Virus record (IMG/VR): IMGVR_UViG_3300045988_122351
Span: 1 to 33,663 of that record
Length of the DNA: 33,663 nt
Reading direction: 5' to 3' (one strand)
From: a virus
Taxonomy: Duplodnaviria; Heunggongvirae; Uroviricota; Caudoviricetes
Part shown: positions 1-33,663 of the stretch, piece by piece
Layout of the letters: every line of letters starts with the position of its first letter
Numbering within the stretch: position 1 is the first letter of the stretch
The notes under the pieces: generated by a model
Seen by the model: only the letters and a program-made list of their open reading frames with translations
Database searches by the model: none
What the model was told of the DNA's origin: nothing
Made by a program: the position numbers and the translations under genes

Positions 1-65
1 GTTTCGCTGAAAAACATAACCCATAAAATGCTAGCTGTACCAGGAACCACCTCCTTAGCCTGTGT

Positions 66-92
66 AATCTCCCTTACACGGGCTTATTTTTT
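66..92. repeat. att core copy, ogr-proximal junction
   Basis: aatctcccttacacgggcttatttttt is the reverse complement of the P2 attP core AAAAAATAAGCCCGTGTAAGGGAGATT as I recall it; identical copy at 33570..33596. Confidence 0.85.
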
Positions 93-156
93 ACGCGTAA
101 CACAATGAAATAAAAGGATTTATTTCTGGTCACGTCCACACATTGACCACATCGAC

Positions 157-180
157 AAAAAAGCCCCTCGACTGAGGGGC
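157..180 (-). terminator. Rho-independent terminator downstream of ogr
   Basis: Stem gcccctc (163..169) / gaggggc (174..180) with 4-nt loop; on the minus strand it is followed by a T-run (complement of aaaaaa 157..162). Confidence 0.6.
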
Positions 181-193
181 TTCCTGTTTGTAA

Positions 194-412
194 TTACATC
201 CACATAATTTGCTGCCCTGACGGCAACGGGTGCGGTCTTACGGCGTGGACTTCTCCCGGCTTCACGATGTATCGCTGTACCGACTCATAAGTGATGAATG
301 TGGCGCTGCAATTCACGTTCTGACACTGGTGATAACGCTCTTTTGTCGTGTCAGTGATATAGCGGCTTGTACGCGCATGTGCGGCATGCTGGCATAAAGG
401 ACAATGAAACAT
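194..412 (-). CDS. ogr: Ogr, zinc-finger late-gene transcription activator (72 aa)
   Basis: ORF 194..475; start placed at internal Met (MFHCPLCQ...) to give 72 aa; C-x2-C ... C-x4-C zinc-binding pattern; cat at 410..412; last gene before att as in P2. Confidence 0.85.
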   Translation of the reverse strand: MFHCPLCQHAAHARTSRYITDTTKERYHQCQNVNCSATFITYESVQRYIVKPGEVHAVRPHPLPSGQQIMWM

Positions 413-493
413 CGCGAGCACCTCTTCCGGTTTTGTTGATGGTGCCATTTTAGTTAATTTATCCTTATAAAACAAACAGATAAATAAATTACA

Positions 494-1657
494 TCACTCA
501 TCATCTTCTGTTTCGTACTCCACATCAGAAAGCCTGACCTCAAGCTCTAAGGACGTCGTGAAGCCGCTATTATTCAGAAAATGTGTCACCTTAGTGATTG
601 TCCAGTCCTGCTCGTCTATGACGCGCTTAAAGCCTGATACTTTAACCGGTGTTTCCGTGTAAATATCAGCACGACCGGTAGCCAGGCTGATGGAGAACTC
701 CGCAACGCCCCGTTGCAGTTTATCCCACTTCGCCTGAGCGGCACGCATGGCCTGTGCTTTCGTGGCATATACCGTGGTCAGGGCAAAAACGTTGTCAGCC
801 TCACCGGCCATGTATTCACCTTCGCGCGCTTCCGGTACTTTTGGCGCTTTCTTCTGCCTGACCGGTTTTGCTTTCGGGTGCTCCAGTGCGCGCAGGTGTT
901 TTTCTTTCTTTTTGCGTTTCAGTTTTACCTTCTGCTTTTGCGGCTTCGGGTCTTTGGTGTGTAACCACTTTGCCGTTACGCCGGTATAGGCTCCACGGTC
1001 AGCAATCGCAAAATGATGGCGGTCGCCGTCGCTGCGGGTGATGGTGACCTGCGGGATTTTTTTACCGCTGGCCGTCACCCCCTGCCCCGCTTTGAGAAAC
1101 AACAGTTTTCCCATTTTTACCGACACCTCACCGCCGTTGCGTTCTGCAAGACGGGTCAGGAATTTCGCATCAGACTCCTGCGACTGGTCGATGTGCGGGA
1201 TTTTAATTCCGGCCAGTGACGGAGCGACACTGGCTTCCAGCCTGTTACGGGAGGCTATCGCCTCAACAATCGCACCGAGCGTGGTGTCATGCCAGGAGCC
1301 TTCCCGGCGGGAATTGAGCGTCCCGCGGAAATCTGCACTCCGGGCGCGGATGGTGACCACATCCGGCGCGCCCCGGTGTTCAACCTCATCAACGGTGAAT
1401 TTCCCTTTGCATACCAGGGCAAAACCTTTCCAGCCGATATACACCGTCAGGACAGCGCCACGAACCGGCAGCCCGACCTGCCCGTCGGCATCGTTCAGTT
1501 CAATATCAAGCTGGTCAGCTTCAAAGCCCCGGTTATCCGTCAGAGTCATGCTCATCAGACGGTCGCTGATATTGCCGGTAATATCCCTGCTGTCGAGCAT
1601 CAGCATGTAATCCGGCGTCAGCGTACTGCCTGCATCAAATGTCAGCGCATCCAGCAT
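494..1657 (-). CDS. D: Tail protein D (387 aa)
   Basis: 387-aa ORF in the P2 gpD position and of the P2 gpD length; synteny with U and T. Confidence 0.85.
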   Translation of the reverse strand: MLDALTFDAGSTLTPDYMLMLDSRDITGNISDRLMSMTLTDNRGFEADQLDIELNDADGQVGLPVRGAVLTVYIGWKGFALVCKGKFTVDEVEHRGAPDVVTIRARSADFRGTLNSRREGSWHDTTLGAIVEAIASRNRLEASVAPSLAGIKIPHIDQSQESDAKFLTRLAERNGGEVSVKMGKLLFLKAGQGVTASGKKIPQVTITRSDGDRHHFAIADRGAYTGVTAKWLHTKDPKPQKQKVKLKRKKKEKHLRALEHPKAKPVRQKKAPKVPEAREGEYMAGEADNVFALTTVYATKAQAMRAAQAKWDKLQRGVAEFSISLATGRADIYTETPVKVSGFKRVIDEQDWTITKVTHFLNNSGFTTSLELEVRLSDVEYETEDDE

Positions 1658-2136
1658 TATTCCGCCCCCGTCATCCCCGTGAATCTGGTCGCCAGACTAC
1701 CGGCCTTACCGATGAGCGACTCCGCCTGTTTACCGATATCGCCATAAAGCGCGGCCAGTGATTCATCAACGCGGGTGAGCGACAGCATAAAATCAATTTT
1801 TCGGGGTGTGCCGTCTGCAAAGAAAATACTCCCTGTTTCATTCACCTTGCTGATGACATACATACCGTAAATCATGCCGGTGCCATCCAGCAACGGCCAC
1901 GCCCGGCCTTCCTCTGCCATCAGTCTGAGCGTGGTCATCGTCAGCTTGCCGCCGGTCAGTTCGGGATAAAGCACACCGGCAAGCGTGATGTTTTCCTCGC
2001 CCACACCGAGAAACTGAAAGGCATCCCGTTTACCGATACGGGAATTTGACGGCCAGCGATAATCTGATTCACGCTGCATGGTCTGGTGTGGCAGCGTCTG
2101 GCGCATAAAAACAAACATACCTAACGCGAGCATCAT
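1657..2136 (-). CDS. U: Tail protein U (159 aa)
   Basis: 159-aa ORF between T and D; length and position match P2 gpU. Confidence 0.8.
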   Translation of the reverse strand: MMLALGMFVFMRQTLPHQTMQRESDYRWPSNSRIGKRDAFQFLGVGEENITLAGVLYPELTGGKLTMTTLRLMAEEGRAWPLLDGTGMIYGMYVISKVNETGSIFFADGTPRKIDFMLSLTRVDESLAALYGDIGKQAESLIGKAGSLATRFTGMTGAE

Positions 2137-2150
2137 TTTTCGTCACCTCC

Positions 2151-4598
2151 TTAACCGTCATGCATCATGCTGGCACGGGCGCGCGCACGTTTATCCCGCT
2201 CGTATTTTTCGAGCGCATCCTGTAACTGGCGGTCGAGCTGAGTCCCCGGCGCAGTACCGCCCGTCAGACTGATGTGATATTCGTTTTTACTCTGGTCCAC
2301 ATAAGAGCGGCCAGCCGGTGCCGTAACCGGCTGATAAGCCTGATAGCCTGCATAAGAGCTGGTCGCCGGAATATAACCACCGGTGCCATACGTGGCGGCA
2401 TGAGTTCTGGCGGCGGTCTGGTCAAGCGTGCCTGACTCTTTGTTGATAACACCGAGTTTTTCCAGTACCCAGTCAATACCGCTGCGCAGTTTGTTGAACG
2501 CATTAAGCGGCAGCATCAACGCGTCAGCCAGTGCCTGCCCGAACATGACGCCCGTATCACGGCAACGGTTCAGGGTGTCCCGGGTGGCTTTGACCGGGGC
2601 AATCAGGTTTTTAAACCACTGCCACGCGGCCTGTAACTTTTCGCCCAGCCAGTCAAACACCGGCTTAAGTGGCGTGAACAGTTCCCCCACCGGCGCAAAT
2701 GCCGCTTTCAGCCCTTCAACCACACCGCCAAAGAATGCGCTGACAGACTCCCAGTATTTACGGATAAGTAACGCCCCGGCGACAATGGCGGCCCCCACGG
2801 CCACAACCGGCCAGCTAATCGCCCCGATGGCCGTCACAACAGCACTGCCAACCGTCGTGAAGATTGCTCCCATTGCGCCTGCTGCCGCGATGATGGCATT
2901 GATGCCGGTGATAACCGGCCAGGCTACGAGGCCAATGGCACCGATGACACCAATCAGCGCCAGTGCACCACCGACAATGATGCCGATGGTTGACGCCAGT
3001 GATTTGTTTTTCTGTATCCAGCCGTCGAGTTTTAACACATACTTTGTGGCCGTCTGCGTGAGCTTACGCAGTGCGCCTTCCTGCTGGTCAAACAGGTCAG
3101 TCCCCACCGCCTCATAAGCGGACTGAAACTCCTTAAAGTCACCGCCGAGGTTGTCCTGCATGATATTTACCAGCTCGGCGGTCTTCCCGTCTGAGGCTTT
3201 AAACGCAGCGGTCAGTTTGTCCAGCTTTCCAGTTGAGGCGGCAGTCATCAGCACGGCGGCGGCTGAGCTGACCTCCTCCCCGAAAATAGTTTTCATGTAT
3301 TCAGCCTGCTGGGCAGTACCGAGCCGGTTTTTCTCAAAACTGGCCTGCATTTCTTTCAGAATGGTAAATACTGGTCGAGTATTCCCTTTACTGTCTGAGG
3401 TTTTCACGCCAAGCTCTTTCAGTGCATCCCATGCTTTTCCCGTCGGTGCCTGCAGGCGGCTTAACACGGCACGGCTCCCCGCCCCCGCCATTGAACCGGT
3501 AATTTTTGCATCATGCAGCGCCCCGACCATTGCGGCGGTTTCTTCAATGCTGACACCAGCATTTTTTGCCACAGGTGCGGCATAGGTCAGCGCATCGCTC
3601 ATGCCATCAAAATCGGCGGCGGTTTTGTTCATCGTCATGGAGAGAACATCCCCGATATGAGCGACCTTATCGTTTGAAAGCTGAAAGGCGGATTTCATCC
3701 CCATCAGCAGGGCGGCGTTTTCTTCCATCGTGCGACGGTTCGCCAGCGCCATATTCAGCGTGACCGGCGTTGCCGCCTGAATGGCATCAACATCCCCACC
3801 GGCTTTCGCAATAATAATCTGCGCACCGGCTGCATCATCTGCCGAGGCTGCGGTATTGTCGCCGAGCTGGCGCGCCTGCTTGCGTAGTGCAGCCATTTCG
3901 GCGGAGTCTTTTGCCACACCGAGCACAGCCTGCAATTCTGAGTTTTTCTGCGCAAACTCATAACCGGGCATCAGCAACTTAACTCCGGCCATCGTTCCCG
4001 CAGCAGCAATCCCCACACCGGCAGCGCCCACTGAGGCCATATTTCCGGCCAGTTCCTTTCCGGCCTGATAACGCTGTTTTACTGCGTTAAGTTTTGCCTG
4101 TTGTGCACTGACACGCGCCAGCGCGTCACGCTGACGGTTAAGCTGTGCGGTGGTTTCACTGATACGGTTTTTCAGTCCCTGCTCATCATGTGCAAGATTG
4201 CGGGTATTAATTCCCACAGCGGCCAGTTCCCGCTGCTGGCGTTTAATGGAATCTGTCAGGCGGTTATATTTCGCCTGTAAGTCCTCCGCCGCACGCTTTG
4301 CGGATTCCAGCACTTTCGCCTGAGCACGGGTCGGACGTTCAGTGTTTTTAAACTGTGTGGCAAGGGCTTCGGCTTCCTGCCGTGCCTTTTCAAGTGCATG
4401 ACCAGTCACGGCAAGCTGTGCGCTGGTCTTGCGAAATCCCTCAATACGGGATGCGTGACCGTTCAGCTCGCGCAGTGATTTTTGTGTTTCCCGGATATCC
4501 CCCGACAGCGACTTACTCGCTGTGCGGATGGATTTAAACGGGCGGGATGCCTGGTCAACAGCCCTGAGCAATACCTGTAATTTTACATTGTTACTCAT
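2151..4598 (-). CDS. T: Tail tape measure protein T (815 aa)
   Basis: 815-aa Ala/Gly-rich ORF with coiled-coil N-terminus and hydrophobic central stretch; directly downstream of E/E'. Confidence 0.9.
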   Translation of the reverse strand: MSNNVKLQVLLRAVDQASRPFKSIRTASKSLSGDIRETQKSLRELNGHASRIEGFRKTSAQLAVTGHALEKARQEAEALATQFKNTERPTRAQAKVLESAKRAAEDLQAKYNRLTDSIKRQQRELAAVGINTRNLAHDEQGLKNRISETTAQLNRQRDALARVSAQQAKLNAVKQRYQAGKELAGNMASVGAAGVGIAAAGTMAGVKLLMPGYEFAQKNSELQAVLGVAKDSAEMAALRKQARQLGDNTAASADDAAGAQIIIAKAGGDVDAIQAATPVTLNMALANRRTMEENAALLMGMKSAFQLSNDKVAHIGDVLSMTMNKTAADFDGMSDALTYAAPVAKNAGVSIEETAAMVGALHDAKITGSMAGAGSRAVLSRLQAPTGKAWDALKELGVKTSDSKGNTRPVFTILKEMQASFEKNRLGTAQQAEYMKTIFGEEVSSAAAVLMTAASTGKLDKLTAAFKASDGKTAELVNIMQDNLGGDFKEFQSAYEAVGTDLFDQQEGALRKLTQTATKYVLKLDGWIQKNKSLASTIGIIVGGALALIGVIGAIGLVAWPVITGINAIIAAAGAMGAIFTTVGSAVVTAIGAISWPVVAVGAAIVAGALLIRKYWESVSAFFGGVVEGLKAAFAPVGELFTPLKPVFDWLGEKLQAAWQWFKNLIAPVKATRDTLNRCRDTGVMFGQALADALMLPLNAFNKLRSGIDWVLEKLGVINKESGTLDQTAARTHAATYGTGGYIPATSSYAGYQAYQPVTAPAGRSYVDQSKNEYHISLTGGTAPGTQLDRQLQDALEKYERDKRARARASMMHDG

Positions 4599-5018
4599 TC
4601 GTGTTTCCGCTTCGCCGGAGCGCCTTTTCGCGCCATGTGATGAGTTCGGTCAGGCTCATGGGATACAGTTCTGATGGCGGCCAGTGAAATATCACTGCCA
4701 CATCCGCCATCAGGTCATCGACCGAGAGATTTTTCGGGAACGTTACTGCACCGAGTTCGGCGACAAAAAACCGACCACCTTACCGGCCAGCGCCACAAGG
4801 TCAGGCAGTTCCAGCGCGGCGACTTCCTGCTCGGTCAGCATCGGTGCCGTCATGCGCGGCAGCACCTTAATCAGTGCATCGACTTCGGAGTTCGCGACCG
4901 CAGCCAGACTGACACCGCGCAGCGTCCCGGCATTAGGTTTCATCAGCGTGACCTGTTCGATAACCTGCTCACCACGCTTGACCGGATTGTCCAGGGTAAT
5001 CACATTTTCTTTGTTCAT
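4591..5018 (-). CDS. E+E' tail assembly chaperone made by programmed -1 frameshift (142 aa predicted)
   Basis: Minus-strand heptamer T TTT TTG at 4770..4764 in the E zero frame; hand translation of the -1 frame runs 57 codons to TAA at 4593..4591, overlapping the T start; total 142 aa. Confidence 0.75.
4743..5018 (-). CDS. E: Tail assembly chaperone E (91 aa)
   Basis: 91-aa ORF between FII and T; contains the slippery site used for the E+E' frameshift. Confidence 0.85.
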   Translation of the reverse strand: MNKENVITLDNPVKRGEQVIEQVTLMKPNAGTLRGVSLAAVANSEVDALIKVLPRMTAPMLTEQEVAALELPDLVALAGKVVGFLSPNSVQ

Positions 5019-5074
5019 GGTTTTCTCACTTCTGAATCGGGGTTAACCGGTCAGCCAGGCTGACCGGATGAAAA

Positions 5075-5593
5075 TCACAGGCCGATATTGCGGCGGTGTT
5101 GCTCCAGCCGGTCGACGCCGTTCACCTTCTCAATCATGTTGATGGTGTCGATTTCGACCAGCGCCTTACCGTCCATCGTCAGCCGGAAATAGGTGCAGAC
5201 CACGGAGATTTTCGACTCGGTGTCTTCTCCCTGTTTGCCCTCGCCGGTGTCGATTTCTTTCTGACGTCCACGCATGACCACCTCGACGGCCACCGTTTCG
5301 CCGGTATCGTCGCGCTGGTAAGAGCCTGCAAAACGAATCGGTACGGAATCCACACCGGTTGCGGCGTAAAGCTCCCAGATAACCGAATCCGGGAAGCCAC
5401 CGAGCGACCACTCCATTGACAGCGCATCGTCATCAAGGCCGAGGTCTACCGGTGCGCTGCCGTTCATCCCCGCACCGCGATAGTTTTCGAGCTTACGGGT
5501 CAGTTTTGGTAGCGTGACGGACTTCGCGACGCCCTGATAGCTGTAGCCGTTCAGAAAGACGTTCATTAACTTGAGTTTGCGCGGCATTGCCAT
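5075..5593 (-). CDS. FII: Tail tube protein FII (172 aa)
   Basis: 172-aa ORF downstream of FI; length and position as in P2. Confidence 0.85.
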   Translation of the reverse strand: MAMPRKLKLMNVFLNGYSYQGVAKSVTLPKLTRKLENYRGAGMNGSAPVDLGLDDDALSMEWSLGGFPDSVIWELYAATGVDSVPIRFAGSYQRDDTGETVAVEVVMRGRQKEIDTGEGKQGEDTESKISVVCTYFRLTMDGKALVEIDTINMIEKVNGVDRLEQHRRNIGL

Positions 5594-5605
5594 CGGTCAG
5601 GCTCC

Positions 5606-6796
5606 TTAATTGCTGTTAACCGAGGTGACCAGATTTGCCAGGTATTTATCGGTAATACGCTGGCGCAGGGTCAGGTTTTCAAGAGGAGGCACCGGTGTAT
5701 AGTCGTAGTCGATATACAGTTTTCCGGCCTTGAGGGTTTCCGCATCGTTGGATTCTTCGCTGAACCAGCAGGTCGCATCCACGATATAGCCGTTTGTTTT
5801 CAGCTCACGGAATTTGGCATTGATGCCGTCAACGATGTCGCGAATCAGCGTTGCGGTGATGGGCTTGTCCACCGCCCACATGTGCGCCTCAGCCATCGTG
5901 TCGGCCATCACCTGCGCGGTGCGGGTGTAGTTTTCAAAGAGGAACAGCGGGTCATCAGAGCAGGTACGGTTACCCCAGAATCGGAAACCGTCGCGGCGAA
6001 TCAGCGTAGTGACGCCTGACTCGTTAAGCAGGTCAGCATCGGTGCCGGACTCCTGCAAATCCCAGAATACAGATGCGCTGATGCCGGTAACACCGTTTAC
6101 CCCGACGTTGGACAGCGTTTTATGCCAGCCCTGCTCCTGGTCGATTTTAGCGCGCAGACCCAGCGCACGGGCGGTGGCATACGCGGTGGCGGTGGTACTG
6201 GTGACCGTATCCCATGCGAGGAAATCCGGCCAGATGACCATCAGCTCACGCTGGCTGAAATTCTGGCGGTAGGCTTTCACCTCGGAAATGGTCTTACAGC
6301 CCCATGCGCTGATATATCCGAAAGCGCGCAGCTTCTGACAGACGGATGCCAGTGCAACAGCCACCTCTTTGGTATCCAGTCCCGGCACACCGAGAATACG
6401 CGGTTTAACACCGGTTACCGACTCCGCCGCCAGCAGGGCTTTTAGTCCGGTGTACTGACCGTTTTCGTCGGTGGTGCCGATGATATTGGAAACGGTCTGC
6501 GCGAGTTTCGTTTCCTCGTCATCACCGGTGCCGTCTTCCACGCGCACGACAACGGTGACCGGTTTTGACTGGTCAGCGATGGCCTGCAACGATGCCGCCA
6601 GCGTGCCTTTTTTACCGGCCTTTGCAATTGCGCTTTGCACATTGGTAATCAGCACCGGTTTATTGAGGGGGAAGGTTTCCGCATCCGCATCGCTGGCCGT
6701 GCAGACCATGCCGACAATGGCAGTGGATACGGTGGAAATGACGCGGGTGCCGTCGTTAATCTCCAGCACCTGCACGCCATGATGATAGTCACTCAT
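5606..6796 (-). CDS. FI: Contractile tail sheath protein FI (396 aa)
   Basis: 396-aa ORF heading the FI-FII-E-T-U-D operon. Confidence 0.9.
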   Translation of the reverse strand: MSDYHHGVQVLEINDGTRVISTVSTAIVGMVCTASDADAETFPLNKPVLITNVQSAIAKAGKKGTLAASLQAIADQSKPVTVVVRVEDGTGDDEETKLAQTVSNIIGTTDENGQYTGLKALLAAESVTGVKPRILGVPGLDTKEVAVALASVCQKLRAFGYISAWGCKTISEVKAYRQNFSQRELMVIWPDFLAWDTVTSTTATAYATARALGLRAKIDQEQGWHKTLSNVGVNGVTGISASVFWDLQESGTDADLLNESGVTTLIRRDGFRFWGNRTCSDDPLFLFENYTRTAQVMADTMAEAHMWAVDKPITATLIRDIVDGINAKFRELKTNGYIVDATCWFSEESNDAETLKAGKLYIDYDYTPVPPLENLTLRQRITDKYLANLVTSVNSN

Positions 6797-6893
6797 CCGT
6801 TTAACTCCGTGGTTAATGGGTGCAACTATTTTCTGTTGTGCAGAGCATAAGACGCTATTTGACCTGGCTGGTCAGTGGATGAAACAACAGATA

Positions 6894-6919
6894 AAGAAAA
6901 GGCGGGCAATTCGCCCGCC
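6894..6919 (-). terminator. Hairpin terminator between cargo island 1 and FI
   Basis: Stem ggcgggc (6901..6907) / gcccgcc (6913..6919), loop aattc; on the minus strand followed by TTTTCTTT. Confidence 0.5.
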
Positions 6920-6975
6920 TGTCCTGATTTGTACTCACTCATTTTCCGCCTGACAATTTACATAGCCCAAATGCT

Positions 6976-6998
6976 ATCAAATCTGACAGTCTGCTTTG
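6976..6998. repeat. Site A: atcaaatctgacagtctgctttg, one of three related putative recombination sites
   Basis: 21/23 identity with 9286..9308 (direct); 16/16 identity of 6980..6995 with the reverse complement of 9414..9429 (inverted). Confidence 0.7.
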
Positions 6999-7126
6999 AG
7001 CGAAAAGTGGACATTAGAGTTACAAAAGCAAGTTTAAATCATCCAAAATATTACAATGTCCTTATCTATCTGATATCGTTATGATAAAAAGCTCCTGAAT
7101 ATAATCGATAGTAGGTGGTTATTTCC

Positions 7127-7504
7127 ATGAAATCAATTTTAGAGGTTTTTACTCAAGGAAATACTAAAGAAAAACTGGCTGTTATCGCCGATCTCACAAC
7201 CATTGCGGGAATATCGATTGCAACTATTATTGCTGGTTTGTTAACCCTAGTTGCAAAAACAGATAAACTAGATATTGGAAATCTGTTTGGAGTTGTCATA
7301 ATATCTCTGCTCGGATTGGCTGGTGTTTGCTGTTTTGTGGCCTTATTTATTTGGGTTATAACCCAAATGTCTAAACCATGGGGAACACCTCGGGGGGTTC
7401 AGCCCTTAGTTAAGTGTGCTATTTCCCTTATCTTTATCTGTATGTTTTTACTGGCTGTCTTTACATTTTATGAGTTTATTTCTTCGATGAGCATACGCTA
7501 TTGA
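7127..7504 (+). CDS. Small AT-rich membrane protein, about 3 predicted TM helices (125 aa); function unknown
   Basis: ORF 7115..7504; start moved to ATG 7127 after SD-like taggtgg (7112..7118); long hydrophobic stretches; low GC. Confidence 0.6.
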   Translation: MKSILEVFTQGNTKEKLAVIADLTTIAGISIATIIAGLLTLVAKTDKLDIGNLFGVVIISLLGLAGVCCFVALFIWVITQMSKPWGTPRGVQPLVKCAISLIFICMFLLAVFTFYEFISSMSIRY

Positions 7505-7526
7505 ATATAAAATCAGCCCCCATAAC

Positions 7527-8111
7527 TTAAAAGAGACCTTCTATATCGACTTCAATGCCCAAATAACGGACTGTGCTTTCCAGTTTCTTATGGCCCAACA
7601 GAAGTTGGATCACCCGGAGACTCTTGGTTTTCTTGTAGATTAAGTAAGGTTTTGTTCTTCTCATGGAATGTGTGCTGTACAGCGAATCTTCGAGACCAAG
7701 CTTTTCTACCCACCCATGAAAAATTCGGTTGTATTGCCGGGTTGATATATGGTGGTTAGTTCCGACCCGAGAGCGGAACAGGAAGCCTTTACTATGCAAG
7801 TTGCCGAGCTTTATCAATGCAGTAACCGCTTCCCTTGTCCCTTTGGTTATCTCAAATTGGACAGGGCTGCCGGTTTTCTGTTGCAACACCGTTGCTCTGC
7901 TTGAGACAGAACTGCCATATGCAGCATCTGATACTTTGAGTTTGACCAAATCACAGCCCCGTAGCTTAGTGTCCAAAGCCATGTTGAACAGAGCTAGATC
8001 GCGTGTTTTACCTTCCAACTCAAGTCTAATCCGGATCCCCCAGATATGAGATATCTGAAGTGGCCTTTTTTGACCGATGGTACGGTCTTTATTCCACGGT
8101 GACGTTTTCAT
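7527..8111 (-). CDS. Small tyrosine site-specific recombinase, catalytic domain only, FimB/FimE-sized (194 aa)
   Basis: Motifs in order: LRGCDL (Arg), HSMRRT (H-x-x-R), LLGH, VRY (Tyr); parallels the FimE layout. Start set at ATG 8111 with AGGAG 8 nt upstream; the track's TTG at 8213 would give 228 aa. Confidence 0.7.
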   Translation of the reverse strand: MKTSPWNKDRTIGQKRPLQISHIWGIRIRLELEGKTRDLALFNMALDTKLRGCDLVKLKVSDAAYGSSVSSRATVLQQKTGSPVQFEITKGTREAVTALIKLGNLHSKGFLFRSRVGTNHHISTRQYNRIFHGWVEKLGLEDSLYSTHSMRRTKPYLIYKKTKSLRVIQLLLGHKKLESTVRYLGIEVDIEGLF

Positions 8112-8217
8112 ATTCAAATCTCCTGCAATGTGGGAGATTTGAGTATGGTTGTCTCTCAAGAGCGAAAATAAGTCAACTATCACTAGTTGTTGCGCATGTA
8201 CGTATTCTGTCAATTAA

Positions 8218-9060
8218 TTATTGACAATCATCAATTCTGGAATGATCAAAATCATCATATCGAATTATAGTCTGGTTGACTGTATCTATTGTTGGTGTCA
8301 TTTCTGTTATAATATCCTGATAACCTAAAGAGTTAAATACATTTACTAAGGCCTCACACCGAAGGGCCGTAGCAATTACAAAATTATAAATTGCCAGCCG
8401 TTTATTTTCTTGTTTAACTGCAAGAATGAATTCGATAGCAGTATTTTCATCACTTTGGATTGCATTATATAGAGATACTATATTTACCATATCATCAGAG
8501 AATGTATGTATTGAATCACAAAGGGGAACGTAATGGGCATGATAGTGTGTTTCCCAGCCAATTAATTCAAAAAGTTTTCTGGTTCCTGGATATTCAGGTG
8601 TATTTGGCCACAATCTATTAAATAGATCAGTTAGTTCTTTTCCCATGCGAATCCTTTCATTTGCTGCTGGATTAGTCATTCCTTTGGATTTTAAACACTC
8701 CAGCCACCGTTTTCCATTACTATGAACTAATTTCTTACTAGCCTTGAGTAATGCTTGTGCATTTTCGCCATCATCTATTGCTATATAAAATTGATTGGCA
8801 GCCTGTTCTATTATAACCCTAGCTAATACTTCCGATGCTGAAAAGGCTCCTATATTCAAAGAAGAGATAGCCTGATTACTAAGTTCATTCAGTACATTAA
8901 AGTACTGTAAGACCATCAATTTTTGTTCCACACCCTTTAGGTTGTCTATTTTATTTTTATGCTCCTCAAATTTTGCATGGATATATTTATTTATCGCGGC
9001 TATTTTTTTTACATCTTCGTCAAGATCAAACGGGCAACGTCCAAACAATTCTTTTTTCAT
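8218..9060 (-). CDS. Hypothetical protein (280 aa), His-rich patch ETHYHAHYVPLCDSIH; function unknown
   Basis: Clean 280-aa ORF, ATG at 9060 with AGGAG 6-7 nt upstream; AT-rich; immediately upstream of the recombinase on the same strand. Confidence 0.65.
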   Translation of the reverse strand: MKKELFGRCPFDLDEDVKKIAAINKYIHAKFEEHKNKIDNLKGVEQKLMVLQYFNVLNELSNQAISSLNIGAFSASEVLARVIIEQAANQFYIAIDDGENAQALLKASKKLVHSNGKRWLECLKSKGMTNPAANERIRMGKELTDLFNRLWPNTPEYPGTRKLFELIGWETHYHAHYVPLCDSIHTFSDDMVNIVSLYNAIQSDENTAIEFILAVKQENKRLAIYNFVIATALRCEALVNVFNSLGYQDIITEMTPTIDTVNQTIIRYDDFDHSRIDDCQ

Positions 9061-9285
9061 ATATTTCTCCTGTTGTACAAGCTTCCATACGTTGGCAGAT
9101 TATACACTGAAGATTACCTATAAATAGCTGTGCGGGATAGCAGATCAGTGCAAGAAGTACAACCAAGTGAACTGTGCGTATTCAGATACCTGGCCTAACG
9201 TTCGCGATAGCCGTCCCCTGCACGAAGCCATATATTAGATGTATTAGCTCAGACCTTATCTGACAGGTTGAGTAGGTAGAATCTA

Positions 9286-9308
9286 ATCAAAGCTGACAGT
9301 CTGGTTTG
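9286..9308. repeat. Site B: atcaaagctgacagtctggtttg, direct copy of site A
   Basis: 21/23 match to 6976..6998; a partial copy atctgacag lies 27 bp upstream at 9258..9266. Confidence 0.7.
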
Positions 9309-9413
9309 GACTGTGAGTTCAACTGATGGATGCAACACACAGCGATCTACGGACATTACTAGCATAGCTGTGTATTAATCATCGGGAAGCAGGTCAGTCC
9401 GCTCCTAGCACAG

Positions 9414-9429
9414 AGCAGACTGTCAGATT
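9414..9429. repeat. Site C: agcagactgtcagatt, inverted copy of the site A/B core
   Basis: Reverse complement aatctgacagtctgct equals 6980..6995 exactly; with site B it brackets a 105-bp segment. Confidence 0.7.
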
Positions 9430-9481
9430 AGGCTTTACTCTGTGCTATAGATACGTTAGCTCACTCCAGAGATCATACAAC

Positions 9482-10009
9482 TTATTGCGGCATTTCCGGC
9501 CATTCAGGATTTGCAGGATCCACACGGCTGACCAGAACACTGTAGCGTTCCCATGCTTCCAGTCGGCTACGCTCCTCATCTGTTGCCATATTCAGTCTGA
9601 CAGAGCGTTCCAGTGGCTGAATGATAGTTTCAGCTTCGGAAAGCAAAGCTGACTTCTGTAATTCCGCCAGTTGCAGCTGTTCGTCTGCCGTATAAATCCG
9701 CTTAATCACGGCACCATCCTTAAACATCCATTTACCTGAGTCATCAGCACGTCGGTTGGCGGTAATATCAGGAACCTCGACAACGCTAAAACCTTCAGGG
9801 TTGAGCGTTGAAGCATCTCTGGTGATGCCGACAATTATATTATTCTCATCGTAAACAATCTTTATCGTGTCTTCCTGAAAATTACTTACTTCCTCATACC
9901 AGTTTTTTCCCTCTTCGGACCATAACCAGATAACATCAAAATTTTTTGTCAGTTGATATTGGGCAACAGTTTTTGGATTACCCGCAGTAATATTTTTTAA
10001 ATGCTGCAT
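9482..10009 (-). CDS. G: Tail fiber assembly protein G (175 aa)
   Basis: 175-aa ORF immediately downstream of H; length and position as in P2. Confidence 0.8.
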
Positions 10010-10012
10010 AAA

Positions 10013-12748
10013 TTACACCTGTGCGACGTTATACCATGTGCCATTGATGTATTTTTGTATTGGTCTGAATACTGCGGGGTCATCACCATCGACTTCACCG
10101 ACAATACCAAGCCCGGTAATTACGTGCCCTGCTTTCTCATACATCACCCCTTTCTGCATGGTCTGGACAACACGTGTGCCAAGTCTGACATCTCTCACAT
10201 AGCGGGAATCAAAGTTACCGTAATCCGAGGGATTAACACGCCCCGTAATATTTATGGTTTTATTACTTTGAACGCTTCCGGAGACAAAGCGCATAACATG
10301 GACGCTATTAGCATAAACATCCAGATTACCATCACCATTTTGTTTAAAGCCCGTGTCATTATCACCCAAAACAATCGAATTACCGCCAAGAGCACTGGAT
10401 GTTCCTATACCCAGAGCACCATTCAATTGACCACCAGATAACGGCAGTGCACCGACATCTCCCGCTGTAGGTTTTCGCGTTGTGGTATAAAACTCAGACC
10501 AGTCAGCCTCGAATCCGTAACCGTCACGAGCAGAACGATAAAAAATACCACCGTTCTTATAATTAACGCGAAACTGGGCGGCGGGACAACTTCCTTCCCC
10601 GATATTAAAATGAAGAATTAACGTTGATGCCCCACCAATAGTTGCGTTATAGGCTCCGCTACTCCAGTTCCATCCAACGGCTTTATCATTCGCAACGGTG
10701 TCTCCTGTTTTTCCTGAAGCAAATGCACCAATACTTTTCGGCGTCAGGTTAATATCTGATGTTCCATCAAACGAAACGTTATTAATTTTACGGGCTGTTT
10801 TCAGCTTTGTTGCTGTCGCCGCATTGCCGGACAGTTCACCAGAAAGGCCAGCACTGAATGTCTGTTTCGCGCCCCATGTCTGGGCTTCGTCAATGATTGG
10901 TACTCGTCTTGTTGTGATCGTGCGGCCTCCCGGATTTCCTGAAATGCGCACCATAAAAAAGCGGTAGTTGGCTTTACTTACAGTGCTGCGCCATACATGC
11001 ATTGAGCGCCCCGAACCAGAATCATCACTCGGACCGACTGAGATGTTTATCAGGTTGCCATCAATGACGCCCCAGTCCATACCGTCGGGAATGTTGGTCA
11101 TATTATCAAGCCGAACGGTTATCAGACTGCCCGGCACAAAATCGTAGGTCTGCCAGTCCAGACTGGATAGTTTTGCCACTGCGCCACCGATGCCCAGATT
11201 CAGAGGCAACGAAAAGGAGTTATATACTTCTCGCCATTCGGTCCATTTGCTCCCGGCATAGACGCGCTCAAAAGTGCGCCCCTGTGTGGTTTCTGATTTC
11301 CCTGTGGTTGTGTAACGCTGCCAGACAGATACACCATCAAAACGCCTGATTACTTCCAGTATTCCAAGCAGTGTCGCTCCAGCGGTATCCTGCATTGGAC
11401 CGTTTGACGCCTTCCCTGTAACGCTGTAAATGCCTGGCGAAGTCAGATCATTCAAATCACCTTCGTAATAACGACATTCTGACTGATGGCCTACTCTTGA
11501 CCACGGCTCCCACTGTGGGTTCTGTGCATTCCATATAGCAGAAAGGCAGCGAACATATACGTTCCCACGGCGGGTCGTATAGCGTTGCGTGCGTGAGTAC
11601 CCACCACCCTCAAGAACTTCAAGGAATCCCTGACCATAACTTCCTTCTTCCGGATAGTTGCGGTCAAATGAAGCGATAGTGCCACTACTGTTTCGCCATA
11701 AACCAAGATGCTCTGCGCCTCCTAGCGTGTTCAGGTCAATAGTTGTGCTCAGGGGGCGTGTTGCAGACTGAATCTGACGCCAGTAGATCCACGGACCGTC
11801 TGAGCCATTCCAGGTGCCAGAAAGATTACGCATATAAACATTGCCAGTTCTGGTGGTATAACGCTGCATTCCGGAAAAATTACCGCCATTGAATACCTCA
11901 AGAACACCGACTGCACCGTCTTCAGGGAAATTTTTCTCCAGTGTTGCGTTGGAGGATGTGGATTTATACCAGACACCCACATAAGCCTTAACTGGACCAA
12001 ATGTATTGAGATCAGCATCAACCGGCATTTCGCCGTTGTTTTTCATAAACGTCAGGCTGGTAACACCAATATTGTCCAGAAAAGCTGATTTATCCTGGAT
12101 ATCTGCACCGTTCTGATTTTTCGCCAGACGTGAATTTGCGTTGTCATTTGCTGCCTTGACCGCTTTTGGCGTTGCCGCCAGCTCTTCACTGGTGCTGTTT
12201 GTTGCACTGCTTAACTGAGTAAAACCTTTTTCTGTCAGCGTGGCGTCAGGATGGCGGCGGGACTGCTCATGCTCTGCGATTTTGTCATCGACGTAATCCT
12301 GCGTCGCCATCACTGTGCTGGCATCAATACTCAGCTCAACGGACGCCACGTTGCTGAGAATAATAACCATGCGGCAGGTCTGCGCACGTCCGGAGCCTTC
12401 AGCCAGTTCTGGCTTATAGCTTTCAGCCATGTTGGATACCGCAATCAGTGTTCCGGCATCGTCATACAGACCAAGCTCACGCATCCAGAAGCCGCCCACT
12501 TCGGGCGGTACAACCAGTTCAGCCACAATATAGTTTTTATTCTTATTATCCACACTGACTTTATTCAGAGCGTGACGCCAGACCTCATGCACCAGTTTCG
12601 TCTGACCGGCATCCGGCACCGGTAATTTGCCATTACCGTCACCCACGGCCATTGCAGACAGGTTTACTTTTTTCCCGCCGGGGACAGTGGCGGCTGCCAG
12701 CTTTGCGGCTCCGGCAGTAGTGATAACGGTTTTAAATTTCGTGCTCAT
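10013..12748 (-). CDS. H: Tail fiber protein H, extended variant (911 aa)
   Basis: N-terminus MSTKFKTVITTAGAAKLAAA... is P2 H-like; three tandem repeats of about 85 aa in the middle; divergent C-terminus. Confidence 0.85.
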   Translation of the reverse strand: MSTKFKTVITTAGAAKLAAATVPGGKKVNLSAMAVGDGNGKLPVPDAGQTKLVHEVWRHALNKVSVDNKNKNYIVAELVVPPEVGGFWMRELGLYDDAGTLIAVSNMAESYKPELAEGSGRAQTCRMVIILSNVASVELSIDASTVMATQDYVDDKIAEHEQSRRHPDATLTEKGFTQLSSATNSTSEELAATPKAVKAANDNANSRLAKNQNGADIQDKSAFLDNIGVTSLTFMKNNGEMPVDADLNTFGPVKAYVGVWYKSTSSNATLEKNFPEDGAVGVLEVFNGGNFSGMQRYTTRTGNVYMRNLSGTWNGSDGPWIYWRQIQSATRPLSTTIDLNTLGGAEHLGLWRNSSGTIASFDRNYPEEGSYGQGFLEVLEGGGYSRTQRYTTRRGNVYVRCLSAIWNAQNPQWEPWSRVGHQSECRYYEGDLNDLTSPGIYSVTGKASNGPMQDTAGATLLGILEVIRRFDGVSVWQRYTTTGKSETTQGRTFERVYAGSKWTEWREVYNSFSLPLNLGIGGAVAKLSSLDWQTYDFVPGSLITVRLDNMTNIPDGMDWGVIDGNLINISVGPSDDSGSGRSMHVWRSTVSKANYRFFMVRISGNPGGRTITTRRVPIIDEAQTWGAKQTFSAGLSGELSGNAATATKLKTARKINNVSFDGTSDINLTPKSIGAFASGKTGDTVANDKAVGWNWSSGAYNATIGGASTLILHFNIGEGSCPAAQFRVNYKNGGIFYRSARDGYGFEADWSEFYTTTRKPTAGDVGALPLSGGQLNGALGIGTSSALGGNSIVLGDNDTGFKQNGDGNLDVYANSVHVMRFVSGSVQSNKTINITGRVNPSDYGNFDSRYVRDVRLGTRVVQTMQKGVMYEKAGHVITGLGIVGEVDGDDPAVFRPIQKYINGTWYNVAQV

Positions 12749-12758
12749 TGTTTCTCAC

Positions 12759-13289
12759 TTATCCGGGATAAACAGTAATAACATCACCATCACAGACCAC
12801 ACCGCCTGTATACAGGTAGCCGGGAATGTCCTGGGTAATGTTCAGACCAATAAGGTGACGGCTTGCGGGTTTGGCATCAGCAATCAGTCGCTCCATTTCC
12901 AGATACATTTCCTCTGTGATGCCGCTTTCCAGTACACCAATATCGAGCCGGAAGGTGCCGGGCGGGTCATTGTTTTCCCACCACTCCGTCACATTGATGA
13001 GATAGCCGAGCGGCTCCACCACACGCCGGATTGCGCCGACAGTGCCTTTATGACAGTGGATGAAATAGGCATCGCGGATAACGGCGCGTTTTGTCGCTTC
13101 CGGCCACTTTTCATCCCACCTGTCGACCGAAAACGCCCACGCCAGCCACGGCAGCAGATTTGCCGGACAGGTGTCCGGGTTCCACAGCTCACGAATACTG
13201 ACCGGCGTTTTTTCAATTTCCGCACAGGCTTTTGCAGCGGCGACTTCAAGCGGTGATGAGCCGGTCGGCAGCAGTCGCGAATCACTCAT
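12759..13289 (-). CDS. I: Baseplate protein I (176 aa)
   Basis: 176-aa ORF between J and H. Confidence 0.8.
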   Translation of the reverse strand: MSDSRLLPTGSSPLEVAAAKACAEIEKTPVSIRELWNPDTCPANLLPWLAWAFSVDRWDEKWPEATKRAVIRDAYFIHCHKGTVGAIRRVVEPLGYLINVTEWWENNDPPGTFRLDIGVLESGITEEMYLEMERLIADAKPASRHLIGLNITQDIPGYLYTGGVVCDGDVITVYPG

Positions 13290-14190
13290 CCGAGCCTCCG
13301 GTCACGACGCGGTATTCGGTACAGAAAGACGCCTGCGTGCTGTTAAGCACGATATCGGCCAGCGGTGCAGCCAGTTCGACACGCTGCACGCCTTCCACAT
13401 GCAAAGCGGCATAAATGGCAGACAGACGGATGTCGCGCCCCAGCCGGTGCTGTGCCGTGATGTACGCTTCCAGTTTTTTCACTGCAGCAGCGCGAATTGG
13501 TTCGCTTTCGGGACCAGGGTAAAGGTAAAGCGTGGCGTTTATCTGGTATTCAACGATGGCGGCAGACTGCACGGTCACGCGGTCGGCCACCGGTCTGACG
13601 TCCTCGCCATTAAGGGCGTTACGCACCACCGCCAGCAGGTCTTCGGAAGCGACACCGTTATTTTCACGTGACAGCACAGAGATGGTGACACAGGCCGGAG
13701 ACGGACTGGTGACAGAGATATCCGCGACACGCCCGTCGGCACTGCGGCCATGATACTGATAGGCACCCACCGACCCGGCGACGCTTAAACCTTCAAACGC
13801 CTGCTGAATACGCAGACGATAATCAGTGTCAGATTCCATTACTGCCGGTGTCGGCGGGATGGTCGAATCATCTGCTGGGGTGATAATCAGGCGCGTGGTA
13901 TTGTAATTGGCACCAATCACATCAAGGTCATTACCGGCGGCACTGGCCAGCATCACCGCCCGTGCGGCCTCATTCACACGCTGACGCCAGATAAGCTCAC
14001 GATAAGCATTTTCCTCCAGCAGTTTGACGAGAGGTTCGGATTCCAGCGTCAGGGTATGGGCGACCGCCTCCTGCTGGTCTTCCGGGTAAAGGGAAATCAG
14101 TGTCGCCTTGCGTTCGGCAAGAATGGTTTCAAAGTCCAGCTCCTCGACCACATCCGGTGCGGGTAGCTGGTTCAGGTCGATAATCGGCAT
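13282..14190 (-). CDS. J: Baseplate protein J (302 aa)
   Basis: 302-aa ORF between W and I. Confidence 0.85.
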   Translation of the reverse strand: MPIIDLNQLPAPDVVEELDFETILAERKATLISLYPEDQQEAVAHTLTLESEPLVKLLEENAYRELIWRQRVNEAARAVMLASAAGNDLDVIGANYNTTRLIITPADDSTIPPTPAVMESDTDYRLRIQQAFEGLSVAGSVGAYQYHGRSADGRVADISVTSPSPACVTISVLSRENNGVASEDLLAVVRNALNGEDVRPVADRVTVQSAAIVEYQINATLYLYPGPESEPIRAAAVKKLEAYITAQHRLGRDIRLSAIYAALHVEGVQRVELAAPLADIVLNSTQASFCTEYRVVTGGSDE

Positions 14191-14194
14191 GGTT

Positions 14195-14542
14195 TCAACT
14201 CACAGGGATGGTTAACGAAAGTGGCTGGCCGGTGTCGTTGTGCTGACCGGTTAACGTGACCGTCATTCGCCCGTCAAAACTGCGCTCAGTGGTGACGGAT
14301 GACAGGGTGACGCGGGGTTCCCATTTCAGCACCGCCATGTAACAGGCGACCTTAATCTGCAACTCAAGCGCCGGAGTCTGCGGCTGGTCAATCATTGACG
14401 CCAGCAACGAGCCGTAATCACGACGCATCACCCGCGAGCCGACCGGTGTGCGCAGGATATCGCCGATACTCTGGCTGATATGCTCAAGGTCAGTGACAGT
14501 CAGGCCATCACTGCGATTCATTCCGAGATAACGCGCAGTCAT
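14195..14542 (-). CDS. W: Baseplate protein W (115 aa)
   Basis: 115-aa ORF between V and J. Confidence 0.8.
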   Translation of the reverse strand: MTARYLGMNRSDGLTVTDLEHISQSIGDILRTPVGSRVMRRDYGSLLASMIDQPQTPALELQIKVACYMAVLKWEPRVTLSSVTTERSFDGRMTVTLTGQHNDTGQPLSLTIPVS

Positions 14543-15174
14543 AGAGGTCCCCCGGTTGTGCCGCCGCTGTCGCCGGGGTGTTTATGGGTATGCAGTACCT
14601 TACCGTTTGATGAGAGTTCACCGCCGGTGTGTTCAATGTTGCCGCGCATCGTCCCGCCCTTCTGTACTTCCAGCGTGCCGGTAATCAGTCTGTTGGTGCA
14701 GACCACCTCCGGGGTGTCCAGGGTGATGCGGGTTGACGCTTTCACCATGACTACCGGCACCGTGGCGGTAACAGAATCAGAAGCCGTCACGCTGGCCGTT
14801 TTAATTCCGCTTACCATCAGTGCACTGGTTTCAGGTTCATACTCAATCACCGCCCCGTCAGGGAAACGTATGTGCAGGGCATCCGCCGACGCAGACGGCG
14901 GAGGGTTATCGCCGGAATAAATCCCCGGCAGAACGAACGCCGTGTCGAGTTCACCGCCCACGGCCAGAATCAGCACCTGTTCCCCCACGGAAGGTGCCCA
15001 CCATGTGCGTGAACGTCCGGCACGATGGGTCAGCCACTGAAGCCAGTCGGTGCACATGCCGCCGGTCTGCACACGGCAGCGACCGGCGTTAAGGTCGGTT
15101 TCGACGATAATGCCGGGGCGTATCATGTTGCGCAGTGCGCGCGCGAGTTCCTGGATATTTGCGAGTGTTTTCAT
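14539..15174 (-). CDS. V: Baseplate spike protein V (211 aa)
   Basis: ORF 14539..15210; start set at internal Met (MKTLANIQELARALRNM...) to give 211 aa; cat at 15172..15174. Confidence 0.8.
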   Translation of the reverse strand: MKTLANIQELARALRNMIRPGIIVETDLNAGRCRVQTGGMCTDWLQWLTHRAGRSRTWWAPSVGEQVLILAVGGELDTAFVLPGIYSGDNPPPSASADALHIRFPDGAVIEYEPETSALMVSGIKTASVTASDSVTATVPVVMVKASTRITLDTPEVVCTNRLITGTLEVQKGGTMRGNIEHTGGELSSNGKVLHTHKHPGDSGGTTGGPL

Positions 15175-15307
15175 AAGATCTAGCATGCTGCTGAGAACTG
15201 ATGAGAACAATAAAAGAGTGTTTTTCTAAGGTTGACACAACACTCCATTTGAAGTGAATATAATGATTACTTAACTGGCAAAAAAACATCCTCACTAATT
15301 GGAGCCA

Positions 15308-16399
15308 ATGGATACACGCATGTCAGACATTCTAATTACTTATGATGAACGGAAAGATAAATTTGAGTCCTATGCCCTTACTCTTAAATCGTTATTAACC
15401 ACGTTAATTCGCAATGAAAAAATTTCAATTCACTCACTTGAATCAAGAGTTAAAACAAAAAAAAGCCTTGAAGGTAAGATTAATAAAAAGGGAAAATACA
15501 AGTCTATAGATGATATTACTGATATCGTTGGTATCAGGATCATCACACATTATGCTGATGATGTTGATAAGATAGCTGCTATAGTTGAAAAGGAGTTCAC
15601 CATTGACCAAGAGAACTCTATTGATAAAAGAACCTCAATTGCGCCTGATAAATTTGGTTACCTATCACTTCATTATATAGTAACTTTAAACTCAACCAGA
15701 ACAAACTTAAAAGAATATGAAGTATATAAAAACATCAAAGCCGAATTACAAATACGATCAATCCTTCAGCATGCCTGGGCGGAGATTGAACACGACATTG
15801 GTTATAAGTCGGCCACAGGACTGCCTAATGAAATAAGAAGATACTTTTCACGCTTAGCTGGTCTTTTAGAAATGGCCGATGATGAATTTATTAAAATCAG
15901 AAAAAAGATTTCTGAACGGCAGAAAGAGGTTGCAAAAGAACTAGAGCAAGGAACTAGTGATTCAGTTTTAGATATTTTCACTTTGGATGAGTTCTTAAAC
16001 ACAAGTCGAATTATGAGTGAACTTTCAGAAGAGATAAAAGAAAAAACAGGAATCACAGTACATGGCCGATACAAGGATAAAGATTTGGGATACCTACTAA
16101 ATGGTTTAAACCTAGCCAACATAACTACAATAGAACAACTCAATCAAAAACTCTCACAAATGAAAAAGCAGATCGTAGATAGAATATTCTGCTTCGGAGA
16201 ACCATTTATTAATTATTGCAGAGAAACCCCCATGCCAAAAGAAGCTCTTTTGAGTTATTTATGTCAAATTATCGTTGCGTTTCAAAACTCACCTTCGTTA
16301 GAATCTGAATTTAATAACAAAGCAGGTTTAAATCTGAAAAACAGCAATATCTCCGATTTTTTCTCGAATATAAGAGAAAACATAAGCACACAACCTTAG
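15308..16399 (+). CDS. RelA/SpoT-family nucleotidyltransferase (small alarmone synthetase-like, toxSAS), probable single-gene CapRel-like fused toxin-antitoxin (about 363 aa)
   Basis: Synthetase motifs in order: SRVKTKKSLEGKI, DIVGIRIIT, FGYLSLHY, ELQIRSILQHAWAEIEHDIGYK; about 170-aa C-terminal extension; no room for a separate antitoxin gene. Start uncertain (TTG 15299, ATG 15308, ATG 15320). Confidence 0.75.
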   Translation: MDTRMSDILITYDERKDKFESYALTLKSLLTTLIRNEKISIHSLESRVKTKKSLEGKINKKGKYKSIDDITDIVGIRIITHYADDVDKIAAIVEKEFTIDQENSIDKRTSIAPDKFGYLSLHYIVTLNSTRTNLKEYEVYKNIKAELQIRSILQHAWAEIEHDIGYKSATGLPNEIRRYFSRLAGLLEMADDEFIKIRKKISERQKEVAKELEQGTSDSVLDIFTLDEFLNTSRIMSELSEEIKEKTGITVHGRYKDKDLGYLLNGLNLANITTIEQLNQKLSQMKKQIVDRIFCFGEPFINYCRETPMPKEALLSYLCQIIVAFQNSPSLESEFNNKAGLNLKNSNISDFFSNIRENISTQP

Positions 16400-16428
16400 C
16401 TTTAGTTTTAACGTATTCTAACAGAAGA

Positions 16429-16454
16429 CTGCTGCCGGTAAGCACCGGCAGCAG
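16429..16454. terminator. Perfect 11-bp hairpin between the toxSAS gene and S, possible bidirectional terminator
   Basis: ctgctgccggt (16429..16439) pairs with accggcagcag (16444..16454), loop aagc; no strong T-run on either side. Confidence 0.4.
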
Positions 16455-16479
16455 CGATGAGGTGTCGGGAATGGCACAA

Positions 16480-16932
16480 CTAACGCTCAAGGTGAGCCAG
16501 GATAATCTCTTCAATCATCTGCACATCCTCACCGGTAAAGCCGAGCAGAGGACGCGCCGGATAATCAATTTTCTTACCGTCTTTCCGGGTTTCTTCCGAC
16601 AGACCGAACTGATGCACACTGGCGATTTTCGGTGACTTTCCGCCGTAAAACTCCATTGATGCCTGTTCTGGGCTGGCGCGGATATGCAAAAAACGACTGG
16701 TGATAAGTTTCGCAAACATTTTTCGCTTAACACGACCGGTCTTTTTTCTGGCGCTCTGCTGCTGGCGTGGTGCGTAGGGTGTGCCGTCCGGGGCTTTCTG
16801 TGCCATCACCCGGCACTGCTGACTCTGCCGCAGATGTTTCGCCAGTTCGGTGCTCAGTCGCCGACGCCCTGATGGTGACAGTGATTCAATCAGCCCGGTC
16901 AGCCGGTCTTCAAAACGCTTAAACTCATTCAT
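16480..16932 (-). CDS. S: Tail completion protein S (150 aa)
   Basis: 150-aa ORF downstream of R. Confidence 0.8.
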   Translation of the reverse strand: MNEFKRFEDRLTGLIESLSPSGRRRLSTELAKHLRQSQQCRVMAQKAPDGTPYAPRQQQSARKKTGRVKRKMFAKLITSRFLHIRASPEQASMEFYGGKSPKIASVHQFGLSEETRKDGKKIDYPARPLLGFTGEDVQMIEEIILAHLER

Positions 16933-17392
16933 CCCACTTGCTCACCAGTTCGCCATTGATATAAAGCTCCATCGGGCGGGTGACCGGCTCCGGCGGCGGA
17001 GGTTCCGGGATATTCTTCACATGCAGTGCGCCGTCCACCTCACTGACCAGCGTGCGCTCGGTCAGCATCAGGCTGATGCTGATATCAAAGCTGCTGTCAT
17101 TGTTGATGTCCGCATAAAACGTGAAGCCCTTTTTCTGGCCTTCGTCGGTGGTCATGATGTCGGGCTGATTTTCCCGCAGCCACGCCAGCACCGGCACGAT
17201 GAGCAGGTCAAAATCACCGGTAAAGTCGGTCACAATGACATTGAGCGTGTAACGCTTTTCGAATGACAGCGACGTCGCCAGCGTGGAGGCAATACTCCCG
17301 TTATCCACGAATATCCGCAGCATCTCGGGACTGGTTTTCAGCACCGTGACGGCATCAGTCAGCGCCCTGCGCAGGCTGTCGGGTTTGAGCAT
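16925..17392 (-). CDS. R: Tail completion protein R (155 aa)
   Basis: 155-aa ORF between the lysis genes and S. Confidence 0.8.
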   Translation of the reverse strand: MLKPDSLRRALTDAVTVLKTSPEMLRIFVDNGSIASTLATSLSFEKRYTLNVIVTDFTGDFDLLIVPVLAWLRENQPDIMTTDEGQKKGFTFYADINNDSSFDISISLMLTERTLVSEVDGALHVKNIPEPPPPEPVTRPMELYINGELVSKWDE

Positions 17393-17645
17393 CGTTTTCG
17401 TCCTGACAGTGTTTAATCATTTTTACCTGGCTGGCACAGCGTGCCAGCGCGTTCTCAAGCAGCCGGATATCGGCACTTAAATCGCCGTTCTTCTGCGGGT
17501 CACTGCCCGGCATCGGGCAAAGACTCACTTTCGGGCAGGCGTTGTGGACAATCACTGGCGTCTGCGCAGGCCGGGCGCTGGTGCAACCGGCGCACAGCAT
17601 CAGGCAGGTCAGCACCGTACCAGCGGCGAAAATCTTCGTTTTCAT
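17355..17645 (-). CDS. lysC: LysC, Rz1-like outer-membrane spanin lipoprotein (96 aa), nested in lysB in another frame
   Basis: Within ORF 17355..17762; start at MKTKIFAAGTVLTCLMLCAGC (signal peptide with lipobox LCAGC); GAGG SD upstream; overlaps lysB and the R start. Confidence 0.7.
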   Translation of the reverse strand: MKTKIFAAGTVLTCLMLCAGCTSARPAQTPVIVHNACPKVSLCPMPGSDPQKNGDLSADIRLLENALARCASQVKMIKHCQDENDAQTRQPAQGAD

Positions 17646-17925
17646 TGAGTAACCTCGTGATGGTTTTCTCGCGCTGTGCTTCACGCTTCGCGGCGTTCTC
17701 CAGTTCCTGACGCAGTGCCACCTGCGCCAGCTCGTTTTTGTCTGCCCTGGTGATGGCAACATGAAGCTGATTTTTCAGCATGGTGATGGTCGTCTGCTGT
17801 TCACTGGCGACGTTATTCGCCCTGTCCAGCGAGGCGCGCAGGCTGGCATTTTTGTGTTTCACCAGAAACAGACCGGCCACCGCCAGCGATAACAACACGA
17901 CCAGCACAATCATCAGCTTTGACAT
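17500..17925 (-). CDS. lysB: LysB, Rz-like inner-membrane spanin (141 aa)
   Basis: N-terminal TM helix then charged coiled-coil-like region; 141 aa in the P2 lysB position. Confidence 0.8.
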   Translation of the reverse strand: MSKLMIVLVVLLSLAVAGLFLVKHKNASLRASLDRANNVASEQQTTITMLKNQLHVAITRADKNELAQVALRQELENAAKREAQREKTITRLLNENEDFRRWYGADLPDAVRRLHQRPACADASDCPQRLPESESLPDAGQ

Positions 17926-18338
17926 AGTTCCCGCCCCTCAAGACGCTGACGACAGGCTTTACGTATCAGCCGGAAAAACAGCGACGCCACAAGATAAATC
18001 AGCGCGGTAAAAATCCACCCGGCAGCGACCAGCGAGATAAACGTCGCCACCATCACCACCAGAGCCGCCGCCCGTCTGCGCCACGGCACCGACTGCAAAA
18101 ACAGCGACGTGACAATCTTCACGGCCAGCGATTCCGGCGGCAGCTCCCGCCCGTAGCGTTCCAGCACATACTCCGTGGCATACACGCCGACACCACCGGC
18201 AACCACACAGATAACCGTCGCCAGAATCGCCCAGGTGGCGACAAAACTGACGGCCACGCTCTGCGGGTAAATCAGGGACAGTGCCAGCATCAGCGCCAGC
18301 GACACGTTCAGCATCAGTGAAAGGGATAATTTCTTCAT
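17913..18338 (-). CDS. lysA: LysA, membrane protein of the lysis cassette (141 aa)
   Basis: 141-aa ORF with several hydrophobic helices immediately after K. Confidence 0.75.
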   Translation of the reverse strand: MKKLSLSLMLNVSLALMLALSLIYPQSVAVSFVATWAILATVICVVAGGVGVYATEYVLERYGRELPPESLAVKIVTSLFLQSVPWRRRAAALVVMVATFISLVAAGWIFTALIYLVASLFFRLIRKACRQRLEGRELCQS

Positions 18339-18352
18339 GGTGTTTACTCCGT

Positions 18353-18850
18353 TTAAGCCGGTACGCCGCCGGCGGTACGCCAGACGGTGACCAGTTTTTC
18401 CAGTGAATGCTCACGCTGACCGTAACCGGCACCCGGCAGGGACGCCCAGATATTGCGACAGCGTGAAATGGCGCGCTCAATGCGTCCCGCCCGGATGTCA
18501 TCCAGTGCACCGCGTTCGCGGATCAACTGAATGGCGAGCCTGTCCTGTGACAACGGACTGAAATCCGGCAGGGCAAGCTGTTTGCGGTAGTGCGGCCAGA
18601 ACAGGTAAAGCTGCTGATAGCGACCGGAGGCCGTGGATTTTTCACCGCGACGGTTAAACACCTTCGCCGGTCGGCCATGCGCGAACGGGTGGTCACTGTA
18701 GTCGGTGAAAATTTCCGGCTTTCCGTCCAGTCCGGTGACTATCACGTCATAGCCCCGGTTTTTCGTCAGCGGATGATTCGCCGTCCCTTCGGACACGGCC
18801 AGCATGTCGAGAAAGGCGGCGATATTCTGATGCGTGTTAATTACCGGCAT
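18353..18850 (-). CDS. K: Endolysin K (165 aa)
   Basis: 165-aa ORF between holin Y and lysA. Confidence 0.8.
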   Translation of the reverse strand: MPVINTHQNIAAFLDMLAVSEGTANHPLTKNRGYDVIVTGLDGKPEIFTDYSDHPFAHGRPAKVFNRRGEKSTASGRYQQLYLFWPHYRKQLALPDFSPLSQDRLAIQLIRERGALDDIRAGRIERAISRCRNIWASLPGAGYGQREHSLEKLVTVWRTAGGVPA

Positions 18851-19131
18851 TACGGTTTCCCCCTGCCCTTAAAACGGCGCTGAATGGCAATCTCAATCAC
18901 CTGATAACCGGCGATACCCAGCATGGAGCCGATGCCGCACACCGCAGGCAGTGACAGGTCAGGAAACTGCACCAGAACAACACCGGCAACCATCGAGACA
19001 AAACCACCGAGCAACATGCGCCCGATAAACAGACGCGGGGTGATAGGTTCACCACCGGCAAGCACCTTGCCGACAACAATCAGCACCCCAATCATGAAAA
19101 GCGACAGGACGCTTTTTTCTTCTGCTGTCAT
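18850..19131 (-). CDS. Y: Holin Y (93 aa)
   Basis: 93-aa ORF with hydrophobic helices and basic C-terminus (RRFKGRGKP); precedes the endolysin. Confidence 0.8.
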   Translation of the reverse strand: MTAEEKSVLSLFMIGVLIVVGKVLAGGEPITPRLFIGRMLLGGFVSMVAGVVLVQFPDLSLPAVCGIGSMLGIAGYQVIEIAIQRRFKGRGKP

Positions 19132-19134
19132 GCG

Positions 19135-19338
19135 TTACTCCCACAGATTGACAGTTTCAGCCACGGGCGCGGTCTGAACGTCGGGCAGTTCGACGGCGGT
19201 GCCGTGTGGCAGCACCGCCCCCAGTTCAGCCAGTCCCGGATTTGCGGCGAGCACGGCCTCGACCACGCCCTCAGTGCGCCCGTAATAGCGGACACAAATG
19301 GCGTCGAGCGTGTCGCCCTGTAGCGCAAAGGTCTTCAT
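19135..19338 (-). CDS. X: Tail protein X (67 aa)
   Basis: ORF 19135..19407; start at internal Met (MKTFALQGDTLDAICVRYYG...) for 67 aa; ATGA overlap with the L stop. Confidence 0.75.
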   Translation of the reverse strand: MKTFALQGDTLDAICVRYYGRTEGVVEAVLAANPGLAELGAVLPHGTAVELPDVQTAPVAETVNLWE

Positions 19339-19847
19339 CAGATTTGACTCACGATGCAGCGCGGCTTGCCCTGGATGCGCGCCACCGCCCAGCGCATATC
19401 CCGCCACAGCTCATCAATGGTGCTGTCAATGCTGTCAGCCTTCTTGTCGCCTTTCGCACTGGCATCCACGCCGCGATAACGCTCATAAAGCGATGCGGTC
19501 GCCATCGCACACACGGCGCGCTCGTAGTAAAAAACTTTGATGCTTTCACCGTCGATGTCGTCCGCCGGAACGTCCGCCAGACACGTAAAACCGGCGGCAA
19601 TTTTCTGTTCGCGGTATTCGTACAGCTCCGCATTCGTCTCCGCCATGCCTGACTTGATGGCCTCACGCAGACGGGCGGGGGCGACGGTCTGCTCAAGGCG
19701 CATACGTTCCCGGACGCGCTTCGGGTCGATATCGGGAAAAAAGAACGTGTTTTTAATCACCGGCTCGTCGCCTGCCGGTTGCGGGATGACCACCGTCCCC
19801 TCACCGGACACGGGAGCCTCCTTTCGCGGAATAATCAGCGTCATCAT
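19338..19847 (-). CDS. L: Capsid completion protein L (169 aa)
   Basis: ORF 19338..19907; start at MMTLIIPRKEAP... for 169 aa; cat at 19845..19847. Confidence 0.8.
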   Translation of the reverse strand: MMTLIIPRKEAPVSGEGTVVIPQPAGDEPVIKNTFFFPDIDPKRVRERMRLEQTVAPARLREAIKSGMAETNAELYEYREQKIAAGFTCLADVPADDIDGESIKVFYYERAVCAMATASLYERYRGVDASAKGDKKADSIDSTIDELWRDMRWAVARIQGKPRCIVSQI

Positions 19848-19946
19848 GACTACCTCTGAAAAGTCGGGCGGTGGACGCCGGTGCAGTGTCAGGTGATTCA
19901 CCCTCACTGACCGGCGTGCCGCCCTGGCGCGGGGCGCATTCGGTTG

Positions 19947-20690
19947 TTAACTGGCTTTCTTTTTCGGGCGTCCACGTTTTGCCGGTGTCACGCTCCGGGT
20001 CTTACGCGGGACACGGGTGGCCGCTTTGGGCTGCGGCTCCGGCTTCGGTTTCAGCTCCCGCTCCAATCGTTCAATCTCTTTTTTGACGCCTGCCTGACAG
20101 TCGAGCTGTGTCGCACGTTGCAGGTGAGCCAGCGCACCGGCGGCATCACCAGCGTCACGCAGAAACAGACCGGTGATTTTGTGCAGCTTTGCGCGCACTT
20201 CATCAGGCATGTCAGCCGTGGCGGTCAGTTCAAGGGTCTCCGTCAGCAGGCGGATATCCACAGATTCACCGGCAGCGTGAGCGCGCATGGCCGCGAGTGC
20301 GACCTCCTCGGTGAACATGTACGGCGGGGTGCGGCGGTGTTTACCCGGCATGGTCAGACCGTACTTCAGGGCATAACGGGCAATCTCCAGCGCACCGGCA
20401 ATATCGCCGGTATCCAGACGCCACAGCATGACCGTCATCAGAATGTCATCCTGTGCACCTTTGCCCTGCTCCAGCACACCGTTCACCCACGGCAACCAGA
20501 ACGGCAGCAGTTCGCGCTTTTTCGCGGCCTTAAGCTCTTTTGAATAAATCGCTTTCAGTGTGCGCTGGTCTGCGGCCAGCTTGACCAGCATCTGCTCATA
20601 GACAGTTGCATGTCGCAGCGGGGCGGCTTCCCGCTGCGCGGTCATCGCTGCCGAGACCCGCATCATGTGGCGCTGTGCGGGACTCGTCAT
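19947..20690 (-). CDS. M: Terminase small (endonuclease) subunit M (247 aa)
   Basis: 247-aa ORF downstream of N with basic Lys/Arg-rich C-terminal tail. Confidence 0.8.
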   Translation of the reverse strand: MTSPAQRHMMRVSAAMTAQREAAPLRHATVYEQMLVKLAADQRTLKAIYSKELKAAKKRELLPFWLPWVNGVLEQGKGAQDDILMTVMLWRLDTGDIAGALEIARYALKYGLTMPGKHRRTPPYMFTEEVALAAMRAHAAGESVDIRLLTETLELTATADMPDEVRAKLHKITGLFLRDAGDAAGALAHLQRATQLDCQAGVKKEIERLERELKPKPEPQPKAATRVPRKTRSVTPAKRGRPKKKAS

Positions 20691-20693
20691 CGG

Positions 20694-21767
20694 TTACGCT
20701 CCCGGCTCTGCGGTCGCCTTAGCCGGTGTGGAGAAATCACCGACCTTGATTTTTTCCACCAGACAACCGGCGGCGTAGTCTTCCACCACGTAATCAATGT
20801 TCATTGACTCGTAGTTCTCCACGCGGTCGAGTTTCGGGTTTTCCACAATCACGCGGCGATGGCTGTCATCCATGTAGTAGATGGACAGGTTTTCCAGCTT
20901 CGTGATGAGCATCGCATCCGCCGGGAAGTACGGGACGCGTACCGCTGGCAGGTTACCGATGCGTTTCTGGCTGATGATGACGTCAGCAGCCAGCATTTCG
21001 CTGTTATCCTGCTCCCTGTTGACGATGGGGAAATACTTGTCCGCCAGTAGCTGACGCCCCACAATCACCACAAGGTCAGGGTCTTCCTGATACCACGGCT
21101 CAATCAGGTTGTTGGTCGCATCCATCACCAGTGCATCGAGGCTGGCATAATCACCGCCCTTACCCACGCGGATGACCTCAGAGGTGGTGCGGCCTTCCTC
21201 GTCAGTGACCTTGCTCATCACGCGAGCCGGGGCTTCATTGCGGTATTTCTGCAGCCAGCCGACCGCCACATCCTGCAGCATCGGATTGCTGCTGCGGTCA
21301 GAGGTTTCGGCACGCTTCACGCCGTTAAAACCGGCCATGATGAAATCAAGGGACTGACGTTTGATAATGGCGTTACGGACACGGAGCTGGAAATCCTGAT
21401 AACGCGCCCACAGGTCAAGCGTTTTGTAGCGGATATAAAAATCGAAGTTAATCTGGTCGCATTCGTACTTGTTTGACGCCAGCTTCGAGAAGTCCTTCGG
21501 CTGACGCTCGGTGCCACCGGCAGTGTCGGTGGTGCTGGCGATGGAGCCGGTGACACCGATACCAATTTTTTCCCCTTTCATTTCGCTGACCGGCACAATG
21601 TTGATGCGGGTCAGAAAGTCAGAGGACTCCTGCATGGTGTTCATCAGGGTCTGGGTGACCGAAGGTTCAACGGTGAATTTTTTCGACACATCACCGGCGT
21701 CAATGCCGTTCAGTTCGGCAACACGGGACAGGTAGGCATTAAATTTAAAGCGGGTTTCCTGGCGCAT
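20694..21767 (-). CDS. N: Major capsid protein N (357 aa)
   Basis: 357-aa ORF between O and M. Confidence 0.85.
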   Translation of the reverse strand: MRQETRFKFNAYLSRVAELNGIDAGDVSKKFTVEPSVTQTLMNTMQESSDFLTRINIVPVSEMKGEKIGIGVTGSIASTTDTAGGTERQPKDFSKLASNKYECDQINFDFYIRYKTLDLWARYQDFQLRVRNAIIKRQSLDFIMAGFNGVKRAETSDRSSNPMLQDVAVGWLQKYRNEAPARVMSKVTDEEGRTTSEVIRVGKGGDYASLDALVMDATNNLIEPWYQEDPDLVVIVGRQLLADKYFPIVNREQDNSEMLAADVIISQKRIGNLPAVRVPYFPADAMLITKLENLSIYYMDDSHRRVIVENPKLDRVENYESMNIDYVVEDYAAGCLVEKIKVGDFSTPAKATAEPGA

Positions 21768-21825
21768 AGTTTTTCCTGAAATTAAGGGTTAATCGTGAAG
21801 GTTTTCCCGGACTGGCTGACGCCGG

Positions 21826-22680
21826 TCAGCAGTTCGTCATCAGGGCGTCACCGCCACCACCGGTGGCCTTGCTGCGGCGCTGCTGGGTCAGACTTTCGGT
21901 GTGGTCGAGACTGTTTTTCAGGCGGGTGAATGCCTGGCTGGTTTCATCCGCTCTGTCAGTCACCTCCTGCTTAAGTGCGGAAAAGGCGGTTTCCATCTCA
22001 GCGAGGCGCTGCTCAGTGGCACTCAGTTTTTCCTGCACATGTTCAGCAACAGCGGTCACCGCTTCATGCACGTCATTCAGACGGGCGTCATCGCTGGCCT
22101 GTTTGCGGCCAAAAATGGATTTCACCTTTTCGGTCAGGGCGGTGAACACGGTTTCAGGCAGGTCTTCAAACTCCAGCTCAACAGGCGTTGCCACTGAAAT
22201 CAGGTTTTCAGGGCTTAATTTGAAGCGGTTCAGGGGGTTATGTTTTGCCGTGCGGCAGAATTCCAGGTATTCCGTGCCGAGGCTTGCCGGGTCATCGGTG
22301 ACGGCCAGCCCCACCAGATAACATTTGCCGGTGTTGGCAAAGTTCGGCTGAATTTCCATTGAGGTATAGACCTTCTGCGCGGCCTTGTTCATCGCGATAA
22401 GGTCATCGGTCGGGGTGATTTTCGCAAACAGCGCCCATTTGCCTTTCAGCGCCGAATCATCGTCAATCTTTTCGGCCTTCAGTTCGGCCACATCGCCATA
22501 ACGCTTAAAAATACCGTCAGGCAGGATGCCGCGCAGATGTTCCAGGTTAATGCGGCAACCATAGACACGCGGGTCAAAGGTTTCGGCCATTTCCTGAATA
22601 TCCTGCGCACTGATGACACGCCCGTCACAGGTGTCACCCTCAACGCCGATACGAAAGAATTTTGAGACTTTTTTTGCCAT
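21826..22680 (-). CDS. O: Capsid scaffolding protein O (284 aa)
   Basis: ORF 21826..22746; start at MAKKVSKFFRIGVEG... for 284 aa; cat at 22678..22680. Confidence 0.8.
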   Translation of the reverse strand: MAKKVSKFFRIGVEGDTCDGRVISAQDIQEMAETFDPRVYGCRINLEHLRGILPDGIFKRYGDVAELKAEKIDDDSALKGKWALFAKITPTDDLIAMNKAAQKVYTSMEIQPNFANTGKCYLVGLAVTDDPASLGTEYLEFCRTAKHNPLNRFKLSPENLISVATPVELEFEDLPETVFTALTEKVKSIFGRKQASDDARLNDVHEAVTAVAEHVQEKLSATEQRLAEMETAFSALKQEVTDRADETSQAFTRLKNSLDHTESLTQQRRSKATGGGGDALMTNC

Positions 22681-22853
22681 TGTCAGGAGTCCTGAATAGT
22701 GATTAGAGGAGTCACATGTCGGCATCAGTTTCCCGACGATGCGCATCCTCCGCCATCAGTCCCGGATGGCTTATCACTGACACAACAGCACCTTAGCGAA
22801 TCGCGGGGCGCGACTCAGTAGCCTTGCCGTGTATTCATCACGGCGAGGTATTC
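22681..22853. promoter_or_regulatory. Divergent late-promoter region between O and P (expected PO/PP)
   Basis: 173-bp gap between divergently oriented late operons; I could not find a clean TGT-N12-ACA Ogr site by eye, so this is a positional call only. Confidence 0.4.
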
Positions 22854-24626
22854 ATGACCATCACCACAGACACCACTCTTTTACACGACCCGCGTCGTCA
22901 GGCGGCGCTGCTGTACTGGCAGGGGTTTTCCGTGCCGCAGATTGCCGCCATGTTGCAGATGAAACGCCCGACGGTGCAGAGCTGGAAACAGCGCGACGGC
23001 TGGGACAGCGTTGCCCCCATCAGCCGTGTCGAAATGAGTCTGGAAGCGCGGCTGACCCAGCTCATCATCAAACCGCAGAAAACCGGCGGTGACTTCAAGG
23101 AAATTGACCTGCTCGGACGCCAGATTGAACGACTGGCACGGGTAAACCGCTACAACCAGACCGGCAACGAGGCAGACCTTAATCCGAACATCGCTAACCG
23201 CAACAAAGGCGGGCGGCGCAAACCGAAAAAGAATTTTTTCAGCGACGAGGCTATCGAAAAGCTGGAGCAGATTTTCTTTGAGCAGTCTTTCGAATATCAG
23301 TTGCACTGGTATCGCGCCGGGCTTGAGCACCGCATCCGCGATATCCTGAAATCCCGCCAGATTGGCGCGACGTTTTATTTTTCCCGCGAGGCGCTGCTGC
23401 GCGCCCTGAAAACCGGTCATAACCAGATTTTTCTGTCGGCCAGTAAAACGCAGGCGTATGTGTTCCGCGAATACATCATCGCTTTTGCCCGGCTGGTTGA
23501 CGTTGACCTGACCGGTGACCCGATTGTCCTGGGCAATAACGGCGCAAAACTGATTTTTCTCGGCACCAACTCCAACACCGCACAGAGCCATAACGGCGAC
23601 CTGTACGTCGACGAGATTTTCTGGATCCCGAATTTTCAGGTACTGCGTAAGGTGGCATCAGGTATGGCCTCACAGAGTCACCTGCGCTCGACCTATTTCT
23701 CCACCCCGTCCACGCTGGCGCACGACGCCTACCCGTTCTGGTCGGGTGAACTGTTCAACCGGGGACGCGCCAGCGCCGCCGAACGCGTGGAAATCGACGT
23801 CAGTCATAACGCCCTTGCCGGAGGTCTTCTCTGTGCGGACGGCCAGTGGCGGCAGATTGTCACCATTGAGGATGCCCTGAAAGGCGGCTGCACGCTGTTC
23901 GACATTGAGCAGCTCAAACGTGAAAACAGCGCCGACGATTTTAAAAACCTGTTCATGTGTGAATTTGTTGACGACAAGGCATCGGTGTTCCCGTTCGAGG
24001 AGCTGCAACGCTGCATGGTCGACACGCTGGAAGAATGGGAAGACTATGCGCCGTTTGCCGCGAATCCGTTCGGCTCCCGCCCGGTATGGATTGGTTACGA
24101 CCCGTCACACCGTGGCGACAGCGCCGGATGCGTTGTACTGGCACCGCCGGTGGTGGCCGGTGGCAAATTCAGGATCCTTGAGCGTCACCAGTGGAAAGGC
24201 ATGGACTTTGCCACTCAGGCTGAATCCATCCGCAAACTCACCGAAAAATACAACGTCGAATACATCGGAATTGATGCCACCGGCCTCGGTGTCGGCGTGT
24301 TCCAGCTCGTTCGCTCGTTCTATCCCGCCGCGCGCGATATCCGCTACACGCCGGAAATGAAAACCGCAATGGTGCTCAAGGCAAAAGACGTTATCCGTCG
24401 TGGCTGTCTGGAATATGACGTCAGCGCCACCGACATCACCAGCTCGTTTATGGCTATCCGCAAGACCATGACCAGCAGCGGACGCAGCGCCACCTATGAG
24501 GCCAGCCGCAGCGAGGAAGCCAGCCACGCCGACCTCGCCTGGGCGACCATGCACGCCCTGTTAAATGAGCCACTCACCGCCGGTATCAGCACCCCGCTGA
24601 CATCCACCATTCTGGAGTTTTACTGA
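22854..24626 (+). CDS. P: Terminase large (ATPase) subunit P (590 aa)
   Basis: ORF 22824..24626; start at ATG 22854 (MTITTDTTLL...) preceded by GAGGT; 590 aa; divergent from O. Confidence 0.85.
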   Translation: MTITTDTTLLHDPRRQAALLYWQGFSVPQIAAMLQMKRPTVQSWKQRDGWDSVAPISRVEMSLEARLTQLIIKPQKTGGDFKEIDLLGRQIERLARVNRYNQTGNEADLNPNIANRNKGGRRKPKKNFFSDEAIEKLEQIFFEQSFEYQLHWYRAGLEHRIRDILKSRQIGATFYFSREALLRALKTGHNQIFLSASKTQAYVFREYIIAFARLVDVDLTGDPIVLGNNGAKLIFLGTNSNTAQSHNGDLYVDEIFWIPNFQVLRKVASGMASQSHLRSTYFSTPSTLAHDAYPFWSGELFNRGRASAAERVEIDVSHNALAGGLLCADGQWRQIVTIEDALKGGCTLFDIEQLKRENSADDFKNLFMCEFVDDKASVFPFEELQRCMVDTLEEWEDYAPFAANPFGSRPVWIGYDPSHRGDSAGCVVLAPPVVAGGKFRILERHQWKGMDFATQAESIRKLTEKYNVEYIGIDATGLGVGVFQLVRSFYPAARDIRYTPEMKTAMVLKAKDVIRRGCLEYDVSATDITSSFMAIRKTMTSSGRSATYEASRSEEASHADLAWATMHALLNEPLTAGISTPLTSTILEFY

Positions 24627-25660
24627 TGAGCAAGAAAGAAGGGAAAACACCGCAGCCAGCGGCAAAAACAATCACCGCCAGCGCCCCGAAAATGGAAGCA
24701 TTCACCTTTGGCGAGCCGGTGCCGGTACTCGACCGCCGTGACATTCTGGATTACGTCGAATGCATCAGTAACGGCAGATGGTATGAGCCGCCGGTCAGCT
24801 TTACCGGTCTGGCAAAAAGCCTGCGTGCTGCCGTGCATCACAGCTCACCGATTTACGTCAAACGCAATATTCTGGCCTCAACATTTATCCCGCATCCGTG
24901 GCTTTCGCAACAGGATTTCAGCCGCTTTGTGCTGGATTTTCTGGTGTTCGGTAATGCGTTTCTGGAAAAGCGTTACAGCACCACCGGTAAGGTCATCAGA
25001 CTGGAAACCTCACCGGCAAAATATACCCGCCGTGGTGTGGAAGAGGATGTTTACTGGTGGGTGCCGTCCTTCAACGAGCCGACACCTTTCACGCCCGGTT
25101 CCGTGTTTCACCTGCTGGAGCCGGATATTAATCAGGAGCTGTACGGCCTGCCGGAATACCTCAGCGCCCTTAACTCTGCCTGGCTGAATGAGTCGGCCAC
25201 GCTGTTCCGCCGCAAGTATTACGAAAACGGCGCACATGCCGGATACATCATGTACGTCACCGATGCCGTGCAGGATCGCAACGATATCGAAATGCTTCGC
25301 GAAAACATGGTGAAGTCGAAAGGCCGCAACAACTTTAAAAATCTGTTTCTCTATGCCCCACAAGGGAAAGCCGACGGCATTAAAATTATCCCGCTCAGTG
25401 AAGTGGCGACGAAGGACGATTTTTTTAATATCAAAAAAGCCAGTGCCGCAGACCTGCTGGACGCCCACCGCATCCCCTTTCAGTTGATGGGCGGCAAGCC
25501 GGAGAACGTCGGGTCGCTGGGTGATATTGAGAAAGTGGCAAAGGTCTTTGTCCGCAATGAGCTTATCCCGTTACAGGACAGGATCCGAGAGATAAACGGC
25601 TGGCTCGGTCAGGAGGTCATCCGCTTTAAAAACTACTCACTGGACACTGACAACGACTGA
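24626..25660 (+). CDS. Q: Portal protein Q (344 aa)
   Basis: 344-aa ORF whose start overlaps the P stop (ATGA); followed by terminator and cos. Confidence 0.85.
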   Translation: MSKKEGKTPQPAAKTITASAPKMEAFTFGEPVPVLDRRDILDYVECISNGRWYEPPVSFTGLAKSLRAAVHHSSPIYVKRNILASTFIPHPWLSQQDFSRFVLDFLVFGNAFLEKRYSTTGKVIRLETSPAKYTRRGVEEDVYWWVPSFNEPTPFTPGSVFHLLEPDINQELYGLPEYLSALNSAWLNESATLFRRKYYENGAHAGYIMYVTDAVQDRNDIEMLRENMVKSKGRNNFKNLFLYAPQGKADGIKIIPLSEVATKDDFFNIKKASAADLLDAHRIPFQLMGGKPENVGSLGDIEKVAKVFVRNELIPLQDRIREINGWLGQEVIRFKNYSLDTDND

Positions 25661-25664
25661 ACAT

Positions 25665-25687
25665 CGCCGCCTGCGGGCGGCTTTTTT
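25665..25687 (+). terminator. Rho-independent terminator after Q
   Basis: GC-rich hairpin gccgcc / ggcggc (loop tgcg) followed by tttttt at 25682..25687. Confidence 0.7.
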
Positions 25688-25829
25688 ACATCCCGTCATC
25701 ACGCCCTCACACGCTCACCACCGCACAAAACACCCCTTAGACACACCAACGCCCCGACGCACAATCTAAACGCCATCACGACGCGCTCAGACGCTGAAAA
25801 AATAAAATCAGCACCACCGCCAGCGCGCA

Positions 25830-25848
25830 GTGCTTTCCCCGCCTCGCC
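25830..25848. other. cos site (19-nt cohesive-end sequence)
   Basis: gtgctttccccgcctcgcc is the reverse complement of the P2 cohesive end GGCGAGGCGGGGAAAGCAC as I recall it; lies in the noncoding gap next to Q. Confidence 0.75.
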
Positions 25849-25975
25849 CGCCCGCTTCATGGGGCGGTTTTGATGCGGAGACGCCCCTCCCTAAAATAGC
25901 ATGACATCTGACCGCATCTAAAAAAAATAGAGGGTCTAATACAACGCATTTAAATGCAGCTAAAGATGCAAAGAC

Positions 25976-26599
25976 TCATACTAACTTGTCTATTGAAATT
26001 ACAAGCTTTTCGATGAAGTTCTTAACTACTACCATATCATCACCAGTTATGGGCCAAGGCTCACGAGGTGTAATTGGTTGCATGTCACCTTCATGTGCTA
26101 TCTTATTACGTCGATCAACAATCGCATTCAGATTTAATCTCAGTGACTTAGATTCTAAATCGGCATTACTATTCGTAGCACCTTGATCTATTGCAACCTC
26201 TCTCCACAAGGAAATATTTGAAATCAGCCTAATTCCATCAGCAATAGATTCACTGGTTTGATACGTTTGAATCCCAAGTTGTCGCCTAACTTCTAAGTCA
26301 TAAATTTGGTCACGAGTCCAAGCGTTGTTAAAAATATTATTCATAACACTATGGGGCATTGTAAACTTATCGTATTTCTGCGTACTAGCCCTCCTTCCCT
26401 GAAAAATCTCAAGCATCCGCTGCGCGACAAGTTCATGAATATATAAATCTAAAGCAGAAACTCTAGCAACCCACTCAGCTCTCAGAATTTCTCGAGAATC
26501 AAATACACTCGAAAAATTAGTAGAAGTATAAGCATATGTCACAGATAACAAATCACATCTAATCCAAGCACGGTCAAATATCGATTTTGGCGTTGACAT
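25976..26599 (-). CDS. Hypothetical protein with C-terminal HEPN-like R-x4-H motif (207 aa); candidate RNase effector
   Basis: Motif VDRRNKIAHEGD near the C-terminus resembles the RNxxxHE signature of HepT-type HEPN proteins; AT-rich; 3 bp after the upstream ATPase gene. Confidence 0.55.
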   Translation of the reverse strand: MSTPKSIFDRAWIRCDLLSVTYAYTSTNFSSVFDSREILRAEWVARVSALDLYIHELVAQRMLEIFQGRRASTQKYDKFTMPHSVMNNIFNNAWTRDQIYDLEVRRQLGIQTYQTSESIADGIRLISNISLWREVAIDQGATNSNADLESKSLRLNLNAIVDRRNKIAHEGDMQPITPREPWPITGDDMVVVKNFIEKLVISIDKLV

Positions 26600-26602
26600 A
26601 CT

Positions 26603-27646
26603 TCAATCTCTTGTCAGGGCGATAACCCTTTCTGCACAAGTGTCAAATGCAGCAGAAAATACAGTCATATTTTTTTCCGTCTGATCCCAAACAGCGCCTT
26701 TCTGACCAGTCTGTTGGGCTGTCAGTGTGTAGACTGGAACTTGAAATTCCTGAGACATAGCAATCAGACTATTGAAATCAGAGACTTCCATTATTGGGTC
26801 AGAAGGAGGCATCCCTGCTTTTTGCTCAAACTCGACTACATCCAACATATCAAACTCAACAAGTTTCGGGATTAGCAAAGAAATTAAGTTATCTCGAAGT
26901 TCATCAATCCATTTTTGGAAGGCCGCAGATGCCTGACCATTGCGTGGTCTATACTTTTGGACGATAGAACCTATAAATTTCACGTTAGACTCAGGGAATG
27001 GATAGTTAGCATTCTGGAGCAACTCCATTCGTGAAGCCATGTTTGCCCATTGTTTCCATCTTGGTAAAGTACGAGCGAGAGAAGAAAGGGCCATCGACGA
27101 GAAATAATCAGGATGAAGAGGTACGATAAAATAATCTGATGTAGTTAAAATGTTTTGGTTCAATGGCCCCAGGCTCGGGCTCATATCAACAATCACATAA
27201 TCTGCATTTACTTTTTCAGCAGTTAGGTCAAACAAATACCTGATAGAACCAGGAAGGTTTTTAAGTGGTAATAATGACCCCGTTAATTCTTGAGCTACAC
27301 CTAATGTAGTTTCATACTCAGAAAGCCCAATATGGCCGGCAAGAAGATGCAAGTTTGCATTACCCTCGATATCAAACACTTCTGCAGGTTCAATCGCACT
27401 TGGTTTAGACTCAAAAGCAGGAGAAAGGGCGTCACGAATATTATTGGCTACTGGTTGATTATAAATCTGTTCTAAATCCGCAATGCCTCTAAATCCAAGA
27501 ATCATTCCGGTAAGATTACATTGTGGATCACAATCAGCTAGCAAAACCTTATGACCTTTCTCAGCCAACTTCCAACCTAAGTTAAACGCAGTAGTAGTTT
27601 TACTTACTCCACCCTTATGATTAAACAAACAGATTACCTTCGCCAT
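26603..27646 (-). CDS. ParA/MinD-family P-loop ATPase with C-terminal extension (347 aa)
   Basis: Deviant Walker A KGGVSKTT at residues 11-18, DCDPQCN motif, Walker B-like YVIVDMSP; about 100 extra C-terminal residues; no adjacent ParB-like gene. Confidence 0.75.
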   Translation of the reverse strand: MAKVICLFNHKGGVSKTTTAFNLGWKLAEKGHKVLLADCDPQCNLTGMILGFRGIADLEQIYNQPVANNIRDALSPAFESKPSAIEPAEVFDIEGNANLHLLAGHIGLSEYETTLGVAQELTGSLLPLKNLPGSIRYLFDLTAEKVNADYVIVDMSPSLGPLNQNILTTSDYFIVPLHPDYFSSMALSSLARTLPRWKQWANMASRMELLQNANYPFPESNVKFIGSIVQKYRPRNGQASAAFQKWIDELRDNLISLLIPKLVEFDMLDVVEFEQKAGMPPSDPIMEVSDFNSLIAMSQEFQVPVYTLTAQQTGQKGAVWDQTEKNMTVFSAAFDTCAERVIALTRD

Positions 27647-27844
27647 TATGCAACGCCCTTAACCGACAGATGTGTAGTACCCCATCATAGAACGTATATT
27701 CTGCCACAGCCAGTGAATTAAAACTAAACCTGTAAAGTGTCAGATATTCACATTCATCAGATTCTAAGTTTTATCTTACGTCCACCGCGATTTAGGAAGA
27801 TTTTCGGATTTTATCAAATTGTATGATGATACAACGTTATGCGA

Positions 27845-29914
27845 TTAAAATCGCTCACCACTTCTTTGCTGTCGATATCGCCGCTGTATATGGCATTTCA
27901 AAACTTCCCTAAATACCAACACAGCTTCGGGGTCATCCCATGCTATAACACCGTCATCAACCAGATTAAGCACGGCTGCAGCATGTTCAGAAGGTGTGGG
28001 AGCCGGTAACGAAGTATCACTGCCGGTGAGCTTTCCACAGTTATTGACAGGACTCCGAGGCGCGGCGATGCCGCTTTTTAAAGTCAAAGGCTCAACGACC
28101 GGAACTTTCGGCACAATGCGCCAGTCCGTCGTTCTGGTGATATGAATATGACGCGCGCCGAGATGCGGCGCGTAAATGCCGACCACTCTCTCAACTTCTT
28201 CCTCGTACTCGTTAACGTCATCCGACGGGCTACGGGCAACCCTGACAGTCTGACAATCGCGCGGGACATTTGCCCCACCCTGCGCGCTGATATACAACGC
28301 AAAATCACCACTGTCTGCGGCAGCGCGAGCAGCCTCGACGCGTTCGTCAAACTCATCAGCAATACTGACGCCGCGAGGCAATTTGCGTAGTTCACGGTAA
28401 GCCCCCATTGTCGGCAGTCCAACCGTTTTAAATTGCGGGATGCGCCACGTTGACGCCCATGCGGTAACAGCCGCGGCAGTATCTTTAAGCGGCTTACCGG
28501 TATCGTTATCGAGCTGACCATCCAGTGCATAGCCGTCGATATTTTTTGAAATGTATTTCGCGATATATCCCGCAGCACCGCCCCGGTTAAGGTGTTTTGC
28601 CTGAAAACGGTTTCGCGCAGCTCCTCTTTCATCGCCATCCTCTTTGAGCGCATAGCGACGCATGATTTCGATAATCTGGTTACGCTGGCGCGGATTACAA
28701 AAAAGCATCATATGCCAGTGCGGCGTTCCGTCGTGGTGTGGCTCGACGACACGCAAACCGTAGACCTGTAAATCATTATCCTTGAATGCCGTGCGCATCA
28801 GGCTCCAGATACGGCAGAGATAACGCTGCGCATCCTTTGGATTAAATGCCTCATCGTTCCAGCCGTGATTAAGCTGCACGGTTTTACTTTCGCCTTTTCC
28901 GACCTGACGTGTCGGGTGATACTTTGACGGCGCGGTCAGCGTGATAAACATCCCCACATCACCCTCTGCGGCGGCGTAACGCTCAATACCGGCAATGGTG
29001 TTCATCAGCTCCATCCGGCGAATTTCAGGATTAGAAATACTGCCCATCACCTTACTGATAAGGTCGATGCGCTCGCCGGTTTCCCTGTTTTCGAGGTCAC
29101 ACGATTTAAGAAATTCCAGATTTGCCTGGCGGCGCGCACGCACATCACGAATGGCATGTTTACTGGCATAAGGAGAACGGTCTTTATTGACCTCCCCGAC
29201 AGCTATCAGTAACGCCTCATGCCAGCGCATACGCTGGCCTTTAAGCTGATGAGTCCACCACTCATCGTTAAACAGGCGGGCAATGGCAGAATATGCCTGC
29301 CTCGTGGTCATCTGTCCTTTACGGTATTTTTTCCAGTAGAGAGGGGAAATATTGAAAGCACGTGCAGCGCCAGCAACATGACCATACAGGTGAGCCTGCG
29401 CCTCATCCGTAAACAGCGATTCTTTTTCGCCATGCGCATCCACCCAAGCATCGCTGAGTTCCTCATACATCATGAAAAGCTGCGATGAGATACGGGCGGC
29501 AAACTTTTTCAGCTCCTTGTCATTCATTCCCGGCAGTCGCGCATAGTGGTCACGCTCTGCCAGAAACAGCAACGACGCGTCGGTGTTCATTTCATGGCGC
29601 TGATTCACACGCTCAATGCGCGGCCATAAACGACGCTGAAAAGTGGATGTGAGGAAATAAAACCCGTGCACCGGGCTTTTATTGCGCCGGATGTAGTCAT
29701 AGCGTGAAGTAAACAGCGAGCGCAAAAAGTAAGGCAGGCGGTTAATCGTGGATAAAACACCTTGCACCTGACGCATCTCGTCACGTGTAAGGGGTCTTTC
29801 GCGCCCGACAGCCTCGCGTGGCGCGTTCCATGCATAAGCACCGGTAAACGCCTTACCGGTGCCTGCAGCAAATGCTGACGGAGGGACAAAACGCCCGGAG
29901 GCTTTAACGGCCAT
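27845..29914 (-). CDS. A: Replication initiation protein A, HUH rolling-circle endonuclease (689 aa as called)
   Basis: ORF 27845..29956; start set at MAVKASGRF...; HUH-type motif TPHWHMMLF and paired tyrosines YIAKYISK; C-terminus shorter than I recall for P2 A. Confidence 0.85.
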   Translation of the reverse strand: MAVKASGRFVPPSAFAAGTGKAFTGAYAWNAPREAVGRERPLTRDEMRQVQGVLSTINRLPYFLRSLFTSRYDYIRRNKSPVHGFYFLTSTFQRRLWPRIERVNQRHEMNTDASLLFLAERDHYARLPGMNDKELKKFAARISSQLFMMYEELSDAWVDAHGEKESLFTDEAQAHLYGHVAGAARAFNISPLYWKKYRKGQMTTRQAYSAIARLFNDEWWTHQLKGQRMRWHEALLIAVGEVNKDRSPYASKHAIRDVRARRQANLEFLKSCDLENRETGERIDLISKVMGSISNPEIRRMELMNTIAGIERYAAAEGDVGMFITLTAPSKYHPTRQVGKGESKTVQLNHGWNDEAFNPKDAQRYLCRIWSLMRTAFKDNDLQVYGLRVVEPHHDGTPHWHMMLFCNPRQRNQIIEIMRRYALKEDGDERGAARNRFQAKHLNRGGAAGYIAKYISKNIDGYALDGQLDNDTGKPLKDTAAAVTAWASTWRIPQFKTVGLPTMGAYRELRKLPRGVSIADEFDERVEAARAAADSGDFALYISAQGGANVPRDCQTVRVARSPSDDVNEYEEEVERVVGIYAPHLGARHIHITRTTDWRIVPKVPVVEPLTLKSGIAAPRSPVNNCGKLTGSDTSLPAPTPSEHAAAVLNLVDDGVIAWDDPEAVLVFREVLKCHIQRRYRQQRSGERF

Positions 29915-30179
29915 ATGAGCCAAAAGCCTCTGAACAACGCCTGCTGAGTTGCTCAACCTGCGCGTTTAAATCAGCAAAAGACTTTGCGCTTCCGGTCAGA
30001 ATATCGTGATGCATCAGGCCGGAAACGAGCTGGCTTAATTTCGGGTAATAACCAACCACCGCCAGCCATTCCTGACCGGCGTTTTTACCGCTTTCCGCTC
30101 TCTTTTTCTCGTGGAGAATAAACTGAAAGCTGTCACTGGTAACGACATAACGTTCGCCAATTTCAATACGAAAACTCAT
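29904..30179 (-). CDS. Hypothetical early-operon protein (91 aa), P2 orf83 position
   Basis: ORF just upstream of A with short overlap; position as in the P2 early operon. Confidence 0.55.
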   Translation of the reverse strand: MSFRIEIGERYVVTSDSFQFILHEKKRAESGKNAGQEWLAVVGYYPKLSQLVSGLMHHDILTGSAKSFADLNAQVEQLSRRCSEAFGSYGR

Positions 30180-30400
30180 GCCGTTCTCCGGTAATGTTTG
30201 TTTTTTGCTTCAAAGACTGACTGACAGGAAACACAACGCGTGGCTGACGGGTAAGCCGCACGACGGGCAGCAGGTATTGGCGCGTCACACTCTTCGCAAA
30301 CCAGCGCAGAAGCACCGCAATGTTTTACCCTTGCCGCGTTAATCTGGCGCTCCAGTAATTCAGCCTGTTGTTCCTGAATAAAATCTACGTTGTCCGGCAT
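30176..30400 (-). CDS. TraR/DksA-type C4 zinc-finger protein (74 aa), P2 orf82 position
   Basis: C-x2-C ... C-x2-C pattern (CEECDAPIP ... CVSCQ). Confidence 0.65.
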   Translation of the reverse strand: MPDNVDFIQEQQAELLERQINAARVKHCGASALVCEECDAPIPAARRAAYPSATRCVSCQSVFEAKNKHYRRTA

Positions 30401-30402
30401 TA

Positions 30403-30705
30403 TCAGCTCCTTTTATCGTTAAGTTTCCTGGATACATCAGCGCAATAACTGGCAAGTTCTGTCGTTAATTTTGTCAGTTCATCCACTGAGGAAATTTGCT
30501 TGTGGAATACAGCGCGTTTAACAAGTAAATTGACCACATCAGACAGGAGGTTTAATTCATTCTGATAAATCGCGATAACAGATTCAGTTATGTCGCGTTT
30601 TTCTTTATCAAGGCAAAGTTGAATAAGAGACAAATCGCCATTTTTCATAACGGCGATTTTTAAGGCGTTATTCAGTAATACAACTGAATGAGAACAGGAC
30701 ATCAA
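30403..30705 (-). CDS. Hypothetical early-operon protein (100 aa)
   Basis: ORF tightly packed in the early operon between B and A. Confidence 0.5.
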
Positions 30706-30959
30706 AGCACCTCCCCGCGAGACAATCCGATATTGTGAAATTTTTCCGACTCCTGACTGAGCAGCTCGACTATCTCCACGCGGGATAACTCCGCCTTTGT
30801 GATATGGCGAATCATGGCGTCAAGATGAGAAGAAAAGCGCGTCGCTGCGTCGGCCTGTGCTTCGGTTCTGGCCTGTTGCAGCAGTAATGCGTATTTACCG
30901 CACTGATTTTCAGAAACTGTATGCATGACTTTCTCCAGGCAAAAAGAAGCCCCGCACAA
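30702..30959 (-). CDS. Hypothetical early-operon protein (85 aa)
   Basis: ORF tightly packed in the early operon, overlapping its downstream neighbour by 4 nt. Confidence 0.5.
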
Positions 30960-30989
30960 TTAAGTGCGTTAAAAACTCTGGTTAATTAC

Positions 30990-31490
30990 TTAATGCAGAT
31001 ATTGCTCTGGTTTTACCGACGTCAGAATTGTCGGTGCATACTCAAACAGGCTGAATAATTCACGTAATGCACGGAATAAAGCATCACGCCAGTAACATGA
31101 TTCTTCATTAATTCGCCAGTATGGCTGGTTGAATTCTTTTTCAGTCAATCCGGCATGCATAAATAAAGTACGACGCTGACTGACTGTTAAAAAACTAATA
31201 TATGCATACTCACTTGCGCCAACCTGACGGCGTTTTGAGAATGCCCCACGCAATTCATCAATTGCACAAACCAGCCGTTCACGTTCGACGTCGTTCATTT
31301 CTTCAAAACGCATCGTTGCGTGACGCTGTTTTAACTGCGCATGGAAGCAAACCGTTAGCCGTTCGCGTTCCATCATCTGATTATAATAATCGCATGTCTC
31401 CTGCCAGCGAGGGACGGCCAGATGCTTACCAATTATCCGGCGCATAGCTGCTGGCTGTTTTTCAACGAGATTGAGCGTCATCACTGTCAT
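30990..31490 (-). CDS. B: Replication protein B (166 aa)
   Basis: 166-aa ORF downstream of cox and orf78; length and position as in P2. Confidence 0.8.
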   Translation of the reverse strand: MTVMTLNLVEKQPAAMRRIIGKHLAVPRWQETCDYYNQMMERERLTVCFHAQLKQRHATMRFEEMNDVERERLVCAIDELRGAFSKRRQVGASEYAYISFLTVSQRRTLFMHAGLTEKEFNQPYWRINEESCYWRDALFRALRELFSLFEYAPTILTSVKPEQYLH

Positions 31491-31681
31491 TTCCAGACCC
31501 TCCGGCTTTTCAGAAAGGTCAGAGCCTTTTTTAACGGACTCTGTTTTTTGGTGCGGATAATGATTCCCTTACGCCCCTTACCGTGGGTGATGGTGAAGTC
31601 AATCGCCCTGGGGCTTTCGTTACGCAATAACTGAGCAATACAACGAGGCTCATTCATACGGTTCTCCTTAACGTGGTTCAC
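31487..31681 (-). CDS. Small basic protein (64 aa), P2 orf78 position
   Basis: ORF between cox and B. Confidence 0.5.
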   Translation of the reverse strand: MNHVKENRMNEPRCIAQLLRNESPRAIDFTITHGKGRKGIIIRTKKQSPLKKALTFLKSRRVWK

Positions 31682-31943
31682 CGAGACCTAACCACATCAA
31701 CCAGCCGTCACGAATCTCTTTAGGACGGCTTTCATAAGCCAGTTTTAGTCCGTTATTCCATGCCGGAAGGTATACCCAATATTCACCAGCACGCCCCGAT
31801 ACTGACTGAGGGTCAGTAATCTCAATAACTGGTAATTTCCCTTTCTCAATCATGCCCCTTACAGCTCTTGGAGTTTTACCAATGAGTTTTGCAAACTCCT
31901 GATAAGGCACGGCATCAGTCACGCTTACAAGCTGTCTATTCAT
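31668..31943 (-). CDS. cox: Cox, excision/lytic-switch protein (91 aa)
   Basis: 91-aa ORF divergent from C, first gene of the early operon. Confidence 0.8.
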   Translation of the reverse strand: MNRQLVSVTDAVPYQEFAKLIGKTPRAVRGMIEKGKLPVIEITDPQSVSGRAGEYWVYLPAWNNGLKLAYESRPKEIRDGWLMWLGLGEPR

Positions 31944-31967
31944 CTGCTACGATTCTCCCTTAGTGCT

Positions 31968-31987
31968 TCTAATGGCTCCTAATGGCT
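31968..31987. promoter_or_regulatory. Tandem 10-bp direct repeats (tctaatggct / cctaatggct) in the cox-C switch region; candidate repressor operator
   Basis: Two adjacent copies of CTAATGGCT with 10-bp period between the divergent cox and C starts, matching the known P2 pattern of direct-repeat operators. Confidence 0.5.
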
Positions 31988-32064
31988 AATTATTGCCTAA
32001 AAGGATAACTCCAGAAGCACAACATTTCACACTATCAGCAAGAAATTACGCAATCGGAGTAATT

Positions 32065-32499
32065 ATGTCAATAGACGTTTCGGAGAAGTTGAAGCTAATC
32101 CGTGAATCTGAAAGGTTAAACCGTAAAGAATTCAGTGAATTAACTGGTGTAGCCTACAGCTCACTTTCGAGCTATGAGAGCCGGTCAAAAAACGCTGGAG
32201 TTGAAGCCATAATGAAGGTCTTACAACATCCCAGATTTACTAAATATACTTTGTGGTTCATGACTGATCAGGTAGCTCCAGAAGCCGGGCAAATTGCGCC
32301 CGCTCTCGCACTTTGGGCAAAACGAAACAACGTCGCCCCACTCCGGTCAAAAGACTGGTTAACAATTTATCGTGAATATATTCATCACAAGTGCCTACTA
32401 TTGGTGGCTAAATTTCAGCCACCACGAAAAAAGCGATTAGTAGTAGCAAAAAAAGTACCACTCGGAGGGTTTTCTGATGGCAATCAAAAAACTCGATGA
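32065..32499 (+). CDS. C: C-like immunity repressor, long variant (144 aa)
   Basis: ORF 31993..32499; start at ATG 32065 (MSIDVSEKLKLIRESE...) after GGAG; N-terminal part resembles P2 C as I recall it, but the frame runs to 144 aa and overlaps the int start. Confidence 0.7.
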   Translation: MSIDVSEKLKLIRESERLNRKEFSELTGVAYSSLSSYESRSKNAGVEAIMKVLQHPRFTKYTLWFMTDQVAPEAGQIAPALALWAKRNNVAPLRSKDWLTIYREYIHHKCLLLVAKFQPPRKKRLVVAKKVPLGGFSDGNQKTR

Positions 32500-33490
32500 T
32501 GGTCGATATGAAGTGGACATCCGCCCTACTGGACGTAACGGAAAACGCATCCGTAGGAAGTTTGATAAGAAAAGCGAAGCTGTCGCTTTCGAAAAATACA
32601 CGTTGTACAACCACCACAATAAAGAATGGCTATCAAAACCAACAGACAAACGACGTCTGTCGGAACTGACACAGATCTGGTGGGATTTAAAGGGTAAACA
32701 CGAAGAGCATGGGAAATCTAATCTTGGAAAAATTGAAATCTTCACAAAAATAACGAATGACCCATGCGCATTTCAAATCACGAAATCCCTTATCAGCCAG
32801 TACTGCGCCACCCGAAGAAGTCAGGGTATTAAACCTTCGAGTATCAATCGTGATTTAACATGTATTAGCGGCATGTTTACAGCTCTGATTGAAGCGGAGT
32901 TATTCTTTGGTGAGCACCCTATCAGAGGGACAAAGAGGCTTAAGGAGGAAAAACCAGAAACAGGCTATCTCACACAGGAAGAAATTGCCTTACTGCTTGC
33001 AGCACTTGACGGCGACAATAAAAAGATTGCGATTCTTTGCCTGAGTACAGGAGCACGTTGGGGAGAAGCAGCTCGTTTGAAAGCAGAAAATATCATCCAT
33101 AACCGCGTCACGTTTGTTAAAACGAAAACAAACAAACCACGCACCGTCCCGATCTCAGAGGCTGTTGCCAAAATGATCGCGGATAACAAACGAGGTTTTT
33201 TATTCCCTGATGCTGATTACCCTCGCTTCAGACGAACAATGAAAGCAATAAAACCGGATTTGCCAATGGGGCAAGCCACACATGCACTAAGGCACAGCTT
33301 TGCCACTCATTTCATGATTAATGGAGGAAGTATTATCACGCTACAACGGATACTAGGTCACACGCGGATTGAGCAAACTATGGTTTACGCTCATTTTGCG
33401 CCAGAGTACCTTCAGGACGCCATTTCTCTTAATCCGCTAAGAGGTGGTACTGAGGCCGAGAGTGTCCACACAGTGTCCACAGTAGAGTAA
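32477..33490 (+). CDS. int: Integrase, tyrosine recombinase (337 aa)
   Basis: 337-aa ORF next to the att core; catalytic HALRHSFATHF (H-x-x-R), LGH, and Tyr in MVYAHF; sequence appears essentially P2 Int-like. Confidence 0.9.
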   Translation: MAIKKLDDGRYEVDIRPTGRNGKRIRRKFDKKSEAVAFEKYTLYNHHNKEWLSKPTDKRRLSELTQIWWDLKGKHEEHGKSNLGKIEIFTKITNDPCAFQITKSLISQYCATRRSQGIKPSSINRDLTCISGMFTALIEAELFFGEHPIRGTKRLKEEKPETGYLTQEEIALLLAALDGDNKKIAILCLSTGARWGEAARLKAENIIHNRVTFVKTKTNKPRTVPISEAVAKMIADNKRGFLFPDADYPRFRRTMKAIKPDLPMGQATHALRHSFATHFMINGGSIITLQRILGHTRIEQTMVYAHFAPEYLQDAISLNPLRGGTEAESVHTVSTVE

Positions 33491-33569
33491 CGTTTAAGGG
33501 CTTTCAGTGGTAATTTATGCCGCTCAAACCCGCATTGTACCGTTGAAAGCCCCTACTGGTGACACCCTA

Positions 33570-33596
33570 AATCTCCCTTACACGGGCTTATTTTTT
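33570..33596. repeat. att core copy, int-proximal junction
   Basis: Exact 27-bp direct repeat of 66..92 (28 bp counting the following a), about 80 bp downstream of the int stop. Confidence 0.85.
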
Positions 33597-33663
33597 ATGC
33601 ATAAGCCCTATCCCTGGTCACCGTCTTCCATTGACCACATCGATAGAATCTCCCTTAATAGCA

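Follow-up and report, generated by a model that had tools for sequence, protein, structure and literature searches.

Inserts at the Z/fun locus of P2-like phages, together with the inverted repeats that flank them, were reportedly described by Nilsson, Karlsson and Haggard-Ljungquist in 2004, apparently without a named enzyme. In the GenBank annotation of 2004, the outer pair is given as inverted repeats flanking the Z region. The Z/fun locus is recognised as the second defence hotspot of P2 (PMC9519451), and the inverted repeats of the Z locus had already been proposed to mediate site-specific cargo exchange between P2-like phages and enterobacterial genomes (summarised in PMC8987985). The cargo of phage and satellite defence hotspots is known to be very diverse, its precise exchange mechanism is largely unexplained, and the system reported here may explain how the cargo is exchanged. 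The Z/fun inserts of AJ512683 and AJ512685 occupy the same locus and have the same outer inverted repeats as the insert analysed in this work. Unlike them, our insert carries a nested recombinase, two cassettes and extra internal sites.

The insert lies in a P2-like prophage contained in the window (the whole stretch of DNA that was analysed, 33,663 nucleotides), between the sheath gene FI (5606-6796) and the tail fibre assembly gene G (9482-10009). The flanks are 92-95% identical to P2, Wphi and L-413C, in agreement with the initial annotation, which had placed an AT-rich cassette at the Z/fun locus. Its coordinates for the repeats and open reading frames were all verified, as was the low GC content (0.31-0.40 within the insert versus 0.53-0.59 in the adjoining tail genes). 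We propose, with a probability of roughly 0.6, that a site-specific system of cassette exchange is docked here, in the P2 Z/fun hotspot, and that the insert is an array of two of its cassettes, now probably immobile. Table 1 shows the features on which this reading is built.

Table 1. Predicted features of the insert and its borders (positions in the window).
Feature	Position	Strand	Remarks
Left long repeat unit, FI side	6930..7012	+	Inverted repeat assigned to the P2 backbone; inner end is S2; nhmmer E 2.8e-21
S2 core site, GTCTGCTT-TGAGCGAA-AAGTGGAC	6989..7012	+	Faces cargo; 2 mismatches to S2 consensus
Membrane-protein cassette remnant	7013..7545	+	Distal ~310 bp and S1 site deleted; junction 7545/7546
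Membrane-protein gene, 125 aa	7127..7504	+	Three hydrophobic segments; phrog_4155
Small tyrosine recombinase, 194 aa	7527..8111	-	PF00589, 65.1 bits (cut-off 27.1), E 9e-18
Hairpin predicted to sequester recombinase RBS and start codon	8109..8147	-	15-nt arms, 93% complementary
Degenerate S2-like site, GTCTCTCA-AGAGCGAA-AATAAGTCAAC	8151..8177	+	Upstream of recombinase; left boundary of DUF5677 cassette
DUF5677 cassette	8178..9396	-	Gene 8218-9060, 280 aa; DUF5677 E 5e-10
Third repeat unit, inside DUF5677 cassette	9240..9323	+	nhmmer E 7.6e-28
S3, variant core of third unit, GTCTGGTT-TGGACTGT-GAGTTCAAC	9299..9323	+	
73-bp mosaic of site-proximal sequences	9324..9396	+	Cassette-start-like motif GGAC/ATTACTAGCATAGCTGTGTA at 9350-9374
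Right long repeat unit, G side	9397..9479	-	Inverted repeat assigned to the P2 backbone; S1 core at 9397-9420; nhmmer E 1e-19
S1 core site, GTCTGCTC-TGTGCTAG-GAGCGGAC	9397..9420	-	2 mismatches to S1 consensus

Three copies of CTGACAGTCTG had been noticed at the locus: one within the repeat at 6976-6998 (ATCAAATCTGACAGTCTGCTTTG), another in its direct copy at 9286-9308 (21/23) and the last in a perfect 16-nt inverted copy at 9414-9429. Their occurrence far above chance was confirmed, as the 11-mer with at most one mismatch is found four times in the window, the shuffle mean is 0.39 and none of 100 shuffles reached four. The fourth copy (28242-28252, within replication gene A) has no site context and was rejected as a site. 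The repeats extend into units of about 85-100 nt, which had been overlooked, and CTGACAGTCTG reads as the outer flank plus left arm of 24-bp sites composed of an 8-bp arm, an 8-bp spacer and an 8-bp arm. The core was first read as CTGACAGTC-7-GACTGTGAG from the third copy, and the 8-8-8 structure was adopted after aligning many sites. Consensus sequences built from 148 and 78 unique sites are GTCCGCTC-TGTGCCAG-GAGCGGAC for S1 and GTCYGCTT-TGAGCGAA-AAGYGGAC for S2, respectively. The three copies in the window differ in right arm and spacer (TGAGCGAA in S2, TGGACTGT in S3 and TGTGCTAG in S1), a difference that had also escaped attention.

Sites of this family are found in many other genomes. A total of 325 S1/S2-type sites were detected in 1.9 Mb of related loci and none in shuffled sequence. 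The exact S1 16-mer is present in 109 viral contigs, nearly all with the full GTCCGCTY-TGTGCCAG-GAGCGGAC context, and a DNA-pattern scan located the exact 24-mer in Pantoea, Erwinia, Enterobacter, Klebsiella, Citrobacter, Yersinia and Idiomarina genomes. The 24-bp palindromic core marks the cargo boundaries not only in P2 but also in a lambdoid prophage, in tRNA islands, on plasmids and in ICE-like elements. A text search of the available papers with the site sequence returned nothing relevant. Neighbouring S1 and S2 sites form 79 inward-facing pairs with cargo between them (gaps of 0.36-5.3 kb), 26 outward-facing junctions have a median gap of 18 bp, and there are 10 outward S1/S1 junctions. 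Neighbouring cassettes are joined by a compact element consisting of S2, an 18-bp linker and S1; at another P2-like Z locus the canonical array reads S2, DUF6650, S1, 18 bp, S2, TM, S1. In some arrays, a gene for a 200-aa tyrosine recombinase replaces the linker, and in most, the surrounding 5-10 kb contain no recombinase gene. The cargo genes are located on either strand, and 109 cargo protein clusters were recovered from 96 cassettes.

The point of exchange was located by comparing pairs of sites. When the cargo side was shared and the outside was different, the left arm differed; in S2 the mismatch frequencies at left-arm positions 4, 6 and 8 were 0.62, 0.38 and 0.75, and those in the spacer and right arm did not exceed 0.12. 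In pairs with a shared outside and different cargo, it was the right arm that differed (up to 0.71), together with the last base of the spacer (0.54). This partitioning places the exchange point in the spacer. The first suggestion, that the repeats belong to real site-specific recombination sites, was supported. In the S2 of the window, the right arm and the cassette start are identical to those of an internal S2 in the E. coli SaT040 locus (L196), and the left arm is of the backbone type.

The two outer sites had been interpreted as boundaries of the cassette. Positions 6922-7012 and 9397-9510 can be aligned with the repeat_regions annotated in AJ512683 and AJ512685. P2-EC58 and P2-EC67, whose cargo is unrelated, have conserved the outer pair, annotated there as left and right inverted repeats. 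Homology to P2 phages with other cargo stops at the inner ends, 7012 and 9397. These repeats, shared with P2 phages carrying other cargo, are part of the conserved P2 backbone, and their interpretation as cassette-specific boundaries had to be abandoned. The possibility that the repeat units are a known RNA was rejected, as the search of 6800-9600 against Rfam returned nothing at E ≤ 1 (the sole match in the whole window was CyaR).

The identification of a tyrosine recombinase with a full catalytic set was supported by the PF00589 match and by the R of LRGCDL, the K of QQKTG, HSMRRT, LLGH and TVRY, which we take to be the catalytic R-K-H-R-H-Y residues of tyrosine recombinases. These motifs are nearly invariant in 106 full-length homologues, which are highly conserved. 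About 8000 proteins of ~200 aa are 75-93% identical to the window recombinase, and a PDB sequence search produced no match at 1e-3. The family occurs in more than 12 different contexts, in which homology is confined to the gene and its sites (GTCCRCTYYTCGCTCATAAGGGAC upstream and TGTGCCAGRAGCGGA downstream) and the gene is always nested between an S2 and an S1 whose gene-proximal arms are degenerate. The hairpin upstream of the gene (dG -19.9 kcal/mol, z -2.8) is likewise conserved in more than 12 contexts. The degenerate S2-like site, a fourth site that had been overlooked, has a poor right arm and aligns with the canonical site upstream of the recombinase, GTCCCTTA-TGAGCGAG-GAGTGGAC, where homology between contexts ends. 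In a clade of recombinases with 58-64% identity, the surrounding sites carry the altered spacer CGGCCAR. Of 5426 E. coli genomes, 773 contain the recombinase module, so the enzyme could be supplied in trans; many copies of the gene are fragments or pseudogenes.

The recombinase gene of the window differs from its relatives at the 3′ end. Only 7546-8111 encodes native residues; the last five residues and the stop codon are the neighbouring cassette read backwards. The invariant C-terminal tail of the family, DDALEISESIEV, is replaced by IEGLF (the protein ends in ...GIEVDIEGLF), which the initial annotation had not noticed, and the downstream hairpin and S1 are absent. The recombinase is truncated at its C-terminus, by a deletion that fused the gene to the membrane-protein cassette and also removed the S1 site. 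The window recombinase is probably impaired, as we infer that loss of the tail costs activity.

The proposal of a single three-gene cassette gave way to one of two cassettes with a recombinase between them, the membrane-protein gene being a separate cassette. E. coli SaT040 has the same membrane-protein cassette in complete form (L196:3001-3857, 857 bp), with S2 and S1 on its two sides, and the cassette is present in 64 E. coli genomes versus 36 with the whole insert. The block composed of the recombinase and DUF5677 recurs in a lambdoid prophage with 89% identity, and the homology extends to 9396, the last position before the P2 backbone takes over again. The DUF5677 cassette travels together with the recombinase, and because the block recurs in another phage type, a self-mobilising origin is plausible. 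The lambdoid copy is bordered by a recombinase-proximal S1 and, in the same orientation, by what may be a degenerate S1-like sequence; the latter was obtained by forced alignment and detected by neither nhmmer nor the site scan. The third repeat unit and the mosaic inside the DUF5677 cassette are unexplained by the simple model. S3 sites bound the cargo of two other loci (L006 and L008), the motif in the mosaic matches the conserved cassette starts RTTRCTAACATC..TGTR, and parts of the mosaic turn up on their own in about 140 E. coli genomes and plasmids.

Profile searches of the three proteins returned phrog_4155, PF00589 and DUF5677. The anti-phage role suggested for the cassette gained no direct support, as none of the three proteins matched a PADLOC model at E ≤ 1. 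Only 11 clusters of homologues of the DUF5677 protein were found, its best E value in a PDB profile search was 0.14, and its AlphaFold model is all-helical with a pLDDT of 69.6. The more distant homologues are lone prophage genes adjoining neither the recombinase nor the sites, and a distant DUF5677 gene tested in E. faecalis is absent from the defending genes that the study reports (bioRxiv 10.1101/2025.10.07.681051). The searches yielded no function for the DUF5677 protein or the membrane protein.

In the mechanism that we propose, each cassette is bounded by two 24-bp sites that face inward and have 8-bp inverted arms around an 8-bp spacer, TGTGCCAG in S1 and TGAGCGAA in S2. Recombination would take place only between like sites, so that cargo could be swapped or added without inversion, and the 200-aa tyrosine recombinase is the candidate enzyme for the exchange. 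The Z locus may first have held the small membrane-protein cassette (S2, TM, S1). A circle containing the recombinase, the degenerate S2 and the DUF5677 cassette would then have integrated by recombination between two S1 sites, and a subsequent deletion of about 0.4 kb would have removed the internal S1, the end of the membrane-protein cassette and the conserved acidic tail of the recombinase.

A different mechanism was implied by the initial annotation, in which the three copies of CTGACAGTCTG are equivalent recombinase targets and the module excises (2.3 kb) or flips (2.4 kb). The copies exist well beyond chance expectation and the recombinase is FimB/FimE-sized with its catalytic set intact, but we consider this explanation very unlikely. 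Because the three copies are three site types, with different spacers and right arms, both reactions would join non-identical crossover regions. In addition, the outer two sites are found in P2 phages without the recombinase, the window recombinase lacks the invariant tail and its own S1 site, and its scores with the invertase models are 20.1 bits (NF007371, cut-off 222) and 14.4 bits (NF007370, cut-off 221). In each of the 36 complete E. coli genomes that carry the insert, the match to the window is a single colinear piece, in one orientation; no circle, inversion or alternative array was seen in them, and E. coli genome comparisons revealed neither an excised Z locus nor a P2 locus with DUF5677 alone. 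Since the recombinase lost its tail and S1 site and all 36 genomes are colinear, the array is probably locked. Of the earlier idea of a self-mobilising or phase-variable module, the first part survives as a plausible origin, and the colinear genomes speak against the second.

Two other explanations dispense with the small recombinase as the enzyme of exchange. The repeats could be regulatory or terminator sequences conserved in mobile elements, with cargo swapped by homologous recombination across these short flanks, through RecA or phage recombinases, and with the recombinase as a passenger. The repeat units adjoin the PF promoter region and stand downstream of G, the place of the annotated V-operon terminator in P2, the P2 flanks of about 100 bp are well conserved, and the recombinase is missing near most arrays. 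This account is nonetheless improbable, as unrelated backbones have the same core at the cargo boundaries, the inward pairs are heterotypic and the linker is fixed at 18 bp with great regularity, the switch point lies within 8 bp, the recombinase is always located between cassettes with precise boundaries, and site and recombinase co-vary in the distant clade. The sites could also be real and served by another enzyme, such as host XerC/XerD or a larger island or phage integrase, in which case the 200-aa protein would have an accessory or regulatory part or would be a decaying remnant. The scarcity of nearby recombinase genes leaves room for such an enzyme, modules that have inversely oriented sites and no linked recombinase are reminiscent of pdif modules, and many recombinase copies are broken. 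Against this view, which we regard as unlikely, the 8-8-8 sites (GTCCGCTC..GAGCGGAC) are unlike dif by inspection, the catalytic motifs are complete in a highly conserved family, and the recombinase is strictly nested between both site types. The two-cassette array of an exchange system is the reading that we prefer.

A broader proposal, which we put forward tentatively and at somewhat less than even odds, is that the S1/S2 sites and the 200-aa recombinase make up a cassette system not recognised before, integron-like but built on double sites (natural RMCE), in Enterobacterales and some marine Gammaproteobacteria. Through it, cassettes for defence and resistance would pass among prophages (P2-like and lambdoid), islands, plasmids and ICE-like elements, and it would provide the missing mechanism and enzyme of Z/fun cargo turnover. 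The cassette-swapping system is widespread and apparently undescribed, and part of the site description may be in Nilsson et al. 2004. A defined pair of 24-bp sites and a candidate enzyme would make the question of cargo exchange directly testable. The site pair would also serve as a signature by which accessory and defence cassettes could be located in prophages, plasmids and islands, and the system might offer a compact natural tool for exchanging cassettes directionally. For the prophage in the window the meaning is more modest, as its array looks fixed.

The system has features in common with several described ones. Like integrons, it has mobile cassette arrays separated by short imperfect palindromes, a tyrosine recombinase and defence-rich cargo, and the many S1/S2 arrays without the enzyme resemble CALINs. 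Unlike IntI, the recombinase has 200 aa and consists of the catalytic domain only; the window protein has no N-terminal domain and scores far below the cut-offs of the integron integrase models (18.3 and 18.2 bits versus 435 and 265). Moreover, the sites face inward and have two spacer types instead of being direct attC sites, cargo genes are found in either orientation, and the recombinase is located between cassettes rather than at a fixed platform. The dif site has an 11-6-11 geometry. Acinetobacter pdif modules, which depend on XerC/XerD, are similarly discrete, with inversely oriented sites that alternate along the replicon and usually no linked recombinase. In contrast to pdif, the S1/S2 sites have a sequence and geometry unrelated to dif by inspection, two spacer classes, an 18-bp linker and a dedicated small recombinase family embedded between them. 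FimB/FimE-type invertases are also single catalytic domains of about 200 aa, and the recombinase matches their models weakly; unlike those switches, the flanking sites are heterotypic and the 36 complete E. coli genomes show no inversion polymorphism. The logic that we infer for this system, two incompatible inverted sites, directional exchange and suppressed inversion, is that of engineered RMCE with heterospecific lox or FRT sites. Engineered RMCE is a laboratory design, and its natural counterpart is proposed here from sequence.

The window is a P2-like prophage. Its insert shares 99.7-99.9% identity with prophages of E. coli S88 and 35 more complete genomes, and lies in the FI-G interval, where P2 has fun(Z). 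The initial annotation described an AT-rich three-gene cassette bracketed by three copies of CTGACAGTCTG, and these features are all present. The 23-nt site was found at 6976-6998, its direct copy (21/23) at 9286-9308 and the perfect inverted 16-nt copy at 9414-9429, and the GC content of the insert is 0.31-0.40 versus 0.53-0.59 in the flanks. The small membrane protein has 125 aa with three hydrophobic segments (phrog_4155), the 194-aa tyrosine recombinase matches PF00589 (E 9e-18) with complete catalytic motifs, and a profile search assigned the 280-aa protein to DUF5677 (E 5e-10). The 11-mer occurs four times in the window against a shuffle mean of 0.39, a count of four being reached in 0 of 100 shuffles. 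The fourth exact CTGACAGTCTG (28242-28252, +) is inside replication gene A, without flanking site context, and is probably a chance occurrence. The features under study are listed in the table.

Features of the insert and its surroundings (window coordinates)
Feature	Position	Strand	Remark
CyaR/RyeE sRNA gene	4-89	+	100.7 bits; extreme edge of window; prophage adjoins cyaR
Tail sheath gene FI	5606-6796	minus	one side of insert
S2 site	6989-7012		end of P2 left repeat; left end of insert
TM (membrane-protein) cassette	truncated at 7545		after S2
Recombinase	native from 7546	minus	
Recombinase RBS hairpin	8109-8147		
Degenerate S2-like site	8151-8177		
DUF5677 cassette	8178-9396		S3 unit and 73-bp mosaic inside
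S3 variant site	9299-9323		end of third copy
S1 site	9397-9420		end of P2 right repeat; right end of insert
Tail fibre assembly gene G	9482-10009	minus	other side of insert

The interpretation originally placed on the repeats, excision or inversion between equivalent copies bracketing a phase-variable or mobile module, is not supported. Each of the three CTGACAGTCTG copies represents a site type with a spacer of its own, the outer pair is phage backbone instead of a cassette-specific bracket, and 36 of 36 carrier genomes are colinear, with IS3 and IS21 insertions as the sole variants. These insertions, in two carrier genomes (locus L004:5648-7950, E. coli 98208, and database match H45), are ISEc12 (IS21 family) at about window position 9254 and an IS3-family element. 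Within the phage collection, the Z regions of P2-EC58 and P2-EC67 (GenBank AJ512683 and AJ512685) matched best; they carry unrelated cargo, and their records annotate one inverted repeat as 'left' and one as 'right'. The window is nearly identical to them up to 7012 and again from 9397, and the alignment shows no similarity in between. The outer inverted pair is backbone and was previously known. According to a review (PMC8987985), Nilsson et al. (2004) already proposed site-specific exchange for Z-locus inserts, and Vassallo et al. (2022) described the Z locus as a second defence hotspot of P2, in which three systems were validated (PMC9519451). In reference P2 (NC_001895, 15500-19000; L229), a recognisable S2-type site (5 mismatches) was found on the FI side of fun(Z) only; the G side has an ordinary terminator without S1.

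Sequences partly related to the region of the third copy (9230-9400) occur elsewhere in E. coli, for example in a tRNA-Ser island, in an integrase/replication element and in a P2-like remnant located between ogr and D. Together with the two P2 repeats they align as one family of units of about 85-100 nt, each with a 24-bp core at its end, and an nhmmer profile of this family found the units as inverted pairs around unrelated cargo. Scanning 2.9 million viral contigs for TGTGCCAGGAGCGGAC yielded 109 loci, nearly all with the context GTCCGCTY-TGTGCCAG-GAGCGGAC-RTTR, an 8-bp spacer between two inverted 8-bp arms (S1). About 50 nt upstream of S1, many loci have, in reverse orientation, a second site, GTCCGCTG-TGAGCGAA-AAGCGGAC (S2). 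The exact 24-mer was found in genomes of a dozen Enterobacterales genera and Idiomarina. Some S1 sites (L036, L041, L076) directly adjoin an apparent tRNA 3' end, and arrays can therefore begin at the edge of tRNA-inserted islands. Copies of a 45-nt segment, CATTACTAGCATAGCTGTGTATTAATCATCGGGAAGCAGGTCAG (window 9352-9396; L007:4001-4049), with 84-89% identity are present in about 140 E. coli chromosomes and plasmids, frequently beside IS or integrase remnants. The segment matches the conserved start RTTRCTAACATC..TGTR located just inside many S1 sites, and may serve as an extended binding site or a promoter.

A scan of 196 loci (1.9 Mb, up to 5 mismatches) detected 325 sites, and none in shuffled sequence. 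Neighbouring sites were most commonly inward-facing S1/S2 pairs (n=79, gaps 0.36-5.3 kb), followed by outward-facing junctions, 26 of them S1/S2 (median gap 18 bp) and 10 S1/S1. The cargo of 96 cassettes formed 109 protein clusters, among them Old, AbiV-type HEPN, AbiEii, AbiGi, SIR2, AAA+HNH pairs and a caspase domain, as well as ArsB/ArsC, a beta-lactamase-family protein, LysR regulators and transporters.

When S2 sites sharing the cargo side and differing in their outer flanks were paired, mismatch frequencies were 0.62, 0.38 and 0.75 at left-arm positions 4, 6 and 8, and at most 0.12 in the spacer and right arm. In pairs sharing the outer flank with different cargo, right-arm mismatch reached 0.71 and that of the last spacer base was 0.54. 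S1 pairs followed the same trend. The Z locus of E. coli SaT040, a strain with a complete TM cassette, reads S2 / DUF6650 / S1, 18 bp, S2 / TM cassette / S1; its internal S2 and the left site of the window are identical in the right arm and cassette start (AAGTGGAC|ATTAGAG) and differ in the left arm. This partition of mismatches, together with the SaT040 case, is the footprint that would be expected of strand exchange inside the spacer.

Compared with SaT040, the TM cassette of the window lacks its S1 and the final ~310 bp. The recombinase, compared with its family, has lost its last 12 residues, nearly invariant among 106 homologues, along with its downstream hairpin and S1, and its C-terminus, IEGLF, is the TM cassette terminator read backwards. 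The rec-DUF5677 block (recombinase plus DUF5677 cassette) is also found in a lambdoid prophage at 89% identity, where the recombinase is a pseudogene, the rec-proximal S1 is canonical and homology breaks off at the exact position at which the window returns to P2 backbone. The Z locus would first have carried the TM cassette; a rec-DUF5677 circle may then have integrated by S1 x S1 recombination, and the deletion would have come after this integration.

The recombinase has about 8000 relatives of ~200 aa, 75-93% identical, in Proteus, Providencia, Pantoea, Idiomarina, Cycloclasticus and others. Across contexts, DNA homology to the window is confined to 7545-8166. In canonical copies upstream homology begins at GTCCRCTYYTCGCTCATAAGGGAC, and the gene ends in ...VRYLGIEVDDALEISESIEV followed by a hairpin and by TGTGCCAGGAGCGGAC, the end of homology; this downstream terminus matches the P2 right repeat at its inner end. 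From its sequence and context, we infer that the 200-aa recombinase is a candidate enzyme for site exchange. In favour of this role, it is strictly nested between both site types in more than 12 contexts and is highly conserved, with complete catalytic motifs. Its RBS and start codon are sequestered in a conserved hairpin (dG -19.9, z -2.8), which would fit tight translational control. At four loci (L150, L151, L154, L172), recombinases 58-64% identical lie among repeated sites whose spacer differs (CGGCCAR-AAGCGGAC), which suggests that recombinase and site subfamilies are co-evolving. Also in favour, 773 of 5426 E. coli genomes have the module, which could thus act in trans. Against this role, most arrays have no recombinase copy nearby and many copies are fragments. 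About 570 plasmids (matches H134-H155), mostly Klebsiella plasmids of ~200-330 kb, include just the first ~80 bp of the module, an S2-like site and the RBS hairpin, which looks like a widespread scar.

PADLOC returned no matches for the three insert proteins (125, 194 and 280 aa). DUF5677 has few relatives, every one in a prophage accessory position; the protein is modelled as a helical bundle, for which a structural-neighbour search was uninformative. Judging only from its location, the cargo could reasonably be guessed to act in defence or superinfection exclusion. Elsewhere in the prophage, a 366-aa ORF (15299-16399, +) is encoded opposite the tail and lysis genes. It contains a RelA/SpoT nucleotidyltransferase domain (E 1.9e-21), matches the PADLOC candidate PDC-S33 (E 1e-16) and is probably a further accessory or defence gene of the toxic small-alarmone-synthetase type. 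The cargo at 25976-27646 (-) occupies the other P2 hotspot, which is flanked by portal gene Q and replication gene A, and comprises a ParA-like ATPase (AAA_31, E 6.6e-33) and a RiboL-PSP HEPN protein (E 9.3e-12); a scan allowing up to 5 mismatches detected no S1/S2 site here.

Both the outer repeats and the proposal that the Z locus undergoes site-specific exchange go back to 2004. A literature search, which did not cover the text of Nilsson et al. (2004), found no description of sites defined as 8-8-8, of their two spacer classes, of arrays with 18-bp linkers, of spread beyond P2 or of a dedicated recombinase. Integrons and pdif modules are known cassette systems of the same general kind as the S1/S2 system.

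Follow-up and report, generated by a model that had tools for sequence, protein, structure and literature searches.

The open reading frame at 7127–7504 of the window (the whole stretch of viral DNA analysed, 33,663 nucleotides) is a genuine gene and more than a chance reading frame. It forms part of a self-contained accessory cassette of 557 bp (6989–7545), whose boundaries can be observed directly, in the variable Z/fun locus of a P2-like prophage. The product is predicted to be an inner-membrane protein with three helices, and the gene appears to be neither controlled by nor dependent on the tyrosine recombinase gene that faces it. This structural part of the reading—a real gene, a membrane protein, an autonomous cassette, and no control by the recombinase—is held firmly; an anti-phage function for the protein is a guess by association. 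The initial annotation had described an AT-rich protein of 125 aa, encoded on the strand opposite to the recombinase gene and 22 bp from its stop codon, and this description is accurate (plus strand, 37% GC, ATG start). Its interpretation fares less evenly: a small membrane protein at a phage moron locus is upheld, while the idea of an effector whose expression the recombinase cassette controls is not.

Table 1. Features of the insert in the window and of its immediate boundaries.
Feature	Position	Strand	Remarks
Type-A 24-bp site, GTCTGCT-TTGAGCGAAA-AGTGGAC	6989–7012		Left boundary of the cassette; cross-genus DNA homology starts here
Upstream block (putative promoter/leader)	7013–7126	+	TATAAT 7100–7105; Shine–Dalgarno AGGTGG 7113–7118
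Membrane-protein gene, 125 aa, three predicted helices	7127–7504	+	PHROG 4155; hydrophobicity, dN/dS, AlphaFold2, profile search
Residual 3′ flank of the cassette	7505–7545	+	Partial bidirectional terminator (predicted)
Small tyrosine recombinase gene, 3′-truncated (outside the cassette)	7527–8111	−	PF00589; C-termini compared
Inverted repeat with 15-nt arms over the recombinase start codon	8108–8148		RNA hairpin, −17.4 kcal/mol, z = −5.3
Degenerate type-A site, GTCTCTC-AAGAGCGAAA-ATAAGTC	8151–8174		Just upstream of the recombinase gene
DUF5677 protein gene, 280 aa	8218–9060	−	PHROG 4167
Type-B 24-bp site, GTCCGCT-CCTAGCACAG-AGCAGAC	9397–9420		Right boundary of the hotspot insert; inverted relative to type A

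The start codon lies 8 nt downstream of the Shine–Dalgarno sequence and is used in all homologues as well as in the RefSeq annotation; an alternative GTG at 7115, which would give 129 aa, falls within the AGGTGG itself. GC content is 37.3% in the gene, 56% in the tail-sheath gene next to it, and 51% in the window as a whole. Its product matches PHROG 4155—a phage protein family without annotated function—over the full length of the profile (E = 2e-82; residues 1–125 against profile positions 5–129 of 129). Pairwise dN/dS among 18 alleles of the gene is mostly 0.15–0.45, with values of 0.42–0.64 among close, orphaned E. coli copies, between which divergence is very low. A profile search of 1.84 billion proteins (representatives) recovered 56 members of the family; these are 112–135 aa long and match end to end, with the exception of seven fragments and one longer protein, and where they have been named at all, they are called ‘hypothetical’. 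At least 58% identity to the membrane protein is shared by 21 clusters from Enterobacterales, and the family keeps its motif and length down to 25%–30% identity. A metagenome scan with a narrower family alignment yielded only six loci. The family is unnamed, uncharacterised, and without a Pfam entry, and no description of the gene was found in the searchable literature, either through protein accessions or through neighbouring families. The gene is also rare, occurring in 64 of 5426 complete E. coli genomes and in 1 of 185,579 species-representative genomes, and homologues are absent from the 50,697 deposited phage genomes, P2 included, and from the deposited plasmid collection.

The three or so hydrophobic helices originally reported are borne out both by Kyte–Doolittle peaks above 1.6 (residues 17–43, 50–80, and 91–119) and by AlphaFold2, which models a short N-terminal helix and three long helices at residues 13–44, 50–82, and 91–120 (mean pLDDT 86, pTM 0.61). 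This model is based on a 37-sequence alignment, used in place of a poor run on 20 close sequences (pLDDT 63). Lysine and arginine are concentrated in the N terminus and the second loop (mean 5.8) as opposed to the first loop and the C terminus (mean 1.6), and hence an N-in/C-out topology is predicted; the bias and the topology are common to all 37 members. Hydrophobicity, helices, and positive-inside bias all point to an integral inner-membrane protein, with the N terminus and second loop predicted to be cytoplasmic. Only about 8 + 6 residues (approximately 14) are predicted to be exposed to the periplasm; this is almost nothing, unlike what would be expected of a protein that meets phages from outside, and it counts against an exclusion role. 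The conserved core of the family is an N-terminal stretch, G-x3-(E/D)(R/K)L-A-x2-A-D-x2-S-I-x-G-V-S; D22, G28, and S30 are nearly invariant across the family, and the conserved parts of the protein are predicted to be cytoplasmic. The N-terminal motif (G-x3-E/D-R/K-L-A-x2-A-D) and the small-residue face of helix 1 may provide contact surfaces.

The cassette is made up of a 24-bp site, a conserved upstream block, the Shine–Dalgarno sequence, and the reading frame. In BLAST comparisons with loci of other genomes, homology ends sharply at 6989 on one side and at 7543–7545 on the other, and these ends hold in E. coli, Serratia, Enterobacter, and Klebsiella. The type-A site at the left end possesses palindromic 7-bp arms, constitutes the inner end of the inverted repeat of the P2 Z region, and recurs at cassette starts in seven other loci (L002, L003, L012, L016, L026, L058, and L061). 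About 70 bp upstream of the gene are conserved across genera, and the series CAATATCCTTATCTATCTGAT..GTTATGATAAAA..AGGTGG..ATG is kept in homologues whose proteins share only 57%–75% identity. A consensus scan for sigma-70 promoters called none on the plus strand upstream of the gene, so a promoter is proposed here from conservation only. In intact copies, the gene is followed by a hairpin, UUAAAAGAGACCUU-CUAU-AAGGUCUCUUUUAA (−17.1 kcal/mol, z = −5.8), which is flanked by A and U tracts and has the features of a bidirectional terminator. The window retains the 5′ arm (7527–7540), the loop (7541–7544), and the first base of the 3′ arm (7545)—the last base that it has in common with intact cassettes—having lost the remainder of the 3′ arm, and the equivalent segment folds into no RNA structure. 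A search of Rfam returned nothing in 6700–9600.

The DNA that takes over from 7546 onwards, after a break at 7545 in the terminator loop, is that of the recombinase module. The recombinase reading frame (7527–8213, minus strand) carries a Phage_integrase domain (PF00589; Pfam, 1.4e-17), and its stop codon at 7527–7529 is separated from that of the membrane gene by the 22 bp at 7505–7526. Normal copies of the recombinase are 200 aa in length and end in ...GIEVDDALEISESIEV, whereas the copy in the window ends in ...GIEVDIEGLF: it is without its last 11 codons, and its final codons and stop are supplied by the 5′ arm of the terminator that belongs to the membrane cassette. Since the terminator has been cut in its loop and joined to a recombinase gene truncated at its 3′ end, the 22-bp spacing is the fusion scar of a deletion or of an illegitimate join. 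Two loci, L026 and L027, exhibit the order membrane gene, ATPase, recombinase, and a single deletion in an arrangement of this kind would yield the structure of the window. The module itself (7545–8165) is 89%–91% identical to copies in L003 and L010, both of which conserve the inverted repeat over the recombinase start codon; at the position of the degenerate type-A site, L003 carries GTCCCTT-ATGAGCGAGG-AGTGGAC.

The two modules also occur apart. The membrane cassette is found without the recombinase in E. coli, Serratia, Klebsiella, and one Enterobacter-type metagenome contig, and its upstream block is identical with and without the recombinase. Lambdoid prophages are among the places where the recombinase module, in turn, lacks the membrane gene beside it; of the 5426 complete E. 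coli genomes, 905 have the recombinase, the same count being recorded for the module without the membrane gene. The inverted repeats at 6980–7012 and 9397–9429, which contain the A and B sites, are the only ones that bracket the gene, and they span the whole 2.4-kb insert. A synthetic junction, of the form expected from inversion between A and B, was searched for in the 5426 complete E. coli genomes and found in none of them, and the orientation is constant in all 10 viral-contig copies and in all E. coli genomic copies inspected. A recombinase-driven invertible switch of the fim type is rejected, given repeats that bracket only the entire insert and a single orientation in nature. With independent modules, a fusion scar for a junction, and neither an invertible promoter nor an inverted junction, the proposal that the recombinase cassette controls the gene is not supported. 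Loss of the terminator means that the membrane gene and the recombinase/DUF5677 genes can transcribe into each other; such mutual read-through is the sole regulatory link visible and would be accidental.

Elsewhere, the membrane gene belongs to a larger unit of 2.5 kb, in which a site A is followed by the membrane gene, the shared hairpin terminator, a convergent gene of 556 codons, and a type-B site (GTCCGCT-YCTGGCACAR-AGCGGAC). This unit is conserved end to end, at 88%–99% identity, in Serratia, Enterobacter, Klebsiella, and contig L026; its membrane-gene and ATPase halves show equal DNA divergence, and it represents the full ancestral cassette. The 556-aa protein is designated ‘P-loop ATPase, Sll1717 family’ and possesses Walker A and B motifs, a match to nSTAND1 at threshold, and weak PADLOC hits. 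Its family comprises at least 963 proteins, from Pseudomonas to Vibrio, and homologues at 87%, 82%, 56%, and 54% identity are found without the membrane gene. In four genera, the two genes share the one 2.5-kb cassette; no such linkage is seen in five ATPase contexts that were sampled or in about eight contexts of the membrane gene. An obligate ATPase partner is not supported by the sampled ATPase homologues.

The 64 E. coli genomes with the membrane gene fall into four configurations, and the reading frame is intact in 63. About 36 have the arrangement of the window, including S88, the type strain ATCC 11775, and APEC O1/O2. The gene stands alone in the P2 Z/fun locus of about 8 others, followed by 290 bp of remnant sequence, the translation of which gives the final 53–59 residues of the ATPase; one of these copies is disrupted by IS5. 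A third configuration, known from 17 genomes or more, places the remnant-bearing cassette beside a separate DUF6650 cassette across a B–18 bp–A junction. The fourth, found in one genome, is a minimal A...B cassette of 640 bp in a lambdoid prophage, between hokD and a DUF977 gene and adjoining a PD-T7-1-like gene. E. coli copies retain 45–290 bp of the 3′ end of the ATPase gene, and in the coordinates of the full cassette, the ATPase deletions extend over 988–2587 and 771–2633 or break at 720; the membrane reading frame remains intact after each of these three different events. In the window, the deletion or illegitimate join removed the ATPase gene convergent to the membrane gene, and it is only for this reason that the membrane gene and the recombinase gene now adjoin. 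Autonomy of the gene is favoured by the 640-bp cassette, which stands alone, and by the DUF6650 combination being a separate, neighbouring cassette; it is likewise favoured by the three independent deletions that spared the reading frame and by the upstream conservation across genera.

The window as a whole constitutes a complete E. coli prophage of the P2-like (Peduovirus) type. The insert is surrounded by the tape-measure, tail-tube, and tail-sheath genes (5606–6796, minus strand) on one side and by the tail-fibre-assembly (9482–10009) and tail-fibre genes on the other. Matches of 92%–95% to these flanks are found in P2, Wphi, L-413C, and many Peduovirus genomes, whereas the intervening 2.4 kb has no such match, which places the membrane gene in the Z/fun variable locus; other P2-like phages carry different cargo at this position, between the tail-sheath and tail-fibre-assembly genes. 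The GenBank annotation of AJ512683 describes a lysogenic ORF for which a −35, a −10, and a ribosome-binding site of its own are marked, together with left and right inverted repeats. The type-A site in the window is equivalent to the beginning of what is annotated there as the ‘right inverted repeat’, and the type-B site to the end of the ‘left inverted repeat’. AJ512683 and AJ512685 are records from the study of Nilsson, Karlsson & Haggard-Ljungquist (2004), which is cited by Rousset et al. (2022; PMC9122126). As far as the annotation of these records extends, the present insert shares with the P2 Z/fun morons its location (gene G for tail-fibre assembly on one side, the sheath gene FI on the other), its AT-richness, its own expression signals in a direction opposite to the late genes, and bounding inverted repeats, the inner ends of which consist of the 24-bp sites of types A and B. 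It differs in its cargo, and since no homologue exists among the 50,697 deposited phage genomes, P2 included, the membrane protein is not Fun(Z). With its deviant GC content, a locus of variable cargo, a conserved upstream block and terminator, and a promoter postulated from that conservation, the gene is a prophage moron, in itself nothing out of the ordinary. The other two low-GC islands of the prophage likewise carry defence-like genes.

The sites that bound the cassette are of two types with palindromic 7-bp arms, namely A (GTCYGCT-TTGAGCGARR-AGYGGAC) and B (GTCCGCT-YCTGGCACAR-AGCGGAC). Cassettes extend from A to B and are joined to one another by B–18 bp–A junctions, a pattern that recurs wherever the small recombinase is found. 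In L003, for example, the layout is integron-like: the recombinase gene, with an A-type site at its 5′ end, is followed by a PD-T7-1 homologue (PADLOC, 7e-157), a B–18–A junction, another gene, and a B site, and the same A/B sites are present in Nissle 1917 and in other chromosomal islands. An exchange system of this kind would move promoter-bearing defence cassettes among the P2 Z/fun locus, the lambdoid hokD–DUF977 hotspot, and chromosomal islands, and would provide a recombinase for the ‘site-specific recombination’ that was put forward in 2004 to explain the P2 Z region.

Comparison with integrons reveals both likenesses and differences. Both have discrete cassettes bounded by short, imperfectly palindromic sites, a cargo rich in defence genes, and arrays beside a tyrosine recombinase gene that is placed divergently and bears a site at its 5′ end; the present system differs in a recombinase of 200 aa, in a B–18 bp–A pair instead of one attC, and in cassettes that have their own promoters. 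Integron-integrase models (NCBIfam) give 17.8–17.9 bits against cut-offs of 265–435. An integron cassette proper is excluded by these integrase scores and by sites that are of the 24-bp A and B types and not attC. Neither the A/B-site system nor integron-like prophage cassettes were found in the searchable literature, which is not in itself proof of novelty. It is conceivable, though we regard it as doubtful, that the membrane gene is cargo of an undescribed, integron-like exchange system of Enterobacterales (a 200-aa recombinase with A/B sites), in which it would represent a new single-gene, membrane-level anti-phage function.

The surroundings of the family are consistently of an accessory or defence type. 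Homologues adjoin DUF2971-like and DUF4145 genes in Yersinia, an integrase pair and a 561-aa gene in Pectobacterium, HEPN_AbiV and relaxase genes in Klebsiella, and SymE/HicB in L026, while distant members of the family neighbour AbiJ-like, Fic, RelA_SpoT-like, and DUF6602 genes. Genes of defence type near relatives include the PD-T7-1 homologue, HEPN_AbiV, AbiJ-like, SymE, the STAND-like ATPase, and DUF4145. Some loci carry genes of toxin/immunity type (a DUF8093 nuclease or phospholipase with ankyrin proteins), and an Imm39 gene is located near one ATPase homologue. Neighbours vary among Yersinia, Pectobacterium, and metagenome loci, and hence there is no conserved partner.

Direct searches for a function gave none. 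Pfam, NCBIfam, and PADLOC contain no family that matches the membrane protein or 37 members of its family; a PDB sequence search gave chance transmembrane matches only and no solved relative, and fold searches (viral and PDB) gave only generic helical bundles. Homology to superinfection-exclusion proteins was accordingly absent from PADLOC, Pfam, NCBIfam, annotated PHROGs, and fold matches alike. A holin is rejected on account of a C-terminal tail of around 6 residues with one basic residue, lacking the charged tail, and of the position of the gene between the sheath and tail-fibre-assembly genes, outside the lysis cassette. An E1-type colicin immunity protein is rejected as well: comparison by hhalign with a verified colicin E1 immunity sequence gives a probability of 0.1%, there is no Pfam colicin-immunity hit, and no colicin gene is present at any locus examined.

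A membrane protein at a moron locus, with relatives among defence-type genes, makes a role in superinfection exclusion or abortive infection a reasonable guess. The best explanation, which is put forward tentatively, is that of an autonomous membrane moron, expressed in the lysogen and acting at the inner membrane against other phages. The original cassette would have consisted of a type-A site, its own promoter/leader, a Shine–Dalgarno sequence, the reading frame, and a bidirectional terminator. Being read against the tail genes, the membrane gene is presumably expressed in the lysogen from its own promoter and not from the late operon. Its product would act alone, shielding the lysogen from other phages at the inner membrane, where it would either block the entry of their genomes or serve as a membrane-level abortive effector. 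HK97 gp15, P22 SieA, and T4 Imm are prophage superinfection-exclusion membrane proteins; the present protein resembles them as a small inner-membrane moron protein encoded among tail genes with its own promoter and terminator and plausibly produced in the lysogen, but shows no similarity to them in sequence or fold and has almost no predicted periplasmic exposure. Several observations run against the explanation: the copy in the window is without a terminator and faces convergent transcription, dN/dS is higher in the orphaned E. coli copies, one copy has received an IS5 insertion, and no sigma-70 promoter was called.

The main rival holds that the protein is the orphaned membrane partner—effector, anchor, or regulator—of a system built on the Sll1717 STAND-like P-loop ATPase, the copy in the window being a residue that by itself does little or nothing. 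The tight linkage to the ATPase in four genera and the co-divergence of the two halves suggest that the membrane protein may need the ATPase. To this may be added a 2.5-kb unit that is conserved end to end with no B–A junction between its two genes, E. coli copies that keep the 3′ end of the ATPase gene, and an ATPase that reaches the nSTAND1 threshold and gives weak PADLOC hits. Small transmembrane proteins paired with an enzyme or NTPase in prophage hotspots form a known class: the P4/P2 hotspots contain HAD hydrolase + TM and RT-nitrilase + TM systems, and Rousset et al. (2022; PMC9122126) note the belief that TM proteins of this sort trigger suicide of the cell. The membrane gene and the ATPase gene are paired differently, in an arrangement that is convergent instead of operonic, restricted to one cassette lineage, and absent from the window. 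The ATPase family is, moreover, far broader, with sampled members (including those at 87% and 82% identity) that are without the membrane gene; distant homologues of the membrane protein have other neighbours; the two genes are convergent with separate promoters; and three independent ATPase deletions have spared the reading frame, which is intact in 63 of the 64 E. coli genomes that have it. An orphaned partner is, on this balance, unlikely, if still to be taken seriously. A hitch-hiking remnant without current function, in which the reading frame persists only through the recency of the deletions, would account for the terminator lost in the window, the IS-disrupted copy, the dN/dS of 0.42–0.64 among close E. 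coli copies, and the rarity of the gene in both the E. coli and the species-representative genomes. Purifying selection over the deeper comparisons, a motif and length kept down to 25%–30% identity, and a reading frame intact in three independently derived ATPase-less configurations make this a rather improbable account.

Of lower probability again is an orphan immunity protein, carried as mobile cargo, against a membrane-damaging toxin such as a pore-forming colicin or microcin or a contact-dependent or type VI effector. E1-type immunity proteins against pore-forming colicins have three TM helices in an N-in/C-out topology, and in colicin operons, the immunity gene is convergent to its neighbour. 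The present protein is similar in size (about 113–125 aa for the two), helices, and topology, its gene is convergent with its neighbour, and some loci carry genes of toxin/immunity type (DUF8093 with ankyrin; Imm39). The hhalign probability of 0.1%, no match to a colicin-immunity Pfam family, no colicin gene nearby, no consistent toxin neighbour, and conserved parts that lie in the cytoplasm speak against it, and an immunity role is improbable. Least credible, and in our view hardly worth entertaining, is a phase-variable effector that the recombinase cassette switches or controls. The recombinase is weakly similar to DNA invertases (NCBIfam, 5.9e-4, far below the cut-off), inverted sites of 24–33 bp flank the 2.4-kb insert, and the lost terminator permits convergent transcription between the two genes. 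The inverted junction is nevertheless absent from all 5426 genomes, every copy has a single orientation, the gene and its promoter block occur without the recombinase, and the recombinase is itself truncated at its 3′ end by the join.

The cassette context matters more than the membrane gene itself. Taken together, the module boundaries, the recurring A/B sites, and the widespread recombinase suggest a candidate mechanism by which accessory and defence genes may be swapped among prophage hotspots. If the gene alone excludes phages, as the reading of an autonomous membrane moron supposes, it would constitute a compact, 0.56-kb single-gene membrane defence in the P2-like prophages of ExPEC/APEC, whose carriers include strains S88 and ATCC 11775 and relatives of APEC O1/O2.

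Two types of 24-bp site, each with palindromic 7-bp arms, recur in the window and in other loci: type A (GTCYGCT-TTGAGCGARR-AGYGGAC) and type B (GTCCGCT-YCTGGCACAR-AGCGGAC). These sites bound gene cassettes, with adjacent cassettes being joined by B-18 bp-A, and are present in P2 Z/fun loci, a lambdoid hokD-DUF977 hotspot, and chromosomal islands (Nissle 1917). Throughout, they maintain a single orientation relative to the gene for a 200-aa tyrosine recombinase, a layout of cassettes near a recombinase gene that resembles an integron. Separately, a 49-bp direct repeat (window 6950-6998 and 9260-9308; 71% identity) places a copy of P2 left-flank sequence within the insert, at its right-hand end, and this copy includes a partial A-like site (9290-9317).

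Features of the window and of comparison loci from other genomes (L numbers)
Feature	Location	Strand	Remark
A/B-type sites	window 6989-7012, 8151-8174, 9397-9420		type A, degenerate type A, type B
A/B-type sites	L002 5050-5115; L003 3377-8787; L058 3900-8191; L061 4976-8795		
Small tyrosine recombinase	window 7527-8111	-	3′-truncated; junction 7545/7546
Inverted repeat over recombinase start codon	window 8108-8148		15-nt arms
DUF5677 protein gene	window 8218-9060	-	280 aa; PHROG 4167
RelA_SpoT-domain protein	window 15299-16399	+	366 aa; Pfam 1.9e-21
AAA_31 ATPase + RiboL-PSP HEPN gene pair	window 25976-27646	-	low-GC island
Membrane gene-ATPase cassette, 2.5 kb	L009, L010, L012, L025, L026; e.g. 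L012 167-2665		
PD-T7-1 homologue	L003 5885-7234	+	PADLOC 7e-157
Relative of L003 PD-T7-1 homologue	L016 1675-3033	-	30% identical
Membrane-gene region, Pectobacterium zantedeschiae	L004/L028 6001-11607		

In its 2.5-kb form, the cassette holds the membrane gene convergent with a gene for a 556-aa Sll1717-family STAND-like P-loop ATPase, the two sharing a bidirectional terminator. In E. coli, the ATPase has been deleted three times independently, with the membrane gene retained each time.

Of 5426 E. coli genomes, 905 carry the recombinase as an intact 200-aa copy. In the window, the recombinase has lost its last 11 codons, in place of which the terminator arm of the membrane cassette supplies five codons and a stop; the catalytic-tyrosine region (TVRYLG) is kept. 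The inverted repeat over its start codon is conserved in L003 and L010 and, as RNA, is predicted to fold at −17.4 kcal/mol (z = −5.3) into a hairpin that would bury the AUG; the repeat could act to block translation or to bind a protein. The DUF5677 gene takes up the remainder of the hotspot; a 2025 preprint places a DUF5677 gene among candidates picked for anti-phage testing near serine recombinases.

Two further low-GC islands carry cargo of their own. The RelA_SpoT-domain protein (island 15.0-16.5 kb), which matches the PADLOC candidate PDC-S33 (1e-16) and approximates fused toxin-antitoxin defence proteins in size, is an alarmone-synthetase-like moron. The other island adjoins replication gene A (27845-29956) at the second P2 variable locus (the tin/old position) and encodes a 347-aa ParA/MinD-like AAA_31 ATPase together with a 207-aa RiboL-PSP HEPN protein, a candidate two-gene defence system for which PADLOC returned weak PDC-M28B matches only.

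Elsewhere, the small recombinase of a lambdoid prophage (L003) is directly adjoined by the PD-T7-1 homologue, and at the same hotspot in another strain (L016) the relative of this homologue adjoins the membrane-gene cassette. In Pectobacterium zantedeschiae, the membrane gene adjoins a gene of 561 aa and two neighbouring genes for tyrosine recombinases, an arrangement that resembles recombinase-trio mobile islands, so the cargo is carried here by another kind of vehicle.

Follow-up and report, generated by a model that had tools for sequence, protein, structure and literature searches.

Dyads of a ParA/Soj ATPase and a HEPN protein were predicted more than a decade ago to be toxin–antitoxin systems in which the ATPase is the antitoxin, acting either through a nucleotide-dependent conformational change or by phosphorylation (Anantharaman 2013, Biol Direct 8:15; PMC3710099). 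In that work the dyad was placed in the MAE_18760 HEPN family, and the table entry for the RiboL-PSP-HEPN family reads 'operon with ParB' (PMC3710099). A homologous pair was later catalogued as system #47 of the P4 hotspot, described as 'HEPN_RiboL-PSP / AAA_31' with 25 occurrences (Rousset 2022, Table S1B; PMC9122126); it carries no annotation beyond 'Likely a RNAse', and no AAA_31 system is listed among those that were tested (PMC9122126). The same study validated the gpA-gpQ site of P2 experimentally as an anti-phage hotspot, noting that reference P2 carries Old at this locus and that the site holds a putative system for plasmid partitioning in about one in four P2-like phages (Rousset 2022, PMC9122126). 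One further occupant of the P2 hotspot, system #110, joins a related ATPase to a RelA_SpoT protein (Rousset 2022, Table S5B). We found no experimental study of a ParA–HEPN pair in the open-access literature (PMC, bioRxiv).

Here we describe such a pair in a window of 33,663 nucleotides, the whole of the stretch that was analysed, from a virus of the Caudoviricetes (IMG/VR record IMGVR_UViG_3300045988_122351). A sequence-only reading of this DNA had proposed that the two genes form a candidate defence operon, an NTPase sensor with a HEPN effector, that matched no named system. In the light of the 2013 prediction (PMC3710099) and the homologous pair catalogued in 2022 (PMC9122126), the design cannot count as unrecognised, and the cassette is a further example of a kind already predicted and catalogued.

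A two-gene insert between cos and gene A

The cassette lies on the minus strand and consists of a gene for a 347-residue ATPase (27646..26603, with its stop codon at 26603-26605) followed by a gene for a 207-residue HEPN protein (26599..25976), a predicted RNase effector or toxin of the RiboL-PSP type. Three bases (26600..26602, minus strand) separate the ATPase stop codon from the HEPN ATG, a spacing that suggests that translation of the two genes may be coupled, and the insert carries no other open reading frame. On its right, the landmark is P2 replication gene A (27845..29956, minus strand; PF05840 Phage_GPA, E 5.9e-124). The left landmark, which lies outside the cassette, is the 19-mer GGCGAGGCGGGGAAAGCAC at 25830..25848 (minus strand), an exact single match where none is expected by chance and which we take to be P2 cos. 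The portal Q and terminase P genes form the left flank. GC content is 0.39-0.41 over 26001-28000 and 0.52-0.58 in the flanks. Thus the open reading frames, the motifs, the three-base gap and the drop in GC from which the operon had originally been recognised are all present, and the position assigned to it, the tin/old locus, is the validated gpA-gpQ hotspot of P2. Positions 25700-25876 are 94-99% identical to P2-like phages and P2 homology ends at 25876; neither 50,697 phage records nor 5,426 complete E. coli genomes contain a near match to the DNA of the insert.

The AT-rich intergenic region upstream of the operon (27647..27844) contains, in a relaxed scan of the minus strand, a candidate extended -10 promoter, made up of TG at 27816-27815 and TAAAAT at 27813-27808 with a -35-like TTGTAT at 27834-27829. 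Since a stricter consensus scan returned no promoter in this region and no terminator separating the operon from gene A, read-through from gene A could also contribute. A terminator-like hairpin with a T-rich tail (25811..25826, minus strand) lies about 150 nt past the HEPN stop codon, in the conserved P2 cos flank.

A predicted ParA-fold ATPase paired with a HEPN protein

The assignment of the larger protein to the ParA family, made earlier from its motifs, is borne out by profile and fold comparisons. Its Pfam matches to AAA_31 (E 6.6e-33) and CbiA (E 2.8e-16) are far above chance and it matches phrog_164, labelled 'ParA-like partition protein' (E 2.2e-45), in PHROG; NCBIfam gave nothing but sub-threshold generic matches to ParA, RepA and BcsQ. 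With an AF2 model of the monomer (pLDDT 82.4) as query, Foldseek placed DIP2308 (3pg5) first and then Soj, ParA and McdA, with MinD also among the matches, all at probability 1.00. The protein is accordingly predicted to have the ParA/Soj fold and to belong to the ParA/MinD (SIMIBI, deviant Walker A) superfamily. Across 45 homologs the eight residues of the deviant Walker A motif (KGGVSKTT, residues 11-18, running from the signature lysine K11 through K16; codons 27593..27616, minus strand), D38 and the Walker A' segment D40-P-Q-C-N-L-T (DCDPQCN spans residues 38-44), and D154 of Walker B are invariant. Judged by the invariance of K11, K16, D38, D40 and D154 and by the ParA/Soj fold, the ATPase is probably catalytically intact. 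The family is strongly conserved, with a mean column identity of 75% and full-length identities of 48-68% across phyla, and it also has a conserved basic motif, Q230-K-Y-R-P-R235. Because Walker A begins at residue 11, no N-terminal HTH is apparent, and sequence alignments with Soj end near residue 200, short of the DNA-binding arginine region of Soj.

The smaller protein carries RRNKIAHE at residues 163-170, which had been likened to the HEPN signature, and both profiles and fold support its predicted membership of the HEPN superfamily and, within it, of the RiboL-PSP-HEPN family (PF18735). It scores 45.7 bits against PF18735 (E 9.3e-12, residues 11-206), well above the curated gathering cut-off of 28.4 bits, and 16.2 bits against PF18737, the MAE type, under the cut-off of 26.8. 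Distant HEPN partners from five other lineages score 28.7-52.7 bits with PF18735 and fall below the PF18737 threshold in all cases tested. The protein has an all-alpha helical-bundle HEPN fold whose best matches are HEPN toxins; an HTH or ParB-like fold, which would have spoken for a partition adaptor, appears neither in Pfam nor among the best fold matches. The predicted catalytic Rx4H motif (R164-N-K-I-A-H169; codons 26093..26110, minus strand) is conserved in homologs: R163, R164, I167, H169, E170, G171 and D172 are invariant across 52 of them, and Rx4H is retained even in Pf phage HEPN proteins of 30% identity. In known HEPN enzymes the active site is assembled from two Rx4H motifs over a dimer interface.

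The pairing of the two genes is near-obligate. At loci ascertained through the HEPN gene, an intact ATPase gene lies immediately upstream on the same strand in every case (21/21); at species loci ascertained through the ATPase, a HEPN gene lies downstream in 74 of the 78 that could be evaluated, which span more than 10 phyla. The spacing in homologs is +3 to +8 nt, or the genes overlap by 4, 8, 14 or 17 nt. Pairwise identities of the two proteins are correlated (r = 0.86, Mantel p = 0.001), with means of 58% for the ATPase and 41% for the HEPN protein. Antitoxins and phage sensors do not usually show such stronger conservation relative to the effector, which suggests that the ATPase has an enzymatic function or a ligand that is itself conserved. 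An exhaustive profile search of 1.84 billion representatives yielded about 1,270 from the family; the best 150 of these were all stand-alone proteins of about 200 residues, and none was an ATPase–HEPN fusion. Solo ATPases were seen at four Poribacteria loci and in one E. coli lambdoid prophage.

About 10 loci of the ATPase-ascertained set have an absent or fragmentary HEPN gene beside an intact ATPase gene, and the reverse was seen at one (L039). We do not count this asymmetry as evidence that the ATPase is the antitoxin, because the sample was chosen on ATPase quality and many of its loci are MAGs. The 21 intact ATPase genes of the HEPN-ascertained set weakly favor that assignment.

Carriers and possible functions of the cassette

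The cassette described here occupies the gpA-gpQ hotspot, and related pairs are found at comparable positions in other mobile elements. In a Morganella P2-like prophage the pair lies at the Z/fun position, the other P2 hotspot; in Enterobacter it adjoins a TIR/SEFIR gene at the end of a P2-like prophage; and in Pseudomonas Pf filamentous prophages it lies in the accessory region. Nine IMG/VR viral contigs carry the pair. A Pf record labels the ATPase 'putative regulatory protein', which is an annotator's guess only, and in a lambdoid prophage an ATPase relative adjoins a CI-like repressor. Among plasmids the ATPase family occurs in 12 of 72,556 records, all of them Burkholderia megaplasmids. 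A set of 100,044 genomes, one per species, yielded about 486 matches to the ATPase from more than 10 phyla, an unusually wide spread for such a pair.

Most copies elsewhere are chromosomal and form solitary two-gene inserts between unrelated housekeeping genes in many phyla, an arrangement that resembles typical toxin–antitoxin cassettes. The expectation that homologs would be found in defence islands is not supported: across phyla the cassette stands alone. The 270 nearest neighbors (two per side, from about 70 species) are mostly housekeeping genes, among which matches to defence models, taken as raw counts, are sparse and never recurrent (scattered single matches to type II/III RM, HEC-01, PDC-S02/S03, mad2/3, NucC and AriA), so any signal of enrichment is weak at best and the usual defence-island signature appears to be missing. 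Consistent with the earlier failure to match the pair to a named system, PADLOC 2.0.0 holds no fitting model: it gave no HEPN match at E <= 1, and its one match to the ATPase, PDC-M28B, covers the Walker A region (residues 3-40). Since this match is at the level of the Walker A motif and the NCBIfam matches are generic and below threshold, we assign the operon to no named defence system.

The folds and motifs of the two proteins, their tight pairing and co-divergence, the sites they occupy as phage cargo and the missing features of partition lead us to lean, if only by a little, toward a model in which the operon is a self-contained mobile toxin module, an ATPase-gated HEPN RNase that probably acts in abortive infection or exclusion. 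We envision a scenario in which a latent ribonuclease, the HEPN protein, is under the obligate control of the co-translated ParA-like ATPase. The ATPase would bind the HEPN protein, and an ATP-dependent dimerisation switch would prevent formation of the HEPN active site. Disturbance of the ATPase by a phage factor, by loss of a ligand or by a change in nucleotide state would then lead to RNA cleavage and cell arrest. In the cos-proximal hotspot of P2, such a module could act by abortive infection or exclusion to shield the lysogen population from other phages, with addiction to the cassette as a side effect. We infer that the HEPN protein cleaves RNA and is toxic, that the ATPase neutralises it, what kind of trigger releases it and that the operon acts against phages. 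Of the defence reading originally proposed for the operon, residence in the hotspot, the lack of partition features and recurrence in P2, in Pf and, through a relative, in P4 speak in its favor, whereas the novelty of the design and the defence-island context find no support, and the ATPase, proposed there as a sensor, may instead be an antitoxin.

Several other functions could be served by the same two proteins. A selfish addiction module that has no anti-phage role, and that by post-segregational killing stabilises itself and the prophage, Pf episome or chromosomal island in which it travels, would fit the solitary inserts amid housekeeping genes of many phyla and the apparent lack of defence-island enrichment. 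It would also agree with the 2013 prediction of a toxin–antitoxin system (PMC3710099), and addiction would be of benefit to Pf phages, which replicate as episomes. We nonetheless find addiction alone rather unlikely, given the repeated placement at the anti-phage cargo sites of P2 and P4, the near absence from plasmids, which are the classical home of addiction modules, and the little that an integrated P2 prophage would gain from post-segregational killing. ParA-type ATPases generally read DNA or partner proteins of mobile elements, and it is conceivable that this ATPase reads the state of DNA or the nucleoid while the HEPN protein degrades a primer or regulatory RNA, providing immunity against other mobile DNA, as in plasmid or satellite exclusion, or controlling the life cycle of the carrier phage, as in lysogeny control. 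Besides this general property of the ATPases, the recent report of plasmid-clearing HEPN proteins (Ishtar), the regulatory label in Pf and the CI-like repressor beside the lambdoid relative could be cited for such a role. However, no DNA-binding determinant could be mapped, the alignment to Soj ending where it does, the copies on chromosomes are distant from mobile elements and the Pf label carries no more weight than any guess; we regard this possibility as improbable.

A genuine partition system, in which a P2-like genome in the plasmid state would be segregated with the 207-residue protein as a non-canonical adaptor replacing ParB, is suggested by the fold and motifs of the ATPase, by its PHROG label and by the putative partitioning systems reported at this hotspot (Rousset 2022, PMC9122126). 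As had been noted from the sequence, the open reading frames include no ParB-like gene, and a search of 25600-28100 for direct and inverted repeats found no iterated or centromere-like array, the only hits being two-copy chance matches. The partner shows no HTH or ParB signal in its Pfam and best fold matches and keeps an invariant Rx4H, for which an adaptor would have no use; the family is all but missing from the plasmid records and most copies are single chromosomal inserts. The repeat search, the partner fold and the plasmid search thus largely refute a partition function, which we consider extremely unlikely. There is also precedent for a partnership of an NTPase with a HEPN protein in RNA processing, namely eukaryotic Las1-Grc3. 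A housekeeping or stress RNA-processing pair of an NTPase or kinase with a HEPN nuclease, free of any role in conflict, could explain the unusual conservation of the ATPase, in both full-length and column identity. Such a role is very improbable, however, for genes so patchily spread over the species-level genomes, carried by phages and satellites and, in the present case, located on an AT-rich insert of foreign composition that is absent from the complete E. coli genomes.

Returning to the ATPase-gated RNase that we favor, a broader idea is that this clade of extended ParA-like ATPases works as an ATP-driven switch of modular design that is joined to interchangeable toxic effectors and represents a new class of abortive-infection sensor. 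Its users would be temperate phages and their satellites, and its effectors two unrelated RiboL-PSP-HEPN lineages and a RelA_SpoT enzyme; phage takeover of the cell could be sensed by classical ParA chemistry, through ATP-dependent dimerisation on nucleoid DNA or through capture by a phage protein. We offer this as a speculation, and a rather unlikely one, but if true it would define a sensor class apart from the STAND, ABC/OLD and CARF-type sensors and would account for the stronger conservation of the ATPase than of the effector. In its known roles elsewhere, the ParA/MinD fold positions DNA and protein cargo. If the ATPase gates an RNase, this switch would join the regulators of immunity and toxins, and P4 #47, P2 #110 and the present cassette would be united in one family. 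Should the cassette be an addiction module only, it would still add to MNT a new type of enzyme antitoxin that acts on HEPN toxins. That the P2 cos-proximal hotspot harbors anti-phage systems is established, and the cassette is among its occupants; at 1.7 kb the operon is compact, and K11/K16 and R164/H169 are clear residues for point mutants.

Relation to described systems

The present pair shares with the 2013 dyad a ParA/Soj-type ATPase gene beside a stand-alone HEPN gene. It differs in its HEPN protein, which belongs to PF18735 (RiboL-PSP) and not to MAE_18760/PF18737; since these two families are related, the design appears to be the same and the branch a different one. In HepT-MntA (HEPN-MNT, type VII TA) the toxin is AMPylated by its controller, an MNT nucleotidyltransferase, whereas the controller here is a ParA-fold ATPase, and the HEPN protein described here is about 70 residues longer than HepT and 6-12% identical to it. 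The logic proposed for the cassette resembles that of the phage-exclusion systems P2 Old, PARIS AriA/AriB and Gabija, which pair an ATPase with a nuclease at these same loci, and of PrrC and RloC, HEPN-like anticodon nucleases under ATPase regulation; in all of them an NTPase-controlled nuclease arrests the infected cell. However, the ATPases of those systems are of the ABC/OLD type (AAA_15/21) rather than SIMIBI/ParA, and their nucleases are TOPRIM or ATPase-fused; the cassette has no sequence relationship to these systems, and PADLOC matched it to none of them. With ParABS and type Ib partition systems (Soj-Spo0J, ParF-ParG and delta-omega of pSM19035) it has in common the ATPase fold, the deviant Walker A with its signature lysine, and the Walker A' and B motifs. 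Unlike them, it has an ATPase about 90 residues longer and, as partner, a HEPN protein with a predicted catalytic motif; it lacks an adaptor with a DNA-binding fold and centromere repeats, and it is nearly absent from plasmids.

The similarities to the catalogued hotspot systems are closer. The ATPase of #47 falls in the same clade, with 44% identity over its full length (E 3e-99), and has the motifs LFNHKGGVSKTTT, DPQCNLT, QKYRPRN and DFNSLIA in common with the ATPase described here. Its partner is likewise a RiboL-PSP-type HEPN protein, with RNxIxHE, and it too lies in a cos-adjacent anti-phage hotspot, although its carrier is P4 and not P2. The two HEPN proteins, by contrast, have no significant similarity beyond the motif, and that of #47 is below the Pfam threshold. 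The ATPase of #110, from the same P2 hotspot, is a relative over the full architecture (31% identity over residues 3-308, E 3e-35), but its effector is a RelA_SpoT protein resembling small alarmone synthetases in place of a HEPN protein. Taken together, these sequence comparisons indicate that the effector partner varies around one clade of ATPases, with a HEPN protein in #47 and RelA_SpoT in #110.

A foreign operon at the gpA–gpQ locus

The cassette is a minus-strand operon in which the ATPase gene (27646..26603, 347 aa) is followed by the HEPN gene (26599..25976, 207 aa), with 3 bases between the TGA of the former and the ATG of the latter. The sequence-only reading had described this two-gene arrangement, and both ORFs are present together with the motifs it listed: KGGVSKTT (residues 11–18) and DCDPQCN (38–44) in the ATPase and RRNKIAHE (163–170) in the HEPN protein. 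The AT-richness it ascribed to the operon is equally evident, with a GC content of 0.39–0.41 over 26001–28000 compared with 0.52–0.58 in both flanks. P2 replication gene A (27845–29956; PF05840, E 5.9e-124) lies on one side and the portal and terminase genes, Q and P, on the other. As its assignment to the tin/old locus implied, the cassette occupies the cos-proximal gpA–gpQ region, a hotspot of anti-phage systems in P2-like phages that carries old and tin in the reference P2 (Rousset et al. 2022, PMC9122126). In the window, P2-like phage homology stops at 25876. A 19-mer at 25830–25848 is presumably the P2 cos site. Nothing near-identical to the insert DNA turned up among 50,697 phage records and 5,426 complete E. 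coli genomes; a partial E. coli protein in the protein collection (homolog P0011) is 100% identical, which suggests that the host of the prophage is E. coli. At this locus the cassette is a rare cargo of foreign origin. Regulation of the operon from a candidate extended −10 promoter after the gene A stop codon (TGATAAAAT, ending at 27808) is plausible; a stricter scan between gene A and the operon found neither promoter nor terminator, and a terminator-like hairpin lies at 25826–25811.

The prophage has other AT-rich inserts. One, at 15299–16399 on the plus strand (GC 0.35–0.42), sits between a baseplate-spike gene (14539–15210) and a tail gene (16480–16932), and encodes a 366-aa protein with a RelA_SpoT domain (PF04607, E 1.9e-21) that matches the PADLOC candidate PDC-S33 (E 1e-16). 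In size and layout it resembles defence proteins of the fused toxSAS type, CapRel among them. The prophage would thereby have a second cargo gene with a candidate defence role. A third island (7115–9060, GC ~0.36), in the Z/fun position, adjoins the gene for tail-fibre assembly. Its minus strand has genes for a DUF5677 protein of 280 aa (8218–9060) and a short 228-aa Phage_integrase-family protein (7527–8213), and its plus strand a 129-aa ORF with many hydrophobic stretches (7115–7504) whose product is possibly membrane-associated; none of the three products had a PADLOC match.

The two proteins and their pairing

The 347-aa protein belongs to the ParA/MinD superfamily of ATPases and matches Pfam AAA_31 (E 6.6e-33), CbiA (E 2.8e-16) and PHROG 164, "ParA-like partition protein" (E 2.2e-45). 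Its ATP-switch residues are intact: across an alignment of 45 homologs with a mean column identity of 75%, the deviant Walker A, including the signature lysine K11 and the P-loop K16, is invariant, as are D38/D40 and D154. The AlphaFold model (pLDDT 82.4) best matches DIP2308 (3pg5), followed by Soj, ParA, McdA and MinD. The ATPase is ~90 residues longer than Soj, and no N-terminal HTH is apparent, because Walker A begins at residue 11. DIP2308, a 361-aa uncharacterised structural-genomics protein from Corynebacterium diphtheriae, is the nearest solved structure and has the same unusual DCDPQCN Walker A′ motif.

The 207-aa product belongs to the HEPN proteins, as its motif had suggested. It scores 45.7 bits against PF18735 RiboL-PSP-HEPN (cut-off 28.4), its confident model is all-helical (pLDDT 94.9), and its catalytic motif is invariant, with R163, R164, I167, H169, E170, G171 and D172 unchanged in 52 homologs and the same motif residues kept in Pf phage copies of only 30% identity. 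An exhaustive profile search yielded ~1,270 family representatives, 701 of them at E ≤ 1e-10; among the best 150 of the ~1,270 there were no fusions, all being stand-alone proteins of 97–315 aa, mostly ~200 aa.

The pairing is near-obligate, apparently translationally coupled and co-diverging, and the pair is one unit. The ATPase gene lay directly upstream on the same strand in 21/21 HEPN-retrieved loci, which take in Serratia, Ralstonia, Enterobacter, Morganella, Pf phages and nine viral contigs. Conversely, an ATPase profile scan of one genome per species gave 486 relatives. The best 80 of these (48–68% full-length identity) span alpha-, beta-, gamma- and delta-proteobacteria, Acidobacteria, Poribacteria, Planctomycetes, Cyanobacteria, Actinomycetota, Chloroflexi, Paenibacillus, Spirochaetes, Nitrospirae and others, and a HEPN gene follows directly in 74 of their 78 evaluable loci, spaced by +3 to +8 nt or overlapping by 4–17 nt; the remaining four are Poribacteria loci with the ATPase alone. 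All tested distant partners were PF18735 members. Identities of the two proteins are correlated across 72 pairs (r = 0.86, Mantel p = 0.001), with HEPN diverging ~1.4 times faster.

Some loci depart from this pattern. Among the ATPase-only Poribacteria MAG loci (L062, L071, L079 and L080), L071 and L080 have a large convergent ORF just downstream (565 and 776 aa, both beginning MSI(D/N)(A/T)DRERL) and L079 has a 1,055-aa ORF ~2 kb downstream; all three are possible alternative partners. HEPN appears truncated or split into two ORFs beside an intact ATPase in six loci (L040, L057, L069, L083, L096 and L097), which are either pseudogenes or MAG assembly errors, and the reverse, a split ATPase with an intact HEPN gene, was seen once (L039).

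Carriers and genomic settings

Temperate elements of four kinds carry the pair as cargo. A Morganella P2-like prophage has a 73%-identical pair between the tail-fibre assembly and sheath genes, P2's other cargo site; in Enterobacter the pair lies against the end of a P2-like prophage, with a SEFIR/TIR gene as its neighbour in one genome; the filamentous Pf prophages of Pseudomonas have it in their accessory region, and in phage WX-TY it is close to the integrase gene. The ATPase of one Pf1-type prophage (AY324828.1, our locus L006) is annotated as Orf317, "putative regulatory protein", "similar to Soj (ParA)"; the HEPN gene downstream (L006 4001–4528) is unannotated in that GenBank record. In P4-hotspot system #47 (Rousset et al. 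2022, PMC9122126), whose ATPase is 44% identical over its full length, the HEPN partner has only the RNxIxHE motif in common with that of the cassette.

The effector is exchanged around the same ATPase clade. System #110 of the P2 hotspot (Table S5B), present in 29 E. coli P2-like prophages, pairs a full-length ATPase relative (31% identity) with a RelA_SpoT protein (Rousset et al. 2022, PMC9122126), and the clade therefore also occurs with a non-HEPN toxin-type effector. System #43 of the P4 hotspot (Table S1B, PMC9122126), another "HEPN | AAA_31" pair, occurs 34 times. Its HEPN is small, at 146 aa, its ATPase is larger and has a Walker A of the KGGVGR type, and the pair looks like an independent ParA-like and HEPN combination. 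A solo 358-aa relative in E. coli IHE3034 (NC_017628.1 563741–564817; L103 5076–6152) adjoins the CI-like XRE repressor of a lambdoid prophage, with no HEPN gene following and, further on, a Cys-rich ORF of 171 aa in convergent orientation; a fragment matching this lambdoid ATPase occurs in 113/5,426 complete E. coli genomes.

Outside phages, the Serratia and Ralstonia copies of the pair stand alone, inserted amid housekeeping genes. Among 270 nearest neighbours from ~70 species, most were core metabolism or translation genes, no family recurred more than three times, and defence-model matches were scattered singles only.

A proposed ATPase-controlled toxin, its rivals and known systems

In HEPN RNases the active site is composed of two Rx4-6H motifs brought together by dimerisation, ParA/MinD ATPases undergo ATP-driven dimerisation via the signature lysine, and partner enzymes or domains restrain HEPN toxins (MntA–HepT, RnlB–RnlA, the PrrC ATPase domain). 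This behaviour, together with the motifs, pairing, cargo carriage, effector exchange and lack of partition features, leads us to propose a model in which the ATPase, bound to the HEPN protein, holds it inactive through a nucleotide-dependent dimer switch. Perturbation of the ATPase would release RNA cleavage and cause growth arrest, and in a P2 lysogen the module would act as abortive infection or exclusion. We lean towards this combined reading of a controlled toxin that excludes phages, and are much more confident of the ATPase-controlled HEPN toxin module than of the anti-phage phenotype. Two observations fit poorly: sequence conservation is higher in the ATPase than in the effector, and defence-island enrichment was not seen among the 270 neighbours. 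The former hints at a conserved ligand (DNA or a nucleotide, perhaps) or at enzymatic activity, for instance the phosphorylation put forward in 2013 (PMC3710099).

The solitary chromosomal inserts would also suit a purely selfish addiction module, a reading that we think improbable given the repeated use of phage cargo hotspots and near-absence from plasmids, where the family was found in 12/72,556 records, all Burkholderia megaplasmids, at ~27% identity. Less likely again is immunity against other mobile DNA, for which plasmid-clearing HEPN proteins reported in 2026 offer a precedent, or a role in governing the life cycle of the carrier itself. The patchy, mobile distribution makes a housekeeping RNA-processing pair very unlikely. 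A true partition system is the least credible reading: the plasmid data and the partner's invariant catalytic motif speak against it, neither the partner's Pfam hits nor its best fold matches give a ParB-like or DNA-binding signal or an HTH/ParB fold, and a search of 25600–28100 found no centromere-like repeats, in line with the earlier remark that neither a ParB-like gene nor a repeat array is visible.

The toxin-module reading has precedents. An ATPase with a HEPN of the MAE_18760 family was predicted in 2013 to be a toxin–antitoxin system with the ATPase as antitoxin (Anantharaman et al., PMC3710099). The cassette falls outside that family, because PF18737 scores below threshold, and its own HEPN family is a sister; by this comparison the 2013 working model would still carry over. 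The 2022 hotspot catalogue lists a homologous pair for P4, and the tested-systems table of the same study contains no AAA_31 system (Rousset et al., PMC9122126). PADLOC 2.0.0 has no model for the pair, in agreement with the sequence-only reading, which could not match the design to a named system, and we found no experimental study of such a pair in the open-access full-text literature. The kind is therefore known yet uncharacterised, and the cassette is not categorically new and is less unprecedented than first thought: the observation holds in full, its interpretation as a candidate defence system in part. Rather doubtfully, we speculate that in phage-borne immunity this ParA-like clade serves as a modular sensor-switch that gates toxins which can be swapped for one another. 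HepT of type VII HEPN-MNT systems is structurally like the 207-aa effector, whereas its controller is unrelated to the ATPase. The cassette is a worthwhile, easily testable candidate.

Follow-up and report, generated by a model that had tools for sequence, protein, structure and literature searches.

The genome paper on Escherichia coli W includes "cyaR RNA" among the P2-type insertion sites, places the K-12 element "ogr-D′" at cyaR and scores the site in strain Crooks as empty (PMC3032704). The K-12 element is a cryptic remnant (ogrK and a gene D fragment, yegZ) and likewise represents, as the locus described here most probably does, a P2-like prophage that was deleted at the cyaR core with its ogr-side arm kept. 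At the K-12 locus (L003) the cyaR core is followed by the arm, ogrK, the D fragment, a truncated core (TACACGGGCTTATTTTTTT) and then by the same flank as at our locus, so this flank is older than the K-12 remnant and not part of it. The two also differ in age and content: the K-12 remnant is of recent date (97% identity to our window), retains two genes and is strain-specific, whereas the insert studied here has no phage genes, has arms that are 59–76% identical to those of the phage, is found species-wide and is older.

A second class of related systems is formed by the decayed direct repeats and stacked islands at the 3′ ends of tRNA, tmRNA and sRNA genes, in which the repeat next to the gene, being part of the RNA gene itself, is preserved, the distal repeat decays and the site is reused. 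Our locus departs from these in that the target is the terminator of an Hfq-dependent sRNA rather than a tRNA, and in that the int gene of an incoming element ends up distal to the RNA gene. The third comparison is with the P2 attachment site itself. As in P2 attP, the core is followed by an ogr-side arm with Int repeats, and an int-side Cox region with Int repeats precedes a distal core; in contrast to attP, 0.8 kb of unrelated, AT-rich DNA lies between the arms, which point outward as they would in an integrated element; one of the repeats has been lost, the IHF region is shorter and the distal core matches at 18/27 positions.

The window (the whole stretch of DNA analyzed, 33,663 nucleotides from IMG/VR record IMGVR_UViG_3300045988_122351) comprises a complete P2-like prophage and, on either side of it, about 65 nt of flanking DNA. 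Our analysis places at about 0.88 the probability that in its right flank survives the ogr-side arm of an ancient P2-like element, deleted almost in full, that has become fixed in E. coli; the arm most likely has no present function.

The resident prophage and its attachment site

The gene for the CyaR/RyeE sRNA occupies positions 4–89 (plus strand) and matches Rfam family RF00112 across the full model, terminator included (model positions 1–85 of 85; E = 3.2e-19; 100.7 bits, with the gathering score at 47). The hairpin and T-run of its terminator, the sole terminator-like site in the region between cyaR and yegS, constitute the P2 att core. This 27-bp core (AATCTCCCTTACACGGGCTTATTTTTT) forms a direct repeat that is identical at both prophage ends, at 66–92 (plus strand; the ogr-side junction, attR in the P2 convention) and at 33570–33596 (plus strand; the int-side junction, attL), and in a repeat search the similarity between the junctions extends 8 nt beyond it. 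It corresponds to the "attP core" annotated in P2 (GenBank AF063097, the annotation source for all att mapping), and each end of the prophage therefore carries the core of a P2-type (Peduovirus) integration junction. The copy at 66–92 is supplied by the phage and completes cyaR; that is, the P2-like phage integrates at the CyaR terminator and supplies a replacement terminator.

An attP of 605 nt, rebuilt by joining int-side and ogr-side sequence through a single core, is contiguous in P2 (97.9% identity) and in Peduovirus P24C9 (99.5%), so the boundaries between phage and host coincide with the core. Mapping of the P2 annotation places on the ogr side an IHF-binding region (91–124, plus strand), an Int arm-type binding site (the "P arm," 128–155, plus strand) with two repeats (CGTCCACA at 133–140 and TGACCACA at 144–151), the rho-independent terminator of ogr and the F operon (160–183, minus strand) and the late-gene activator ogr (194–412, minus strand), which matching records also name ogrK/Ogr. 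The gene int, for a P2-type tyrosine integrase, lies at 32477–33490 (plus strand), where its start and stop codons were read; it is annotated as a site-specific integrase at 3278–4291 of L002, a strain with an int-flank stretch identical to window positions 33200–33663. The int-side (P′) arm, mapped in the same way to 33456–33553 (plus strand), comprises Int arm-type repeats at 33456–33482 and a Cox-binding region at 33480–33553. The consensus of P2-type arm repeats is tgTGGaCa, or tGtCCAca on the opposite strand (PMC3448106). Prophage junctions of the window type are present in 819 genomes.

The right flank

According to the original prediction, the right flank looks like a decayed second att region, on the strength of two short blocks shared with the phage arm inside the other junction. 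Both blocks are where they were said to be: CTGGTCAC at 126–133 and 33614–33621, and CATTGACCACATCGA at 141–155 and 33629–33643; the latter has just these two copies in the window, even with one mismatch allowed (0 expected from 100 shuffles). They had been described as differently spaced. From block to block the spacing is in fact equal in the two copies (15 nt from start to start), and it is the distance to the core that is 16 nt shorter in the flank. A repeat search found 121–160 and 33609–33648 to be 75% identical without gaps, and local alignment of the flank (33597–33663) with the ogr-side arm (93–190) gave a score of 44, against 16.1 ± 3.3 for shuffled sequences (none of 5,000 reached 44); none of the other 98-nt pieces of the prophage scored above 31 against the flank. 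Because the P2 annotation places the P-arm site on them, the shared blocks in the flank correspond to the ogr-side Int arm-type binding site.

The putative fossil P arm occupies 33597–33648 (plus strand), where 37 of 52 aligned positions match the P arm of the resident phage, with one additional gap of 16 nt that falls inside the region mapped to the IHF site. Its second Int repeat, TGACCACA, is exact (33632–33639); the first has degraded to CGTCTTCC (33622–33629), with two of the four strongly conserved positions lost. The flank accordingly lacks what characterizes a functional arm of the P2 attP type, namely two direct repeats of tgTGGaCa and an IHF site at native spacing between core and repeats. 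P2-like prophages that occupy cyaR in Citrobacter and Enterobacter share the conserved motif ATTGACCACAT(C/T)GA in their ogr-side arms; in the arm from Salmonella diarizonae (L101), ATTGACCACAT is kept and is followed by TAA.

This flank is widespread in E. coli. A query made by joining window positions 1–92 to 33597–33663, with matches counted at a query coverage of at least 80%, detected an unoccupied site with the window flank in 4208 of the 5426 complete E. coli genomes; in many of them the identity was 100%. The flank (33597–33663, plus strand) makes up the opening 67 nt of an insert of 975 nt, the anatomy of which was established from the continuation in L001 and L002 and from alignments; the whole insert is present in 5424 of the 5426 genomes. 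The claim that the flank is something other than plain host DNA thus stands insofar as it contains an att relic, but the sequence belongs to E. coli at large and is not peculiar to one strain. In strain SA186 (L001) the gene order is baeSR, yegP, yegQ, cyaR, yegR (minus strand), yegS and the gat operon. The 1060 nt after the core in L002 are identical to L001 4093–5152, with yegR about 260 nt beyond the window end, followed by yegS and gatD.

Extension to the right had been proposed as a way of finding ogr-like or other P2-remnant genes. The extensions in L001 and L002 contain no phage genes, ogr included, but just yegR, yegS and the gat operon; nor is a K-12-type ogrK/D′ remnant found to the right of the window, where only yegR, yegS and gatD follow. 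What extension did reveal, about 0.9 kb away, is more P2 homology in the form of an int-side arm and a decayed core.

A further match had been taken as a renewed occurrence of the att core: AATCTCCCTTA, the first 11 nt of the core, recurs exactly at 33647–33657 (plus strand). The match is genuine (three copies, at 66–76, 33570–33580 and 33647–33657, against 0.02 expected), but carries less weight than the two blocks, and its reading as another core is probably mistaken. In the best-preserved allele, that of strain M160133 (see below), the sequence at this position is AATTCCCCTTC; local alignment pairs ATCGATAGAATTCCCCTTC of this allele with ATCGACAAAAAAGCCCCTC of the phage and runs from the arm repeat into phage AAAAAGCCCCTC, the start of the ogr terminator stem. 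Exact identity to the core is, moreover, a feature of some lineages only, with AATCTCCCTTC in O157 and others, AATCCTCCTTC in K-12 and ATCCCCCTTC in ECMA0423. An exact 48-mer around the 11-mer occurs in 568 genomes, and the same 48-mer with up to two mismatches in 3147, a figure that is not a count of the 10-mer AATCTCCCTT itself. Judged from these alignments, the 11-mer is most likely decayed ogr terminator stem that has a chance identity to the start of the core in this lineage.

Alternatively, positions 33647–33657 could be the stub of a third core, in which case two older events, one nested in the other (core, arm, core stub), would be recorded in the flank. Apart from the exactness of the match to the first 11 nt, it may be said for this interpretation that core 11-mers arise in 15 of 3,000 shuffles of the 948-nt interior of the insert and that the 10-nt version AATCTCCCTT is found in 4 of 10 sequenced alleles (L131, L132, L141–L143 and L145). 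We consider it unlikely: the sequence after the 11-mer resembles neither the rest of the core nor any arm, the best-preserved allele aligns with the terminator stem as described above, the variants in K-12 and ECMA0423 depart from the core, and at the level of 10-mers the comparison comes to just 97 of 3,000 shuffles.

The insert between cyaR and yegS

The interval downstream of cyaR was scanned in one genome per species, with the conserved part of cyaR as query, giving at least 120 loci across Enterobacterales. In most of these listed species loci 74–150 nt separate the cyaR T-run from yegS; the distance is 1060 nt in E. coli and 1511 nt in K-12. Matches in other species to the E. coli interval are confined to its last ~90 nt. 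In Escherichia sp. E1V33, whose yegQ is 93.7% identical to that of E. coli, cyaR and yegS are 85 nt apart, and the core is followed by GCCTCACGACTTTCATCCTGTTCTGAC and then by yegS. The E. coli spacer (TCCTCCGACTTTCATCCTGTTCTGAC) is identical to that of E1V33 at 27 of 33 positions and is preceded by AATCCCCATACCTGAACTGACTTTTTA, a decayed core identical to the intact one at 18 of 27 positions. A three-way alignment shows that the decayed core sits exactly at the start of the spacer homology and that the sequence to its left can be aligned to the int-side arm of the phage. Relative to the unoccupied site, E. coli therefore has an insertion bounded by a duplicated core, with both attP arms in prophage orientation (ogr-side after the proximal core, int-side before the distal one). 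Beyond the window the order is a hairpin, yegR (minus strand), the int-side arm relic, the decayed core, the ancestral spacer and yegS; the GC content of the insert is 37%, against 54% for yegQ.

In the common allele the int-side arm relic is identical to the phage at 43 of 73 positions (score 38.5 against 18.1 ± 2.7 for shuffles, none of 2,000 reaching it); it was missed by blastn of the insert against the window and was found by targeted local alignment with shuffles. Alleles 80–90% identical to the common one occur in 17 genomes, of which one, M160133 (L140), was read. Its ogr-side arm is of full length, including the segment missing in the common allele, and is identical to the phage at 57 of 75 positions (score 65 against 16.2 ± 2.7 for shuffles). 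Its int-side arm is identical at 97 of 128 positions (score 117 against 18.4 ± 2.8) and holds both Int arm repeats together with the int stop codon, the remnant of int being limited to the last ~40 nt of the gene. The interior, including yegR, is that of the same insert at ~90% identity, and the repeat region of the ogr-side arm has one substitution (CATTGACCATATCGA). The comparison suggests that the common allele has lost ~60 nt in the int-side arm, and the left part of its own alignment is uncertain. Because M160133 bridges the phage arms and the common allele, doubt about the homology is removed; the proposed phage identity rests on arms of ~50 and 70 nt in the common allele, or ~75 and 130 nt in M160133, plus the duplicated core.

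Within the insert, tblastn with 385 window reading frames detected no remnants of P2 proteins above noise, and no recognizable phage genes or pseudogenes (ogr, D or int) are found. A search of 50,697 phage records with the insert DNA and YegR returned two matches only, both in records that extend into host flank. The 105-aa protein YegR has a lipoprotein-like N-terminus and is found essentially only in E. coli and Shigella; its few homologs, at 44–83% identity, lie in unrelated chromosomal or IS-rich loci, and their contexts provide no link to P2. YegR had no match in the Pfam copy scanned; precomputed database annotation gives PF27694 (YegR). A horizontal origin is likely for the E. coli-specific yegR and its AT-rich surroundings, and the interior, including yegR, could have arrived after the original element.

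Homologs 76–83% identical to YegR are present on enteric metagenome contigs (L134, L135 and L138) at a locus other than that of E. coli yegR; there the homolog is followed by a conserved gene of ~110 aa without a Pfam match, between glutaminase and nitroreductase genes. A match of YegR to phrog_21109 was set aside as evidence of phage origin, as it most likely reflects prophage calls that overshoot. The family may stem from calls such as ON470606.1 ("Escherichia phage vB_EcoM-720R8, partial genome"), in which positions 31914–34824 (L139), ~2.9 kb, are host DNA; the record overruns the int-side core and continues through the whole insert into yegR, yegS and the gat repressor.

Three structural features of the insert were observed in addition. 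One AT-rich segment, 172 nt long and situated between hairpin and yegR (L001 4248–4419, ~650 nt right of the core), is present in SA186, in the strain type of the window and in M160133 and is absent from K-12, O157 and several others, and so constitutes an indel polymorphism. An inverted repeat, AGCACGATG(CC)...(GG)CATCGTGCT, with a stem of 9–11 bp extends from window positions 33660–33663 to L001 4156–4188; it is kept in all alleles read and has no T-run after it on either strand. In E. coli 30EVA2 (L133) the last 234 nt of the interval remain, abutted by IS1 and a different truncated prophage (terminase, portal), an arrangement which means that the insert can be lost by later rearrangement.

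Origin of the flank and reuse of the site

Two explanations had been offered for the flank, the remnant of an earlier P2-like prophage and a repeatedly used attachment site, and both are borne out. An intact core delimits the insert on one side and a decayed core on the other, each end carries an arm relic, and the insert is absent from E1V33 and most other Enterobacterales; the resident phage, for its part, entered at the core adjoining the scar of the older element. The suggested comparison with unoccupied loci, in which the same flank lies downstream of cyaR and E1V33 has no insert, likewise supports the older element.

In the sequence of events that we propose, a P2-like element would have integrated at cyaR after the split from an E1V33-like lineage and before E. 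coli diversified (the timing is approximate), and its genes would have been removed by deletions. The distal core, lying outside cyaR and thus no longer part of the gene, would have drifted to its present state, and the proximal core would have been kept intact by selection on the CyaR terminator. Later P2-like phages would recombine with this proximal core and hence always enter there, their int-side junction being set against the fossil arm.

The fossil arm is most likely without function because one Int repeat is degraded and 16 nt of the IHF region are missing. That the relic still works, its intact Int repeat recruiting P2 Int and favoring locI or altering excision, appears improbable from the sequence comparisons. 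The repeat at 33632–33639 does equal the second arm repeat of the phage, with all four strongly conserved positions kept, and the 26 nt around it are invariant in seven common alleles; among these alleles, a small and related sample, variable columns make up 7.7% of the ogr-side arm relic against 12.8% just downstream (22.5% in the int-side arm relic, 21.4% in the decayed core and 4.7% in both yegR and the ancestral spacer). However, the M160133 substitution noted above is a change within those 26 nt, the first repeat is degraded, and the 16-nt loss brings the remaining repeat ~1.5 helical turns nearer the core. There is a slim chance that P2-type integrases still bind the fossil Int repeat, which lies 37 nt from the core, and that the repeat in this way tunes recombination at cyaR. 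If this were true, a fixed prophage scar would shape the behavior of every later P2-like phage in E. coli, with the cyaR site favored over secondary sites or excision changed by an int-side junction that is partly attP-like.

The relationship between flank and phage could also run in the opposite direction, imprecise excision having given the phage its ogr-side arm out of the host DNA that follows cyaR, with the flank as the original. The attP cores of elements that target RNA genes copy the 3′ end of the target gene, and the junction similarity that runs 8 nt past the core is compatible with such a capture. Against it, the arm motif occurs in cyaR prophages of Citrobacter, Enterobacter and, in part, Salmonella (L101, ATTGACCACAT only), whereas unoccupied sites in other species of those genera (L042, L024 and L039) lack the motif and lead straight into yegS, and E1V33 and most genera are without the sequence. 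Capture cannot, furthermore, yield an int-side arm and a second core at the far end of the insert, and we regard it as very improbable. Chance matches, or a second, tandem prophage at the right edge of the window, have nothing in their favor except that the window stops 67 nt past the core; the shuffle tests exclude chance and L002 continues into yegR, yegS and gatD without phage genes, so that this explanation can be dismissed.

The remnant of an older P2-like element, our preferred reading, is thus a real but ordinary evolutionary scar at a site that has been used repeatedly. Other scars at cyaR were noted during the survey. At the deletion in the K-12 remnant (L003 2190–2225, compared with window 690–715), gene D (...GAGAACTC) is joined to mid-core sequence (TGCTACACGGGCTT...); the corresponding stretch of intact D, CTCCGCAACGCCCCGTT, agrees with the core, CTCCCTTACACGGGCTT, at about half of the positions, and the deletion could have been microhomology-mediated, or Int-mediated at a secondary site. 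In Enterobacter, Pseudescherichia and Buttiauxella (L019, L056, L030, L016 and L073) the cyaR–yegS interval contains inserts of 0.5–2 kb that end, 78–87 nt before yegS, in a second core-like sequence (in E. hormaechei, for instance, CCCTTACGCGGGCTTATTTTTT), which suggests independent integration scars at cyaR in these genera; since such second-core islands occur in several genera, repeated use of the cyaR site is general.

Two further loci contain arm-like sequence. In Escherichia albertii (L108) a young-looking relic of the ogr-side arm (ACGCGTAATTTAATGAAATAATAGGGTTTATTTCTGATCGCGTCCAC) lies in the first 50 nt after the core and ends inside the first Int repeat; unrelated AT-rich DNA comes next, its first ~300 nt IS-like by eye, and yegS is not within the next 3 kb. 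A metagenome-assembled genome labeled "Proteobacteria bacterium OH_SBB_50" (L008) has a short arm-like stretch (CAGGCCACCTGTACGCACTGACCATCTCGAT) downstream of cyaR, in 380 nt of sequence, that is closer to the E. coli fossil arm than to a live phage arm.

Full-text literature searches found no account in which the yegR insert is described as a fossil prophage, and an earlier description elsewhere is possible; the scoring of the Crooks site as empty means that the insert was not counted as a mobile element in that comparison (PMC3032704). On the reading preferred here, P2-like elements used the cyaR terminator before E. coli diversified, and the "empty" reference site of P2 is itself a prophage scar. 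Arm-like and core-like repeats of this kind, lying outside the real junction, can mislead the calling of prophage boundaries, and the locus provides a worked example of an attachment site at which the gene-proximal att repeat is preserved and the distal one decays.
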